Shown piece after piece: positions 1-64,000 of a DNA stretch of 64,000 nucleotides (positions within the stretch are counted from its first letter, which is position 1; every line of letters starts with the position of its first letter). A model generated the notes under the pieces. That model was not told the origin of the DNA. It did not search any database and was given only the letters and a program-made list of their open reading frames with translations. This DNA is from Eledone cirrhosa. Taxonomy: Eukaryota. Location of the stretch: contig OZ024754.1 of the NCBI GenBank assembly GCA_964016885.1, forward strand, positions 8,494,001 to 8,558,000. The letters run 5' to 3'. The position numbers were made by a program, and so were the translations under genes.

Positions 1-370
1 TACCCAGTGCATTACTGGTACTTTATTTTATCGACCCCGTAAGGATGAAAGGCTAAGTTAATCTCGGCGAGATTTGAACTCAGACCAGAAAGGGGAGTAA
101 CTCTCTCTGCTGCAAAGCATGACATCCGACCCTCTACCGCTACTGACAATCCACCGCCTACCAATCTAATTTAGGCACAAAGCCAACAATTTGAGGGGAG
201 GGTCAAGTCGATTAAATCGAGGACAGTGTATTACTGGTACTGCATATTATCGACCCTGTAAGGATGAAAAGCAAAGTTAACCCAGGCGGAATTTGAACTC
301 AGAACATAAATAGACGTAACTCTATGCCGCAAAGCATGTTGTCCGACGCTCTACCGATGCAGCCCATCCA
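1..370 (-). mobile_element. Two adjacent copies of a tRNA-related SINE family
   Basis: Motif ACTGGTACT..TATCGACCC..AAGGATGAAA..ATTTGAACTCAG occurs at 1-83 and ~230-303; the minus strand has a B-box-like GAGTTCAAAT. The same family recurs at ~15300-15485, 23500-23685, 26670-26755, 29830-29935 and 30430-30570. Confidence 0.7.
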
Positions 371-550
371 TAATAGAAACGCAGTTAGTGACATTCCTCT
401 TTGTGATTGTAAATTGTTAAGCTGATAAGAGAAAACATTCACAGCTTTAATCCAGCTGCCTACTTCTTAACCACTCAAATGTCTTAGACACAAACATAGA
501 GAAGGATTTGCCAGGTTTTAACTGGTGTGGTGGTGGGAGGCGGAGGAGGA

Positions 551-662
551 GAAGAAGAAGAAGAAGAAGAAGAAGAAGAAGAAGAAGAAGAAGAAGAAGA
601 AGAAGAAGAAGAAGAAGAAGAAGAAGAAGAAGAAGAAGAAGAAGAAGAAGAAGAAGAAGAAG

Positions 663-738
<76 letters not shown>
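551..738. repeat. Compound microsatellite (GAA)n(CAA)n
   Basis: Directly visible; it explains the homopolymeric ORFs at 484-911. Confidence 0.97.
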
Positions 739-739
<1 letters not shown>

Positions 740-1137
740 AGAAGAAAAAAGAAGAGGAAAAAGAAGAAAAAAAGAAAGAAAAAGGTTTCCCCTTGGAGAA
801 GAGGATTTCTTTCTTGAAAGTCTGTCTTTAAAATGTCTTCCATATAAATCTATTCTACACTTTCGGCCATGTTTCTATCACTTCCCTCATCCAACATCAT
901 CGCCACCATAACAGTTAACTTTATGACAGCCGAAAGTTGTTACTACTTGAAGAAGTTGAGGTTTTTAGTTTTATATTCCTATATTGGTTAATATATTGGC
1001 AGTGTCAAACTTCAATGCCACATACTCAATTAGCTATAATGGACTCTCACATGGATAGATCTGTTATTTTTATCTAAAGACATTTTTTTCAAATTCCACC
1101 CCGCCCGTCCCTTAAATCTGTCTAATTTCTCATTCTT

Positions 1138-1173
1138 TCTTCTGATGAAGGACTAGCGTCCGAAATGTTAAGA
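1138..1173 (+). ncRNA. Minimal type I hammerhead ribozyme motif (PLE-type), probably decayed
   Basis: TCTT-CTGATGA-A-GGAC-TAGC-GTCC-GAAA-TGTT-AAGA: stem I TCTT/AAGA, stem II GGAC/GTCC, conserved core. GAAATGTT rather than palindromic GAAACGTT suggests CpG decay. Confidence 0.6.
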
Positions 1174-1498
1174 CCTTCTTCCTGCTATTTCAAGTTTTAA
1201 CCTAATATATTCCTTCCATATACTGTACCGATTGTGTTGTTATTTCTGTTTACCTTTTACATATATATATATATATATATTGTTATATTTGGGGAGGGTC
1301 ATATTTGTGTAATATTGCCAGAATTAATAACAGAACACACTCACTGTTTGGTTGGTTTTCGCTTCTCGCTGTCTTTTATATATATATATCTGCGATCTAA
1401 CTTACTCGGTCCTCAATGTTGCCATTGACTGACCGGCGGTCAAAAATAATACAGATACAATATAGACACAAACACATATATATAGTTTACATAATTTA

Positions 1499-1536
1499 CA
1501 TAAATCTTTCGTTGCACATCTGCAACATCGTCAGTG
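1499..1536 (-). ncRNA. Hammerhead ribozyme core in the Penelope 3' UTR
   Basis: Minus strand CTGACGA-T-GTTGCA-GATG-TGCAAC-GAAA-GATTTA: canonical core with a perfect 6-bp stem II, sense to the element. Stem I is weak. Confidence 0.65.
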
Positions 1537-1802
1537 GTGTTATATTCATTGTTCCTCCTGTTGTGTTGTATGTCTACGCCATTTTTTTTGTTCAGTCTGT
1601 CTATATATTTATTTATTTATTTGCTTGTTTGTTTATCTTATTTTATTTTGTCTTCTTTGCGCATGCGTTTGCGTGTGTGTATAGTGTTATGTGTGATGTG
1701 TGACTAGTGTGTATAGTGTTGTGTCTGCTGGGTGACTAGTGTGTGTTTATGTGCTTGTGTATGTATTTGTTTATCTTATTTTTTTAAATTTTATTTACTT
1801 AT

Positions 1803-2538
1803 TTATACTTCTCTTAGGTCAGTGTTGTTTGTTTGGGTGTTGTTGTTGTTCCACTCATTCTTTCTGTTTAGCTTTGGTCTTCTAATTTCTATTTCACTGG
1901 CCTCTCTGATTTGCCTATCTGCTGGGTCATTCCTATGTTTAGATATTATTCTAATTTCTATGTTGTCTATGTTACCGTCATGTTGTTGTCTAGCATGTTC
2001 GTATAGTACTGACCCGTTTTTTCGTCCTTTTAGTTCCCCCCAGTGTTGGTCTATCCTTTCACCTATGCTACGAGCTGTCTCACCTATGTATGTTGTTGTC
2101 ATGTTTCTGCAAGTACCCTCTGTACATCTTATGCTATAGACTACGTTTCTAGTTTTACAGTTTATCCGGGGGTTCACCTTACATATGATACATTTCCTAT
2201 TGGTACAGTGGGTTTTCTTAAAAGGGTAGGTTTTGCTGATCAGGGATTTTATGGTGGTTCCTGGCTTTTCTACCACCTTTATTTTTAAGTGGGTCTTTCT
2301 CAGGGCCTTTCTACACTGGTTAGCTAATTTCCCTCCAGGGGTGGCGTCCACAAACATGACACTCTGATATCTCTGGTTGTCGTACCATGATGTGGCCTTC
2401 CCTATCTTATGTCTAGCCCTATCTAAGCTATTCCATGATTTGCTCCTGTATAGTGGGCAAATTCCTTTCATGTCCAGTTCTATGAGGGTCTTATACTTTT
2501 CCATGGCTCCTTCGTATACTCTGACTCTGTCTCTTTGG
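1803..2538 (-). pseudogene. Penelope-like ORF, linker/Zn-knuckle plus GIY-YIG endonuclease (C-terminal fragment)
   Basis: CTNRKCIIC..CKTRNVVYSIRC..YIGETARSIGERIDQH..LYEH..IREASEI..PKLN; frame is open upstream to QRDRVRVYEGA at the inversion breakpoint. Confidence 0.9.
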
Positions 2539-2542
2539 GTGT

Positions 2543-3122
2543 AGAATCTACACCCAAAATGAGGGAGCAGCCATCGGCGTCAGCATAGCTGGTGATGTTG
2601 CCAACCTTTTCATGGTATGGTGGGAAAGGAGACTTAAAGATCTCCTTAATGAAAGCTCCATAGACCTCATCATGTACTCTCGTTATGTAGACGATATCAA
2701 TATAGTTATAAGAACACCCCCACTAGAGAGCACTAACAAGTTTGATTTGGAACGTAGCACGATGGAAAGCATCCAGCAGATAGCTAATTCCATACACCAG
2801 AGTATAACTGTAACTATAGACTTCCCTTCCAAACACCCTAACAATAGACTACCTGTATTAGACACAGAACTCTGGATTAACACTATAGACGAGAGAGCCC
2901 AAATTCTCCACTCACACTATGCTAAACCCATGGCCTCCAAATACCTGATACTCAAAAACTCAGCAATGTCCAGTAGTGCTAAGTTTAATATTCTGATCGC
3001 AGATTTGGTACGAGTGATGAAGAATGTGTCCAGCATGTGCGACCCAACAGAAATGGAAGGACACATCCAACACTTCATCAACCGCATGCAGTTCTCTGGC
3101 TACAACCAAAGAGACAGAGTCA
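2543..3122 (+). pseudogene. Penelope-like reverse transcriptase fragment (palm and thumb), inverted
   Basis: YTQNEGAAIGVSIAGDVANLFM, YSRYVDDI, LPVLDTELW, MQFSGYNQRDRV; it ends on the same residues at which the minus-strand fragment begins. Confidence 0.9.
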
Positions 3123-3270
3123 CTTTTGGATAGGAGACCTGACCGGGAGGGAGGGAGGTTGAGGAATCTAAAGAATTTAGCGGATAGGTAATCGTGAAGA
3201 TCCTTTACGCTATAACTTTGTAATGAACCTCAACCTCCCTCCCTCCCGGTCAGGTCTCCTATCCAAAAGT
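3122..3270. repeat. Viral terminal hairpin (~149 nt)
   Basis: Perfect 43-bp stem 3122-3164/3228-3270 containing GGGAGGGAGGGAGG; the 63-nt interior pairs imperfectly (AAAG/CTTT, TAGCG/CGCTA, AGG/CCT, ATC/GAT). Confidence 0.8.
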
Positions 3271-3339
3271 TCAGTGCATAGCACAGTTAGGAGAGGGGAC
3301 AGGCAAAGATATCAAATTACAAAGCAAGATTTGACAGTT

Positions 3340-3500
3340 AAGAAATGACGCAATATTAAAGCTACATCAGCAAAAAATAATGCTTGCGTTAGCAAAAGTA
3401 TAAATAGAACCACGTGACAGTAATTCAATATGCTAACGTCAGCAAGAATCGAGATATAAAAACAAAGAGCGCGCAACTCAAACTGCCACAACTCAGCAGA
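3340..3500 (+). promoter_or_regulatory. Putative viral Pol II promoter (mirror copy ~8190-8350 on -)
   Basis: TATAAATA at 3399-3406, TATAAAA at 3455-3461, E-box CACGTG at 3411, CRE-like TGACG/ACGTCA half-sites, all between the hairpin and ATG 3544. Confidence 0.5.
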
Positions 3501-3607
3501 CATCTTGCAGATACGAACGCCGTTACTCCGCAAAAAGATCAACATGAATTACGAAGATTTAAAGACGAGAGATCGAGATATGATTACTTCTTTGGCGGTA
3601 AGTCAGA

Positions 3608-5176
3608 ATGCCTTTACATTTACCAGGTTATAATTATTGTGGTCCATACACAAACAATTTACAAAAACAACCTGTTAACGAATTAGATAAATGCTGTCAA
3701 ATACACGACATAGAATACGGTAAAACAGAGGTAGATATAGCAGAAGCAGATAATAGATTAATACAGTGTTCTGAAAATATAGGCGGAGTAGCGGCGTTCG
3801 TAGTAGCAAACACAATCAAAGCTAAGAATTGGGTTATGCCACCGGCGAACAAAAAAAGAAGAGTAGAAGAAGAACAATCTAAGAAAAATCAAGAAGACCT
3901 TTGCGACGCATCAGACGAAGACTTTGTATCACAAGACAGCGGAATTAATAGTCAAACAGTAGACATGGGTGATCCACATGTAGGTCCAGCTCCTGGGGGC
4001 TCAGCAGCAATGGCAAGTGGAGATCAACCACCAGACATAGGCGATAAAAATCCAATCGTTTCAAAAAAATTTTCAAGAACTTTCATACACTACATAAACT
4101 GTTCGGATAATCCTACAGATAAAGCAATATACAAAACACATGATGATGAATACATAGAATTAACAATAAAACACAGAGCATCATACATACCATATACAGA
4201 ATTAAAAGCTAGTATGACAATAGCAGAATTAGAAACATATTTAACACCTTGCAATAATTTCAGAGTTAAATCATGTGGGTATCAAATATCAAATATAATT
4301 CCTTTAACAGACGAATTAGGAACATTACAAAATACAACTACAACTAACACAACATTCAATACAAGACCATGGATGATACATTACGTCGATAATAAATACT
4401 GTTTATTTCCTAATCAAACATACTTAATAGGACATTTAAACAATAATTGGACACATAACGTACCATTAACAAGGGAAGAAGGGAAACTAAATCAATGCAT
4501 TACAAATAGATTAATTAGAAAAGATTGGTGGTTATGGCAAGATACTAAGGCAGCGAAACCTACAGAACAAGAAATACCAGCAGAAGAAATATTGTCTTAT
4601 TTAAACACTGGTCAATTTCAATTCGTTTACGCTGGGGACACAGCAGGATATACATGGGTAAATAGAACTCCAAGTTGGTTCAATATGATGAACTATTATG
4701 CATTTAATTCTACATACGAACCACCAACAATAAAACTAACTAACGGGTTACCATGCGAAATAAATACTTATTCGGGGGCTAAAAAAAGTGCATGGGCACC
4801 AACGGAAAAAGGGGCATGGAGTAAATCAATGGCGGTAGATAAATCAAATGAAGAACAAAACACTGGCAGATCACATTTAACACAGTTTCCAATAAATCCA
4901 TCTAATCCACCGCCAATAGCTACTTTAGATTCTGTACCTATTCTAGATTCTCAAAACAATCCGGCTAAAATATCATTCATGATCACAATAACTTATCATT
5001 CTGAAATAGATTTCGAATATATTTCTGGCAGTCCACAAACCATGGGTTGGATGGCATGGGGAAAAGACAATGCAACAATACAAAATTCAGCCAAAACAAA
5101 TCTATGTAAATGGCCGCAAGGTTTACGTAATTATGAAATAACGAGAGTCGGTAAAACCCGACAAGCTCATCGTTAA
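3608..5176 (+). CDS. VP1: Parvoviral capsid protein VP1 with N-terminal phospholipase A2, 522 aa (copy 1)
   Basis: LPGYNYCGP Ca-loop-like motif, PVNELDKCCQIHDIEY catalytic HDxxY, ADxxL, NLS-like PPANKKRR, Gly-rich MGDPHVGPAPGGS (possible VP2 start), then a Thr/Asn-rich beta-type body. Confidence 0.9.
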   Translation: MPLHLPGYNYCGPYTNNLQKQPVNELDKCCQIHDIEYGKTEVDIAEADNRLIQCSENIGGVAAFVVANTIKAKNWVMPPANKKRRVEEEQSKKNQEDLCDASDEDFVSQDSGINSQTVDMGDPHVGPAPGGSAAMASGDQPPDIGDKNPIVSKKFSRTFIHYINCSDNPTDKAIYKTHDDEYIELTIKHRASYIPYTELKASMTIAELETYLTPCNNFRVKSCGYQISNIIPLTDELGTLQNTTTTNTTFNTRPWMIHYVDNKYCLFPNQTYLIGHLNNNWTHNVPLTREEGKLNQCITNRLIRKDWWLWQDTKAAKPTEQEIPAEEILSYLNTGQFQFVYAGDTAGYTWVNRTPSWFNMMNYYAFNSTYEPPTIKLTNGLPCEINTYSGAKKSAWAPTEKGAWSKSMAVDKSNEEQNTGRSHLTQFPINPSNPPPIATLDSVPILDSQNNPAKISFMITITYHSEIDFEYISGSPQTMGWMAWGKDNATIQNSAKTNLCKWPQGLRNYEITRVGKTRQAHR

Positions 5177-5183
5177 AGTAATA

Positions 5184-6473
5184 TTACAACAAATCTATCC
5201 ATTTTATATTTGCAGAAAAGAGGAATAAATTTTTATCGAATTTATTATTCGAAGTTATTATTAATGGTGTCCTGTGTACTATTTGGTCTTGACGGAATTT
5301 AACTGATACCTCAGTATCCGTCCCTTCCGCCAATTTCTTAAAAGTTTGTAGAGTTTCAAGAGAGAAGTTAGGTTCTTCTATGAGACCTAGCTCCACATTT
5401 ATTAAATTCTGGAAAGGGAAGCTGCTCGTTCCTTGAATGGTACTGACGTGCGTAAACATGTTAGATATACTACGCGCGATCATTGATTTGCCTGTGTTAG
5501 GCAGGCCGGTGAATACAAGCAAGTTTGTTTTGGCTTTGTATTTATTAAGCAAATCCCAAATACATTTTACAAGTTCTTCTTCGTCTATGTCTTGTGTCAT
5601 AATTATTGATCTAAATATTTTCAACGAAGTTTCGGTATCCATCCATAATTTGGTGTTTTCAAATTGTTTCCAATTCATATTCTCGAACTTTTCTTTGAAT
5701 GGCATTATCAGTGTTTTCAGTTTCACGCATTCGAGTACTTTCTTCATGACGCTGTCGTACATGGGATGACTGATAGCGCGCATGAAATTTTCGTTGTTTG
5801 CTCGGTTAAGCCAGTGTGTTTTCATCTCCTGTTCGTTTCGAAATTTTTTTGATGTGAATATATACGTCAGGTAGTTGAATAGAGTTAAAGTCGTACCACT
5901 TCTGCTTTTGAATGTCGGTTCGTCCGTGGCATGTCTTGTTGATGTACTCGTTTTAGGTGTTGGGCTACATTTAGGTACGTATTCTTTCGAGCACCATTCT
6001 GCAAATTCAGAGTTTATAGAACCGAGGCCTTTTATCAGTAAATATCTCGGTGGTTGGCAGAAGTAATTGGCCATGCTGCTAGGGAACTTTACTCTTTGAC
6101 ACTCTGGTATGTATCGCGCTAACTGTGTTCCCTTTTTGTACAAGCTTCTCACGTATTTGAGACGTTGGTTTTCTCCTGGTCTTATCTCTGAATTCCATAT
6201 GATATGGAAGTGGTTGAACGCATTCCATTCCTTTTTGTCGCATATTTTTGATTCTTTTGGATGGTAAATTACTGTTGCCTTGTTGATTTGAATAAATTCT
6301 ATTATTTTTCTGTTTGCATTAATTAGAAAGTTATTCTTGTATGCCCCTTCTTTTTCGTCGAAATCGTTTGTTGTTATTTCGTCGTGTTGTATCGGAACTC
6401 TACCGTTGTCCCAACTGAAGTCCGTTTCAAGTATCCAAGGATAAATGCACATGTACATTTTTATTCCTCTTTT
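5184..6473 (-). CDS. NS1: Parvoviral NS1/Rep main exon (HUH endonuclease plus SF3 helicase), C-terminus probably truncated at 5230
   Basis: FNHFHIIW (HUH), NYFCQPPR (catalytic Tyr), FTGLPNTGKS (Walker A), LIEEP (Walker B), FKKLAEG..VKF (B'), TPLIITSN (motif C). The last 14 aa are read from the antisense of the left arm. Confidence 0.9.
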   Translation of the reverse strand, partial: KRGIKMYMCIYPWILETDFSWDNGRVPIQHDEITTNDFDEKEGAYKNNFLINANRKIIEFIQINKATVIYHPKESKICDKKEWNAFNHFHIIWNSEIRPGENQRLKYVRSLYKKGTQLARYIPECQRVKFPSSMANYFCQPPRYLLIKGLGSINSEFAEWCSKEYVPKCSPTPKTSTSTRHATDEPTFKSRSGTTLTLFNYLTYIFTSKKFRNEQEMKTHWLNRANNENFMRAISHPMYDSVMKKVLECVKLKTLIMPFKEKFENMNWKQFENTKLWMDTETSLKIFRSIIMTQDIDEEELVKCIWDLLNKYKAKTNLLVFTGLPNTGKSMIARSISNMFTHVSTIQGTSSFPFQNLINVELGLIEEPNFSLETLQTFKKLAEGTDTEVSVKFRQDQIVHRTPLIITSNNKFDKNLFLFSANIKWIDLL

Positions 6474-6512
6474 CTGCAAATATAAAATGGATAGATTTGT
6501 TGTAATATTACT

Positions 6513-8081
6513 TTAACGATGAGCTTGTCGGGTTTTACCGACTCTCGTTATTTCATAATTACGTAAACCTTGCGGCCATTTACATAGATTTGTTTTGGCT
6601 GAATTTTGTATTGTTGCATTGTCTTTTCCCCATGCCATCCAACCCATGGTTTGTGGACTGCCAGAAATATATTCGAAATCTATTTCAGAATGATAAGTTA
6701 TTGTGATCATGAATGATATTTTAGCCGGATTGTTTTGAGAATCTAGAATAGGTACAGAATCTAAAGTAGCTATTGGCGGTGGATTAGATGGATTTATTGG
6801 AAACTGTGTTAAATGTGATCTGCCAGTGTTTTGTTCTTCATTTGATTTATCTACCGCCATTGATTTACTCCATGCCCCTTTTTCCGTTGGTGCCCATGCA
6901 CTTTTTTTAGCCCCCGAATAAGTATTTATTTCGCATGGTAACCCGTTAGTTAGTTTTATTGTTGGTGGTTCGTATGTAGAATTAAATGCATAATAGTTCA
7001 TCATATTGAACCAACTTGGAGTTCTATTTACCCATGTATATCCTGCTGTGTCCCCAGCGTAAACGAATTGAAATTGACCAGTGTTTAAATAAGACAATAT
7101 TTCTTCTGCTGGTATTTCTTGTTCTGTAGGTTTCGCTGCCTTAGTATCTTGCCATAACCACCAATCTTTTCTAATTAATCTATTTGTAATGCATTGATTT
7201 AGTTTCCCTTCTTCCCTTGTTAATGGTACGTTATGTGTCCAATTATTGTTTAAATGTCCTATTAAGTATGTTTGATTAGGAAATAAACAGTATTTATTAT
7301 CGACGTAATGTATCATCCATGGTCTTGTATTGAATGTTGTGTTAGTTGTAGTTGTATTTTGTAATGTTCCTAATTCGTCTGTTAAAGGAATTATATTTGA
7401 TATTTGATACCCACATGATTTAACTCTGAAATTATTGCAAGGTGTTAAATATGTTTCTAATTCTGCTATTGTCATACTAGCTTTTAATTCTGTATATGGT
7501 ATGTATGATGCTCTGTGTTTTATTGTTAATTCTATGTATTCATCATCATGTGTTTTGTATATTGCTTTATCTGTAGGATTATCCGAACAGTTTATGTAGT
7601 GTATGAAAGTTCTTGAAAATTTTTTTGAAACGATTGGATTTTTATCGCCTATGTCTGGTGGTTGATCTCCACTTGCCATTGCTGCTGAGCCCCCAGGAGC
7701 TGGACCTACATGTGGATCACCCATGTCTACTGTTTGACTATTAATTCCGCTGTCTTGTGATACAAAGTCTTCGTCTGATGCGTCGCAAAGGTCTTCTTGA
7801 TTTTTCTTAGATTGTTCTTCTTCTACTCTTCTTTTTTTGTTCGCCGGTGGCATAACCCAATTCTTAGCTTTGATTGTGTTTGCTACTACGAACGCCGCTA
7901 CTCCGCCTATATTTTCAGAACACTGTATTAATCTATTATCTGCTTCTGCTATATCTACCTCTGTTTTACCGTATTCTATGTCGTGTATTTGACAGCATTT
8001 ATCTAATTCGTTAACAGGTTGTTTTTGTAAATTGTTTGTGTATGGACCACAATAATTATAACCTGGTAAATGTAAAGGCAT
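6513..8081 (-). CDS. VP1: Parvoviral capsid protein VP1 with PLA2, 522 aa (copy 2, identical translation)
   Basis: Translation identical to 3608-5176. Confidence 0.9.
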   Translation of the reverse strand: MPLHLPGYNYCGPYTNNLQKQPVNELDKCCQIHDIEYGKTEVDIAEADNRLIQCSENIGGVAAFVVANTIKAKNWVMPPANKKRRVEEEQSKKNQEDLCDASDEDFVSQDSGINSQTVDMGDPHVGPAPGGSAAMASGDQPPDIGDKNPIVSKKFSRTFIHYINCSDNPTDKAIYKTHDDEYIELTIKHRASYIPYTELKASMTIAELETYLTPCNNFRVKSCGYQISNIIPLTDELGTLQNTTTTNTTFNTRPWMIHYVDNKYCLFPNQTYLIGHLNNNWTHNVPLTREEGKLNQCITNRLIRKDWWLWQDTKAAKPTEQEIPAEEILSYLNTGQFQFVYAGDTAGYTWVNRTPSWFNMMNYYAFNSTYEPPTIKLTNGLPCEINTYSGAKKSAWAPTEKGAWSKSMAVDKSNEEQNTGRSHLTQFPINPSNPPPIATLDSVPILDSQNNPAKISFMITITYHSEIDFEYISGSPQTMGWMAWGKDNATIQNSAKTNLCKWPQGLRNYEITRVGKTRQAHR

Positions 8082-8091
8082 TCTGACTTAC

Positions 8092-8145
8092 CGCCAAAGA
8101 AGTAATCATATCTCGATCTCTCGTCTTTAAATCTTCGTAATTCAT
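8092..8145 (-). CDS. Putative NS1 exon 1 (MNYEDLKTRDRDMITSLA); mirror copy 3544-3597 on +
   Basis: ATG plus 17 codons ending at a consensus donor GCG|GTAAGT, phase 0, compatible with the acceptor TTTTATATTTGCAG| at 6474. Confidence 0.65.
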
Positions 8146-8528
8146 GTTGATCTTTTTGCGGAGTAACGGCGTTCGTATCTGCAAGATGTCTGCTGAGTTG
8201 TGGCAGTTTGAGTTGCGCGCTCTTTGTTTTTATATCTCGATTCTTGCTGACGTTAGCATATTGAATTACTGTCACGTGGTTCTATTTATACTTTTGCTAA
8301 CGCAAGCATTATTTTTTGCTGATGTAGCTTTAATATTGCGTCATTTCTTAACTGTCAAATCTTGCTTTGTAATTTGATATCTTTGCCTGTCCCCTCTCCT
8401 AACTGTGCTATGCACTGAACTTTTGGATAGGAGACCTGACCGGGAGGGAGGGAGGTTGAGGTTCATTACAAAGTTATAGCGTAAAGGATCTTCACGATTA
8501 CCTATCCGCTAAATTCTTTAGATTCTTT

Positions 8529-8530
<2 letters not shown>

Positions 8531-8605
<75 letters not shown>
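8531..8605. repeat. (TA)n microsatellite abutting the viral right end
   Basis: Directly visible. Confidence 0.95.
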
Positions 8606-8606
<1 letters not shown>

Positions 8607-8659
8607 GTGTGTGTGTGTGTCTGTGTCTATATACATATGTAAATTTTACATACATGTCA

Positions 8660-8770
8660 GAGGATGTGTGGCTTGGTGGCTTCATTTGAGATTGTCAGTT
8701 CGATTCCGGACAAGGCGGTGCGTTGTGTCCTTGGGCAAGACCCTTTATTGCACATTGCTTCAATTTAGTC
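8660..8770 (+). mobile_element. tRNA-derived SINE 5' fragment
   Basis: A-box-like TGGCTTGGTGG, B-box GTTCGATTCC, then GTTGTGTCCTTGGGCAAGAC, which resembles the reverse complement of the SINE cores at ~21840-22045 and 24310-24550. Confidence 0.55.
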
Positions 8771-9504
8771 AGTTTCATAATATGTTGTTATTTGTAAACA
8801 CCTATGATTTAAAATACGGTTTGAAATGCAAAAAAAAAAAACATTTTTTTTGTTTTTAATAGAATTTAGCATTGCCTTTTATCGATTAAAAGCCGAATTT
8901 ATCGATTGGCACTTTAGACGGCCATCAGAATTTCTCTTTGATGCAAGTTGACATAGCAGGGAACACAGTGGAATTCTTTTACCAATAACAGACGCCAACA
9001 GCCAGACCACGAGAAATTATCATGTCTTTCATTTTATTCAACTTTAATGTATAGGCACGTTTAAGTCAGTGAGGACTTTTCTTTGTGATGATTCAACACA
9101 TGTACATATCTGTGAGTGTGTGTGTGTGTTTACGTATATATGTATATGTGTACGTACGTACATCATACATATATGATGGCTGCAACTCGATTTCGAGTAA
9201 TGCCATTACTTTATACTTAAGCTTGGGATTCACGGATGTGGCTTTTTAGTCCTGCTAGGGACTTGCCTATGACCAGCAATGCTATGCATCACAAATAATG
9301 TCACATATCAAGCAATTCCTGCGCTTGAAGCTTTTTAAGTGAGGAAAAGATTTGCAAGGGGCCAATCCCACTCTCTGAACATCAAATGCATTTGTCCAAA
9401 AAGAACTGGTCTACATCATTGGTTGCAAACGAAGTCGCAGGTTTTATATCAGAGTGACCTTCTCTTAGAGAGATGCCTTAATGCAAACTAGGGGTCTCTC
9501 GAGA

Positions 9505-11245
9505 CATATCTACAGCTAAGTTATGAAATTAACTCCTTAACCACAGAACTACAGTTGTACATAAGTTGTGAAGTAAAAACCTTAACTACACAACCATGTC
9601 TGCACAAATGTTGTGAAGTGAACTAACTCCTCAACAACACAACCATGTCTGTGTATATGTTGTGAAGTGAAAACCTTAACCAATCAACTATATCTTCACA
9701 GCTGTTCTCAAGAAAACGTATTAACACAGCCATGCCTACCTACACCTATGTTTTGAAAAAAACTCTTTAAGCACAGATCAATACCTAGACCTATGTTGTG
9801 AAGTGAACTCCTTAAACACACATCCATATATACACCTATGTTGTGAAGTGAACTGCTCAATCACACATCCATATATACACCAATGTTGTGAAGTGAACTG
9901 CTCAATCACACATCTATATATACACCAATGTTGGGAAGTGAACTCCTTAAACATACAGACATGCCCACACTTATGTTGTGTAATGAATTTCTCAACCACA
10001 CATTCATAACTACACCTGTTGTGAAGTGACCTCTTTAAACACAATGCTATGTCTACACATGTTTTTAACTTCGTTTTTAACTTCTTAACCACACAGCCAT
10101 ATATACACCTATGTTGTGACTAGAACTCCTTAACCACACAGCCATACCTATGTTGTAAAATGAACGCCGTAACTACACAGCCATATCAACACCTAAGTTG
10201 TGAAGAGAACTCTTTATCCACACAACCATACCTACAGCTAAGTTGTGAATTGAACTCCTTATCCACACAGTCATATCTACAGCTATGTTTTGAAGTGAAC
10301 TCCTTAAACACACAACTGTATCTAAACTTTGTTATAAAGAGAAATCTTCAACCACGTAGCTATAACTAAAGCTATGCTTGGAAGTGAAATCATTGATCAC
10401 CAGACATATCTACACATATGTTGTGAAATGAATTCCTTAACCACACAACGATGTCTACACTTACGTTGTGAAGTGGACACCACCTTAACCACACAGCCAT
10501 ATCTGCACCTAAGTTGTGAAAAAAACTCCTTAAACACACAGCCATACCTTCATCTATGAGGTGGAGTGAATTCCTTAACCACACAGCCATATCTACATAT
10601 AAATTGTGATAACGTTTTAAACACATATCGATATCTACACCTATGTTGTGAAGTGAACTCCTTAACCACACAGCCACAACTACACCTGTTGTGAAGTGAA
10701 CTCCTGATAAAAACAATCATAACTACACCTGTTGTGAAGTGAACTCCTGATGAAAACAATCATAACTACACCTGTTGTGAAGTGAACTCCTGATGAAAAC
10801 AGTCATAACTACACCTGTTGTGAAGTGAACTCCTTAACCACACAGCCACAACTACACCTGTTGTGAAGTGAACTCCTTAACCACACAGCCACAACTACAC
10901 CTGTTGTGAAGTGAACTCCTGATAAAAACAATCATAACTACACCTGTTGTGAAGTGAACTCCTGATGAAAACAGTCATAACTACACCTGTTGTGAAGTGA
11001 ACTCCTTAACCACACAGCCATAACTACACCTGTTGTGAAGTGAACTCCTTACCACACAGCCATAACTACACCTGTTGTGAAGTGAACTCCTGATAAAAAC
11101 AGTCATAACTACACCTGTTGTGAAGTGAACTCCTGATAAAAACAGTCATAACTACACCTGTTGTGAAGTGAACTCTTGATAAAAACAGTCATAACTACAC
11201 CTGTTGTGAAGTGAACTCTTGATAAAAACAGTCATAACTACACCT
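9505..11245. repeat. ~43-45-bp minisatellite, degenerate on the left and homogenised at 10670-11245
   Basis: Unit AACTACACCTGTTGTGAAGTGAACTCCT(TAACCACACAGCCAT or GATAAAAACAGTCAT); period 43 (10681 to 10724). Confidence 0.9.
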
Positions 11246-12479
11246 ATGTTGTTGGGGGTTTTTTTGTTTTTTGTTGTTGTTTTTTGTTGCTTGTTTTTAT
11301 TTAACGAAAGCACAAACAAATATAATATAAAGGAAAGGGAAAACAAAAAAGAGAGGAAAAGAAAGAGAAAAGAAAAAAGAAAAAAACAGAAGTGATTAGC
11401 ACACACATCTGAGACCACATACAACAAAGGGCAGGCAAAAGAGGTGGACAACCGAGCCGCTACCAGAATAACCTATGTTGTCAAGTAAACTCCTTAACCA
11501 CACAGCCATAGACTGTGGAAATATTTTACAAATCAAAAAAAAATTTTCACAAAACCTCGTAAACTGTTAATAAAAAGGCTTTACATAAAAACAAGTTATT
11601 TTGTGTCATTTTTGTGTTAATAGAAAGTGTATATGGACTTGCAGGGGAATGAACTCTCTCCCTCTTAATCGGATCTAAAAAATAGTTCAATAATATTTGT
11701 TATAAAATGGGCTTTCGAAAGAGTCCCAGTAAAAAAAAAAATAGGGAAAAAAAATCAGAGAAAGGAAGTGAGCTCTTTAAAATACTTTCAGAGTTGTCCG
11801 TCTTAAACTGATAAAAAGAAGTTTAATACATTAAATAGATAAAATAAAGGATTGTTTCTCGAAAGAGAAAAGGAATAGACATGCAAGAGAGTGTACTCTA
11901 TAAAATATTTTCTGAGTTGTCTCCCTTGACCGGAACTTAAAATATTACGAAAATAAAAGCATGAATCAAGTATTTTTTAAAAAATGAAATTTATTGATTA
12001 GTTTCAATATATACGAAAAAGAATATATGAAATAGAAAACATTAAATAAAAGATAGATTTTCAAGAATGGGCAAGAAACAATATGGGAGGAAACTTTTTG
12101 AATATTTTCAGAGTTGTGTCCCTTAACCGGAAGTTTAAAACTGTAAGAAATAGCGTTGAAATATACGAAGATATATATATATATATATATATGAGAAAAT
12201 TTGTCCATAAAATGTTTCCTAAAGTAATCTTTTTATAAATTTATCTTGATTGTGTCCTTAAGGAATACATTTCACAACATATCTGTAGATTTATCTATGT
12301 GATTAAGCAGTTCACTTCACTGCATAACTGTAAGTTTGACTGTTGTTAAAGTATTTACTTCACATTATAATAACGAAAATTATTGTGTACAGTGCTCAGG
12401 TGCACTACAACTAAAGTAAATTGAAAACTTAATTAACTGACATTTTCCAAACAATTCAAATGGGAGCCGACGTCTGTTG

Positions 12480-12790
12480 GGGTCTGAAATGCTGCTGTGG
12501 TAGGTCTCTCGACTCCACAGGTTTACATGGTTTGTCTTGCCACCTGAATCCTGGCCGTTTTGCTCGTCACACCGAGTTAAACCTAAACATCAAACGGGCT
12601 CTGGCTCGGGTAAATATCCGCACAGTTCTGGAGCGGCTGGTTTATCCAGAAGTGATGGGAAAAGACCAGACAGTCTTACCCTTTGTCCCTGAGTGAGAAC
12701 TAGGTGTCTCATCTAGGACGTCACAGTCAGTGACTCTTTTGTTCCCTTCCACATCAAGGACGCTGCAGTGAATGTTGGGGTCACTGCTTC
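12480..12790 (+). pseudogene. Fragment of a restriction-like-endonuclease non-LTR retrotransposon (CRE-like C-terminus)
   Basis: CCCGRSLDSTGLHGLSC..GRFARHTELN, then in a shifted frame DGKRPDSLT..DVTVSD, with stops. Confidence 0.6.
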
Positions 12791-12794
12791 CGTT

Positions 12795-13005
12795 TGTGTA
12801 GCTATGGCTGTGTGGTTAAGAAGTTCACTTCAAAACATAGATGTAGCTGTGGTTGTGTGGTTAAGAAGTTCACTTCACAATTTAGGTGTAGATATGGCTC
12901 TGTGGGGTAGTTATTGCTGTGTGGTTGACGAGTTAAAATCACTACATAGGTGTAAGTATGACTGTGTGGTTGAGGAATTCACCTCACAACATAGGTGTGT
13001 TTAAA
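12795..13005 (-). repeat. Inverted copies of the 43-45-bp minisatellite unit
   Basis: GCTGTGTGGTTAAGAAGTTCACTTCA.. repeats are the reverse complement of the 9.5-11.2 kb unit; more degenerate copies lie at ~12255-12365. Confidence 0.8.
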
Positions 13006-13059
13006 GAGTTTTCTTTATGAGACAAAAAACAAAGATCTTAAACCTGTTAAATGCACAAC

Positions 13060-15275
13060 AGAATAACAAGTAGGAACCCTATCTGAAACAGGCACTGCTT
13101 GAAATTAAAATTGCACTCAAACTTTCACATGAGAAGGGGAGGGCGGAGAGAGAAGCCAGGGCCATAGAAAATATTAAAACAAACACAAAGGCCTTCTTTA
13201 AATTTGCAAAAGAGACTGCCTCGGTACACTGCAAGATTGGGCCACTTTTTCATAAAAATGGCTCATTGACCGAGGATCCTCAAGGGATAAGTGAAATACT
13301 GAAAGAACAGTACAAAAATGTGTTCATACCTCCACTGAGATACATGCAAATAACAAAGCCAGAGGAATTCTTTGATGACACAGCACTCCACGAAGAAATG
13401 GCAACCATCAACCACATAGATATAATGGAAGCCATAGAAGAAATGAGAGCAAACTCAGCTGCTGGACCTGATGGATTCCCAGCAGTCCTCCTAAAAACAT
13501 ACCTTAACAAGATCACTGAAGATTCTATTCAGATGTTCTCTGCTTGTGGTAAACCACCCAGAGAGCAAAAAGAAGGCATAATATGCCATATCCACAAAGG
13601 AGGAAGCAGAGCAAAGGCTAAAATGCCAGTCTCCCTGACGTCACATATCAGTAAGGTCATGGAATGAATTATTAGAAGGAAACTGATTATGTTCCTTGAG
13701 GAAAATGACCGCCTAACACTCAGCATGGCTTTCACCTAGGAAGAGGCTGCCTTACACAGCTTTTACAACATTACGACTGGGTACTGAAACAACTGCTGGA
13801 CAGCTCACATGTGGATGTAATATATGTTGACTTTGTGAAGGCCTTTGACAAGGTCGACCATGGAATGATATATCACAAACTACACAGACTCGGCATAACT
13901 GGAAAAGTAGGTGAGTGGCTACATGACTTCTTAAAAGACAAAAACCAGACTGTTGCAGCCAATGGGTCCCACTCAAAGGAAACATCAATAACTAGCGAGG
14001 TGCCCCAGGGCACAGTCTTAGGATCACAACTGTTTTTGGTGGCTCTTCCAGACATGCCCTCTGTAGTACATACAACATCCCTCACTAGCTATACTGATGA
14101 CACAAAGGTAGCACAGGCAATCAAGAACCTGGCTGATGCTACTATTTTACAAGATCTGGATGCCATATACAAATGGGCTGAGGACAACAACATGCAGTTC
14201 AATGCTGGAAAATTTCAAGCCCTACGATATCAACCTGCTAACACAATGACAGTACAGCACAGCTACACAGGACCAGGAGGAATTAAAATCCCTGTGTCGA
14301 AATCAATATGAGACCTGGGTATAGACATGACTGATGATGCAACGTTTCATTCACACATCATGAAAATGGCGACAATGTGCAGACAACTCGCCAGCTGGAT
14401 CTTGAGGACTTTCAAGACAAGAGACCGAGAAACCATGTTGGTACTATGGAGGACATTTGTCCTAAGCCGACCGGACTATTGTTCCCAACTATGGTGACCC
14501 TCATAGTGTCAAACTAACCACAGAGTTTGAAACAATCCAACAAAGTTACACCAAGAGGATTGCAACAATAAAGGAGATGAACTACTGGGAGAGGTTAAAA
14601 GAACTGAAACTCTAATCTTTGGAACGAAGGCAGGAGAGAAACGCTGTGATATACATATGGAAGATCCTGGAGGGAATAGCACAAAACTTTGGCATTGAGA
14701 GCTGGACCAACATCCGAACAGGACGTCACTGTGTGGTGCCAAAGGTCCCGTCTTTCACATCTAGAGTAAGGAGCAGATATTGCAATAACCTGGGGTTCAA
14801 GAAGGGGCCCTAGCTTTTTAATAAACTGCCAAAACATTTTAGAGATCTACATGGTGTGCATGTAGATATCTTCAAGAGACACCCAAACAGGACGTCACTG
14901 TGTGGTGCCAAAGGTCCCGTCTTTCATATCTAGAGTAAGGAGCAGATATTGCAATAGCATGGAGTTCAAGGGACCCTAGCTTTTTAATAAACTGCCAAAA
15001 AATTTGAGAGATCTACATGGTGTACATGTAGATATCTTCAAGAGACACCCAAACAGGACGTCACTGCGTGGTGCCAAAGGTCCCGTCTTTCATATCTAGA
15101 GTAAGGAGCAGATATTGCAATAGCATGGGGTTCAAGGGACCCTAGCTTTTTAATAAACTGCCAAAACATTTGAGAGATCTACATGGTGTGCATGTAGATA
15201 TCTTCAAGAGACATCTCAACATTCTACAGAGCAAGATCCCAGATGAACTTACATCACGAGGTTTGAGCAGCAGCA
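13060..15275 (+). mobile_element. Decayed CR1-like LINE, ORF2 reverse transcriptase region
   Basis: SAAGPDGF, PVSLTSHISKVME, DVIYVDFVKAFDKVDH, VPQGTVLG, YTDDTK, WAEDNNMQFNAGKF; several frameshifts and stops. Confidence 0.88.
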
Positions 15276-15991
15276 ACAAAATCCCTTTAGCATTAATGGT
15301 TGGTGGATTGGCAGTATCAGTAGAAGGTCGGACGCTATGTTTTCCAGCATAGTTACGTCCCTTTACGATCTGAGTTCAAATCCCGCCGAGATTGACTTTG
15401 CCTTTCATCCTTATGGGGTCAATAAAATAAAGTACCAGTAATGCACTGGGTAATTGCTGGCCTTGTGCCTAAAGTAAAAACAATTAATGGTTCAATTAGT
15501 GGAACAATTAATGTTCATTTTTCTTTCAATAATTAATTTGAAAGCTGGACAGAAAAGCAAGTTCTATTGCTTGAAATTACATCTATAGAGAGTGTAGCAT
15601 CAGTAGCAGTGCCCCAGCATGGTCTCAGCCCCTCAGCTGGAACGCAAATAAAATAAAATAAATAAATAAAATAAATACAAGTGCAGTTCTTAATTGCAGT
15701 TGCTGCAACACCTTTCAGTGTGGATGTGAATTAATTTTTTCTTTCCTTTCCTGCTAGGTTCTCTTTCTTTCCCTCTCTCTCTCTCTTGCTCTCTCTGTCT
15801 CTTTCTCACATCATCTCTCCCTCTCACTCTCTCTCTTTCTTTCTCACATCCCCTCTCCCTCTCTCTCTCCTTTTCTCACACATTCTCTCTCCCTCCCTTT
15901 CTCACACATTCTCGCTTCCTCTCTGTCTTTCTTTCTCTCTCCCTCTCTCTGTCTTCGTCTCTTTCTCTCTCTCTTTCTCACAGTCTCTCTC

Positions 15992-16030
<39 letters not shown>

Positions 16031-16785
16031 TTGTCTCTCTCTCTCTCTCTGTCTTTGTCTCTCTCTCTCTCACATTATCTCTCCCTCTCTGTCTTTCTAT
16101 CTCTCTCTCTTTATATATATATATATCGATTTCTCACATGCTCTCTCCGCTTTTCCCTCTCCTCCCTCCACCTACCTTACCCAGCATGCTCAACGCATGT
16201 TAATAAGTTGTTTTTTTCCCTTTCCACCTAGTCGGAGAATCATTGCTTTTGTTTATTACATTCATCACACGACACACTTTCCTTGTGTTTGTGTTTCGGT
16301 TATTATTTGTTCTTCCAATCCTTTTTCTCTTGTTCTACTTTAACATTTGTCACTCACAGCTTTCTCTTTTTATCTAAAATACAGACACAACCTGCACAGA
16401 ATTTAACGCATAAAAGATAATTGTTTTTCCTTTCGTTTTGTTTTTAGTTTCTTTCTTTCATGCAGCCTATATTTCTACATGCACACGTATATTTATATAC
16501 ATACCAAAAAAATATATACATATATATATATCAAATATATAATAGATTTCGGATAATGCTGCATTTGCTTGCAGTTTTCTTTTGTGTGTGTGTAGTTTTT
16601 TTTTTTCAACGCGCATACCATTAGCTGTGTGTTACCAACCACCTAGTCAACTAAATATATATCTATATATATATATCTATCTATCCATACATACACACAC
16701 ACACCTATATATATATATATATATATATACATACATATATATATAAAATTATATATTTAATAGTGAACTCGGGACACACACACAC

Positions 16786-16820
<35 letters not shown>

Positions 16821-16914
16821 GAAATTAAATTTTATTCACAATTGTATAAATAATATTACAAATAAAAAAAAAAATTTTTAAGGAAAGGAAACGGAAAAGA
16901 TATTTTAAAAAATA

Positions 16915-16968
<54 letters not shown>

Positions 16969-17528
16969 GCAGGTAATACATGCATCTTGGACCATATACA
17001 TCAAAAGACAAGCGAAAGAGGTGGACACTATATATATATATATATATCTCTATATATATATAACAGCTCTGTTCTCTACACAGAGCACTTTTTTTTCCTT
17101 TGCTTTTTCTTCGGCATTACCTAACACTAAAACATATATATATATATACATATATACATATATATATATTGTCTAGCAGAGGAGATATTTGGCTAAACCC
17201 CTGTTTACGTAATACCACCTGAGTCTAATTATTTTGCTTTTTTATGGAATCTAGAAAATTGTTGCATTTCAATTAACGTCATCAAATTCCATCCCGACTC
17301 TTCTTCCAAACCTATTTTTTCTTATTGACACTACTGTTGATTTTGTTGTTGTTATTATTGTTGTTGTTATCGTTTATTAATCAGGATTATTATTATTGTT
17401 GTTGTTGTTATTGCTGCTGTTATTTATCAGGATTGTTATTGTTGTTGTTATTGGTTACCGCTGTTGCTGTAGCTTGTTATTATTGATATTATTTATTAAT
17501 TAATAATATATAATACTGTTGTTGTTTA

Positions 17529-17881
<353 letters not shown>

Positions 17882-17955
17882 ACTCCTGTCGTATACAACA
17901 CACATTATCCAATTATCCATTTATGTGGAAAAGGTATTTATTATAATATTAATAA

Positions 17956-18005
<50 letters not shown>

Positions 18006-18064
18006 GTAGTAGTACTAATTTGTAATTATAATTTGGGGCTGGATATTTTTGTTGTTAAGGCAAA

Positions 18065-18223
18065 ATGAATGACGATAAATTCGACGAAACCTCCGAAAGG
18101 ACGAGTCTTTTCCAGTGTCACAACATCGAGGGGAGAGAGCCATGGAAGACGACAAGATCTCTCTACCAACAGAGACTGAAGCAACAGTACCAACAACAAC
18201 AACAACCAAATCACCGTCGACTA

Positions 18224-18259
<36 letters not shown>

Positions 18260-19237
18260 GAAAAAGAAGAAAAAGAAGATGAACAACAACAACAACAACA
18301 ATACTGTTCTGCTGACCAGACATCTCTAACACACCAAAAACATACAAAGATATTGTTCCATCAACCAAAGAATTTACACTGCAATGTCCATAATAACCGG
18401 TTCCGAATTCTTCCTAAACAACACCAACTACAACAACTACAACAACTACAACAGCTACAACAGCTACAACAGTCGCCACCATCATTCCAACCACGGTATA
18501 ATATCCCTCTTCTAACTAAACCTCCTGGACTTCACAATCATCACCACAATAATCACCATTACCATGATTGTATTGCCGATAACGACGACCATCGCCGCCG
18601 TCTCCACCACCACCACCACCACCACTACCACCATCATCATCATGATCATCATCATGATCAACACCATGACGACCAACAGCACCAACAGCAACACCTTCAC
18701 CTTCAGTCAGAACAACAGGTAAATCCATGCAGTGCAGTTGTACAATCCAAGTCTTCCATATTAAACACAGTCCAGTATCTGACCCACGACAACAATAGTA
18801 AAAACAACAGCAGCAGCAGCAACAACAACAACAGCAACATCAACAACAAAGACATCATCATCAACAACAATAAAAACAACAACAACAACAACAACAACGG
18901 CAACAATATCTTAAATAACAGCCTTCCAGCTTCTCTGAATCAAGTATTTTACAGCGGAGAAGGCGGAGGGCGAGCCTTACAAGGAGGCCATCGCTGTCAA
19001 AGAAGCTTTCATGTTGACAGCAACGAATCTAGCTGTTTGTTTTGTACAACCCCGGGTTCGCTTCCTCATAATGCTGCTATCATGAAAACATCGTCGTCTT
19101 GTAAAACACATGTCTATACATCGTCTTGTTCCAGTGACTGTGTACACCTCTCACCACTTCCCGCTGACCATATAGTACTCACATGGAATTTTCGCTACTG
19201 CCGATCGTTTCAAGGAATTCTTCGACTCCTGCAAGTG
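18065..19237 (+). CDS. MARVEL-domain (CMTM/plasmolipin-like) membrane protein, exon 1 with long low-complexity N-terminus
   Basis: 391-codon open frame ending [18 protein letters not shown], the typical MARVEL start, at donor GTG|GTGAGT (phase 0). The true start codon is uncertain. Confidence 0.75.
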
Positions 19238-19247
19238 GTGAGTTGCC

Positions 19248-19366
19248 ATTTACAATTTACCTTACATTTTACCTTACAATTTACCTTACATTTTACCTTA
19301 CATTTTACCTTACAATTTACCTTACATTTTACCTTACAATTTACCTTACATTTTACCTTACATTTT
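19248..19366. repeat. 12-bp tandem repeat (TTTACCTTACAW)n at the start of intron 1
   Basis: Directly visible. Confidence 0.9.
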
Positions 19367-19603
19367 GGGATTTGGTTCGTTTCTTCTTTTGTAAACTTCC
19401 AAATCTGTTTTTTTTTTTTTTAAATACTGCTCACCGTTACACACACGTACGCACACACACATACACACACACACATACACACATGCGTGCGCGCACGCAC
19501 GCGCACACATACACACACACACACACATACACATACACACATGCGCGAGCGCACAGACGCACGTACGCGCGCGCACACACACATAAATGACAAGGTACAA
19601 TAA

Positions 19604-19634
<31 letters not shown>

Positions 19635-20021
19635 CATATATAAGCATACACATATATATATATATATATGTATGTATACAAACACACACACATACATACA
19701 TACACATATATACACACATATGCACATACATACACAAATATACACACATAGATATATTTCTTTATTAGCCACAAGGACGCACAAGAAAAAGAGTTATAAG
19801 AAAAAATAATAATAAAAAATAAAAATAAAAAAAAATAAAAATAGAAAAATAAAAAAATATATATACGACTTAAGAAAATAAAAATAAAAATTATTATAAA
19901 GTTGACAGCGATACAGGAAAGGACACACAAATAAATAAACACACGTGGTAAGCAATACACACATTTACACATACATACATATAAATATATACATACACAC
20001 ACACACCACACATACACAAAC

Positions 20022-20078
<57 letters not shown>

Positions 20079-20149
20079 TACATACATATATATATATATA
20101 TGTGATATTAATAAATGGAAACTATATTTATAAAACCATATTTATTTCA

Positions 20150-20205
20150 TTATACATATTTCAGGGATACCACATTAAATTATGGTATGCATTCATCAGA
20201 TAAAA
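20150..20205 (-). ncRNA. Hammerhead-like motif in a dispersed repeat
   Basis: Minus strand TTAT-CTGATGA-atgcATACCA..TGGTATccct-GAAA-TATGTA-TAA. Confidence 0.5.
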
Positions 20206-20466
20206 TACAATATATAACAGTTTTACAAATAGCTTTGACGTACCCTTTTAAAATACAACCATTACTTTTGGAGGCTGTCTGGATAGTATTATTTACTAAA
20301 ATAAAGTACCAGTAATACACTGGAATAATTGCTGGCCTTGTGCCAAGAGTAGAAACAATTATTTACTAAAGTACCAGTAATGCACTGGGTAATTGATGGC
20401 CTTGTGCCTAAAGTAGAAACAATTATTTACTTGTTGTATCCCAACAACTTTAAATAGAACTTTTGC

Positions 20467-20497
<31 letters not shown>

Positions 20498-21548
20498 AAG
20501 TAATTCCGTCGGAAAGGTCCAGGAAAAAAGAGTGCTCTATGTAGGTTACAGAGCTTAATAGTTATGTTGTTTATTACATAACTATATATATATAAGAAAA
20601 TACATAAATATTAGATATATATATAAATAAAAAGGTGGAAGGGGTAAACAAATAATTGGGAATACGACAAATAATAAATAAATAGATAAAGGTATAAATG
20701 TTTATAGCTGATTTAGAGCACTCAACAATTCCTAGAGCAAATAATCAATGAAAATAAACATTAAATCATTCTGTATGTAATTATGCATACAGATATATAT
20801 AATTATATACACATATATATATACATCATCATCATCATTGTTTAACGTCCATCTTCCACGCTTGCATGGGTTTGGACGGGAATTTTCCCACCTGAGGCCA
20901 GATTTGGTTGTCCTGCTCGTATAGGACTGTCTGGCGGGTTTTCTACGGCTGGGTGCCCTTCCCAACACCAACCACGTTTACAGTGTGTACTGGGAGGTTT
21001 TTACCGTGTTACCTACACGGCCACATTACAGCATGGACTGTGTGTTTTTTTTTTTATATACACATACACATATACACAACACATACATACACACAGAAAT
21101 AAATATCTATAAATAAAAAAGGTGAGTATGTAAAGGGTAAGGTAGAAAGTAGGGGGAATAAGGAAAATAAATAACAGAAAAAAGTTTAAATATAAGGGGA
21201 GATAAGGGAGAAAAAGAATATAAGAGTACAGAAAGTGAGTACAGAAATATATATATATTTAAAGGTTAAATAAGGTTCAATGAATAAATCAAAGAATGAG
21301 TTTTACAATAGATTGGAAGCACTCAACAGAATGGTTTTCCGGAGTTATTAATATTAATTCAAAATATTAACAAAATAGATATTCTTGTGATCAAGTATAT
21401 TTTATTATACATATTTCAGAGGTACTGAGTTAACTTCAACAGTACGTTCAAGTTATCCCTGGAAAGTCGATAATTTCCAGGGATAACTTGAACCATTAAG
21501 GTATATTATCCTTGGTTATGTCAAATATTTATAAAACAAACTTTGTAT

Positions 21549-21602
21549 TTTATCTGATGATAGTGTACCAAAGTCTTTTGGTACCCTTGAAATATATATA
21601 AT
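21549..21602 (+). ncRNA. Hammerhead-like motif, inverted paralog of 20150-20205
   Basis: TTAT-CTGATGA-tagtGTACCAAA..TTTGGTACcctt-GAAA-TATATA-TAA. Confidence 0.5.
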
Positions 21603-21839
21603 AGAATAAATATGGGTTTATAAATATAGTTTCCATTTATTTAATATCATTGTATATTATACTCCAGAAACTTGTTGAGTGCTCTAAATCAGTTATAAAC
21701 ATTTATATTTGTTGAATTACCAACAAATTGAATATCCCTTCTGCTTATATAGTGTGAGTAGATAGGTGTGTGTATGTGTGATTTCCCCTATTATGTTCCT
21801 TTACTATAGCTAAAAAAGTGTAAGGTCTGTCTTAAGCCA

Positions 21840-22045
21840 GAAGGCTTGTTAGGTCGGTGCTTATCCCAAGTTCAGGGTATGAAGCAACTGAGAGTACAAG
21901 ATTCCCCTTGGACAGGATGCCAGTCCATCACAGGGTTAAACCCCCAGCTATGGCTGGTACTCATTTTCAGCTGAGTATACTGGGGCAACGTGAAACGAAG
22001 TGTTCTGCTTAAGAACACAACACACAACCCAGCCCAGGAATTGAA
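21840..22045 (-). mobile_element. SINE copy (second copy at ~24310-24550)
   Basis: Both share GGACAGGATGCCAGTCCATCACAGGGTTAAACCCCCAGCTA..CAGCTGAGTATACTGG..GGAATTGAACC (B-box on -). Confidence 0.7.
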
Positions 22046-22771
22046 CCGATGGCGATACAATGAACCCTATAACTACATTAATAGACCCCATGTAAAACCC
22101 CAAGTCCATGTGCCCTGCCCACAAGGTGAGTTGTATGTACATGTGAATGTTGGAATCCCCATCTGTGCCAGTGTGTACACATATATCTATGTGTAATGAT
22201 GTATGTGCGTGTATTTATCTTTTTTTACAAAATTTATATTAGTGGTCAGTGGGATTTAAAATTATGAATTTAGTGGTCTTTGAGGTCCAAGGGGTTGGTG
22301 ATTGCTGATCTAGATATATGTAGATAGGTTTTTATTAGGTCAGTTGATAAGGATGGTATGCGTGGGAAACTGAAAACACCCGTGTGTGGTTTCTTTGTAT
22401 ATGTACTAGTGTGTGTGTTCTGCTAACTACACCAATACAATGCACGACAATATATAAAATATGGCTATGGTCAACTAAGTGAGCTGGACAGAAAACACTT
22501 AAAGCCTGCCACCTCAAAGATTGATCCTGGACTCAAATTGATGCCAAAGCAGATTCTTTACCCTTCATTCCTCACCGTTTAACATTTCATTATCATTTTA
22601 TTTTATTCTCCATATCACATAGGGTCATCTAGATCAGGGTCATCTAGATCAGCGGTCTCCAACCAGTAGTCTGTGGACCACTGGTGGTCCAAGAGAAAAT
22701 TTTGGTGGTCCACAGAAAAATGTTAATGTATTCATCATTTTAAAGAAATTCATATTAGTGATCAGCAGGAT

Positions 22772-23275
22772 TTAACCCTTTAGCATTCACATTACTCTAT
22801 ATATACTATTATATTTTCATGGTAAAGGCTTTACCTCACATAATATCTCACATAACATTTACATTACTCTATATATACTATTGTATTTTCATGGTAAAGG
22901 CTTTACCTCACATAATATCTCACATAACATTCACATTACTCTATATATACTATTGTATTTTCATGGTAAAGGCTTTACCTCACATAATATCTCATGTAAC
23001 ATTCACATTACTCTATATATACTATTGTATTTACATGGTAAATGCTTTACCTTGCATAAATATCTCACATAACATTCACATTACTCTATATATACTATTG
23101 TATTTTCATTGTAAAGGCTTTACCTCACATAATATCGAATCTATGAGATTTTGAAAGTATTTATTTTGAGAACAATACCTTAACATCAGTTTGAGTGACC
23201 AGTTACAGCCAGTTTCAACAGAAAAAGGTAGAGAATTCTGGCCGGTTTTGGCCGGTTTGAACATTAAAGGGTTAA
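22772..23275. mobile_element. piggyBac-type MITE with internal ~72-bp tandem repeats
   Basis: TTAA-CCCTTTAGCATT...TTAAAGGG-TTAA; same family as 30048-30277. Confidence 0.75.
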
Positions 23276-23737
23276 GATTATGAATTTAGTGGTCTTTGGG
23301 GTCCAAAAGGTTGGTGACCACACTGATCTAAATTGGATATAGATAGGTTCTTTATAGGTCAGTTGATAAGGATAGTATGGGTTGTCCACATTTTCAAATG
23401 GTCAAATATTCAGATCACAAGGTTGTGATCTGCATGGTCGACCTAGATAGAACACATTGGTTAAGTGTGAGGTGACAAGGGGCAGGCATCATCAACAACA
23501 GGTGCTTCGCGGCGTCGAGTTACAGCCCTTTATGGTCTGAGTTCAAATCCCGCCGAGGTTAGCTTTGCCCTTCACCTTTACGGGGTCAATGAAATAAAGC
23601 ACCACCAGTAATGCACTGGGGTTGATTTAATCATCTTTCCTCTTCCCAAAAATTGCTGGCCTTGTGCCTAAATCAGAAACCATTATAATGGTACAAATTT
23701 CAATTGTAATTGATTAAGTTTTTTTTTCTTTTTCCAG

Positions 23738-23932
23738 ATATTTTCTGTGGTGTCGTTGGTGTGTTTAACAACATCTGGAAAGCATGAAGGGGGTTACCTC
23801 TCCCTGCCACTATGTTGGCATTTTCGTATCATGGTTTTTATCCTGGTTCTCACATTACTCAGCAGTTTCATTGTCTGGACATTCCATGCTATTGGACTCT
23901 CCAGTGTATTTCCCATCAACTGGTACTTCCTT
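23738..23932 (+). CDS. MARVEL protein exon 2
   Basis: Acceptor TTTTTCCAG|, IFSVVSLVCL..FRIMVFILVLTLLSSFIVW..PINWYFL, donor |GTAAGT; 195 nt, phase 0/0. Confidence 0.85.
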
Positions 23933-24789
23933 GTAAGTACTCCTATTCACAAACTACTGCCTGATTTTTTTTATTTATTCTTGCCTGCTTCTCTCTCTCT
24001 CTCTCTCCCTCCCTCTCTCTCTCCCTCTCTCTCTCCCTCTCTCCCTCTTTATGGAATGGAATCTCCTTCAGAAAATATTCCATTGAACTAATCCCAAATC
24101 TACTGTATTTTAAATATAAATTCAGCGTACCACCTCAATGGTTAGAGAACAACTCTCCCCCACCTCTTTCTTTTACATTCTCATAGCACCTTTGAAGAGG
24201 GGCATTTTACCAAAAATATAACGACCAATGAAATATTTAACTCTAAATGCAGAAGAGCATTCCATCCTACCCATGTCAGCATTTAAAATTGGACATAAAA
24301 ATGATGATATATACCAAGTGTATCTCGGTTTCCATGGTGTTAAGCCACTGAGAATACAAGACTCCTCCCTGGACAGGATGCCAGTCCATCACAGGGTTAA
24401 ACCCCCAGCTACTGCTGGTACATATTTTCAGCTGAGTATACTGGAACAATGTGAAATGAAGTGTTTTGCTCAAGAACACAACACAGTCCAGGAATTGAAC
24501 CCACAACAATGTGGTTGTAAGTCTAACACACTTACCACAAGACCATACACCTGCATATTATAAGTATTATAAGGTTTGGCATCAGGAAGGCATCCGGTTG
24601 TAAAACCTTGTCTCAAAACATCCTGTCAAACCCATGCTAGTATAGAAAAGTGAATGTATTAATGATGGTGATGATGATGATCATCATCATCATCATTTTA
24701 CGTCCGCTTTTCCCTACTTGCAAGGGTGGGACGGCTCCTATTAAGCATGGCATATCGCCATTCGTCACGGTCCTTTGTCAACTCCGTGA

Positions 24790-25135
24790 GCTTCAGCGAT
24801 CTGAGGTCCACTCACACCACCTGTGCCCATGTTTTTCGTGGTCTTCCTTCTACTGGGAATGTTTGGCACTTCTTTACCCAGCTGTCATCTTCCATGCGCA
24901 TCACTGTGTCCAAACCAACGCAGTCTTCTCTCCCGCATACTACAGCTTATCCCTCTTACACAAAGTTTCTCTCTCAACTCATCTATACTTGGTCTTTCAC
25001 ACACATTGACATTGCACATCCAACGGAGCATGCTTGCTTCATTTCTCTCCAGCCATCGCATATCCTCCACATTTTTCTGCCCATGTCTCCACTACAATGC
25101 AGCATCGCGCATCTCACACAAGCATCATATAACCG
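24790..25135 (-). mobile_element. RTE-clade LINE 3' fragment
   Basis: LERNEASMLRWMC..ELREKL..MRERRLRWFGH. Confidence 0.8.
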
Positions 25136-25206
25136 ACCTTTCGTTGATGATGATGTTAATTTGTTTACCTTTTGTAAATATATTTTTCTCCTCCTCCTCT
25201 ACACAG

Positions 25207-25341
25207 GACATGATTGCATACTCCATTTTTGCATTCCTCTACCTTGTCGGATCTTCTCTGGTGGCCAGTGCATCTGATTTCTATGAGAAAATGCATGTGG
25301 GAGTCTCTCACCAGACTATACAACAACTGATCCTATCAGTG
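25207..25341 (+). CDS. MARVEL protein exon 3
   Basis: Pyrimidine tract then ACACAG|, DMIAYSIFAFLYLVGSSLVA..QQLILSV, donor |GTAAGT; 135 nt, phase 0/0. Confidence 0.85.
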
Positions 25342-25702
25342 GTAAGTCTTTAACTTTTCAATATGTATGTATGCAAGGGCCTTGTTTCAGGGGGTACCAG
25401 GGGACAAGCCCCCCACCCCACGTTCAATGGATGAGGGACCACAGTAAGTAAGGTATTCAATACATTAGTAGAGTGTATACAACAAAATTTTTCCTGATGA
25501 TTTCTATATTATATATATTATATATATATATATATGTATATTATATATATATATATATGTATATTATATATATATATATATGTATATTATATATATATAT
25601 ATGTATATTATATATATATATATTTCTATATCATCATGATGATAATATGTATATATATATATATATATATACACACACTTTTTCCTGATGATTTCTATAT
25701 TA

Positions 25703-25746
<44 letters not shown>

Positions 25747-25768
25747 TATATATATATATATATATATG

Positions 25769-25873
<105 letters not shown>

Positions 25874-26111
25874 TATATATATATATATTTCTATATCATC
25901 ATGATGATAATATGTATGTATATATATATATATACACACACACACATATATATATATACACACATACATATATATATATATATACACACATATATATATA
26001 TACATATACACACACACATATATAAATATACACACATATATATATATATATATACACATATATATATATATATACACACACACATATATATATATATACA
26101 CATATATATAT

Positions 26112-26146
<35 letters not shown>

Positions 26147-26617
26147 CACGCACATATATATATATATATACAAACCTGCTCACTGACATTTCACTGTCCA
26201 CTCCCACCTTATTCAATATTTCATGATTTCCTTTGTCTCTCTTCTTAATGACTTTATCTCATTATTTATTCATATTCAGAAGAGACCGAACAGATATAAT
26301 ACTGACACTAGTCTAACTAGTGTGTTGATATCTCAAAGGTTTTCTCTGTTACACTTTAACATATATATATATATATATATATGGGAGCCCCTACACGGAC
26401 TTACTAGGTGAGGGAGACCAAGATGACATATGTTGATGGCCTAAGGACAGATACTAGTCTCTGAGAGACATGAGACATAGTAGCAATGATAAAGGACAGA
26501 GACTGTTGGAGAGAACTCGTCCATTGATCTTGGGAATTTTATCCGCCCTAGATATAAATATATATATATGTATATCATCATCATCATTTAACGTCCATTT
26601 TCCAGGCTAGCATGGGT

Positions 26618-26650
<33 letters not shown>

Positions 26651-27447
26651 ATATATATATATAATAGTAATAATAATTGTTTCTACTTTAGGCACAAGTC
26701 CAGCAATAACCCAGTGTATTACTGGTACTTTATTTTATCGACCCCGTAAGCATGAATATAATAGTAATAATAATAATAATAAATGTGAAGACCAAAATCC
26801 AAAGAGGGCTCGATAAGGAAATATATATCAAATATATAAGAACCGTAGAAGATTCTGTTAAGGGTGAAAGCAGCGATTCTTTGCTTAAACTTTAATCTGT
26901 TATTTTAATATATATATATATAATAAGGAGTTGACGGACCCAGCATATTTATCAATGCCAGTACCGGTTGTATCTCAGCGTACTCAATAGGCAATGTAAG
27001 ATACATTCCCAGAGTATACACATAGTTATTCGCTTCAATACAACACACGTAAAACGGGTGCCTATAATAGTTCCCGAACTCGAGTTTCAGCAGCACTTAA
27101 TGTAGCAATAAGGTGCACTGCACCCTCCGTCTGCATATATTATGCAACCATGCATAATCAGCTTATGCAGCTTCATCAGCGGGTATCGCTGCCTAATCAA
27201 TAACCAATCTATCGACAGAATCCAAACCCAGCCCATGCCGGTCATGACTGTTTGTGACAACCGACACGGTAAAGCGATTAGCAACTGGAATCCGATACAA
27301 CTCTGTCCTTCGACTTGCCACCGATTTACAAATTTGATGTGGTGGCAGGAGAATAGAAAACAAATCTTTTCGTTCCCGTCAAAAGCTCTCAGCCAACGTG
27401 TCTCACACACAAATTATTAAGATGTGAAAGGATGGTTTTTAGAAATA

Positions 27448-27480
<33 letters not shown>

Positions 27481-27482
<2 letters not shown>

Positions 27483-28012
27483 CATAAATGAATTGAGAGA
27501 GAGACTGAGCATAAGAGGAATCAAATGCTGTGTGCAGGAGAGGCGGTTGCGTTGGTATGGACATGTGATGCGTATGAAGGATGACAGCTGCATAAAAAGG
27601 TGCAGAGCACTAGAAGTCGATGGAAACCGCGGAGTGGGGAGACCCAAGATGACCTGGGATGAGGTGATAAAAGCCGACCTTACCCAATTACACCTCTCAA
27701 AGGCAATGACACACGACCGTGACCTCTGGCAAGTGACCCCCCACCGCAAGGTGTTCGTGGAGGTGCCACGGCAAAAAAGCACCCAGCCCACACTGTAAAG
27801 CGGACGTGTAGGTGCCACGAAAAAGCACCCAGCACTCACTGTAAATGAGGTTGGTGTTAGGAAGGGCATCCAGCTGTAGAAATCAAGCCAAATTAGTTCC
27901 TGTATGAGCAAGGCATGGTCAGCCGACCAGACACTGCCCACAACAGGACAACCCGTCTAATCCATGCTAGCGTGGAAGAACGGACGTAAAACGGTGATGA
28001 TGATGATGATGA
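27481..28012 (+). mobile_element. RTE-clade LINE 3' fragment with (GAT)n tail
   Basis: ERRLRWYGHVMRM..GRPKMTWDEVIKADL; ends in a TGATGATG tail. Related tail sequences on - at ~20825-21050 and 28505-28760. Confidence 0.8.
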
Positions 28013-28503
28013 TATATATATATATATAGGTAAATATTTATATTATATTTTTTAATTTGGATTAATTTTGATTTATTTTGAAAAATTAATTGAATTTTTA
28101 CTTGTTCTGCTTATCTTGATATATATATATCTATATATATATAGTCAGGTCACTCTCGACTGCTACTAGTAACATGTCATAAGCCAGTACAACCTGTCTC
28201 ATGGTCGGGTCATCGGCGACTAAACCAGCAACCCCACCAATTGCTTGGTGAGGAGGGTGATATTTAGACACTCTGCCGGATGAACTACAAGACCCCGCAA
28301 AGGGAGGAGGAACTCAGTAGAGTCAACAGCCATCCAAATATTTTTTTTTATTTTTTTTATTTGCCCACCGGTCATCGTCCATGCGTATCACATGTCCATA
28401 CCAGCGCAGTCTTCTCTCTCGCAGACTACAGTTTTTCCTTCTTATATAGTTTCTCTCTCAACTACTCTATGAAAATAAATATTTATAACAAATGTCATCA
28501 TCC

Positions 28504-28536
<33 letters not shown>

Positions 28537-29117
28537 GTTTAACGTCCATCTTCCACGCTTGCATGGGTTTGGACGGGAATTTTCCCACTTGAGGCAAGAG
28601 TGGTTGTCTCGCTCGCATAGGACTGTCTGGCGGGTTTTCTACGGATGGATGCCCTTCCTAACACCAACCACGTTTACAGTGTGGACTGGGAGGTTTTTAC
28701 CGTGTTACCTACACGGCCACATTACAGCGTGGACTGTGTGTTTTTTTGTCGTGACACCTACACGACCTCATTTGTTTCGGACTGGATGTTGTGGTACCAA
28801 CATAACTTTACATTGAAAGGGGTGGTGTGGATGGGGTGGGGTAGTGGGACGGGGGTGTATTTTGTTAGAGGTGCCTACTGACTGTAGTAGGTTTCACTTT
28901 GTACTTAGGTAAGGCGGGTCTTCTGTATTACTGTGTAGCGCCAAAGATCTCGGTCCAGTGACATTGTCTTGAAGAGGTGTAAGTGTGTGAGGTCGGAATT
29001 TATCAAGTCATCCCAGGTTTTTCTGGGTCTGCCTACTCCGTGGCTACCGTCTATTTTTATTGCCCTGCACTTTTTTATACAGCTTTTTTATCCTTATCTT
29101 GTTGTTTATCGTTCTAG

Positions 29118-29243
29118 ATAATTGGTTACATCTGTTTATTCTTGTATGGAACAACAGCAGTGATTGGTTACCGACATTGGAGAATACAACTAAAACAGTA
29201 CCAACACAGGAAATTACTGGAAGATGATAACTTTGAGGTGTAA
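29118..29243 (+). CDS. MARVEL protein exon 4 (terminal)
   Basis: Acceptor GTTCTAG|, IIGYICLFLYGTTAVIGYRHWRIQLKQYQHRKLLEDDNFEV*; supplies the fourth hydrophobic helix. Spliced product about 542 aa. Confidence 0.8.
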   Translation: MIGYICLFLYGTTAVIGYRHWRIQLKQYQHRKLLEDDNFEV

Positions 29244-29316
29244 TCTAATTAGAGACATACAGACACACAATGGCGATTAGCCTGAATACAGAAGAAAGTT
29301 TAGAGACACACAGACA

Positions 29317-29729
29317 GAGGATCAGCTGAGAAGTTCATAGGCTGACCAACTGAGGTTAATTTTTCAAAATAGTCCCTGGCAACAAAATAATGCACTTGAA
29401 ATTGATCCATGCAAAATTTCACAGCTCTAACATCACTCCTTCATAGGCTGACCAAGATACTCTCATGGAATGACCAAATGAGATATATTTTTCAACATAG
29501 TCCCTAGAAAGAATCAATGCAGTTATTAATAAGAAGTGTTGAAATTGATGCATGCAAGATTTCACAGCTCTAGCATCAATCCTTCATAGGCTGACCAAGA
29601 TACTCTCATGAAATGACCAAATGAGGTTAATTTTTCAACATAGTCCCTGGCAAAAAACATAATACATAGATTTCACAGCTCTAGCATCAATCCTTCATAG
29701 TCAGCCAATGAACTTTTCAGTCGACCCTC
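29317..29729. mobile_element. Tc1/mariner-like MITE with internal repeats, just downstream of the MARVEL stop codon
   Basis: Imperfect TIRs GAGGATCAGCTGAGAAGTTCATAGGCTGAC / GTCAGCCAATGAACTTTTCAGTCGACCCTC; internal repeats of CATAGGCTGACCAA. Confidence 0.6.
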
Positions 29730-30047
29730 ATATCCGAGAAAGAGGAGAAAATGGACCATAACTTATTATTTTCATGTCAGAAATCATCAACTCACGCCAT
29801 TTTTATCAACCATCAACTTTATCTTTCCTCCTTTTAGGATCGATAAAGCGTACCAGTCATATACTGGAGTCAATCAATCTAATCAACTGTCCACTCACTC
29901 CAAAATTGCTGGCCTTGTACCTAAATAAGACACCATCATTATTATAATTATTTATTATATGACCACTAACACTAACAAGTTTTTAATTCATGCCTACACC
30001 TGACATTTCCCCCAACCTTTCCAAGAAAAAAAAAATTACAAAGTAGA

Positions 30048-30277
30048 TTAACCCTTTAGCATTTACATTACTCTATATATACTATTGTATTTTTGTGGTA
30101 AAGGCTTTACCTTACATATTTATCTCACATAATATTGAATCTATGAGATTTTGATGTTAATTATTTTGAGAACAATGCCTTAACATCAGTATGAGCAGCC
30201 AGTTACAGACGGTTTGAACAGAAAGAGGTGCGAGAACTCTGGGCCAGATATGGCTGGTTTAAATGCTAAAGGGTTAA
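30048..30277. mobile_element. piggyBac-type MITE
   Basis: TTAA target duplications and perfect 14-bp TIRs CCCTTTAGCATTTA / TAAATGCTAAAGGG. Confidence 0.85.
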
Positions 30278-30584
30278 CTAATGCTCCAGGTTGCTTTGAT
30301 TAGAGCAGTGTTTCTCAACCTTTATTTTTTCCATGACCCTCCCTTTAATTTTCCAAAACAATGTGTATTCCACTATGATTGGACAAAGTTAGTTCATAGC
30401 ATAATACATAGTATAGTACATAGTATAGTATAGATGGTGAATTGGGTGAGTCGTTAGAACATTGGAGAGAATGCTTTGTGAGATTTGTTCCAGCTCTTTG
30501 CTCCCTAAATCCTGTTGAGGTAAACTTTGCCTTTCATCCTTTCAAGGTCGATAAATAAAGTACCAGGAGTTGATTCTTCTAGAT

Positions 30585-30618
<34 letters not shown>

Positions 30619-30627
30619 CTATCTCTT

Positions 30628-30658
<31 letters not shown>

Positions 30659-31337
30659 GACACACATACACTCAGTCTTTCTCACACATTCTCTCTCTCT
30701 TTGTGCCTCTGACTCTCTAGCTGTCTTCTCTCTCTCACGCACACACTCTCACTCTCTCACACACACACACACATACATTCTCTCTCTCTCTCTCATTGTA
30801 TGGAAGAAATCACTTGTGTTCAGACCTGGAGAGGGGATGGGCTCTGTCAGGTTTAAAATGTCCAATCATACTCTACATCATGATAGTGGCCGCCATGATT
30901 CACTTGAGAGTTATAGGTCCAGCCATCCATCCATACATACATAGTATAGTATATATGCCACCCAGCCTCTCTTCACCCCGAGAAACGCTGGATTAGATCA
31001 TTACTTTGTCAGTTAATGATGACATCTAGCTCAGGCTTCTAGTTGTAGACTGAAATCAAGTCTTACATCCTCAGTTTTTAGGAACTCAATACCTTTTCCC
31101 AGGTAGACTAATATGCTAGTGTTAAAAAAAATACGTTAACATTTGTTCATTGTCATATAAACACTTCATTAGGTCAACCTAATTCTATCAGAATCTTAAA
31201 CACATAAAACTATTTCAAGACATTTTTCAGTTTTTTTATGACTTTATTTTTCATTGGGTTTCAAAAAGAAGGTAAATGATTTTAAATATTGTGTTGTTTT
31301 GTTATTTATTTAATCCATTTGTTACCCTGGCTGAAAC

Positions 31338-31509
31338 CAGTGCTGGATTTATGACAAATGAGGCCCTGTGCTAGTTAAGTTATGAGGCCCCTTACTTGAG
31401 CCCTGAATGAGGTAAAATAATTTTTGGGTAGGAAGATGGGTTCCCCACTTTCTGGTCAACGGGGGCCTATGCTTAAACACACCTAAACACAATGGTAAAT
31501 CTGGCACTG
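31338..31509. mobile_element. Short MITE
   Basis: Imperfect TIRs CAGTGCTGGATTTA / TAAATCTGGCACTG; no clean TSD. Confidence 0.5.
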
Positions 31510-32417
31510 GTCAAAACACTCGCTTGAGGTGGGTTTCTTCTCTGAAGACCTTATGCTGGCCATATATATATATATAAAATATTGTCTAACCAATGCTAGC
31601 ATGGAAGATGGACGTTAAACGATGATGATGATGATTATATATATATATACATTGGATTTTCACCCTGAAACAGGATACCAACCCAGAGTGTACCTGAACT
31701 TCCACCAGGAAATCTTTGTCTCACTGAAATTGTCTTATCTTCTTATTTATTTATATATACAGATATATACTCACATGCACATAAAGATACAAACATACGC
31801 TAGCAAGAATATGCTGGAAACTAAAGATTCTCAATAAAACTCTTGATAATCTGTGATTGAGACCAATTCTTATTTTATATCAACATTTCTTAGATTAACA
31901 AATGTATGTGTGAGAGAGGGGGAGAGAACGGGAGGGGGAGAACGGGAGAGGGAGAACGAGAGAGGGGGAGAATGAGAGGGAAGGAATAAGAGAATGGAAA
32001 GAAAGGATAGAGAGAATTGAGTGGAAGAGAGAAAGAATTGAGAGAGGGTGGGGGCAAAGAGTAAGAGAGGAGAGAGAGAACAAGTAGAGAGGGGAAAGTT
32101 TGAGAGAGATTGAAGAGGAGAAGAGAGAGATAAAGAGGGAAATAATAAAAGAGGTAAAAGAGAGAAAAGAGAGAGTTTATAAAGAGGGAAATAGTAAGAG
32201 AGCTGTAGGAGAGAAGTAAAGAGTAAGAGAGATAAAGATGAAAGTAAGAGAGAGGTAAAAGAGGAGAGAGACAGAAGTTAATAGTGAGAGAGGGGTTAAA
32301 TAGATAAAAAGGAGAGAGAAATAATGAGTGAAAGAGGAGAGAGAGAGAGAGTGTGCGTCAGTGAGGAATAAGTGTAGTAATTCATCAGTTGCTGACGTCA
32401 TCAGACCATCATGTCAA

Positions 32418-35400
32418 CCTAGCTAGGCTTGTTACCAAGGATTTCATCACAACTAATTAAACCAACCTTACTTCCATCTCCCTACATTCCTAGCTAGGCT
32501 TGTTACCAACGTTGACATCACAACTAATTAAACCAACCTTACTTCCATCTCCCTACATTCCTAGCTAGACTTGTTACCAACGATGACATCACAACTAATT
32601 AAACCAACCTTACTTCCATCTCCCTACATTCCTAGCTAGACTTGTTACCAACGATGACATCACAACTAATTAAACCAACCTTACTTCCATCTCCCTACAT
32701 TCCTAGCTAGACTTGTTACCAAGGATGTCATCACAACTAATTAAACCAACCTTACTTCCATCTCCCTACATTCCTAGCTAGACTTGTTACCAAGGATGTC
32801 ATCACAACTAATTAAACCAACCTTCCATCTCCCTACATTCCTAGCTAGACTTGTTACCAACGATGACATCACAACTAATTAAACCAACCTTACTTCCATC
32901 TCCCTACATTCCTAGCTAGACTTGTTACCAAGGATGTCATCACAACTAATTAAACCAACCTTACTTCCATCTCCCTACATTCCTAGCTAGACTTGTTACC
33001 AAGGATGTCATCACAACTAATTAAACCAACCTTACTTCCATCTCCCTACATTCCTAGCTAGACTTGTTACCAACGATGACATCACAACTAATTAAACCAA
33101 CCTTACTTCCATCTCCCTACATTCCTAGCTAGACTTGTTACCAAGGATGTCATCACAACTAATTAAACCAACCTTACTTCCATCTCCCTACATTCCTAGC
33201 TAGGCTTGTTACCAACGTTGACATCACAACTAATTAAACCAACCTTACTTCCATCTCCCTACATTCCTAGCTAGACTTGTTACCAAGGATGTCATCACAA
33301 CTAATTAAACCAACCTTACTTCCATCTCCCTACATTCCTAGCTAGGCTTGTTACCAACGTTGACATCACAACTAATTAAACCAACCTTACTTCCATCTCC
33401 CTACATTCCTAGCTAGGCTTGTTACCAACGTTGACATCACAACTAATTAAACCAACCTTACTTCCATCTCCCTACATTCCTAGCTAGGCTTGTTACCAAC
33501 GTTGACATCACAACTAATTAAACCAACCTTACTTCCATCTCCCTACATTCCTAGCTAGACTTGTTACCAACGTTGACATCACAACTAATTAAACCAACCT
33601 TACTTCCATCTCCCTACATTCCTAGCTAGACTTGTTACCAAGGATGTCATCACAACTAATTAAACCAACCTTACTTCCATCTCCCTACATTCCTAGCTAG
33701 ACTTGTTACCAACGTTGACATCACAACTAATTAAACCAACCTTACTTCCATCTCCCTACATTCCTAGCTAGACTTGTTACCAAGGATGTCATCACAACTA
33801 ATTAAACCAACCTTACTTCCATCTCCCTACATTCCTAGCTAGACTTGTTACCAAGGATGTCATCACAACTAATTAAACCAACCTTACTTCCATCTCCCTA
33901 CATTCCTAGCTAGGCTTGTTACCAACGTTGACATCACAACTAATTAAACCAACCTTACTTCCATCTCCCTACATTCCTAGCTAGGCTTGTTACCAACGTT
34001 GACATCACAACTAATTAAACCAACCTTACTTCCATCTCCCTACATTCCTAGCTAGGCTTGTTACCAACGTTGACATCACAACTAATTAAACCAACCTTAC
34101 TTCCATCTCCCTACATTCCTAGCTAGGCTTGTTACCAACGTTGACATCACAACTAATTAAACCAACCTTACTTCCATCTCCCTACATTCCTAGCTAGACT
34201 TGTTACCAAGGATGTCATCACAACTAATTAAACCAACCTTACTTCCATCTCCCTACATTCCTAGCTAGGCTTGTTACCAACGTTGACATCACAACTAATT
34301 AAACCAACCTTACTTCCATCTCCCTACATTCCTAGCTAGGCTTGTTACCAACGTTGACATCACAACTAATTAAACCAACCTTACTTCCATCTCCCTACAT
34401 TCCTAGCTAGGCTTGTTACCAACGTTGACATCACAACTAATTAAACCAACCTTACTTCCATCTCCCTACATTCCTAGCTAGGCTTGTTACCAACGATGAC
34501 ATCACAACTAATTAAACCAACCTTACTTCCATCTCCCTACATTCCTAGCTAGACTTGTTACCAAGGATGTCATCACAACTAATTAAACCAACCTTACTTC
34601 CATCTCCCTACATTCCTAGCTAGACTTGTTACCAAGGATGTCATCACAACTAATTAAACCAACCTTACTTCCATCTCCCTACATTCCTAGCTAGACTTGT
34701 TACCAACGATGACATCACAACTAATTAAACCAACCTTACTTCCATCTCCCTACATTCCTAGCTAGACTTGTTACCAAGGATGTCATCACAACTAATTAAA
34801 CCAACCTTACTTCCATCTCCCTACATTCCTAGCTAGGCTTGTTACCAACGTTGACATCACAACTAATTAAACCAACCTTACTTCCATCTCCCTACATTCC
34901 TAGCTAGACTTGTTACCAAGGATGTCATCACAACTAATTAAACCAACCTTACTTCCATCTCCCTACATTCCTAGCTAGGCTTGTTACCAACGTTGACATC
35001 ACAACTAATTAAACCAACCTTACTTCCATCTCCCTACATTCCTAGCTAGGCTTGTTACCAACGTTGACATCACAACTAATTAAACCAACCTTACTTCCAT
35101 CTCCCTACATTCCTAGCTAGGCTTGTTACCAACGTTGACATCACAACTAATTAAACCAACCTTACTTCCATCTCCCTACATTCCTAGCTAGACTTGTTAC
35201 CAACGTTGACATCACAACTAATTAAACCAACCTTACTTCCATCTCCCTACATTCCTAGCTAGACTTGTTACCAAGGATGTCATCACAACTAATTAAACCA
35301 ACCTTACTTCCATCTCCCTACATTCCTAGCTAGACTTGTTACCAACGTTGACATCACAACTAATTAAACCAACCTTACTTCCATCTCCCTACATTCCTAG

Positions 35401-38400
35401 CTAGACTTGTTACCAAGGATGTCATCACAACTAATTAAACCAACCTTACTTCCATCTCCCTACATTCCTAGCTAGACTTGTTACCAAGGATGTCATCACA
35501 ACTAATTAAACCAACCTTACTTCCATCTCCCTACATTCCTAGCTAGGCTTGTTACCAACGTTGACATCACAACTAATTAAACCAACCTTACTTCCATCTC
35601 CCTACATTCCTAGCTAGGCTTGTTACCAACGTTGACATCACAACTAATTAAACCAACCTTACTTCCATCTCCCTACATTCCTAGCTAGGCTTGTTACCAA
35701 CGTTGACATCACAACTAATTAAACCAACCTTACTTCCATCTCCCTACATTCCTAGCTAGGCTTGTTACCAACGTTGACATCACAACTAATTAAACCAACC
35801 TTACTTCCATCTCCCTACATTCCTAGCTAGACTTGTTACCAAGGATGTCATCACAACTAATTAAACCAACCTTACTTCCATCTCCCTACATTCCTAGCTA
35901 GGCTTGTTACCAACGTTGACATCACAACTAATTAAACCAACCTTACTTCCATCTCCCTACATTCCTAGCTAGGCTTGTTACCAACGTTGACATCACAACT
36001 AATTAAACCAACCTTACTTCCATCTCCCTACATTCCTAGCTAGGCTTGTTACCAACGTTGACATCACAACTAATTAAACCAACCTTACTTCCATCTCCCT
36101 ACATTCCTAGCTAGGCTTGTTACCAACGTTGACATCACAACTAATTAAACCAACCTTACTTCCATCTCCCTACATTCCTAGCTAGGCTTGTTACCAAGGA
36201 TGTCATCACAACTAATTAAACCAACCTTACTTCCATCTCCCTACATTCCTAGCTAGACTTGTTACCAAGGATGTCATCACAACTAATTAAACCAACCTTA
36301 CTTCCATCTCCCTACATTCCTAGCTAGACTTGTTACCAAGGATGTCATCACAACTAATTAAACCAACCTTACTTCCATCTCCCTACATTCCTAGCTAGAC
36401 TTGTTACCAAGGATGTCATCACAACTAATTAAACCAACCTTACTTCCATCTCCCTACATTCCTAGCTAGACTTGTTACCAAGGATGTCATCACAACTAAT
36501 TAAACCAACCTTACTTCCATCTCCCTACATTCCTAGCTAGACTTGTTACCAACGTTGACATCACAACTAATTAAACCAACCTTACCTCCATCTCCCTACA
36601 TTCCTAGCTAGACTTGTTACCAAGGATGTCATCACAACTAATTAAACCAACCTTACCTCCATCTCCCTACATTCCTAGCTAGACTTGTTACCAAGGATTT
36701 CATCACAACTAATTAAACCAACCTTACTTCCATCTCCCTACATTCCTAGCTAGGCTTGTTACCAACGTTGACATCACAACTAATTAAACCAACCTTACTT
36801 CCATCTCCCTACATTCCTAGCTAGGCTTGTTACCAACGTTGACATCACAACTAATTAAACCAACCTTACTTCCATCTCCCTACATTCCTAGCTAGGCTTG
36901 TTACCAAGGATGTCATCACAACTAATTAAACCAACCTTACTTCCATCTCCCTACATTCCTAGCTAGACTTGTTACCAAGGATGTCATCACAACTAATTAA
37001 ACCAACCTTACTTCCATCTCCCTACATTCCTAGCTAGACTTGTTACCAAGGATGTCATCACAACTAATTAAACCAACCTTACTTCCATCTCCCTACATTC
37101 CTAGCTAGACTTGTTACCAAGGATGTCATCACAACTAATTAAACCAACCTTACTTCCATCTCCCTACATTCCTAGCTAGACTTGTTACCAAGGATGTCAT
37201 CACAACTAATTAAACCAACCTTACTTCCATCTCCCTACATTCCTAGCTAGACTTGTTACCAAGGATGTCATCACAACTAATTAAACCAACCTTACTTCCA
37301 TCTCCCTACATTCCTAGCTAGACTTGTTACCAACGTTGACATCACAACTAATTAAACCAACCTTACCTCCATCTCCCTACATTCCTAGCTAGACTTGTTA
37401 CCAAGGATGTCATCACAACTAATTAAACCAACCTTACTTCCATCTCCCTACATTCCTAGCTAGACTTGTTACCAACGTTGACATCACAACTAATTAAACC
37501 AACCTTACCTCCATCTCCCTACATTCCTAGCTAGACTTGTTACCAAGGATGTCATCACAACTAATTAAACCAACCTTACCTCCATCTCCCTACATTCCTA
37601 GCTAGACTTGTTACCAACGTTGACATCACAACTAATTAAACCAACCTTACTTCCATCTCCCTACATTCCTAGCTAGACTTGTTACCAACGTTGACATCAC
37701 AACTAATTAAACCAACCTTACCTCCATCTCCCTACATTCCTAGCTAGACTTGTTACCAAGGATGTCATCACAACTAATTAAACCAACCTTACTTCCATCT
37801 CCCTACATTCCTAGCTAGGCTTGTTACCAAGGATGTCATCACAACTAATTAAACCAACCTTACCTCCATCTCCCTACATTCCTAGCTAGACTTGTTACCA
37901 ACGTTGACATCACAACTAATTAAACCAACCTTACCTCCATCTCCCTACATTCCTAGCTAGACTTGTTACCAAGGATGTCATCACAACTAATTAAACCAAC
38001 CTTACTTCCATCTCCCTACATTCCTAGCTAGACTTGTTACCAACGTTGACATCACAACTAATTAAACCAACCTTACTTCCATCTCCCTACATTCCTAGCT
38101 AGACTTGTTACCAACGTTGACATCACAACTAATTAAACCAACCTTACCTCCATCTCCCTACATTCCTAGCTAGACTTGTTACCAAGGATGTCATCACAAC
38201 TAATTAAACCAACCTTACTTCCATCTCCCTACATTCCTAGCTAGACTTGTTACCAAGGATGTCATCACAACTAATTAAACCAACCTTACTTCCATCTCCC
38301 TACATTCCTAGCTAGACTTGTTACCAACGTTGACATCACAACTAATTAAACCAACCTTACCTCCATCTCCCTACATTCCTAGCTAGACTTGTTACCAACG

Positions 38401-41400
38401 TTGACATCACAACTAATTAAACCAATCTTACCTCCATCTCCCTACATTCCTAGCTAGACTTGTTACCAAGGATTTCATCACAACTAATTAAACCAACCTT
38501 ACTTCCATCTCCCTACATTCCTAGCTAGACTTGTTACCAACGATGTCATCACAACTAATTAAACCAACCTTACTTCCATCTCCCTACATTCCTAGCTAGA
38601 CTTGTTACCAACGTTGACATCACAACTAATTAAACCAACCTTACCTCCATCTCCCTACATTCCTAGCTAGACTTGTTACCAAGGATGTCATCACAACTAA
38701 TTAAACCAACCTTACTTCCATCTCCCTACATTCCTAGCTAGGCTTGTTACCAACGTTGACATCACAACTAATTAAACCAACCTTACCTCCATCTCCCTAC
38801 ATTCCTAGCTAGACTTGTTACCAACGTTGACATCACAACTAATTAAACCAATCTTACCTCCATCTCCCTACATTCCTAGCTAGACTTGTTACCAAGGATT
38901 TCATCACAACTAATTAAACCAACCTTACTTCCATCTCCCTACATTCCTAGCTAGACTTGTTACCAACGTTGACATCACAACTAATTAAACCAACCTTACT
39001 TCCATCTCCCTACATTCCTAGCTAGACTTGTTACCAACGTTGACATCACAACTAATTAAACCAACCTTACCTCCATCTCCCTACATTCCTAGCTAGACTT
39101 GTTACCAACGTTGACATCACAACTAATTAAACCAATCTTACCTCCATCTCCCTACATTCCTAGCTAGACTTGTTACCAAGGATGTCATCACAACTAATTA
39201 AACCAACCTTACTTCCATCTCCCTACATTCCTAGCTAGGCTTGTTACCAACGTTGACATCACAACTAATTAAACCAACCTTACCTCCATCTCCCTACATT
39301 CCTAGCTAGGCTTGTTACCAACGTTGACATCACAACTAATTAAACCAACCTTACCTCCATCTCCCTACATTCCTAGCTAGACTTGTTACCAACGATGTCA
39401 TCACAACTAATTAAACCAACCTTACTTCCATCTCCCTACATTCCTAGCTAGGCTTGTTACCAACGTTGACATCACAACTAATTAAACCAACCTTACCTCC
39501 ATCTCCCTACATTCCTAGCTAGACTTGTTACCAAGGATTTCATCACAACTAATTAAACCAACCTTACTTCCATCTCCCTACATTCCTAGCTAGACTTGTT
39601 ACCAAGGATGTCATCACAACTAATTAAACCAACCTTACCTCCATCTCCCTACATTCCTAGCTAGACTTGTTACCAACGATGTCATCACAACTAATTAAAC
39701 CAACCTTACTTCCATCTCCCTACATTCCTAGCTAGACTTGTTACCAACGATGTCATCACAACTAATTAAACCAACCTTACTTCCATCTCCCTACATTCCT
39801 AGCTAGACTTGTTACCAAGGATGTCATCACAACTAATTAAACCAACCTTACTTCCATCTCCCTACATTCCTAGCTAGACTTGTTACCAAGGATGTCATCA
39901 CAACTAATTAAACCAACCTTACTTCCATCTCCCTACATTCCTAGCTAGACTTGTTACCAAGGATGTCATCACAACTAATTAAACCAACGTTACTTCCATC
40001 TCCCTACATTCCTAGCTAGACTTGTTACCAAGGATTTCATCACAACTAATTAAACCAACCTTACTTCCATCTCCCTACATTCCTAGCTAGACTTGTTACC
40101 AAGGATGTCATCACAACTAATTAAACCAACCTTACTTCCATCTCCCTACATTCCTAGCTAGACTTGTTACCAAGGATGTCATCACAACTAATTAAACCAA
40201 CCTTACCTCCATCTCCCTACATTCCTAGCTAGACTTGTTACCAAGGATGTCATCACAACTAATTAAACCAACCTTACTTCCATCTCCCTACATTCCTAGC
40301 TAGACTTGTTACCAAGGATGTCATCACAACTAATTAAACCAACCTTACTTCCATCTCCCTACATTCCTAGCTAGACTTGTTACCAAGGATGTCATCACAA
40401 CTAATTAAACCAACCTTACCTCCATCTCCCTACATTCCTAGCTAGACTTGTTACCAAGGATGTCATCACAACTAATTAAACCAACCTTACCTCCATCTCC
40501 CTACATTCCTAGCTAGACTTGTTACCAAGGATGTCATCACAACTAATTAAACCAACCTTACTTCCATCTCCCTACATTCCTAGCTAGACTTGTTACCAAG
40601 GATGTCATCACAACTAATTAAACCAACCTTACCTCCATCTCCCTACATTCCTAGCTAGACTTGTTACCAAGGATGTCATCACAACTAATTAAACCAACCT
40701 TACCTCCATCTCCCTACATTCCTAGCTAGACTTGTTACCAACGATGTCATCACAACTAATTAAACCAACCTTACCTCCATCTCCCTACATTCCTAGCTAG
40801 ACTTGTTACCAAGGATGTCATCACAACTAATTAAACCAACCTTACTTCCATCTCCCTACATTCCTAGCTAGACTTGTTACCAACGTTGACATCACAACTA
40901 ATTAAACCAACCTTACTTCCATCTCCCTACATTCCTAGCTAGACTTGTTACCAAGGATGTCATCACAACTAATTAAACCAACCTTACCTCCATCTCCCTA
41001 CATTCCTAGCTAGACTTGTTACCAAGGATGTCATCACAACTAATTAAACCAACCTTACTTCCATCTCCCTACATTCCTAGCTAGACTTGTTACCAAGGAT
41101 GTCATCACAACTAATTAAACCAACCTTACCTCCATCTCCCTACATTCCTAGCTAGACTTGTTACCAAGGATGTCATCACAACTAATTAAACCAACCTTAC
41201 CTCCATCTCCCTACATTCCTAGCTAGACTTGTTACCAACGATGTCATCACAACTAATTAAACCAACCTTACCTCCATCTCCCTACATTCCTAGCTAGACT
41301 TGTTACCAACGTTGACATCACAACTAATTAAACCAACCTTACCTCCATCTCCCTACATTCCTAGCTAGACTTGTTACCAACGATGTCATCACAACTAATT

Positions 41401-44400
41401 AAACCAACCTTACCTCCATCTCCCTACATTCCTAGCTAGACTTGTTACCAACGTTGACATCACAACTAATTAAACCAACCTTACCTCCATCTCCCTACAT
41501 TCCTAGCTAGGCTTGTTACCAACGATGTCATCACAACTAATTAAACCAACCTTACCTCCATCTCCCTACATTCCTAGCTAGGCTTGTTACCAACGATGTC
41601 ATCACAACTAATTAAACCAACCTTACCTCCATCTCCCTACATTCCTAGCTAGACTTGTTACCAACGTTGACATCACAACTAATTAAACCAACCTTACTTC
41701 CATCTCCCTACATTCCTAGCTAGACTTGTTACCAACGATGTCATCACAACTAATTAAACCAACCTTACCTCCATCTCCCTACATTCCTAGCTAGACTTGT
41801 TACCAACGTTGACATCACAACTAATTAAACCAACCTTACCTCCATCTCCCTACATTCCTAGCTAGGCTTGTTACCAACGATGTCATCACAACTAATTAAG
41901 CCAACCTTACCTCCATCTCCCTACATTCCTAGCTAGACTTGTTACCAACGTTGACATCACAACTAATTAAACCAACCTTACCTCCATCTCCCTACATTCC
42001 TAGCTAGACTTGTTACCAACGATGTCATCACAACTAATTAAACCAACCTTACTTCCATCTCCCTACATTCCTAGCTAGGCTTGTTACCAACGTTGACATC
42101 ACAACTAATTAAACCAACCTTACTTCCATCTCCCTACATTCCTAGCTAGGCTTGTTACCAACGATGTCATCACAACTAATTAAACCAACCTTACTTCCAT
42201 CTCCCTACATTCCTAGCTAGACTTGTTACCAACGATGTCATCACAACTAATTAAACCAACCTTACTTCCATCTCCCTACATTCCTAGCTAGGCTTGTTAC
42301 CAAGGATGTCATCACAACTAATTAAACCAACCTTACTTCCATCTCCCTACATTCCTAGCTAGGCTTGTTACCAACGTTGACATCACAACTAATTAAACCA
42401 ACCTTACCTCCATCTCCCTACATTCCTAGCTAGACTTGTTACCAAGGATGTCATCACAACTAATTAAACCAACCTTACTTCCATCTCCCTACATTCCTAG
42501 CTAGACTTGTTACCAAGGATGTCATCACAACTAATTAAACCAACCTTACTTCCATCTCCCTACATTCCTAGCTAGACTTGTTACCAAGGATGTCATCACA
42601 ACTAATTAAACCAACCTTACCTCCATCTCCCTACATTCCTAGCTAGACTTGTTACCAAGGATGTCATCACAACTAATTAAACCAACCTTACTTCCATCTC
42701 CCTACATTCCTAGCTAGACTTGTTACCAACGTTGACATCACAACTAATTAAACCAACCTTACCTCCATCTCCCTACATTCCTAGCTAGACTTGTTACCAA
42801 CGTTGACATCACAACTAATTAAACCAACCTTACTTCCATCTCCCTACATTCCTAGCTAGACTTGTTACCAACGATGTCATCACAACTAATTAAACCAACC
42901 TTACTTCCATCTCCCTACATTCCTAGCTAGACTTGTTACCAACGTTGACATCACAACTAATTAAACCAACCTTACCTCCATCTCCCTACATTCCTAGCTA
43001 GACTTGTTACCAACGTTGACATCACAACTAATTAAACCAACCTTACTTCCATCTCCCTACATTCCTAGCTAGACTTGTTACCAAGGATGTCATCACAACT
43101 AATTAAACCAACCTTACCTCCATCTCCCTACATTCCTAGCTAGACTTGTTACCAACGTTGACATCACAACTAATTAAACCAACCTTACTTCCATCTCCCT
43201 ACATTCCTAGCTAGACTTGTTACCAAGGATGTCATCACAACTAATTAAACCAACCTTACCTCCATCTCCCTACATTCCTAGCTAGACTTGTTACCAACGT
43301 TGACATCACAACTAATTAAACCAACCTTACTTCCATCTCCCTACATTCCTAGCTAGACTTGTTACCAAGGATGTCATCACAACTAATTAAACCAACCTTA
43401 CCTCCATCTCCCTACATTCCTAGCTAGACTTGTTACCAACGTTGACATCACAACTAATTAAACCAACCTTACTTCCATCTCCCTACATTCCTAGCTAGAC
43501 TTGTTACCAAGGATGTCATCACAACTAATTAAACCAACCTTACCTCCATCTCCCTACATTCCTAGCTAGACTTGTTACCAACGTTGACATCACAACTAAT
43601 TAAACCAACCTTACCTCCATCTCCCTACATTCCTAGCTAGACTTGTTACCAACGATGTCATCACAACTAATTAAACCAACCTTACTTCCATCTCCCTACA
43701 TTCCTAGCTAGACTTGTTACCAACGATGTCATCACAACTAATTAAACCAACCTTACTTCCATCTCCCTACATTCCTAGCTAGACTTGTTACCAACGATGT
43801 CATCACAACTAATTAAACCAACCTTACTTCCATCTCCCTACATTCCTAGCTAGACTTGTTACCAACGATGTCATCACAACTAATTAAACCAACCTTACTT
43901 CCATCTCCCTACATTCCTAGCTAGACTTGTTACCAAGGATGTCATCACAACTAAACCAACCTTACCTCCATCTCCCTACATTCCTAGCTAGACTTGTTAC
44001 CAACGATGTCATCACAACTAATTAAACCAACCTTACCTCCATCTCCCTACATTCCTAGCTAGACTTGTTACCAACGTTGACATCACAACTAATTAAACCA
44101 ACCTTACCTCCATCTCCCTACATTCCTAGCTAGACTTGTTACCAAGGATGTCATCACAACTAAACCAACCTTACCTCCATCTCCCTACATTCCTAGCTAG
44201 ACTTGTTACCAAGGATGTCATCACAACTAAACCAACCTTACCTCCATCTCCCTACATTCCTAGCTAGACTTGTTACCAACGATGTCATCACAACTAATTA
44301 AACCAACCTTACCTCCATCTCCCTACATTCCTAGCTAGACTTGTTACCAAGGATTTCATCACAACTAATTAAACCAACCTTACTTCCATCTCCCTACATT

Positions 44401-47400
44401 CCTAGCTAGACTTGTTACCAACGTTGACATCACAACTAATTAAACCAACCTTACTTCCATCTCCCTACATTCCTAGCTAGACTTGTTACCAAGGATGTCA
44501 TCACAACTAATTAAACCAACCTTACCTCCATCTCCCTACATTCCTAGCTAGACTTGTTACCAACGATGTCATCACAACTAATTAAACCAACCTTACTTCC
44601 ATCTCCCTACATTCCTAGCTAGACTTGTTACCAAGGATGTCATCACAACTAATTAAACCAACCTTACCTCCATCTCCCTACATTCCTAGCTAGACTTGTT
44701 ACCAAGGATGTCATCACAACTAATTAAACCAACCTTACCTCCATCTCCCTACATTCCTAGCTAGACTTGTTACCAAGGATGTCATCACAACTAATTAAAC
44801 CAACCTTACCTCCATCTCCCTACATTCCTAGCTAGACTTGTTACCAACGATGTCATCACAACTAATTAAACCAACCTTACTTCCATCTCCCTACATTCCT
44901 AGCTAGACATGTTACCAAGGATGTCATCACAACTAATTAAACCAACCTTACCTCCATCTCCCTACATTCCTAGCTAGACTTGTTACCAACGTTGACATCA
45001 CAACTAATTAAACCAACCTTACTTCCATCTCCCTACATTCCTAGCTAGACTTGTTACCAAGGATGTCATCACAACTAATTAAACCAACCTTACCTCCATC
45101 TCCCTACATTCCTAGCTAGACTTGTTACCAACGTTGACATCACAACTAATTAAACCAACCTTACCTCCATCTCCCTACATTCCTAGCTAGACTTGTTACC
45201 AAGGATGTCATCACAACTAAACCAACCTTACTTCCATCTCCCTACATTCCTAGCTAGACTTGTTACCAAGGATGTCATCACAACTAAACCAACCTTACTT
45301 CCATCTCCCTACATTCCTAGCTAGACTTGTTACCAAGGATGTCATCACAACTAATTAAACCAACCTTACCTCCATCTCCCTACATTCCTAGCTAGACTTG
45401 TTACCAACGTTGACATCACAACTAATTAAACCAACCTTACCTCCATCTCCCTACATTCCTAGCTAGACTTGTTACCAAGGATGTCATCACAACTAATTAA
45501 ACCAACCTTACTTCCATCTCCCTACATTCCTAGCTAGACTTGTTACCAAGGATGTCATCACAACTAAACCAACCTTACCTCCATCTCCCTACATTCCTAG
45601 CTAGACTTGTTACCAAGGATGTCATCACAACTAAACCAACCTTACCTCCATCTCCCTACATTCCTAGCTAGACTTGTTACCAAGGATGTCATCACAACTA
45701 ATTAAACCAACCTTACTTCCATCTCCCTACATTCCTAGCTAGACTTGTTACCAAGGATGTCATCACAACTAAACCAACCTTACCTCCATCTCCCTACATT
45801 CCTAGCTAGACTTGTTACCAAGGATGTCATCACAACTAAACCAACCTTACCTCCATCTCCCTACATTCCTAGCTAGACTTGTTACCAAGGATGTCATCAC
45901 AACTAAACCAACCTTACCTCCATCTCCCTACATTCCTAGCTAGACTTGTTACCAACGTTGACATCACAACTAATTAAACCAACCTTACCTCCATCTCCCT
46001 ACATTCCTAGCTAGACTTGTTACCAAGGATTTCATCACAACTAATTAAACCAACCTTACTTCCATCTCCCTACATTCCTAGCTAGACTTGTTACCAAGGA
46101 TTTCATCACAACTAATTAAACCAACCTTACCTCCATCTCCCTACATTCCTAGCTAGACTTGTTACCAAGGATGTCATCACAACTAATTAAACCAACCTTA
46201 CTTCCATCTCCCTACATTCCTAGCTAGACTTGTTACCAAGGATGTCATCACAACTAATTAAACCAACCTTACTTCCATCTCCCTACATTCCTAGCTAGAC
46301 TTGTTACCAACGTTGACATCACAACTAATTAAACCAACCTTACCTCCATCTCCCTACATTCCTAGCTAGACTTGTTACCAAGGATGTCATCACAACTAAT
46401 TAAACCAGCCTTACTTCCATCTCCCTACATTCCTAGCTAGACTTGTTACCAAGGATGTCATCACAACTAATTAAACCAACCTTACCTCCATCTCCCTACA
46501 TTCCTAGCTAGACTTGTTACCAAGGATGTCATCACAACTAATTAAACCAACCTTACTTCCATCTCCCTACATTCCTAGCTAGACTTGTTACCAACGTTGA
46601 CATCACAACTAATTAAACCAACCTTACTTCCATCTCCCTACATTCCTAGCTAGACTTGTTACCAACGTTGACATCACAACTAATTAAACCAACCTTACCT
46701 CCATCTCCCTACATTCCTAGCTAGACTTGTTACCAAGGATTTCATCACAACTAATTAAACCAACCTTACTTCCATCTCCCTACATTCCTAGCTAGACTTG
46801 TTACCAACGTTGACATCACAACTAATTAAACCAACCTTACCTCCATCTCCCTACATTCCTAGCTAGACTTGTTACCAAGGATTTCATCACAACTAATTAA
46901 ACCAACCTTACTTCCATCNNNNNNNNNNNNNNNNNNNNNNNNNNNNNNNNNNNNNNNNNNNNNNNNNNNNNNNNNNNNNNNNNNNNNNNNNNNNNNNNNN
47001 NNNNNNNNNNNNNNNNNNNNNNNNNNNNNNNNNNNNNNNNNNNNNNNNNNNNNNNNNNNNNNNNNNNNNNNNNNNNNNNNNNNNNNNNNNNNNNNNNNNN
47101 NNNNNNNNNNNNNNNNNNGTTGACATCACAACTATTAAACCAACCTTACCTCCATCTCCCTACATTCCTAGCTAGACTTGTTACCAACGTTGACATCACA
47201 ACTAATTCAAACCAACCTTACCTCCATCTCCCTACATTCCTAGCTAGACTTGTTACCAGGAAGTTGACATCACAACTAATTAAACCAACCTTACCTCCAT
47301 CTCCCTACATTCCTAGCTAGACTTGTTACCAACGTTGACATCACAACTAATTAAACCAACCTTACTTCCATCTCCCTACATTCCTAGCTAGACTTGTTAC

Positions 47401-50400
47401 CAACGTTGACATCACAACTAATTAAACCAACCTTACTCCATCTCCCTACATTCCTAGCTAGGACTTGTTACCAACGTTGACATCACAACTAATTAAACCA
47501 CCTTACTTCCATCTCCCTACATTCTAGCTAGACTTGTTACCAACGTTGACATCACAACTAATTAAACCAACCTTACTTCCATCTCCCTACATTCCTAGCT
47601 AGACTTGTTACCAACGTTGACATCACAACTAATTAAACCAACCTTACTTCCATCTCCCTACATTCCTAGCTAGACTTGTTACCAACGTTGACATCACAAC
47701 TAATTAAACCAACCTTACTTCCATCTCCCTACATTCCTAGCTAGACTTGTTACCAACGTTGACATCACAACTAATTAAACCAACCTTACTTCCATCTCCC
47801 TACATTCCTAGCTAGACTTGTTACCAACGTTGACATCACAACTAATTAAACCAACCTTACTTCCATCTCCCTACATTCCTAGCTAGACTTGTTACCAACG
47901 TTGACATCACAACTAATTAAACCAACCTTACTTCCATCTCCCTACATTCCTAGCTAGACTTGTTACCAACGTTGACATCACAACTAATTAAACCAACCTT
48001 ACTTCCATCTCCCTACATTCCTAGCTAGACTTGTTACCAACGTTGACATCACAACTAATTAAACCAACCTTACTTCCATCTCCCTACATTCCTAGCTAGC
48101 TTGTTACCAACGTTGACATCACAACTAATTAAACCAACCTTACTTCCATCTCCCTACATTCCTAGCTAGACTTGTTACCAAGATGTCATCACAACTAATT
48201 AAACCAACCTTACCTCCATCTCCCTACATTCCTAGCTAGACTTGTTACCAACGTTGACATCACAACTAATTAAACCAACCTTACTTCCATCTCCCTACAT
48301 TCCTAGCTAGACTTGTTACCAACGATGTCATCACAACTAATTAAACCAACCTTACCTCCATCTCCCTACATTCCTAGCTAGACTTGTTACCAACGTTGAC
48401 ATCACAACTAATTAAACCAACCTTACTTCCATCTCCCTACATTCCTAGCTAGACTTGTTACCAACGTTGACATCACAACTAATTAAACCAACCTTACCTC
48501 CATCTCCCTACATTCCTAGCTAGACTTGTTACCAACGTTGACATCACAACTAATTAAACCAACCTTACTTCCATCTCCCTACATTCCTAGCTAGACTTGT
48601 TACCAACGTTGACATCACAACTAATTAAACCAACCTTACCTCCATCTCCCTACATTCCTAGCTAGACTTGTTACCAACGTTGACATCACAACTAATTAAA
48701 CCAACCTTACTTCCATCTCCCTACATTCCTAGCTAGACTTGTTACCAACGTTTGACATCACAACTAATTAAACCAACCTTACTCCATCTCCCTACATTCC
48801 TAGCTAGACTTGTTACCAACGTTGACATCACAACTAATTAAACCAACCTTACCTCCATCTCCCCTACATTCCTAGCTAGACTTGTTACCAACGTTGACAT
48901 CACAACTAATTAAACCAACCTTACTTCCATCTCCCTACATTCCTAGCTAGACTTGTTACCAACGATGTCATCACAACTAATTAAACCAACCTTACCTCCA
49001 TCTCCCTACATTCCTAGCTAGACTTGTTACCAACGTTGACATCACAACTAATTAAACCAACCTTACCTCCATCTCCCTACATTCCTAGCTAGACTTGTTA
49101 CCAACGTTGACATCACAACTAATTAAACCAACCTTACCTCCATCTCCCTACATTCCTAGCTAGACTTGTTACCAAGGTTGACATCACAACTAATTAAACC
49201 AACCTTACCTCCATCTCCCTACATTCCTAGCTAGGACTTGTTACCAACGTTGACATCACAACTAATTAAACCAACCTTACTTCCATCTCCCTACATTCCT
49301 AGCTAGACTTGTTACCAAGATTTCATCACAACTAATTAAACCAACCTTACCTCCATCTCCCTACATTCCTAGCTAGACTTGTTACCACGTTGACATCACA
49401 ACTAATTAAACCAACCTTACCTCCATCTCCCTACATTCCTAGCTAGACTTGTTACCAACGGATGTCATCACAACTAATTAAACCAACCTTACTTCCATCT
49501 CCCTACATTCCTAGCTAGACTTGTTACCAACGTTGACATCACAACTAATTAAACCAACCTTACTCCATCTCCCTACATTCCTAGCTAGACTTGTTACCAA
49601 CGTTGACATCACAACTAATTAAACCAACCTTACTTCCATCTCCCTACATTCCTAGCTAGACTTGTTACCAAGGATGTCATCACAACTAATTAACCAACCT
49701 TACTTCCATCTCCCTACATTCCTAGCTAGACTTGTTACCAACGTTGACATCACAACTAATTAAACCAACCTTACCTCCATCTCCCTACATTCCTAGCTAG
49801 ACTTGTTACCAACGTTGACATCACAACTAATTAACCAACCTTACTTCCATCTCCCTACATTCCTAGCTAGACTTGTTACCAAGGATGTCATCACAACTAA
49901 TTAAACCAACCTTACTTCCATCTCCCTACATTCCTAGCTAGACTTGTTACCAACGTTGACATCACAACTAATTAAACCAACCTTACTTCCATCTCCCTAC
50001 ATTCCTAGCTAGACTTGTTACCAAGGATGTCATCACAACTAATTAAACCAACCTTACTTCCATCTCCCTACATTCCTAGCTAGACTTGTTACCAACGTTG
50101 ACATCACAACTAATTAAACCAACCTTACCTCCATCTCCCTACATTCCTAGCTAGACTTGTTACCAAGGATGTCATCACAACTAATTAAACCAACCTTACC
50201 TTCCATCTCCCTACATTCCTAGCTAGACTTGTTACCAAGGATGTCATCACAACTAATTAAACCAACCTTACTTCCATCTCCCTACATTCCTAGCTAGACT
50301 TGTTACCAAGGATGTCATCACAACTAATTAAACCAACCTTACCTCCATCTCCCTACATTCCTAGCTAGACTTGTTACCAAGGATGTCATCACAACTAATT

Positions 50401-53400
50401 AAACCAACCTTACTTCCATCTCCCTACATTCCTAGCTAGACTTGTTACCAAGGATGTCATCACAACTAATTAAACCAACCTTACCTCCATCTCCCTAACA
50501 TTCCTAGCTAGACTTGTTACCAAGGATGTCATCACAACTAATTAAACCAACCTTACCTCCATCTCCCTACATTCCTAGCTAGACTTGTTACCAAGGATGA
50601 CATCACAACTAATTAAACCAACCTTACTTCCATCTCCCTACATTCCTAGCTAGACTTGTTACCAAGGATGTCATCACAACTAATTAAACCAACCTTACTT
50701 CCATCTCCCTACATTCCTAGCTAGACTTGTTACCAACGATGTCATCACAACTAATTAAACCAACCTTACTTCCATCTCCCTACATTCCTAGCTAGACTTG
50801 TTACCAAGGATGACATCACAACTAATTAAACCAACCTTACTTCCATCTCCCTACATTCCTAGCTAGACTTGTTACCAAGGATGTCATCACAACTAATTAA
50901 ACCAACCTTACCTCCATCTCCCTACATTCCTAGCTAGACTTGTTACCAACGTTGACATCACAACTAATTAAACCAACCTTACTTCCATCTCCCTACATTC
51001 CTAGCTAGACTTGTTACCCAACGTTGACATCACAACTAATTAAACCAACCTTACTTCCATCTCCCTACATTCCTAGCTAGACTTGTTACCAACGTTGACA
51101 TCACAACTAATTAAACCAACCTTACTTCCATCTCCCTACATTCCTAGCTAGACTTGTTACCAACGTTGACATCACAACTAATTAAACCAACCTTACCTCC
51201 ATCTCCCTACATTCCTAGCTAGACTTGTTACCAACGTTGACATCACAACTAATTAAACCAACCTTACCTCCATCTCCCTACATTCCTAGCTAGACTTGTT
51301 ACCAAGGATGTCATCACAACTAATTAAACCAACCTTACTTCCATCTCCCTACATTCCTAGCTAGACTTGTTACCAAGGATGTCATCACAACTAATTAAAC
51401 CAACCTTACCTCCATCTCCCTACATTCCTAGCTAGACTTGTTACCAAGGATGTCATCACAACTAATTAAACAACCTTACCTCCATCTCCCTACATTCCTA
51501 GCTAGACTTGTTACCAAGGATGTCATCACAACTAATTAAACCAACCTTACTTCCATCTCCCTACATTCCTAGCTAGACTTGTTACCAAGGATTTCATCAC
51601 AACTAATTAAACCAACCTTACCTCCATCTCCCTACATTCCTAGCTAGACTTGTTACCAAGGATGTCATCACAACTAATTAAACCAACCTTACCTCCATCT
51701 CCCTACATTCCTAGCTAGACTTGTTACCAAGGATGTCATCACAACTAATTAAACCAACCTTACTTCCATCTCCCTACATTCCTAGCTAGACTTGTTACCA
51801 ACGTTGACATCACAACTAATTAAACCAACCTTACTTCCATCTCCCTACATTCCTAGCTAGACTTGTTACCAACGTTGACATCACAACTAATTAAACCAAC
51901 CTTACTTCCATCTCCCTACATTCCTAGCTAGACTTGTTACCAAGGATGTCATCACAACTAATTAAACCAACCTTACTTCCATCTCCCTACATTCCTAGCT
52001 AGACTTGTTACCAAGGATGTCATCACAACTAATTAAACCAACCTTACTTCCATCTCCCTACATTCCTAGCTAGACTTGTTACCAAGGATGTCATCACAAC
52101 TAATTAAACCAACCTTACCTCCATCTCCCTACATTCCTAGCTAGACTTGTTACCAAGGATGTCATCACAACTAATTAAACCAACCTTACCTCCATCTCCC
52201 TACATTCCTAGCTAGACTTGTTACCAAGGATGTCATCACAACTAATTAAACCAACCTTACCTCCATCTCCCTACATTCCTAGCTAGACTTGTTACCAAGG
52301 ATGTCATCACAACTAATTAAACCAACCTTACTTCCATCTCCCTACATTCCTAGCTAGACTTGTTACCAAGGATGTCATCACAACTAATTAAACCAACCTT
52401 ACCTCCATCTCCCTACATTCCTAGCTAGACTTGTTACCAAGGATGTCATCACAACTAATTAAACCAACCTTACTCCATCTCCCTACATTCCTAGCTAGAC
52501 TTGTTACCAAGGATGTCATCACAACTAATTAAACCAACCTTACTTCCATCTCCCTACATTCCTAGCTAGACTTGTTACCAAGGATGTCATCACAACTAAT
52601 TAAACCAACCTTACCTCCATCTCCCTACATTCCTAGCTAGACTTGTTACCAAGGATGTCATCACAACTAATTAAACCAACCTTACCTCCATCTCCCTACA
52701 TTCCTAGCTAGACTTGTTACCAAGGATGTCATCACAACTAATTAAACCAACCTTACCTCCATCTCCCTACATTCCTAGCTAGACTTGTTACCAAGGATGT
52801 CATCACAACTAATTAAACCAACCTTACCTCCATCTCCCTACATTCCTAGCTAGACTTGTTACCAAGGATTTCATCACAACTAATTAAACCAACCTTACCT
52901 CCATCTCCCTACATTCCTAGCTAGACTTGTTACCAAGGATGTCATCACAACTATTAAACCAACCTTACTTCCATCTCCCTACATTCCTAGCTAGACTTGT
53001 TACCAAGGATGTCATCACAACTAATTAAACCAACCTTACTCCATCTCCCTACATTCCTAGCTAGACTTGTTACCAAGGATGTCATCACAACTAATTAAAC
53101 CAACCTTACTTCCATCTCCCTACATTCCTAGCTAGACTTGTTACCAAGGATGTCATCACAACTAATTAAACCAACCTTACCTCCATCTCCCTACATTCCT
53201 AGCTAGACTTGTTACCAAGGATGTCATCACAACTAATTAAACCAACCTTACCTCCATCTCCCTACATTCCTAGCTAGACTTGTTACCAAGGATGTCATCA
53301 CAACTAATTAAACCAACCTTACCTCCATCTCCCTACATTCCTAGCTAGACTTGTTACCAAGGATGTCATCACAACTAATTAAACCAACCTTACTTCCATC

Positions 53401-56400
53401 TCCCTACATTCCTAGCTAGACTTGTTACCAAGGATGTCATCACAACTAATTAAACCAACCTTACCTCCATCTCCCTACATTCCTAGCTAGACTTGTTACC
53501 AAGGATGTCATCACAACTAATTAAACCAACCTTACTTCCATCTCCCTACATTCCTAGCTAGACTTGTTACCAACGTTGACATCACAACTAATTAAACCAA
53601 CCTTACTTCCATCTCCCTACATTCCTAGCTAGACTTGTTACCAAGGATGTCATCACAACTAATTAAACCAACCTTACTTCCATCTCCCTACATTCCTAGC
53701 TAGACTTGTTACCAACGTTGACATCACAACTAATTAAACCAACCTTACTTCCATCTCCCTACATTCCTAGCTAGACTTGTTACCAAGGATGTCATCACAA
53801 CTAATTAAACCAACCTTACTTCCATCTCCCTACATTCCTAGCTAGACTTGTTACCAACGTTGACATCACAACTAATTAAACCAACCTTACTTCCATCTCC
53901 CTACATTCCTAGCTAGACTTGTTACCAAGGATGTCATCACAACTAATTAAACCAACCTTACTTCCATCTCCCTACATTCCTAGCTAGACTTGTTACCAAC
54001 GTTGACATCACAACTAATTAAACCAACCTTACTTCCATCTCCCTACATTCCTAGCTAGACTTGTTACCAAGGATGTCATCACAACTAATTAAACCAACCT
54101 TACTTCCATCTCCCTACATTCCTAGCTAGACTTGTTACCAACGTTGACATCACAACTAATTAAACCAACCTTACTTCCATCTCCCTACATTCCTAGCTAG
54201 ACTTGTTACCAACGTTGACATCACAACTAATTAAACCAACCTTACCTCCATCTCCCTACATTCCTAGCTAGACTTGTTACCAACGTTGACATCACAACTA
54301 ATTAAACCAACCTTACTTCCATCTCCCTACATTCCTAGCTAGACTTGTTACCAAGGATGTCATCACAACTAATTAAACCAACCTTACCTCCATCTCCCTA
54401 CATTCCTAGCTAGACTTGTTACCAAGGATGTCATCACAACTAATTAAACCAACCTTACCTCCATCTCCCTACATTCCTAGCTAGACTTGTTACCAAGGAT
54501 GACATCACAACTAATTAAACCAACCTTACTTCCATCTCCCTACATTCCTAGCTAGACTTGTTACCAAGGATGTCATCACAACTAATTAAACCAACCTTAC
54601 TTCCATCTCCCTACATTCCTAGCTAGACTTGTTACCAACGATGTCATCACAACTAATTAAACCAACCTTACTTCCATCTCCCTACATTCCTAGCTAGACT
54701 TGTTACCAAGGATGACATCACAACTAATTAAACCAACCTTACTTCCATCTCCCTACATTCCTAGCTAGACTTGTTACCAAGGATGTCATCACAACTAATT
54801 AAACCAACCTTACCTCCATCTCCCTACATTCCTAGCTAGACTTGTTACCACGTTGACATCACAACTAATTAAACCAACCTTACTTCCATCTCCCTACATT
54901 CCTAGCTAGACTTGTTACCAACGTTGACATCACAACTAATTAAACCAACCTTACTTCCATCTCCCTACATTCCTAGCTAGACTTGTTACCAACGTTGACA
55001 TCACAACTAATTAAACCAACCTTACTTCCATCTCCCTACATTCCTAGCTAGACTTGTTACCAACGTTGACATCACAACTAATTAAACCAACCTTACCTCC
55101 ATCTCCCTACATTCCTAGCTAGACTTGTTACCAACGTTGACATCACAACTAATTAAACCAACCTTACTTCCATCTCCCTACATTCCTAGCTAGACTTGTT
55201 ACCAAGGATGTCATCACAACTAATTAAACCAACCTTACTTCCATCTCCCTACATTCCTAGCTAGACTTGTTACCAAGGATGTCATCACAACTAATTAAAC
55301 CAACCTTACCTCCATCTCCCTACATTCCTAGCTAGACTTGTTACCAAGGATGTCATCACAACTAATTAAACCAACCTTACCTCCATCTCCCTACATTCCT
55401 AGCTAGACTTGTTACCAAGGATGTCATCACAACTAATTAAACCAACCTTACTTCCATCTCCCTACATTCCTAGCTAGACTTGTTACCAAGGATTTCATCA
55501 CAACTAATTAAACCAACCTTACCTCCATCTCCCTACATTCCTAGCTAGACTTGTTACCAAGGATGTCATCACAACTAATTAAACCAACCTTACCTCCATC
55601 TCCCTACATTCCTAGCTAGACTTGTTACCAAGGATGTCATCACAACTAATTAAACCAACCTTACTTCCATCTCCCTACATTCCTAGCTAGACTTGTTACC
55701 AACGTTGACATCACAACTAATTAAACCAACCTTACTTCCATCTCCCTACATTCCTAGCTAGACTTGTTACCAACGTTGACATCACAACTAATTAAACCAA
55801 CCTTACTTCCATCTCCCTACATTCCTAGCTAGACTTGTTACCAAGGATGTCATCACAACTAATTAAACCAACCTTACTTCCATCTCCCTACATTCCTAGC
55901 TAGACTTGTTACCAGGATGTCATCACAACTAATTAAACCAACCTTACTTCCATCTCCCTACATTCCTAGCTAGACTTGTTACCAAGGATGTCATCACAAC
56001 TAATTAAACCAACCTTACCTCCATCTCCCTACATTCCTAGCTAGACTTGTTACCAAGGATGTCATCACAACTAATTAAACCAACCTTACCTCCATCTCCC
56101 TACATTCCTAGCTAGACTTGTTACCAAGGATGTCATCACAACTAATTAAACCAACCTTACCTCCATCTCCCTACATTCCTAGCTAGACTTGTTACCAAGG
56201 ATGTCATCACAACTAATTAAACCAACCTTACTTCCATCTCCCTACATTCCTAGCTAGACTTGTTACCAAGGATGTCATCACAACTAATTAAACCAACCTT
56301 ACCTCCATCTCCCTACATTCCTAGCTAGACTTGTTACCAAGGATGTCATCACAACTAATTAAACCAACCTTACCTCCATCTCCCTACATTCCTAGCTAGA

Positions 56401-59400
56401 CTTGTTACCAAGGATGTCATCACAACTAATTAAACCAACCTTACTTCCATCTCCCTACATTCCTAGCTAGACTTGTTACCAAGGATGTCATCACAACTAA
56501 TTAAACCAACCTTACCTCCATCTCCCTACATTCCTAGCTAGACTTGTTACCAAGGATGTCATCACAACTAATTAAACCAACCTTACCTCCATCTCCCTAC
56601 ATTCCTAGCTAGACTTGTTACCAAGGATGTCATCACAACTAATTAACCAACCTTACCTCCATCTCCCTACATTCCTAGCTAGACTTGTTACCAAGGATGT
56701 CATCACAACTAATTAAACCAACCTTACCTCCATCTCCCTACATTCCTAGCTAGACTTGTTACCAAGGATGTCATCACAACTAATTAAACCAACCTTACCT
56801 CCATCTCCCTACATTCCTAGCTAGACTTGTTACCAAGGATGTCATCACAACTAATTAAACAACCTTACTTCCATCTCCCTACATTCCTAGCTAGACTTGT
56901 TACCAAGGATGTCATCACAACTAATTAAACCAACCTTACCTCCATCTCCCTACATTCCTAGCTAGACTTGTTACCAAGGATGTCATCACAACTAATTAAA
57001 CCAACCTTACTTCCATCTCCCTACATTCCTAGCTAGACTTGTTACCAAGGATGTCATCACAACTAATTAAACCAACCTTACCTCCATCTCCCTACATTCC
57101 TAGCTAGACTTGTTACCAAGGATGTCATCACAACTAATTAAACCAACCTTACCTCCATCTCCCTACATTCCTAGCTAGACTTGTTACCAAGGATGTCATC
57201 ACAACTAATTAAACCAACCTTACCTCCATCTCCCTACATTCCTAGCTAGACTTGTTACCAAGGATGTCATCACAACTAATTAAACCAACCTTACTTCCAT
57301 CTCCCTACATTCCTAGCTAGACTTGTTACCAAGGATGTCATCACAACTAATTAAACCAACCTTACCTCCATCTCCCTACATTCCTAGCTAGACTTGTTAC
57401 CAAGGATGTCATCACAACTAATTAAACCAACCTTACTTCCATCTCCCTACATTCCTAGCTAGACTTGTTACCAACGTTGACATCACAACTAATTAAACCA
57501 ACCTTACTTCCATCTCCCTACATTCCTAGCTAGACTTGTTACCAAGGATGTCATCACAACTAATTAAACCAACCTTACTTCCATCTCCCTACATTCCTAG
57601 CTAGACTTGTTACCAACGTTGACATCACAACTAATTAAACCAACCTTACTTCCATCTCCCTACATTCCTAGCTAGACTTGTTACCAAGGATGTCATCACA
57701 ACTAATTAAACCAACCTTACTTCCATCTCCCTACATTCCTAGCTAGACTTGTTACCAACGTTGACATCACAACTAATTAAACCAACCTTACTTCCATCTC
57801 CCTACATTCCTAGCTAGACTTGTTACCAAGGATGTCATCACAACTAATTAAACCAACCTTACTTCCATCTCCCTACATTCCTAGCTAGACTTGTTACCAA
57901 CGTTGACATCACAACTAATTAAACCAACCTTACTTCCATCTCCCTACATTCCTAGCTAGACTTGTTACCAAGGATGTCATCACAACTAATTAAACCAACC
58001 TTACTTCCATCTCCCTACATTCCTAGCTAGACTTGTTACCAAGGATGTCATCACAACTAATTAAACCAACCTTACCTCCATCTCCCTACATTCCTAGCTA
58101 GACTTGTTACCAAGGATGTCATCACAACTAATTAAACCAACCTTACCTCCATCTCCCTACATTCCTAGCTAGACTTGTTACCAAGGATGTCATCACAACT
58201 AATTAAACCAACCTTACTTCCATCTCCCTACATTCCTAGCTAGACTTGTTACCAAGGATTTCATCACAACTAATTAAACCAACCTTACCTCCATCTCCCT
58301 ACATTCCTAGCTAGACTTGTTACCAAGGATGTCATCACAACTAATTAAACCAACCTTACCTCCATCTCCCTACATTCCTAGCTAGACTTGTTACCAAGGA
58401 TGTCATCACAACTAATTAAACCAACCTTACTTCCATCTCCCTACATTCCTAGCTAGACTTGTTACCAACGTTGACATCACAACTAATTAAACCAACCTTA
58501 CTTCCATCTCCCTACATTCCTAGCTAGACTTGTTACCAACGTTGACATCACAACTAATTAAACCAACCTTACTTCCATCTCCCTACATTCCTAGCTAGAC
58601 TTGTTACCAAGGATGTCATCACAACTAATTAAACCAACCTTACTTCCATCTCCCTACATTCCTAGCTAGACTTGTTACCAAGGATGTCATCACAACTAAT
58701 TAAACCAACCTTACTTCCATCTCCCTACATTCCTAGCTAGACTTGTTACCAAGGATGTCATCACAACTAATTAAACCAACCTTACCTCCATCTCCCTACA
58801 TTCCTAGCTAGACTTGTTACCAAGGATGTCATCACAACTAATTTAAACCAACCTTACCTCCATCTCCCTACATTCCTAGCTAGACTTGTTACCAAGGATG
58901 TCATCACAACTAATTAAACCAACCTTACCTCCATCTCCCTACATTCCTAGCTAGACTTGTTACCAAGGATGTCATCACAACTAATTAAACCAACCTTACT
59001 TCCATCTCCCTACATTCCTAGCTAGACTTGTTACCAAGGATGTCATCACAACTAATTAAACCAACCTTACCTCCATCTCCCTACATTCCTAGCTAGACTT
59101 GTTACCAAGGATGTCATCACAACTAATTAAACCAACCTTACCTCCATCTCCCTACATTCCTAGCTAGACTTGTTACCAAGGATGTCATCACAACTAATTA
59201 AACCAACCTTACCTTCCATCTCCCTACATTCCTAGCTAGACTTGTTACCAAGGATGTCATCACAACTAATTAAACCAACCTTACCTCCATCTCCCTACAT
59301 TCCTAGCTAGACTTGTTACCAAGGATGTCATCACAACTAATTAAACCAACCTTACCTCCATCTCCCTACATTCCTAGCTAGACTTGTTACCAAGGATGTC

Positions 59401-62400
59401 ATCACAACTAATTAAACCAACCTTACCTCCATCTCCCTACATTCCTAGCTAGACTTGTTACCAAGGATGTCATCACAACTAATTAAACCAACCTTACCTC
59501 CATCTCCCTACATTCCTAGCTAGACTTGTTACCAAGGATGTCATCACAACTAATTAAACCAACCTTACCTCCATCTCCCTACATTCCTAGCTAGACTTGT
59601 TACCAAGGATGTCATCACAACTAATTAAACCAACCTTACTTCCATCTCCCTACATTCCTAGCTAGACTTGTTACCAAGGATGTCATCACAACTAATTAAA
59701 CCAACCTTACTCCATCTCCCTACATTCCTAGCTAGACTTGTTACCAAGGATGTCATCACAACTAATTAAACCAACCTTACTTCCATCTCCCTACATTCCT
59801 AGCTAGACTTGTTACCAAGGATGTCATCACAACTAATTAAACCAACCTTACCTCCATCTCCCTACATTCCTAGCTAGACTTGTTACCAAGGATGTCATCA
59901 CAACTAATTAAACCAACCTTACCTCCATCTCCCTACATTCCTAGCTAGACTTGTTACCAAGGATGTCATCACAACTAATTAAACCAACCTTACCTCCATC
60001 TCCCTACATTCCTAGCTAGACTTGTTACCAAGGATGTCATCACAACTAATTAAACCAACCTTACTTCCATCTCCCTACATCCTAGCTAGACTTGTTACCA
60101 AGGATGTCATCACAACTAATTAAACCAACCTTACCTCCATCTCCCTACATTCCTAGCTAGACTTGTTACCAAGGATGTCATCACAACTAATTAAACAACC
60201 TTACTTCCATCTCCCTACATTCCTAGCTAGACTTGTTACCAACGTTGACATCACAACTAATTAAACCAACCTTACTTCCATCTCCCTACATTCCTAGCTA
60301 GACTTGTTACCAAGGATGTCATCACAACTAATTAAACCAACCTTACTTCCATCTCCCTACATTCCTAGCTAGACTTGTTACCAACGGTTGACATCACAAC
60401 TAATTAAACCAACCTTACTTCCATCTCCCTACATTCCTAGCTAGACTTGTTACCAAGGATGTCATCACAACTAATTAAACCAACCTTACTTCCATCTCCC
60501 TACATTCCTAGCTAGACTTGTTACCAACGTTGACATCACAACTAATTAAACCAACCTTACTTCCATCTCCCTACATTCCTAGCTAGACTTGTTACCAAGG
60601 ATGTCATCACAACTAATTAAACCAACCTTACTTCCATCTCCCTACATTCCTAGCTAGACTTGTTACCAACGTTGACATCACAACTAATTAAACCAACCTT
60701 ACTTCCATCTCCCTACATTCCTAGCTAGACTTGTTACCAAGGATGTCATCACAACTAATTAAACCAACCTTACTTCCATCTCCCTACATTCCTAGCTAGA
60801 CTTGTTACCAACGTTGACATCACAACTAATTAAACCAACCTTACTTCCATCTCCCTACATTCCTAGCTAGACTTGTTACCAACGTTGACATCACAACTAA
60901 TTAAACCAACCTTACCTCCATCTCCCTACATTCCTAGCTAGACTTGTTACCAACGTTGACATCACAACTAATTAAACCAACCTTACTTCCATCTCCCTAC
61001 ATTCCTAGCTAGACTTGTTACCAAGGATGTCATCACAACTAATTAAACCAACCTTACTTCCATCTCCCTACATTCCTAGCTAGACTTGTTACCAACGATG
61101 TCATCACAACTAATTAAACCAACCTTACTTCCATCTCCCTACATTCCTAGCTAGACTTGTTACCAACGATGACATCACAACTAATTAAACCAACCTTACC
61201 TCCATCTCCCTACATTCCTAGCTAGACTTGTTACCAAGGATGTCATCACAACTAATTAAACCAATCTTACCTCCATCTCCCTACATTCCTAGCTAGACTT
61301 GTTACCAACGATGTCATCACAACTAATTAAACCAACCTTACCTCCATCTCCCTACATTCCTAGCTAGACTTGTTACCAAGGATGTCATCACAACTAATTA
61401 AACCAACCTTACTTCCATCTCCCTACATTCCTAGCTAGACTTGTTACCAACGATGTCATCACAACTAATTAAACCAACCTTACTTCCATCTCCCTACATT
61501 CCTAGCTAGACTTGTTACCAACGATGACATCACAACTAATTAAACCAACCTTACCTCCATCTCCCTACATTCCTAGCTAGGCTTGTTACCAAGGATGTCA
61601 TCACAACTAATTAAACCAATCTTACCTCCATCTCCCTACATTCCTAGCTAGACTTGTTACCAAGGATGTCATCACAACTAATTAAACCAACCTTACTTCC
61701 ATCTCCCTACATTCCTAGCTAGACTTGTTACCAACGTTGACATCACAACTAATTAAACCAACCTTACTTCCATCTCCCTACATTCCTAGCTAGACTTGTT
61801 ACCAACGTTGACATCACAACTAATTAAACCAACCTTACCTCCATCTCCCTACATTCCTAGCTAGACTTGTTACCAAGGATGTCATCACAACTAATTAAAC
61901 CAACCTTACTTCCATCTCCCTACATTCCTAGCTAGACTTGTTACCAACGTTGACATCACAACTAATTAAACCAACCTTACTTCCATCTCCCTACATTCCT
62001 AGCTAGACTTGTTACCAACGATGACATCACAACTAATTAAACCAACCTTACCTCCATCTCCCTACATTCCTAGCTAGACTTGTTACCAAGGATGTCATCA
62101 CAACTAATTAAACCAACCTTACCTCCATCTCCCTACATTCCTAGCTAGACTTGTTACCAAGGATGTCATCACAACTAATTAAACCAACCTTACCTCCATC
62201 TCCCTACATTCCTAGCTAGACTTGTTACCAAGGATGTCATCACAACTAATTAAACCAACCTTACTTCCATCTCCCTACATTCCTAGCTAGACTTGTTACC
62301 AACGTTGACATCACAACTAATTAAACCAACCTTACTTCCATCTCCCTACATTCCTAGCTAGACTTGTTACCAAGGATGTCATCACAACTAATTAAACCAA

Positions 62401-64000
62401 CCTTACTTCCATCTCCCTACATTCCTAGCTAGACTTGTTACCAAGGATGTCATCACAACTAGTTAAACCAACCTTACTTCCATCTCCCTACATTCCTAGC
62501 TAGACTTGTTACCAACGATGTCATCACAACTAATTAAACCAACCTTACTTCCATCTCCCTACATTCCTAGCTAGACTTGTTACCAACGATGTCATCACAA
62601 CTAATTAAACCAACCTTACTTCCATCTCCCTACATTCCTAGCTAGACTTGTTACCAACGATGTCATCACAACTAAACCAACCTTACCTCCATCTCCCTAC
62701 ATTCCTAGCTAGACTTGTTACCAACGATGTCATCACAACTAATTAAACCAACCTTACCTCCATCTCCCTACATTCCTAGCTAGACTTGTTACCAACGTTG
62801 ACATCACAACTAATTAAACCAACCTTACTTCCATCTCCCTACATTCCTAGCTAGACTTGTTACCAAGGATGTCATCACAACTAATTAAACCAACCTTACT
62901 TCCATCTCCCTACATTCCTAGCTAGACTTGTTACCAAGGATGTCATCACAACTAATTAAACCAACCTTACTTCCATCTCCCTACAATCCTAGCTAGACTT
63001 GTTACCAACGATGTCATCACAACTAATTAAACCAACCTTACTTCCATCTCTCTACATTCCTAGCTAGACTTGTTACCAACGATGTCATCACAACTAATTA
63101 AACCAACCTTACTTCCATCTCCCTACAATCCTAGCTAGACTTGTTACCAACGTTGACATCACAACTAATTAAACCAACCTTACTTCCATCTCCCTACATT
63201 CCTAGCTAGACTTGTTACCAAGGATGTCATCACAACTAATTAAACCAACCTTACTTCCATCTCCCTACATTCCTAGCTAGACTTGTTACCAACGATGTCA
63301 TCACAACTAATTAAACCAACCTTACTTCCATCTCCCTACATTCCTAGCTAGACTTGTTACCAAGGATGTCATCACAACTAATTAAACCAACCTTACTTCC
63401 ATCTCCCTACATTCCTAGCTAGGCTTGTTACCAAGGATGTCATCACAACTAATTAAACCAACCTTACTTCCATCTCCCTACATTCCTAGCTAGACTTGTT
63501 ACCAACGATGTCATCACAACTAATTAAACCAACCTTACTTCCATCTCCCTACATTCCTAGCTAGACTTGTTACCAACGATGTCATCACAACTAATTAAAC
63601 CAACCTTACTTCCATCTCCCTACAATCCTAGCTAGACTTGTTACCAACGTTGACATCACAACTAATTAAACCAACCTTACTTCCATCTCCCTACAATCCT
63701 AGCTAGACTTGTTACCAAGGATGTCATCACAACTAATTAAACCAACCTTACCTCCATCTCCCTACATTCCTAGCTAGACTTGTTACCAACGATGTCATCA
63801 CAACTAATTAAACCAACCTTACTTCCATCTCCCTACATTCCTAGCTAGGCTTGTTACCAAGGATGTCATCACAACTAATTAAACCAACCTTACTTCCATC
63901 TCCCTACATTCCTAGCTAGACTTGTTACCAAGGATGTCATCACAACTAATTAAACCAACCTTACTTCCATCTCCCTACATTCCTAGCTAGACTTGTTACC
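32418..64000. repeat. 71-bp satellite array, roughly 440 copies, running off the window end
   Basis: Unit CCTAGCTAGACTTGTTACCAAGGATGTCATCACAACTAATTAAACCAACCTTACTTCCATCTCCCTACATT; period 71 (32418, 32489, 32560). Confidence 0.98.
46919..47118. other. Assembly gap (200 N)
   Basis: Run of N inside the satellite. Confidence 0.99.

Follow-up and report, generated by a model that had tools for sequence, protein, structure and literature searches.

Retrotransposon help is established for the endogenisation of RNA viruses, and AAV-type integrants are rearranged concatemers captured at breaks. LINE-1 elements reportedly undergo twin priming, as set out by Ostertag and Kazazian in 2001, and EN-less Penelope retroelements (PLEs) prime on exposed 3' ends. 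These EN-less elements occur at chromosome termini according to PMC8557442, and section 5 of the review PMC11357303 gives all parvoviruses a single order, with NS on the left and VP on the right. Within a 64,000-nt stretch of the Eledone cirrhosa genome (the window, contig OZ024754.1), pieces of a young PLE run directly into the terminal hairpin of a parvovirus, and the composite is held between two TA arrays.

Boundaries and retroelement pieces

On the left, a high-copy host repeat (1049..1257), shown by copy comparison to have copies ending in (TA)n, with a TA/CA run at the end of all nine other copies shown, gives way to the (TA)n target site at 1261..1280, the final 4 nt of which are common to the 3' end of the PLE. 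On the right lies the (TA)37.5 at 8531..8605, which had been proposed as the boundary from the sequence-only reading and which stands; the virus meets it through a 5-nt templated filler, producing an 8-nt tandem duplication of viral sequence on the forward strand (8516..8532). The same reading had placed the left edge at a (TA)n run at 1377-1389, but this is internal to the PLE, as family copies match through to 1277 and (TA)6 recurs at the same site inside the pLTR in 10 of the 21 family copies checked, with a shorter run in three and no match to the test pattern in eight. Hence the true left boundary is the array at 1261..1280, and an empty allele would join ~1260-1280 to 8531-8605, rather than ~1376 to 8606 as first predicted. 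Searches of the assembly with flank sequence found no alternative haplotype of either flank, and neither these searches nor a comparison of contigs revealed an empty or intermediate allele. A TSD is masked by the TA-array target.

The 3' piece of the PLE (1277..2544, reverse strand) comprises the pLTR with its (TA)6 at 1377-1389, the 3' UTR and the end of the ORF, encoding a CX4CxxC linker and a GIY-YIG endonuclease, and is followed by an inverted internal RT piece (2545..3122, forward strand). Domain order, linker and pLTR suggest a Neptune-type element, with Nematis being possible: the RT precedes a C-terminal GIY-YIG domain with internal cysteines, with a linker of the CX2-5CxxC form upstream of the latter. 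The RVT_1 match to the 199-aa RT piece was weak (E 0.016, below the cut-off), and the EN piece had no Pfam match. A pLTR, a tail, tandem and inverted arrangements, and a microsatellite target are all present in the family.

The inversion architecture is real, as in intact copies of the family the sequence runs colinearly through the break point. Its junction (2534..2558) is a 12-bp perfect palindrome with a loop of 1 nt, formed over a direct repeat (10/11) in the element, and occurs once in the genome; a fold-back at the same element site is also found in the family copy L031. The last 23 nt of the inverted RT piece duplicate 2522-2544 with one mismatch. The loop base is A on the forward strand and T on the reverse, as expected of a fold-back arising on the virus-side strand. 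A single cDNA with a fold-back, later losing one arm, is disfavoured by this one base, as it predicts a T loop on the forward strand. The loop-polarity argument depends on a single base, and the locus is a single case.

The architecture of the family was read from a sample of 18 copies. The family targets TA: 17 of these copies have a TA-rich 3' flank, and three have a non-TA 5' flank. An inverted piece starting at the element 3' end beside TA/CA is present in 10 of the 18, and an internally started inversion in none. Head-to-head pairs are common (L023/L024, L093/L094, L104/L105, L114/L115, L128, L131, L138), and the window looks like one of them in which virus stands in for an arm.

A capsid-first virus and its probable terminus

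The RT piece ends at 3122 precisely where the viral hairpin begins, with one base shared and no host DNA between them, as originally noted. The hairpin (3122..3270) is 149 nt long, with a 43-bp stem, a 63-nt imperfect loop and a fold z of -16. Two older viral copies (L059 and L066) end at the same base, such that three of the 16 hairpin-side viral junctions, from a list read by eye, stop at this position, for which the simulated chance is 1-5%; 3122 is probably the natural viral terminus. The 1-nt overlap itself is at chance level, since a match of one base or more to the viral 3' end is found at ~40% of element positions (1418/3558). TA adjoins only 2 of the 16 hairpin-side ends.

The virus at this locus is a rearranged tail-to-tail dimer with a truncated NS1. 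On the forward strand, an 18-codon upstream exon (3544..3597), the predicted first exon of NS1, ends at a phase-0 GTAAGT donor, and is followed by an open capsid (VP1) ORF of 522 aa (3608..5176) with an N-terminal PLA2 domain (PF08398, E 2e-13), lying within the predicted NS1 intron (3598-5215). The left piece finishes with a polypyrimidine-YAG acceptor (5214-5215) and AATAAA (5200..5229), stopping at 5229, where it is joined tail-to-tail to the right piece via 1-nt microhomology. There NS1 runs on the reverse strand (5229..6458), with a HUH-like motif read from the translation and an SF3 helicase (PF01057, E 4e-16, above the cut-off; Walker A/B and motif C visible in the translation), truncated after ~aa 409 of ~547. 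The second piece (6460..8525, reverse strand) is an exact 2066-nt inverted copy of 3164-5229, holding the VP (8081-6513), the exon (8145-8092) and the hairpin without 42 nt of its outer arm, and it runs natively into NS1. Hence the apparent ambisense layout, with VP forward and then NS in reverse, is ruled out as an artefact of the tail-to-tail join.

An SF3-helicase NS1, palindromic hairpin termini and a PLA2 domain in VP1 all point to affiliation with the Parvoviridae. The VP matches two parvoviral capsids over short stretches of sequence, and its single-sequence structure model, with a pLDDT of 31, is too poor to use. Ten NS matches were to unnamed or octopus-annotated proteins, and relatives were found in neither viral nor metagenome contigs; the virus is known here from integrated copies alone. 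The genome holds 73 NS-like matches, many of them older and mutated, and the four near-identical loci among them record that the virus recently invaded the germline of a cephalopod-type host. Both orientations of the hairpin loop, together with head-to-head bridges, are seen in other viral copies (flip/flop).

Of the 15 viral stretches examined, 11 hold both ends, and in every one of these VP and NS1 share a strand, with VP upstream. The gap between VP and NS is ~50-80 nt and contains no hairpin, ruling out circular permutation as the source of the VP-first order. Splice signals are conserved across viral copies that are 60-80% identical. The VP gene probably lies within an NS1 intron that is conserved and of phase 0, and by its gene order the virus is read as a capsid-first monosense parvovirus. 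This order with its conserved splice signals is the sturdier result of the present work.

One event or several

The PLE and the virus were probably inserted in one event. In favour are a geometry that fits twin priming, a viral end that is probably the natural one, a PLE family that targets (TA)n, and low odds of the two meeting by chance. As in twin priming, the inverted segment begins near the start of the non-inverted segment, with a 23-nt overlap. Chance adjacency is low as the at least 2376 exact young PLE copies in the genome amount to 0.05-0.1% per TA array and ~0.2% of the genome. Both parts are very young: the 3' piece is 99.5% identical to its nearest sampled copy, the inverted RT piece is 100% identical to L022, and the virus is 99.8-100% identical among four loci.

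The overall model, of a single germline event that was a one-off capture rather than the usual viral route, is put forward tentatively, at a little short of even. Firstly, the PLE endonuclease would have cut the (TA)n array, with cDNA 1 primed on the left TA at the element 3' end. Secondly, free rearranged parvoviral DNA, in the form of the tail-to-tail dimer, would have offered its natural 3' hairpin end, priming a second cDNA internally on that RNA, 23 nt within the part that was also copied as cDNA 1. Thirdly, and legible in the sequence itself, this second cDNA ran for 578 nt, made the 12-nt fold-back and joined cDNA 1 via the 10/11 microhomology. Fourthly, end joining would have linked the remaining viral end, cleaved inside its hairpin, to the TA array's right half, with the 8-nt templated duplication.

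As no sampled copy starts internally, and the inverted pieces of 10 copies start at the element 3' end by TA/CA, a non-TA primer is implied here. That this primer was the viral 3'-OH is possible but doubtful; of the sub-models it asks for the least, and template jumping or end joining would fit as well. Against it, the 1-nt primer-template pairing is at chance level, and the 3' end of a hairpin is normally base-paired. The original proposal of retrotransposon-assisted integration is upheld in part: twin-priming geometry, terminus and TA targeting speak for it, whereas for viral 3'-OH priming the pairing is 1 nt, at chance level. RT capture of viral RNA is ruled out, both the hairpin and the unspliced intron being present.

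Alternatively, the viral end could have been the acceptor in the same event, the second strand of a double TPRT having stalled at the inverted arm and then jumped, or been end-joined, to the viral terminus. RT template jumps can use 1-nt clamping, double-TPRT structures are present in 10 of the 18 PLE copies, and the natural terminus, TA target and 1-nt overlap are explained equally well; however, the second cDNA's own TA-primed end must vanish without trace, requiring more steps than priming by the viral end, and this account is distinctly unlikely.

If the PLE came first, a head-to-head pair with 1.28-kb inverted arms and a ~555-nt spacer later broke, and virus captured during repair replaced one arm. 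Such pairs are frequent in the family, young copies occupy the ~0.2% of the genome given above, long inverted repeats, like (TA)n, break easily, and breaks are places where parvoviruses are captured. Yet this history is improbable, as it needs a left break at most 23 nt from the stem base, a right break inside the 75-nt TA run, no remaining pLTR and an intact viral terminus, and the inversion junction is found nowhere else in the genome without virus. The reverse order, in which virus settled in a TA array and a PLE later inserted at the virus-TA border using the chromosomal viral end as second primer, is decidedly improbable. The PLE family is very active, another young viral locus is flanked at both ends by TA/CA microsatellite and lacks the PLE, and, with three of 18 PLE copies keeping no TA at the 5' side, the missing TA at 3122 is compatible with it; but a young copy would have to reach one given array, at the 0.05-0.1% chance above, and all TA must go, exactly up to the viral terminus. 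An assembly chimera of episomal viral DNA and repeat is exceedingly improbable, for while the 2066-nt arms are 100% identical and none of the contigs listed spans 3122, the fold-backs, microhomologies and templated fillers at the junctions are of a biologically usual kind, a contig from X17, another sample in the study, reaches 30 nt across the 5229/5230 junction, which is specific to the window, and misses the bridging rule by a single base, and the many older, mutated copies make clear that the lineage does integrate.

The PLE is not the general germline route of this virus, as none of the 15 other viral stretches examined abuts it, a negative answer to the check proposed from the sequence-only reading, and, of the six host junctions that belong to other young viral loci, three are in TA/CA microsatellites and have no PLE. 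The junction is a one-off capture, and a single case so far. If the preferred single-event reading is true, the end of a DNA virus acting as TPRT primer or acceptor would be a new route, and the RT of an EN+ PLE would be able to use a foreign hairpin end. The fullest version would have a parvovirus with its capsid nested in an NS1 intron invading the octopus germline, its hairpin end priming a telomerase-related PLE RT and the virus being pulled in through one step, with the inverted-repeat copy transcribed as a possible long dsRNA against the capsid gene; taken whole, this is somewhat unlikely.

Relation to known systems

The locus resembles LINE-1 twin priming and chimeric insertions, as treated in bioRxiv 10.1101/2025.02.02.635956, in its 5' inversion and its two opposite cDNAs joined by microhomology. 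It differs in having a PLE as its element and viral DNA, in place of host DNA or a second RNA, as its second flank, and any TSD is hidden, the target being (TA)n. With the Neptune PLEs, as portrayed in PMC8557442, it shares a C-terminal GIY-YIG, a CX2-5CxxC linker (absent in Penelope/Poseidon), a pLTR with a short tail, a microsatellite bias and inverted 5'-truncated partner copies, although the inverted piece here starts internally and virus takes the place of the partner arm. Endogenous parvoviral elements and AAV-type integrants (PMC5013282) likewise have rearranged head-to-head and tail-to-tail pieces, truncated hairpins, junction microhomology and templated filler, and repeats nearby; unlike these, the present case has one probably intact terminus, which is fused to the inversion point of a retroelement, along with open ORFs and four near-identical loci.

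The best solved capsid matches are Penaeus monodon metallodensovirus (PmMDV; PDB 6WH3, E 5e-8 over 57 aa) and Syngnathus scovelli chapparvovirus (PDB 9NEK, E 0.002 over 50 aa). Hairpin lengths are alike, at 161 nt in the compared known virus and 149 nt here, whereas the VP here has a PLA2 domain and that of PmMDV does not. A capsid-in-NS1-intron layout was not found in the literature searched, the 'unique' organisation of PmMDV lying outside the comparison. With VP upstream of NS1, the virus departs from the NS-left/VP-right (or ambisense) rule as worded in section 5 of PMC11357303. This rule is a described regularity and not a criterion of the Parvoviridae, as the same review admits PmMDV on its SF3 helicase and capsid symmetry. 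The capsid-first order, with its conserved splice signals, widens the known parvovirus design space.

Structure of a young composite

The composite of parvovirus and Penelope-like element (PLE) is real and young, with one boundary misplaced in the sequence-only reading. It is bounded on the left by (TA)n at 1261-1280, the tail of a high-copy repeat. Rightwards from there come the minus-strand 3' piece of the PLE (1277-2544), the inversion junction (2534-2558), which is a 12-bp palindrome around a 1-nt loop, and an inverted reverse transcriptase (RT) piece of the PLE (2545-3122). The (TA)n at 1377-1389, previously taken as the left boundary, lies inside the PLE, with family copies aligning through it as far as 1277. 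The virus enters with a 149-nt hairpin (3122-3270) and an open VP1 capsid ORF with PLA2 (3608-5176), and the viral insertion as a whole consists of two pieces that meet tail-to-tail and share 1 nt of microhomology at the join. The NS1 replication gene piece (5229-6458, minus strand), ending at amino acid 409 of about 547, is adjoined on its right by an exact, inverted 2066-nt copy of 3164-5229; an 8-nt templated duplication then leads into the (TA)37.5 at the right end. Elsewhere in the window are, at 13074-14311 and 1-370, frameshifted non-LTR retrotransposon RT fragments (judged by eye from translation) and two tandem 219-bp SINE-like units; a minisatellite array of 43-45-bp units (9500-11250); and, ~24 kb from the insertion, a 71-bp satellite (32418-64000, ~445 copies, 95% identity, strong C skew) that runs past the window end.

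The PLE carries a C-terminal GIY-YIG domain with CX4CxxC before it, a linker type present in Neptune and Nematis and absent from Penelope and Poseidon (PMC8557442). A 38-mer across the break has 2376 exact matches genome-wide, and the window's element is 99.5-100% identical to its nearest sampled copies. Architecture was compared at 18 single loci, seen in 8-kb views and picked from the first 30 matches on contig C1, leaving aside tandem or paired copies and one known from a 3-kb view only. Ten of these copies have an inverted piece beginning at the PLE 3' end and eight are simple truncations; an internally started inversion was found in none of the 18. The 3' flank was TA-rich in 17/18, a sign that this family targets (TA)n, and the 5' flank was clearly non-TA in three. 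Copies often lie head-to-head as pairs with long inverted arms, and tandem units of ~4.15 kb are found as well (L122-L123, L131); one copy has an open frame of 1130 codons.

The window's inversion junction is unique genome-wide, and is built on the sole 10/11 direct repeat of its 11-mer in the 3.6 kb examined; another PLE copy, L031, folds back at the same site. The loop base of the palindrome, an A on the plus strand, fits a fold-back by cDNA running from the virus side, on the evidence of this one base. Short fold-back hairpins are also seen at PLE 5' truncation points (L031, 1482-1540; L131, 2796-2850).

Viral gene order and relatives

An ambisense reading of the window is ruled out: VP and NS1 share a strand, with VP first, in all 11 of the 15 stretches examined in which the presence of both the VP end and the NS start makes gene order informative, with a spacing of 52-81 nt (283 in one partly aligned case). 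An 18-codon ORF (3544-3597) terminates at a phase-0 GTAAGT donor, and a YAG acceptor (5214-5215) is in frame with NS1. Among older copies, the donor and 18-codon peptide recur at 9/11 VP starts, and a phase-0 acceptor lies 15 nt ahead of NS at 7/7 NS starts; a contig from sequencing run X17 starts at 6474, exactly where a spliced and an unspliced path would come together. Hence the VP gene probably lies within an intron of NS1, the acceptor being weakly supported by the data and the donor predicted from conservation. This capsid-first, probably intron-nested layout, noted in the window and at loci L051-L070, is the better supported surprise here. Some copies have a second, different hairpin downstream of NS.

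For both viral proteins, those relatives that bear names were annotated in Octopus species, which suggests an octopus-type host. Neither octopus parvoviral elements, nor capsid-first parvoviruses, nor parvovirus capture by PLEs or twin priming was described in the titles and abstract openings searched, mostly of literature open without subscription, and novelty is not thereby proven. The main text of PMC13282606 contains neither 'parvo' nor 'viral'; parvovirus-related sequences in six molluscs are described in PMC5013282, and such hosts may stand in its supplementary tables.

Viral termini and other viral copies

Each copy's outer hairpin arm was compared with its own inner arm, as a hairpin cut within the stem would also seem to start at the junction. 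The window and viral copies L059 and L066 end at the same base, L060 and L052 extend 10 and 80 nt past it, and at the remaining 11/16 hairpin-side ends the cut falls within the loop or an arm (junctions read by eye). As the simulated chance of three of 16 ends falling at one base is 1-5%, 3122 is probably the natural viral terminus, and we agree with its earlier assignment as the negative-strand 3' end, on the promoter-proximal side.

The young hairpin arm has nine matches at exactly four loci, mutually 99.8-100% identical across VP and NS; the NS piece is matched at 73 places genome-wide, many of them interrupted by stops. The young loci lie on contigs C5, C10, C14 (the window's own) and C998 of this 3.0-Gb animal assembly, all four rearranged, and the rearrangements in young and older (L059-L070) loci include fold-backs, head-to-head hairpin bridges, and flip and flop loops. 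The proposed check for other parvoviral copies next to this PLE gave no case: 15 other viral stretches were examined, 12 older and 3 young, and the full unit matched none of them. A looser search returned a 48-nt piece resembling the PLE terminal repeat (pLTR) several hundred bases away from an older viral copy, and a 389-nt PLE piece ~8 kb from one young copy. The remaining young loci have six host junctions, three of which fall in TA/CA microsatellites. Hence the virus integrates without PLE cDNA, though PLE endonuclease might make the breaks it uses.

Of the 16 hairpin-side ends, only two sit against TA, and each of these bears a short templated duplication. One segment of the hairpin, the same in both cases, forms a short tandem duplication beside TA-rich host DNA at 8516-8532 in the window and 1210-1250 in L054; at these two independent viral ends this suggests templated end joining. 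Remoter NS1-like sequences of 25-36% identity lie no more than a few kb from main-lineage copies (L065, 737-1312; L068, 6557-8986), so that single loci collect more than one kind of parvovirus.

One insertion event or two

Virus and PLE probably integrated in one event; this and the likelihoods of the PLE-first, virus-first and artefact readings are judgements. That the viral end acted as primer within this event is a tentative proposal. The original claim, of a single integration primed by the viral 3'-OH, survives in part: co-integration is likely, and priming is plausible though unproven, in a single case with 1 nt of pairing between viral end and PLE RNA, such as occurs at ~40% of positions. 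The viral end may instead have been an acceptor in the same event, RT template jumping being known behaviour, and this we consider unlikely. Less likely again is that the PLE came first: inverted repeats are fragile, but this order would require one break no further than 23 nt from the inversion point and a second within the TA run. The virus arriving first is more doubtful still, as all TA must then have gone, exactly up to the viral terminus. Either sequential order calls for both an infrequent hit and an exactly placed end. TA arrays number ~760-1465 per Mb in the 200 kb sampled around viral loci, a choice of region that may bias the figure; the chance of a given array holding a young PLE copy is 0.05-0.1%, and young PLE copies make up ~0.2% of the genome. 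Flank searches of the assembly and contigs from four runs returned no empty allele.

It is very improbable that the composite is an artefact: among the contig pieces listed from four runs compared with 800-6459, none spans 3122, but an X17 contig matches 5200-6459 with one difference, so that the window-specific 5229/5230 junction is crossed with a margin of 30 nt, a single base under the limit for bridging. X17 comes from a second sample, filed under the same study and species name, and may derive from the same animal; its kind is not on record. It differs by T>C at 59 places in 800-6459, and each of the remaining three runs at 14 or fewer, which hints at edited RNA, a pattern that alleles could mimic; with the junction contig, this is possibly an edited transcript of this inverted-repeat locus. 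Low-depth pieces on 3242-6175 from X1 and X18, runs with other organism labels, are 98-100% identical to virus and PLE, and could reflect related hosts, carry-over or diet. As for known systems, twin priming, with its two oppositely primed cDNAs on one RNA, occurs in LINE-1, and AAV is captured at DNA breaks.

Follow-up and report, generated by a model that had tools for sequence, protein, structure and literature searches.

Organization of the fold-back element

The 64,000-nt window of Eledone cirrhosa DNA analyzed here contains a parvovirus-like element built from two arms of 2,066 nt each, with 1,230 nt between them (Table 1). The arms, located with a repeat finder and compared directly, are reverse complements of one another with 0 mismatches; when these 5.4 kb were shuffled 20 times, the longest exact inverted repeat was 12–16 nt. 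Three features of an asymmetric snap-back are present: (i) both ends derive from one viral terminus, a 149-nt hairpin that is complete at the left end and has been opened at the right one; (ii) the arms are self-complementary and (iii) a loop lies between them. The same 522-residue VP frame is open in each arm. An initial sequence-only reading had proposed the mirrored arms, the intact VP copies, the common terminus and a snap-back origin, all of which held on alignment, and the lack of mismatches agrees with its suggestion of a very recent event. That reading covered neither the capsid-first gene order nor the sister loci nor the retroelement at the left junction. The element is an asymmetric snap-back and not a virus with giant terminal repeats, and there is a high likelihood that the observed structure is real.

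Table 1. Features of the element and its left and right flanks (window coordinates)
Feature	Position	Strand	Remark
Older short repeat, about 210 nt	1049–1258		Marks pre-insertion site
(AT)10	1261–1280		Left part of target array
3′ part of young retroelement, presumably Penelope-like	1277–2544	−	RT end, endonuclease-like ORF 1803–2504, terminal repeat
Inverted 5′ segment of same retroelement copy	2545–3122	+	
Whole VP-side terminal hairpin	3122–3270		149 nt; 43-bp stem, GGGA-type repeats, 63-nt imperfect bubble
Left arm (copied-back arm)	3164–5229	+	Repeat finder and direct comparison
Two TATA-like boxes, putative promoter	3399–3461 (at 3399, 3455)	+	Motif
Six-codon leader and splice donor	3580–3603; donor 3597/3598, mirror 8092/8091	+	Conserved signals
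Predicted intron, 1,618 nt	3598–5215; mirror 8091–6474	+	Contains entire VP gene
VP, 522 aa, open	3608–5176	+	Left arm
NS1, shortened	5184–6458	−	Parvo_NS1 frame; 410 native residues plus 14 from arm
Pyrimidine tract and AG acceptor	5200–5229; AG 5214–5215, mirror 6475–6474	+	Conserved; arm end
AATAAA	5224	+	Near left-arm end
New fold-back junction	5229/5230		1-base overlap; present at this locus only
AATAAA	5241–5246	−	Just ahead of new junction
Native VP-to-NS1 boundary of parent	6459/6460		Same join in other loci
Right arm (native VP side of parent)	6460–8525	−	Repeat finder and direct comparison
VP, identical second copy, open	6513–8081	−	Right arm; VP frames point inward
Mirror TATA-like boxes	8228–8290	−	Facing left-arm copy
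Right host junction	8516–8604		Opened hairpin, 8-nt tandem duplication, then (AT)37

Both encoded proteins have parvoviral counterparts. VP residues 2–40 match the parvoviral PLA2 domain (PF08398, E 2.4e-13), the VP core matches the capsid of Penaeus monodon metallodensovirus (PmMDV; 6WH3, E 3.3e-9) and the protein falls with parvoviral capsid clusters by sequence and feature matches; its single-sequence structure model reached a pLDDT of 29.7. The spacer had been read as NS1. A Parvo_NS1 frame is indeed found there, but the gene is incomplete and the arm supplies its final 14 codons. The frame includes an SF3 helicase (PF01057, E 3.9e-16) with matches to AAV Rep and NS1 structures, and its motifs lie at positions 83 (HFH), 318 (Walker A), 360 (Walker B) and 398 (motif C). 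HFH, which we take to be an HUH-like endonuclease motif, is conserved across the alignment, and Pfam returned no match for that domain. Compared with the 549-residue frame found elsewhere, NS1 is cut after residue 410, and the roughly 139 missing C-terminal residues include an invariant arginine located past motif C. The named close matches are Octopus genome proteins. In an Rfam scan of positions 1–12,000, all matches were to microRNA-type hairpins below threshold, and no hammerhead was found.

The TATA-like boxes are mirrored and face one another, as the convergent promoters of the sequence-only reading would require, if they do act as promoters. With the promoter at the VP end, folding back sets two copies face to face, and this arrangement makes the element a plausible source of double-stranded RNA, as had been suggested.

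Sister loci and the layout of the parent virus

A search of the octopus's own genome returned 87 matches, of which four loci are 98–100% identical and many older copies are ~65–83% identical. The four young loci are C14 (the element studied here), C5, C10 and C998; the other three were fetched together with 12 older loci taken from the top of the 87-match list. In 16/16 loci (these 15 and the right half of the element) VP precedes NS1 and shares its strand, with 0 convergent arrangements. The join at 6459/6460 recurs in 3/3 other young loci, in 12/12 older loci and in a 3,525-nt DNA contig from a second species; this tandem order in all 15 other loci and the second-species contig identifies 6459/6460 as the native boundary. 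At the equivalent of 5229/5230, by contrast, the other young and older loci continue in NS1. An ambisense densovirus was considered and rejected, since the parental genes are on one strand and the convergent left half arises solely through the new junction.

The parent thus consists of a hairpin, VP, NS1 on the same strand and a different hairpin, for a total of ~4.0 kb from the coordinates. The VP-side hairpin (fold −63.4 kcal/mol) occurs in flip and flop forms among the sister loci, and at the right end of the element the same hairpin has been opened at the bubble so that only its inner stem and bubble remain. The NS-side hairpin, whole at one young locus only (C998, beyond NS1), is unlike it, an 18-nt GGGA-type motif being all that the two share. 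Two hairpins, flip and flop, and palindromes of both types correspond to the linear 4–6 kb genome with hairpin termini characteristic of Parvoviridae. The shared terminal motif (≤3 mismatches) is present in only 4/12 older loci, and so both termini are not demonstrable for the older copies. The 5.4 kb of the element had been taken as a normal parvovirus genome size. It is instead ~135% of the parent, and a form of this size looks more like a fragment of a replicative intermediate than like a packaged genome, which would argue against packaging as a defective particle.

Outside the hairpin the young loci differ by 0–4 substitutions per 1–2 kb, while their flanks are unrelated. Inversions are found in 4/4 of them with different breakpoints: on C10 a head-to-head palindrome accompanies a second snap-back, whose arms are 1,564 nt long, C998 has a tail-to-tail palindrome and C5 a head-to-head remnant plus an inverted fragment. 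Rolling-hairpin replication is expected to pass through palindromic intermediates of this kind.

The older loci also bear on how NS1 may be expressed. Inspected by eye, an ATG stands 18 nt (six codons) ahead of the donor in 9/9 older loci with the VP start shown, and a pyrimidine tract with a CAG acceptor lies 15 nt (five codons) before the NS1 start position, in frame, in 10/10 older loci shown. The GT donor is intact in 8/9 older loci; L025 contains an additional VP fragment, whose donor has decayed. The initial methionine of NS1 has been replaced in several older copies, consistent with use of the leader. These conserved signals, together with a contig break described below, suggest that NS1 is produced by splicing out the whole VP gene.

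By its NS1, termini and PLA2 domain the lineage is parvovirus-like, with a gene order unlike any layout in the literature consulted. Parvoviruses have NS on the left and VP on the right, encoded on one strand or on opposite strands, in the portions of PMC11357303 and PMC12298888 available; that layout is absent from 16/16 loci, although it is descriptive and not an NS1-based family criterion. Open-access main texts searched contained no description of a capsid-first order, a cephalopod parvovirus or an endogenous snap-back, and the main-text portions of PMC5013282, PMC13426907, PMC11125579, PMC10267136 and PMC12297876 do not describe this lineage. Free relatives were not found among the viral contigs or metagenome contigs scanned. 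The capsid-first order is likely, rather than proven, to be new.

Host junctions and evidence from sequencing runs

The older short repeat at the left has 92–94% matches at at least 40 other places among the matches listed, and an AT-rich array follows it in 3/3 copies fetched. Here, (AT)10 on the left and (AT)37 on the right show that a composite of virus and retroelement splits one such array. We take the retroelement, from its motifs, to be Penelope-like and its ORF to encode a GIY-YIG endonuclease. Its copies are 98–100% identical (3,501 first-look candidates); a sister copy has one 548-residue frame with a weak RVT_1 match (E 0.0013, under the curated cut-off), and the Pfam profiles gave no endonuclease family match in the retroelement. 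In sister copies the 5′ segment continues uninterrupted into the 3′ part. An inverted 5′ segment joined where a second primer would act is also a property of the twin-primed insertions outlined in the accessible part of PMC2837659; in contrast to these, no target duplication was found here and the second-primer position is occupied by the viral hairpin end. A single capture event and two successive insertions are about equally probable. As a general route, capture by a retroelement was rejected, because none of the other three young loci has a copy next to it.

At the left host junction, the first base of the viral hairpin forms a 1-base overlap with the end of the retroelement segment, and C998 has a 16-nt duplication at its host junction. 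The assembly yielded neither an empty allele nor a second haplotype for the insertion site.

Four of the 23 listed sequencing runs were compared with positions 2800–6500. No run recorded as RNA is listed for this stretch, which speaks neither for nor against its transcription. Run X4 derives from a second sample and is of unrecorded type. Its contig 16 is unbroken over 5200–6474 with 1 other letter and a depth of 51, and it crosses 5229/5230 with 30 letters on the arm side, one below the 31-letter bridging rule. This contig terminates on the G of the predicted acceptor AG. The arm contig of X4 stops at 5229 with a depth of 23.5. A depth step near 3493 would fit the putative promoter; the depth of 5.5 at 3594 is low and unpredicted by a simple leader exon ending at 3597. 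Among the X4 joints displayed, the splice joint itself is absent, and most T>C places are likewise outside the displayed material. The sequence-only reading had envisaged NS1 antisense RNA; the contigs, which carry no strand, are better matched by spliced NS1-sense RNA that starts in the right arm and continues into capsid antisense.

The differences in X4 are strongly skewed. Among 90 changed places, T>C accounts for 64 and A>G for 1, compared with 10 T>C and 4 A>G among 51 in X1 (64/90 versus 10/51 for T>C, Fisher p 3e-9). RNA editing is abundant in coleoids, and the excess is as expected from A-to-I edited fold-back RNA: a T>C change read on this strand corresponds to A>G on the capsid antisense, which would match edited antisense if the capsid-sense strand is spliced out. 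Older copies are present in X4 too, two loose ends matching locus L030 by eye, and T>C is the commonest difference class of the older copies in conserved windows (32/185 places). Contig 14 of X4 has 14 differences in 193 nt; the least-different full-length older copy has 37. None of the 12 older loci matches this contig.

In X1, the main NS1 contig is a native read-through with 551 further letters, and the new junction is in no listed piece. Contig 5 of this run begins at 3164, the position that mirrors the right end, and has 26 other letters, so that the right host junction is indirectly supported. Depth over the virus is 14–18 on the main contigs of X1; the values of 18 for the arm and 13.8 for the spacer are sums over all loci. 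Neither the left host junction nor the full length of the element is spanned by a listed piece from any of the runs. The RAD-type run X21 has a depth of 0–2 over the element, within which the enzyme we infer for that run has no cut site. The runs that contain at least half of the words all belong to 1 of 9 studies, and a related copy is present in many runs of the second species. X1 and X4 come from a single study and perhaps from the source animal; they therefore argue against an artefact but do not argue for inheritance.

Origin, alternatives and relation to known systems

We consider it probable that the element is an integrated asymmetric snap-back of a capsid-first parvovirus that entered very recently, expresses NS1 by splicing, was end-joined into (AT)n and gives rise to edited hairpin RNA. 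During rolling-hairpin replication, a strand extending through VP and most of NS1 would have jumped 1,230 nt back onto the opposite strand, with copying then continuing out to the VP-side hairpin. The product would then have been joined into (AT)n by end-joining repair, at or beside a break exploited by an active Penelope-like element, with a timing that is conjectural. RNA from the right arm would comprise VP, truncated NS1 and VP antisense, and could form a hairpin of up to ~1.7 kb that would be edited A-to-I. The spliced truncated-NS1 RNA may end partly at the AATAAA on the minus strand and partly continue into capsid antisense. As splicing would remove the VP-sense strand, edits would persist mainly on the antisense strand. 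The element is most likely an integration by-product, and a silencing effect on the virus is possible. A bolder synthesis would have a new capsid-first lineage now invading the octopus germ line, the hairpin end serving as the second primer of the Penelope-like element, and the ADAR-edited anti-capsid hairpin together with the truncated NS1 constituting an inherited defence at its birth; we regard this combination as doubtful.

It is unlikely that this snap-back, although genuine viral DNA, is not inherited, as would be the case for a somatic or clonal insertion or for episomal replicative DNA of an active infection that the assembler had joined to host sequence. The near-identity of the young loci outside the hairpin would fit such an origin, as would the confinement of the word-rich runs to a single study, the left host junction missing from the listed contigs and the lack of an empty allele in the assembly. 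However, the host junctions resemble repair products, with the 1-base overlap, the 8-nt duplication and the 16-nt duplication at C998; the depth over the virus in X1 is modest, and the 87 matches and the related copy in the second species attest to many past germ-line entries.

An assembly artefact produced by fold-back chimeric long reads is very unlikely. Perfect arms, palindromes at all four loci and a junction not visible in the listed X1 contigs are what such reads could leave. Fold-back chimeras are, however, expected to mirror the flank and to turn at a single point; this element has flanks that differ, a loop of 1,230 nt and two hairpin ends that are unlike one another. In addition, the junction is contained in the main X4 contig, and contig 5 of X1 begins at the position mirroring the right end.

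There is only a slim chance that the element has been selected as a host-useful antiviral, acting through capsid small RNAs and through a truncated NS1 that would bind the viral origin but is devoid of its helicase end. The signs of transcription and editing would suit such a function, as would an NS1 that retains the HFH and Walker motifs with its C-terminal part gone. Heavy editing could nevertheless unwind the duplex instead of feeding silencing, and arms with 0 mismatches are too young to show selection. Parvo-like endogenous copies give piRNA-like RNAs in other marine invertebrates, but the mollusc sampled had no canonical Dicer-type viral small RNAs (both from the accessible part of PMC6085071), so silencing cannot be assumed.

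Finally, the second option of the sequence-only reading, a complete virus whose giant terminal repeats contain the capsid gene, would account for both open VP copies and for the hairpin type common to the two ends but can be dismissed, because the parent reads on to a different hairpin at its NS1 end, as seen in the sister loci, NS1 is severed at the new junction and the layout occurs in 0/15 other loci.

A close parallel to the integrated snap-back is found in AAV, where asymmetric snap-backs with a loop occur, double-stranded RNA has been proposed to arise from promoter-bearing ones and integration has been hypothesized (PMC8235507, in part). The 5′-SBG of AAV treated in the same portion of that source shares with our element a self-complementary copy of one end, a single-stranded loop and promoters that face one another when double-stranded; our element differs in being chromosomal, in an invertebrate, larger than its parent, with a duplex that covers the capsid gene rather than rep and with an editing-like signature. 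By analogy, it may work like a promoter-bearing AAV snap-back. If the RNA evidence holds, the response of a coleoid to a long perfect viral duplex (editing, small RNAs or silencing) becomes testable, as does repression of a virus by its integrated snap-back, for AAV hypothesized only.

Single-promoter heterotelomeric parvoviruses, bocaparvoviruses among them, resemble the parent: their two hairpins differ, a single upstream promoter is combined with alternative splicing, and they have a PLA2 domain at the capsid N-terminus and an SF3 NS1 (available portion of PMC12298888). The order is reversed here, with VP beside the promoter and NS1 presumably reached by splicing. A capsid-first order and a conserved spliced NS1 leader in copies that are 65–80% identical and span two species would represent an expression plan new to the family, in hosts for which the literature searched describes no parvovirus. 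The four near-identical loci with different fold-backs may capture endogenization from replicative intermediates at its start.

Parvo-like endogenous copies of marine invertebrates, molluscs included, are likewise transcribed and give antisense RNA; neither a long perfect self-complementary copy nor a capsid-first order is described in the accessible portions of PMC6085071 and PMC5013282, and the word ‘octopus’ is absent from the main text of the latter as available. PmMDV, which provides the best solved-structure match to the capsid core (6WH3), also has an aquatic invertebrate host and a genome of ~4 kb; unlike the present lineage, it has identical ITRs and lacks PLA2 according to the part of PMC11357303 at hand.

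Young loci and a private base

The other young parvoviral loci of this genome (Table) are each rearranged in their own way. The locus on contig C10 holds a snap-back that has perfect arms of 1,564 nt and a loop of ~1.1 kb; after it come a head-to-head palindrome, in which the hairpin is shortened, and an additional copy with a frameshifted VP and a cut NS1. On C998, the NS-side hairpin lies at the centre of a 1,425-nt palindrome, and the locus is flanked on either side by AT-rich arrays. The C5 copy has an NS1 with an internal deletion and ends in an inverted capsid fragment of 76 nt. Window position 5691 carries a base found only at the studied locus when compared with the three other young loci covering that position; this base could serve as a tag for RNA from the studied locus, or it could be a consensus error.

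Table. Locations of minisatellites in the window and of other endogenous parvoviral loci in the same genome (assembly G000; C, contig; L, locus)
Feature	Location	Description
Minisatellite	window 9737-11252	43-nt unit
Minisatellite	window 14710-15213	166-nt unit
Minisatellite	window 22784-23136	72-nt unit
L022 + L023, second young locus	G000:C10:49485764-49493348	snap-back, then palindrome, then further copy
L024, young locus	G000:C998:34579-39250	palindrome at NS-side hairpin
L021, young locus	C5:102829677-102833228	rearranged copy
L026 + L031, cluster	G000:C12:9.07-9.09 Mb	endogenous parvoviral copies
L034, older copy	C2:163.46 Mb	related hairpins at either end
L030, older copy	C2:345.37 Mb	matched by two X4 loose ends

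Older copies and signals in sequencing runs

Besides its parvoviral copies, the C12 cluster contains two unassigned ORFs (235 and 284 aa) and a pair of NS1-like frames that are more distant; additional clusters lie on C25, C27 and C2. The paired hairpins of L034 may reflect like ends in some lineages, or else another rearrangement; extra hairpin copies surround an RT-like ORF in this locus. In run X4, the fit of two loose ends to L030, judged by eye, suggests that older copies may be transcribed too. The second-species copy in run X9 (contig 22) has an identity of ~94% in VP versus ~82% in NS1, a disparity that hints that VP and NS1 may have recombined.

Repeats and retroelements around the element

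A satellite with a 71-nt unit (445 copies, 95% matches) occupies window positions 32418-64000, with C in strong excess over G and a 200-N gap at 46919-47118. An older short repeat (1049-1258) contains a motif at 1141-1165 that we take to be a hammerhead-like core, for which Rfam gave no match. A perfect 12-bp hairpin (2533-2557) marks the internal inversion joint of the flanking retroelement, and fragments of another retroelement, presumably RT-like, lie at 13344-14311.

What the first reader, a model, noticed from the sequence alone, without database searches (positions are those of the whole stretch)
5184..8145. Parvovirus-like genome whose capsid gene appears nested inside an intron of the NS1/Rep gene
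Seen: on the minus strand the order is hairpin end, TATA, ATG(8145)-MNYEDLKTRDRDMITSLA, donor GCG|GTAAGT (8091), VP1 ATG 10 nt later, VP stop (6513), acceptor TTTTATATTTGCAG| (6474), then KRGIKMYMCIYP.. and the HUH/SF3 NS1. Both sites are phase 0, so removing a 1618-nt intron that holds the entire 1569-nt VP ORF gives a contiguous ~447-aa NS1. Established: Parvoviridae are monosense NS-then-VP or ambisense. Inference: one promoter yields Rep when spliced and capsid when the intron is retained, a VP-first layout that I do not recognise from described genera.
Basis: partly seen in the sequence, partly recalled or inferred. Interest (0 to 1): 0.92.

Follow-up and report, generated by a model that had tools for sequence, protein, structure and literature searches.

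The report
Parvovirus with capsid inside Rep intron
A family of parvoviruses embedded in this animal's genome puts its capsid gene first and hides it inside an intron of the replication gene, the mirror image of the layout described for parvoviruses, and the predicted splice was seen in one probable RNA data set.

Summary
The core claim holds. All coordinates check. Of 40 NS1 places tallied in this genome, 23 have VP directly upstream on the same strand, 2 rearranged ones the reverse, none VP only on the opposite strand. An 18-codon first exon sits before 11 of 13 VP starts (10 with GT[A/G]AGT), and an AG at one fixed in-frame position in 12 of 13 anchored copies. A probable RNA run shows the exact 1618-nt GT..AG joint; a DNA run does not, and no near-identical genomic copy lacks the intron. 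VP folds as a parvovirus jelly roll with a PLA2 N-terminus.

Corrections: the window copy is rearranged. Its 2066-nt left end is duplicated in inverted form (second VP at 3608-5176), which cuts NS1 short. The 447-aa product belongs to this copy only; the uninterrupted frame gives about 572 aa. A distant second lineage (NS1 25% identical) is also VP-first but lacks this first exon.

Open: the joint rests on one contig, and how VP is translated past two upstream AUGs is unexplained. I found no VP-first parvovirus in nine literature searches.

The parts
3122..3273 (.). Left terminal hairpin: long perfect stem with GGGA repeats and an imperfect inner palindrome
   Evidence: DNA fold -63.4 kcal/mol, z -15.9, 0 of 200 shuffles as good; both flip and flop orientations occur among genomic copies
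3164..5229 (+). Left arm of a 2066-nt perfect inverted duplication (promoter region, first exon, whole VP, acceptor)
   Evidence: 100% complementary to 6460-8525
3544..3597 (+). Mirror copy of the 18-codon first exon
   Evidence: exon found at 7 places in the genome, 2 of them here
3608..5176 (+). Second, identical VP gene
5184..5228 (-). Non-native 14-codon tail and stop of the window NS1 frame, read from the antisense of the left arm
   Evidence: other copies diverge at this point and read on
5229..6473 (-). NS1 second exon, native part (415 codons): HUH motif, catalytic Tyr motif, SF3 Walker A, B, C; cut before the invariant Arg that follows Walker C
   Evidence: Pfam Parvo_NS1 E 4e-16; alignment of 8 relatives; break position
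6474..6488 (-). Splice acceptor: pyrimidine tract and CAG
   Evidence: AG at this codon position in 12 of 13 anchored copies; tract 75% pyrimidine against 42% overall; joint in run X19
6474..8091 (-). 1618-nt GT..AG intron that holds the whole VP ORF
   Evidence: joint 6473/8092, skip 1618, in X19 and not X16
6513..8081 (-). VP1 capsid gene, 522 aa: PLA2 domain then jelly-roll core
   Evidence: Pfam Phospholip_A2_4 E 2e-13; top 20 structural matches all parvovirus capsids, Z 9.9-16.2
8086..8091 (-). Splice donor GTAAGT, phase 0, 10 nt before the VP ATG
   Evidence: only GTRAGT in the 3231-nt strand
8092..8145 (-). First coding exon of NS1, 18 codons
   Evidence: ATG exactly 54 nt before the donor position in 11 of 13 VP starts
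8227..8290 (-). Two TATA-like words, candidate single promoter
   Evidence: sequence only; start site not measured
6460..8525 (-). Right arm of the inverted duplication; ends in a partial hairpin next to a (TA)n tract

Best explanation
This is a very recently integrated, rearranged copy of a linear parvovirus whose native order is left hairpin, promoter, 18-codon exon, VP, NS1 body, poly(A) signal, right hairpin (about 4 kb). One upstream transcript is processed two ways. Spliced: the 1618-nt intron with the whole capsid gene is removed and the first exon is joined in frame to the NS1 body, giving NS1 of about 572 aa (joint seen once; protein inferred). Unspliced: the first exon runs into a stop after 28-29 codons, overlapping the VP start, and VP is read from the same RNA by leaky scanning or backward re-initiation (inferred). 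The splice ratio would set the Rep-to-capsid balance (inferred). In the window copy a template switch replaced the last quarter of NS1 and the right end with an inverted copy of the left 2066 nt. That leaves an NS1 without its arginine finger and two facing promoters likely to make double-stranded RNA (inferred).
For: Order: 23 of 40 tallied NS1 places have VP upstream on the same strand, 2 the reverse, 0 opposite-strand only, 15 no VP nearby. The same order lies on one 3476-nt contig from another organism (X6). First exon: ATG 54 nt before the donor in 11 of 13 VP starts, GT[A/G]AGT in 10 of these; also 18 codons plus GTAAGT in a far more distant copy (L055). Acceptor: AG 18 nt before the conserved Tyr codon in 12 of 13, next best offset 4 of 13. 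The VP-stop-to-AG distance is 26-39 nt in all three phases, which excludes a conserved read-through. The first Met after the acceptor is Leu in 6 of 13 copies while the codons before it stay conserved. Joint 6473/8092 with GT..AG ends in X19, absent from DNA run X16. All 7 near-identical first exons are followed by VP and all 5 second exons lie 1617-1618 nt away. X19 behaves like RNA: 88 against 1381 million contig letters, and A>G/T>C places 176 against 49 for G>A/C>T, versus 109 against 99 in X16, p 2e-8. X1 contigs end at 8092 and 8121, as a fork at the donor would give.
Against: The joint is one contig in one run whose kind is not on record, with 29 letters on the short side and 'between: not known', at 80% likeness. 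No such joint is shown for X1 or X6, though 14 of 29 joints were not displayed. The third-position excess in the first exon is only p 0.07. Several copies are close pairs, so independent lineages are fewer than the counts. A second Met two codons later is kept in 12 of 13 copies, so an internal start is possible. The first-exon ATG has A at -3 in 10 of 10 copies and codon 13 is a second ATG in 10 of 10, which makes leaky scanning to VP awkward. No transcription start was measured. The A>G excess counts differences that include paralogous copies.
Confidence: 0.85

Rival explanations
1. VP-first layout, but NS1 is made mainly from its own internal promoter and starts at a Met just after the VP stop; the splice is minor.
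For: The second lineage in this genome works that way on its face: own ATG and TATA-like words between VP stop and NS1 in 3 of 6 junctions viewed. A Met is kept just after the acceptor in 12 of 13 lineage-A copies.
Against: No TATA-like word in the 26-39 nt gap of lineage A; conserved first exon, donor and acceptor in frame; joint seen.
Confidence: 0.08
2. The layout is a by-product of integration: an ordinary NS-then-VP or ambisense genome permuted in a concatemer, or inverted as in this window, so that VP merely appears first.
For: The window copy and three near-identical copies are heavily rearranged, with fold-backs and head-to-head joins. The left VP does face NS1 as in an ambisense genome. 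Two places show NS then VP.
Against: There is no hairpin or promoter between VP stop and NS1; different hairpins flank the VP side and the NS1 side. The same short junction recurs in many diverged copies on different contigs and in another organism. The NS1/left-VP junction is unique to this copy and cuts NS1.
Confidence: 0.03
3. The joint in X19 is not splicing but a DNA deletion or processed copy in that individual, or a chance join of contig pieces.
For: Run kind not on record; short side 29 letters; other listed joints in the same table are evidently spurious.
Against: It falls exactly on sites predicted beforehand, with GT..AG ends; absent from X16; no intron-less near-identical copy in the assembly; even a processed copy would presuppose the splice.
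Confidence: 0.04

Closest known systems
Single-promoter parvoviruses (Amdoparvovirus; erythro- and bocaparvoviruses recalled)
   Same: One pre-mRNA from one promoter gives NS and VP by alternative splicing (PMC4600916, passage read); heterotelomeric hairpins.
   Different: There NS is left and VP right. Here the order is mirrored and the capsid gene is the part that is spliced out.
Penaeus monodon metallodensovirus (Metallovirinae) and Syngnathus scovelli chapparvovirus
   Same: Best sequence matches of the VP core: 6wh3 E 5e-8, 9nek E 2e-3; 9nek is the top Foldseek row.
   Different: Matches are short and weak; PmMDV lacks PLA2 and has identical ends (PMC11357303), whereas this VP has PLA2 and the ends differ. 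The PmMDV transcript map could not be read.
Swazi bat megaparvovirus-like lineage (PMC13426907, section 17 read)
   Same: Unusual layout with a PLA2-bearing ORF upstream of NS1 and a predicted splice.
   Different: Their capsid ORF still follows NS1 and lacks PLA2; genomes are about 6.4 kb with four ORFs. Here the whole jelly-roll gene precedes NS1.
Unclassified bird-cloaca 'parvoviridae sp.' NS1 (QTE03882.1, QTZ83199.1, QTE03847.1)
   Same: Nearest named NS1 proteins among 20 looked up, profile E 1e-51 to 2e-42.
   Different: Separate branches in the helicase tree. The paper that appears to describe such genomes calls them monosense or ambisense without noting a VP-first order (PMC9896142); its figure maps were not visible.
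Retroviral env and anellovirus splicing (recalled, not tested)
   Same: A whole upstream structural gene is removed as an intron to express a downstream gene.
   Different: Unrelated viruses; analogy of mechanism only.

Membership tests
Parvoviridae | NS1 with SF3 helicase domain (basis of family classification, PMC13426907 section 3) | tested here: met
   Parvo_NS1 E 4e-16 above cut-off; best solved matches NS1 and AAV Rep
Parvoviridae | HUH endonuclease motifs in NS1 | tested here: met
   HFH motif in 7 of 7 rows that cover it and an invariant Tyr in 8 of 8; motif level only, no profile hit or fold
Parvoviridae | Single jelly-roll capsid protein of parvovirus type | tested here: met
   Model mean pLDDT 51; 20 best VIA-align rows are parvovirus capsids, top Z 16.2, rmsd 4.3, 251 aligned; next unrelated row 7.5; Foldseek agrees
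Parvoviridae | Terminal palindromic hairpins on a 4-6 kb genome | tested here: met
   Left hairpin z -15.9; a different right hairpin sharing the GGGA-repeat word in another copy, about 4 kb apart
Parvoviridae | Linear single-stranded DNA packaged in T=1 particles | not testable with these tools
   Only integrated copies and contigs were seen
Described parvovirus layouts (monosense NS-left/VP-right, or ambisense) | NS cassette left, VP right on the same or the opposite strand (PMC11357303 section 5) | tested here: not met
   VP upstream of NS1 on the same strand in 23 of 25 informative places
Any established genus or subfamily | NS1 35-40% identical over 80% to a member (PMC11357303) | tested here: inconclusive
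   The 6 close NS1 relatives are unnamed; named ones are unclassified and distant; no direct comparison with ICTV exemplars was possible
Ambisense Densovirinae | VP and NS on opposite strands | tested here: not met
   0 of 40 places with VP only on the opposite strand; the facing VP in the window is a copy-specific duplication

The most novel reading that the evidence does not exclude
An undescribed genus- or subfamily-level group of capsid-first parvoviruses is still entering the germ line of a cephalopod-like host. It has solved Rep expression in two ways: by nesting the capsid gene in a Rep intron (lineage A) and by an internal promoter (lineage B). Host splicing would then act as the early-late switch. 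The window copy, with two facing promoters and A-to-G-rich RNA, would be a natural double-stranded-RNA source against its own virus.
Probability: 0.5. Interest if true: 0.9.

Novelty: new variant of a known kind. Interest (0 to 1): 0.82.

Why it matters
A recent review states that all parvoviruses keep NS on the left and VP on the right (PMC11357303, section 5). This family breaks that rule across many diverged copies and in a second organism, and does so with a whole gene inside an intron of the other. It raises a testable question: how does a virus that needs Rep early and capsid late time them when the default, unspliced message is the capsid? It also gives a young, expressed parvovirus family in an animal group for which my searches found no parvovirus report. 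Gene callers that ignore splicing give these NS1 proteins wrong starts, so other capsid-first genomes may sit unnoticed in databases.

Tried and rejected
Related loci with DNA context: no hit in viral contigs with the NS1 protein, two alignments or P0026 and none in metagenome contigs, so gene order outside this genome rests on one contig of another organism. The look-up of sequencing runs: no RNA holder listed on record; X19 is taken as RNA by inference only. Contig depth was not used to rank genes. Single-sequence fold of VP failed (pLDDT 31); the 10-row alignment was used instead. Helicase tree (106 of 112 candidate rows kept; quick method, careful search unfinished): lineages A and B fall in separate supported groups with an unresolved backbone, so one origin of the VP-first order is neither shown nor excluded. 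Literature: nine searches gave no listing of a VP-first or intron-nested parvovirus; most were seen as listings only, and subscription papers, ICTV proposals and figures are not covered. The PmMDV paper and the AMDV transcription paper were not held. The supplement search of PMC9896142 showed only sample rows for the three bird names. Earlier findings of this scan: nothing. Rejected readings: assembly artefact for the inverted arm (a contig of X19 crosses the 5229/5230 junction by 30 letters; weak but direct); 2-kb terminal repeats as the native genome form (other copies lack them); read-through or frameshift from VP into NS1 (gap length not phase-conserved); the AATAAA just after the acceptor as a conserved VP poly(A) signal (present in 2 of 13 copies shown). 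In one search, 2 of 15 VP ends had no anchor and were dropped before the 12-of-13 count; the script also missed the donor of L061, which one search shows.

Full report
Observation. Every coordinate in the finding is correct: an 18-codon ORF start at 8145, GTAAGT at 8091, VP from 8081 to 6513, a pyrimidine tract and CAG ending at 6474, a 1618-nt phase-0 intron, and 447 codons by arithmetic. The repeat scan adds that 3164-5229 and 6460-8525 are a perfect 2066-nt inverted repeat, with a second identical VP on the plus strand. The only complete hairpin is at the left end, 3122-3273 (-63.4 kcal/mol, z -15.9).

The genes. The downstream frame carries Parvo_NS1 (E 4e-16), an HFH motif and an invariant Tyr. 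The upstream frame has a parvovirus PLA2 domain (E 2e-13). A model from a 10-row alignment (mean pLDDT 51) matches parvovirus capsids in its 20 best rows, top Z 16.2 with rmsd 4.3 over 251 residues, against 7.5 for the next unrelated row. So the gene inside the intron is a full capsid gene. Its nearest named relative is an Octopus vulgaris protein at 38%; the host is probably a cephalopod (inference).

Which junction is native. The window offers two readings: VP then NS1 on one strand, or NS1 facing the left VP as in an ambisense genome. The genome holds 73 NS1 and 78 VP matches. I tallied 40 NS1 places of the closer lineage, one per place, against 30 VP places: 23 have VP directly upstream on the same strand, 2 the reverse order (both next to further fragments), none VP only on the opposite strand, 15 no VP within 1 kb. 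Near-identical copies on three other contigs share the VP-to-NS1 junction; two of them run past the point where the window frame enters the left arm, with open frames of 460 and 567 codons. The window copy is therefore cut after codon 415 of the second exon and loses an Arg that is invariant in the 8-row alignment, by position the helicase arginine finger (recalled role). The uninterrupted frame gives about 572 aa. A different hairpin sharing the GGGA-repeat word follows NS1 and a poly(A) signal in another copy, and both hairpin orientations occur among copies, as rolling-hairpin replication predicts (established knowledge).

Splice-site conservation. Of 13 VP starts examined, 11 have an ATG exactly 54 nt before the donor position; 10 have GT[A/G]AGT, one a decayed ATAAGT. 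The donor lies 7 or 10 nt before the VP ATG. A much more distant copy (NS1 pieces 29-40% identical) also has 18 codons then GTAAGT (L055). Of 15 VP ends, 13 could be anchored; 12 have AG ending 18 nt before a conserved Tyr codon, while no other offset exceeds 4. The tract before it is 75% pyrimidine against 42%. After the AG, conservation follows codons (0.69, 0.79, 0.49 by position). The first Met there is Leu in 6 of 13 copies. The stop-to-AG gap is 26-39 nt in all three phases. Against: the third-position excess in the first exon is only p 0.07, and some copies are close pairs.

Transcript evidence. Four runs were laid on 5180-8520. X19 shows a joint from 6473 to 8092, skipping 1618, with ends that read GT..AG on the minus strand; DNA-sized run X16 does not. 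It is one contig, 29 letters on the short side, flagged 'between: not known'. X19 is not on record as RNA; its size (88 against 1381 million letters) and its A>G/T>C excess (176 to 49, against 109 to 99 in X16; p 2e-8) point that way. All 7 near-identical first exons in the assembly are followed by VP, and all 5 second exons lie 1617-1618 nt from one, so no intron-less DNA copy explains the joint. A contig of X19 runs from 6474 across the copy-specific junction to 5200, so the rearranged copy is probably real and transcribed. In another organism a 3476-nt contig (X6) spans first exon, VP and NS1 in the same order, about 89% identical, and continues into the native C-terminus; contigs of X1 end at 8092 and 8121, a hint of a fork at the donor. 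No splice joint was displayed for X1 or X6 (14 of 29 joints not shown).

A second lineage. NS1 25% and VP about 22% identical to the first, it is also VP-then-NS1 on one strand in L038, L041, L051, L052 and L054. It shows no such first exon; NS1 has its own ATG, with TATA-like words between the genes in 3 of 6 junctions viewed. The helicase tree places the two lineages in separate groups on an unresolved backbone.

Mechanism. Shown: order, sites, frame, one joint. Inferred: one promoter; NS1 from the spliced RNA; VP from the unspliced RNA; splice ratio as the early-late control. Unexplained: on the unspliced RNA the VP ATG is the third AUG, behind a first ATG with A at -3 and a second at codon 13 in 10 of 10 copies, inside a 28-29-codon upstream frame that overlaps it. 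Leaky scanning is the most likely route (known for densoviruses, recalled); a second start site or backward re-initiation are the alternatives.

Comparison with what is known. A 2024 review says all parvoviruses have NS left and VP right or opposite (PMC11357303, section 5 read). A 2026 paper lists monosense, ambisense and bipartite genomes (PMC13426907, section 3) and describes a lineage with a PLA2 ORF upstream but VP still after NS1 (section 17). Amdoparvoviruses use one promoter and splicing with NS left (PMC4600916, passage). Mollusc parvovirus-related sequences outside known genera were noted without layouts in the passages seen (PMC5013282). PMC12115719 (passages) identified entry 9nek. 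It works like a single-promoter parvovirus in mirror image; it meets the testable family features; it fits no described layout. Nine searches found no report of this order, within the limits of an open-access library without figures.

Verdict. A real, well-supported new layout within Parvoviridae, seen here in a damaged copy. New variant of a known kind; interest 0.82.

Noticed in passing
window 1806-3133: The element's left end abuts a reverse-transcriptase fragment (2525-3133, +; weak RVT_1) and an opposite-strand frame (2579-1806) with GIY-YIG-like words (no Pfam hit), which recalls a Penelope-like retroelement with an inversion.
   Followed up: partly
L031 6579-8000: At the right end of another copy the hairpin extends into a perfect fold-back of about 700 nt, as in a replication intermediate.
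   Followed up: partly
L033 3788-10000 and L034 1-1400: Three VP copies and two NS1 pieces in head-to-head and inverted order, 99.9-100% identical to the window element: four near-identical insertion sites on different contigs suggest very recent integration.
   Followed up: partly
L037 6346 to L038 8964: Two lineage-A copies flank a lineage-B copy within about 12 kb, all on one strand: a small cluster of parvovirus insertions.
   Followed up: no
run X19 on window 5180-8520: Strong A>G/T>C excess, as A-to-I editing of double-stranded RNA from the facing arms would give.
   Followed up: partly
P0015 N-terminus: A distant unnamed NS1 begins with Phe-Phe-Ser before a G-x-K-L-Y motif like the one after the acceptor here; this could be a translated pyrimidine tract, hinting at the same splice. 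No DNA was available.
   Followed up: no
L042 5044-8577: An NS1 piece lies in one 991-codon open frame with a retroelement-like upstream part.
   Followed up: no
window 32418-64000: A 71-nt satellite array of about 445 copies, 95% matches, with strong strand skew.
   Followed up: no
window 9469-11308: Degenerate 43-45-nt tandem repeats to the right of the element.
   Followed up: no
window 13074-14311: Two frames that read like pieces of a LINE reverse transcriptase (by eye, not searched).
   Followed up: no
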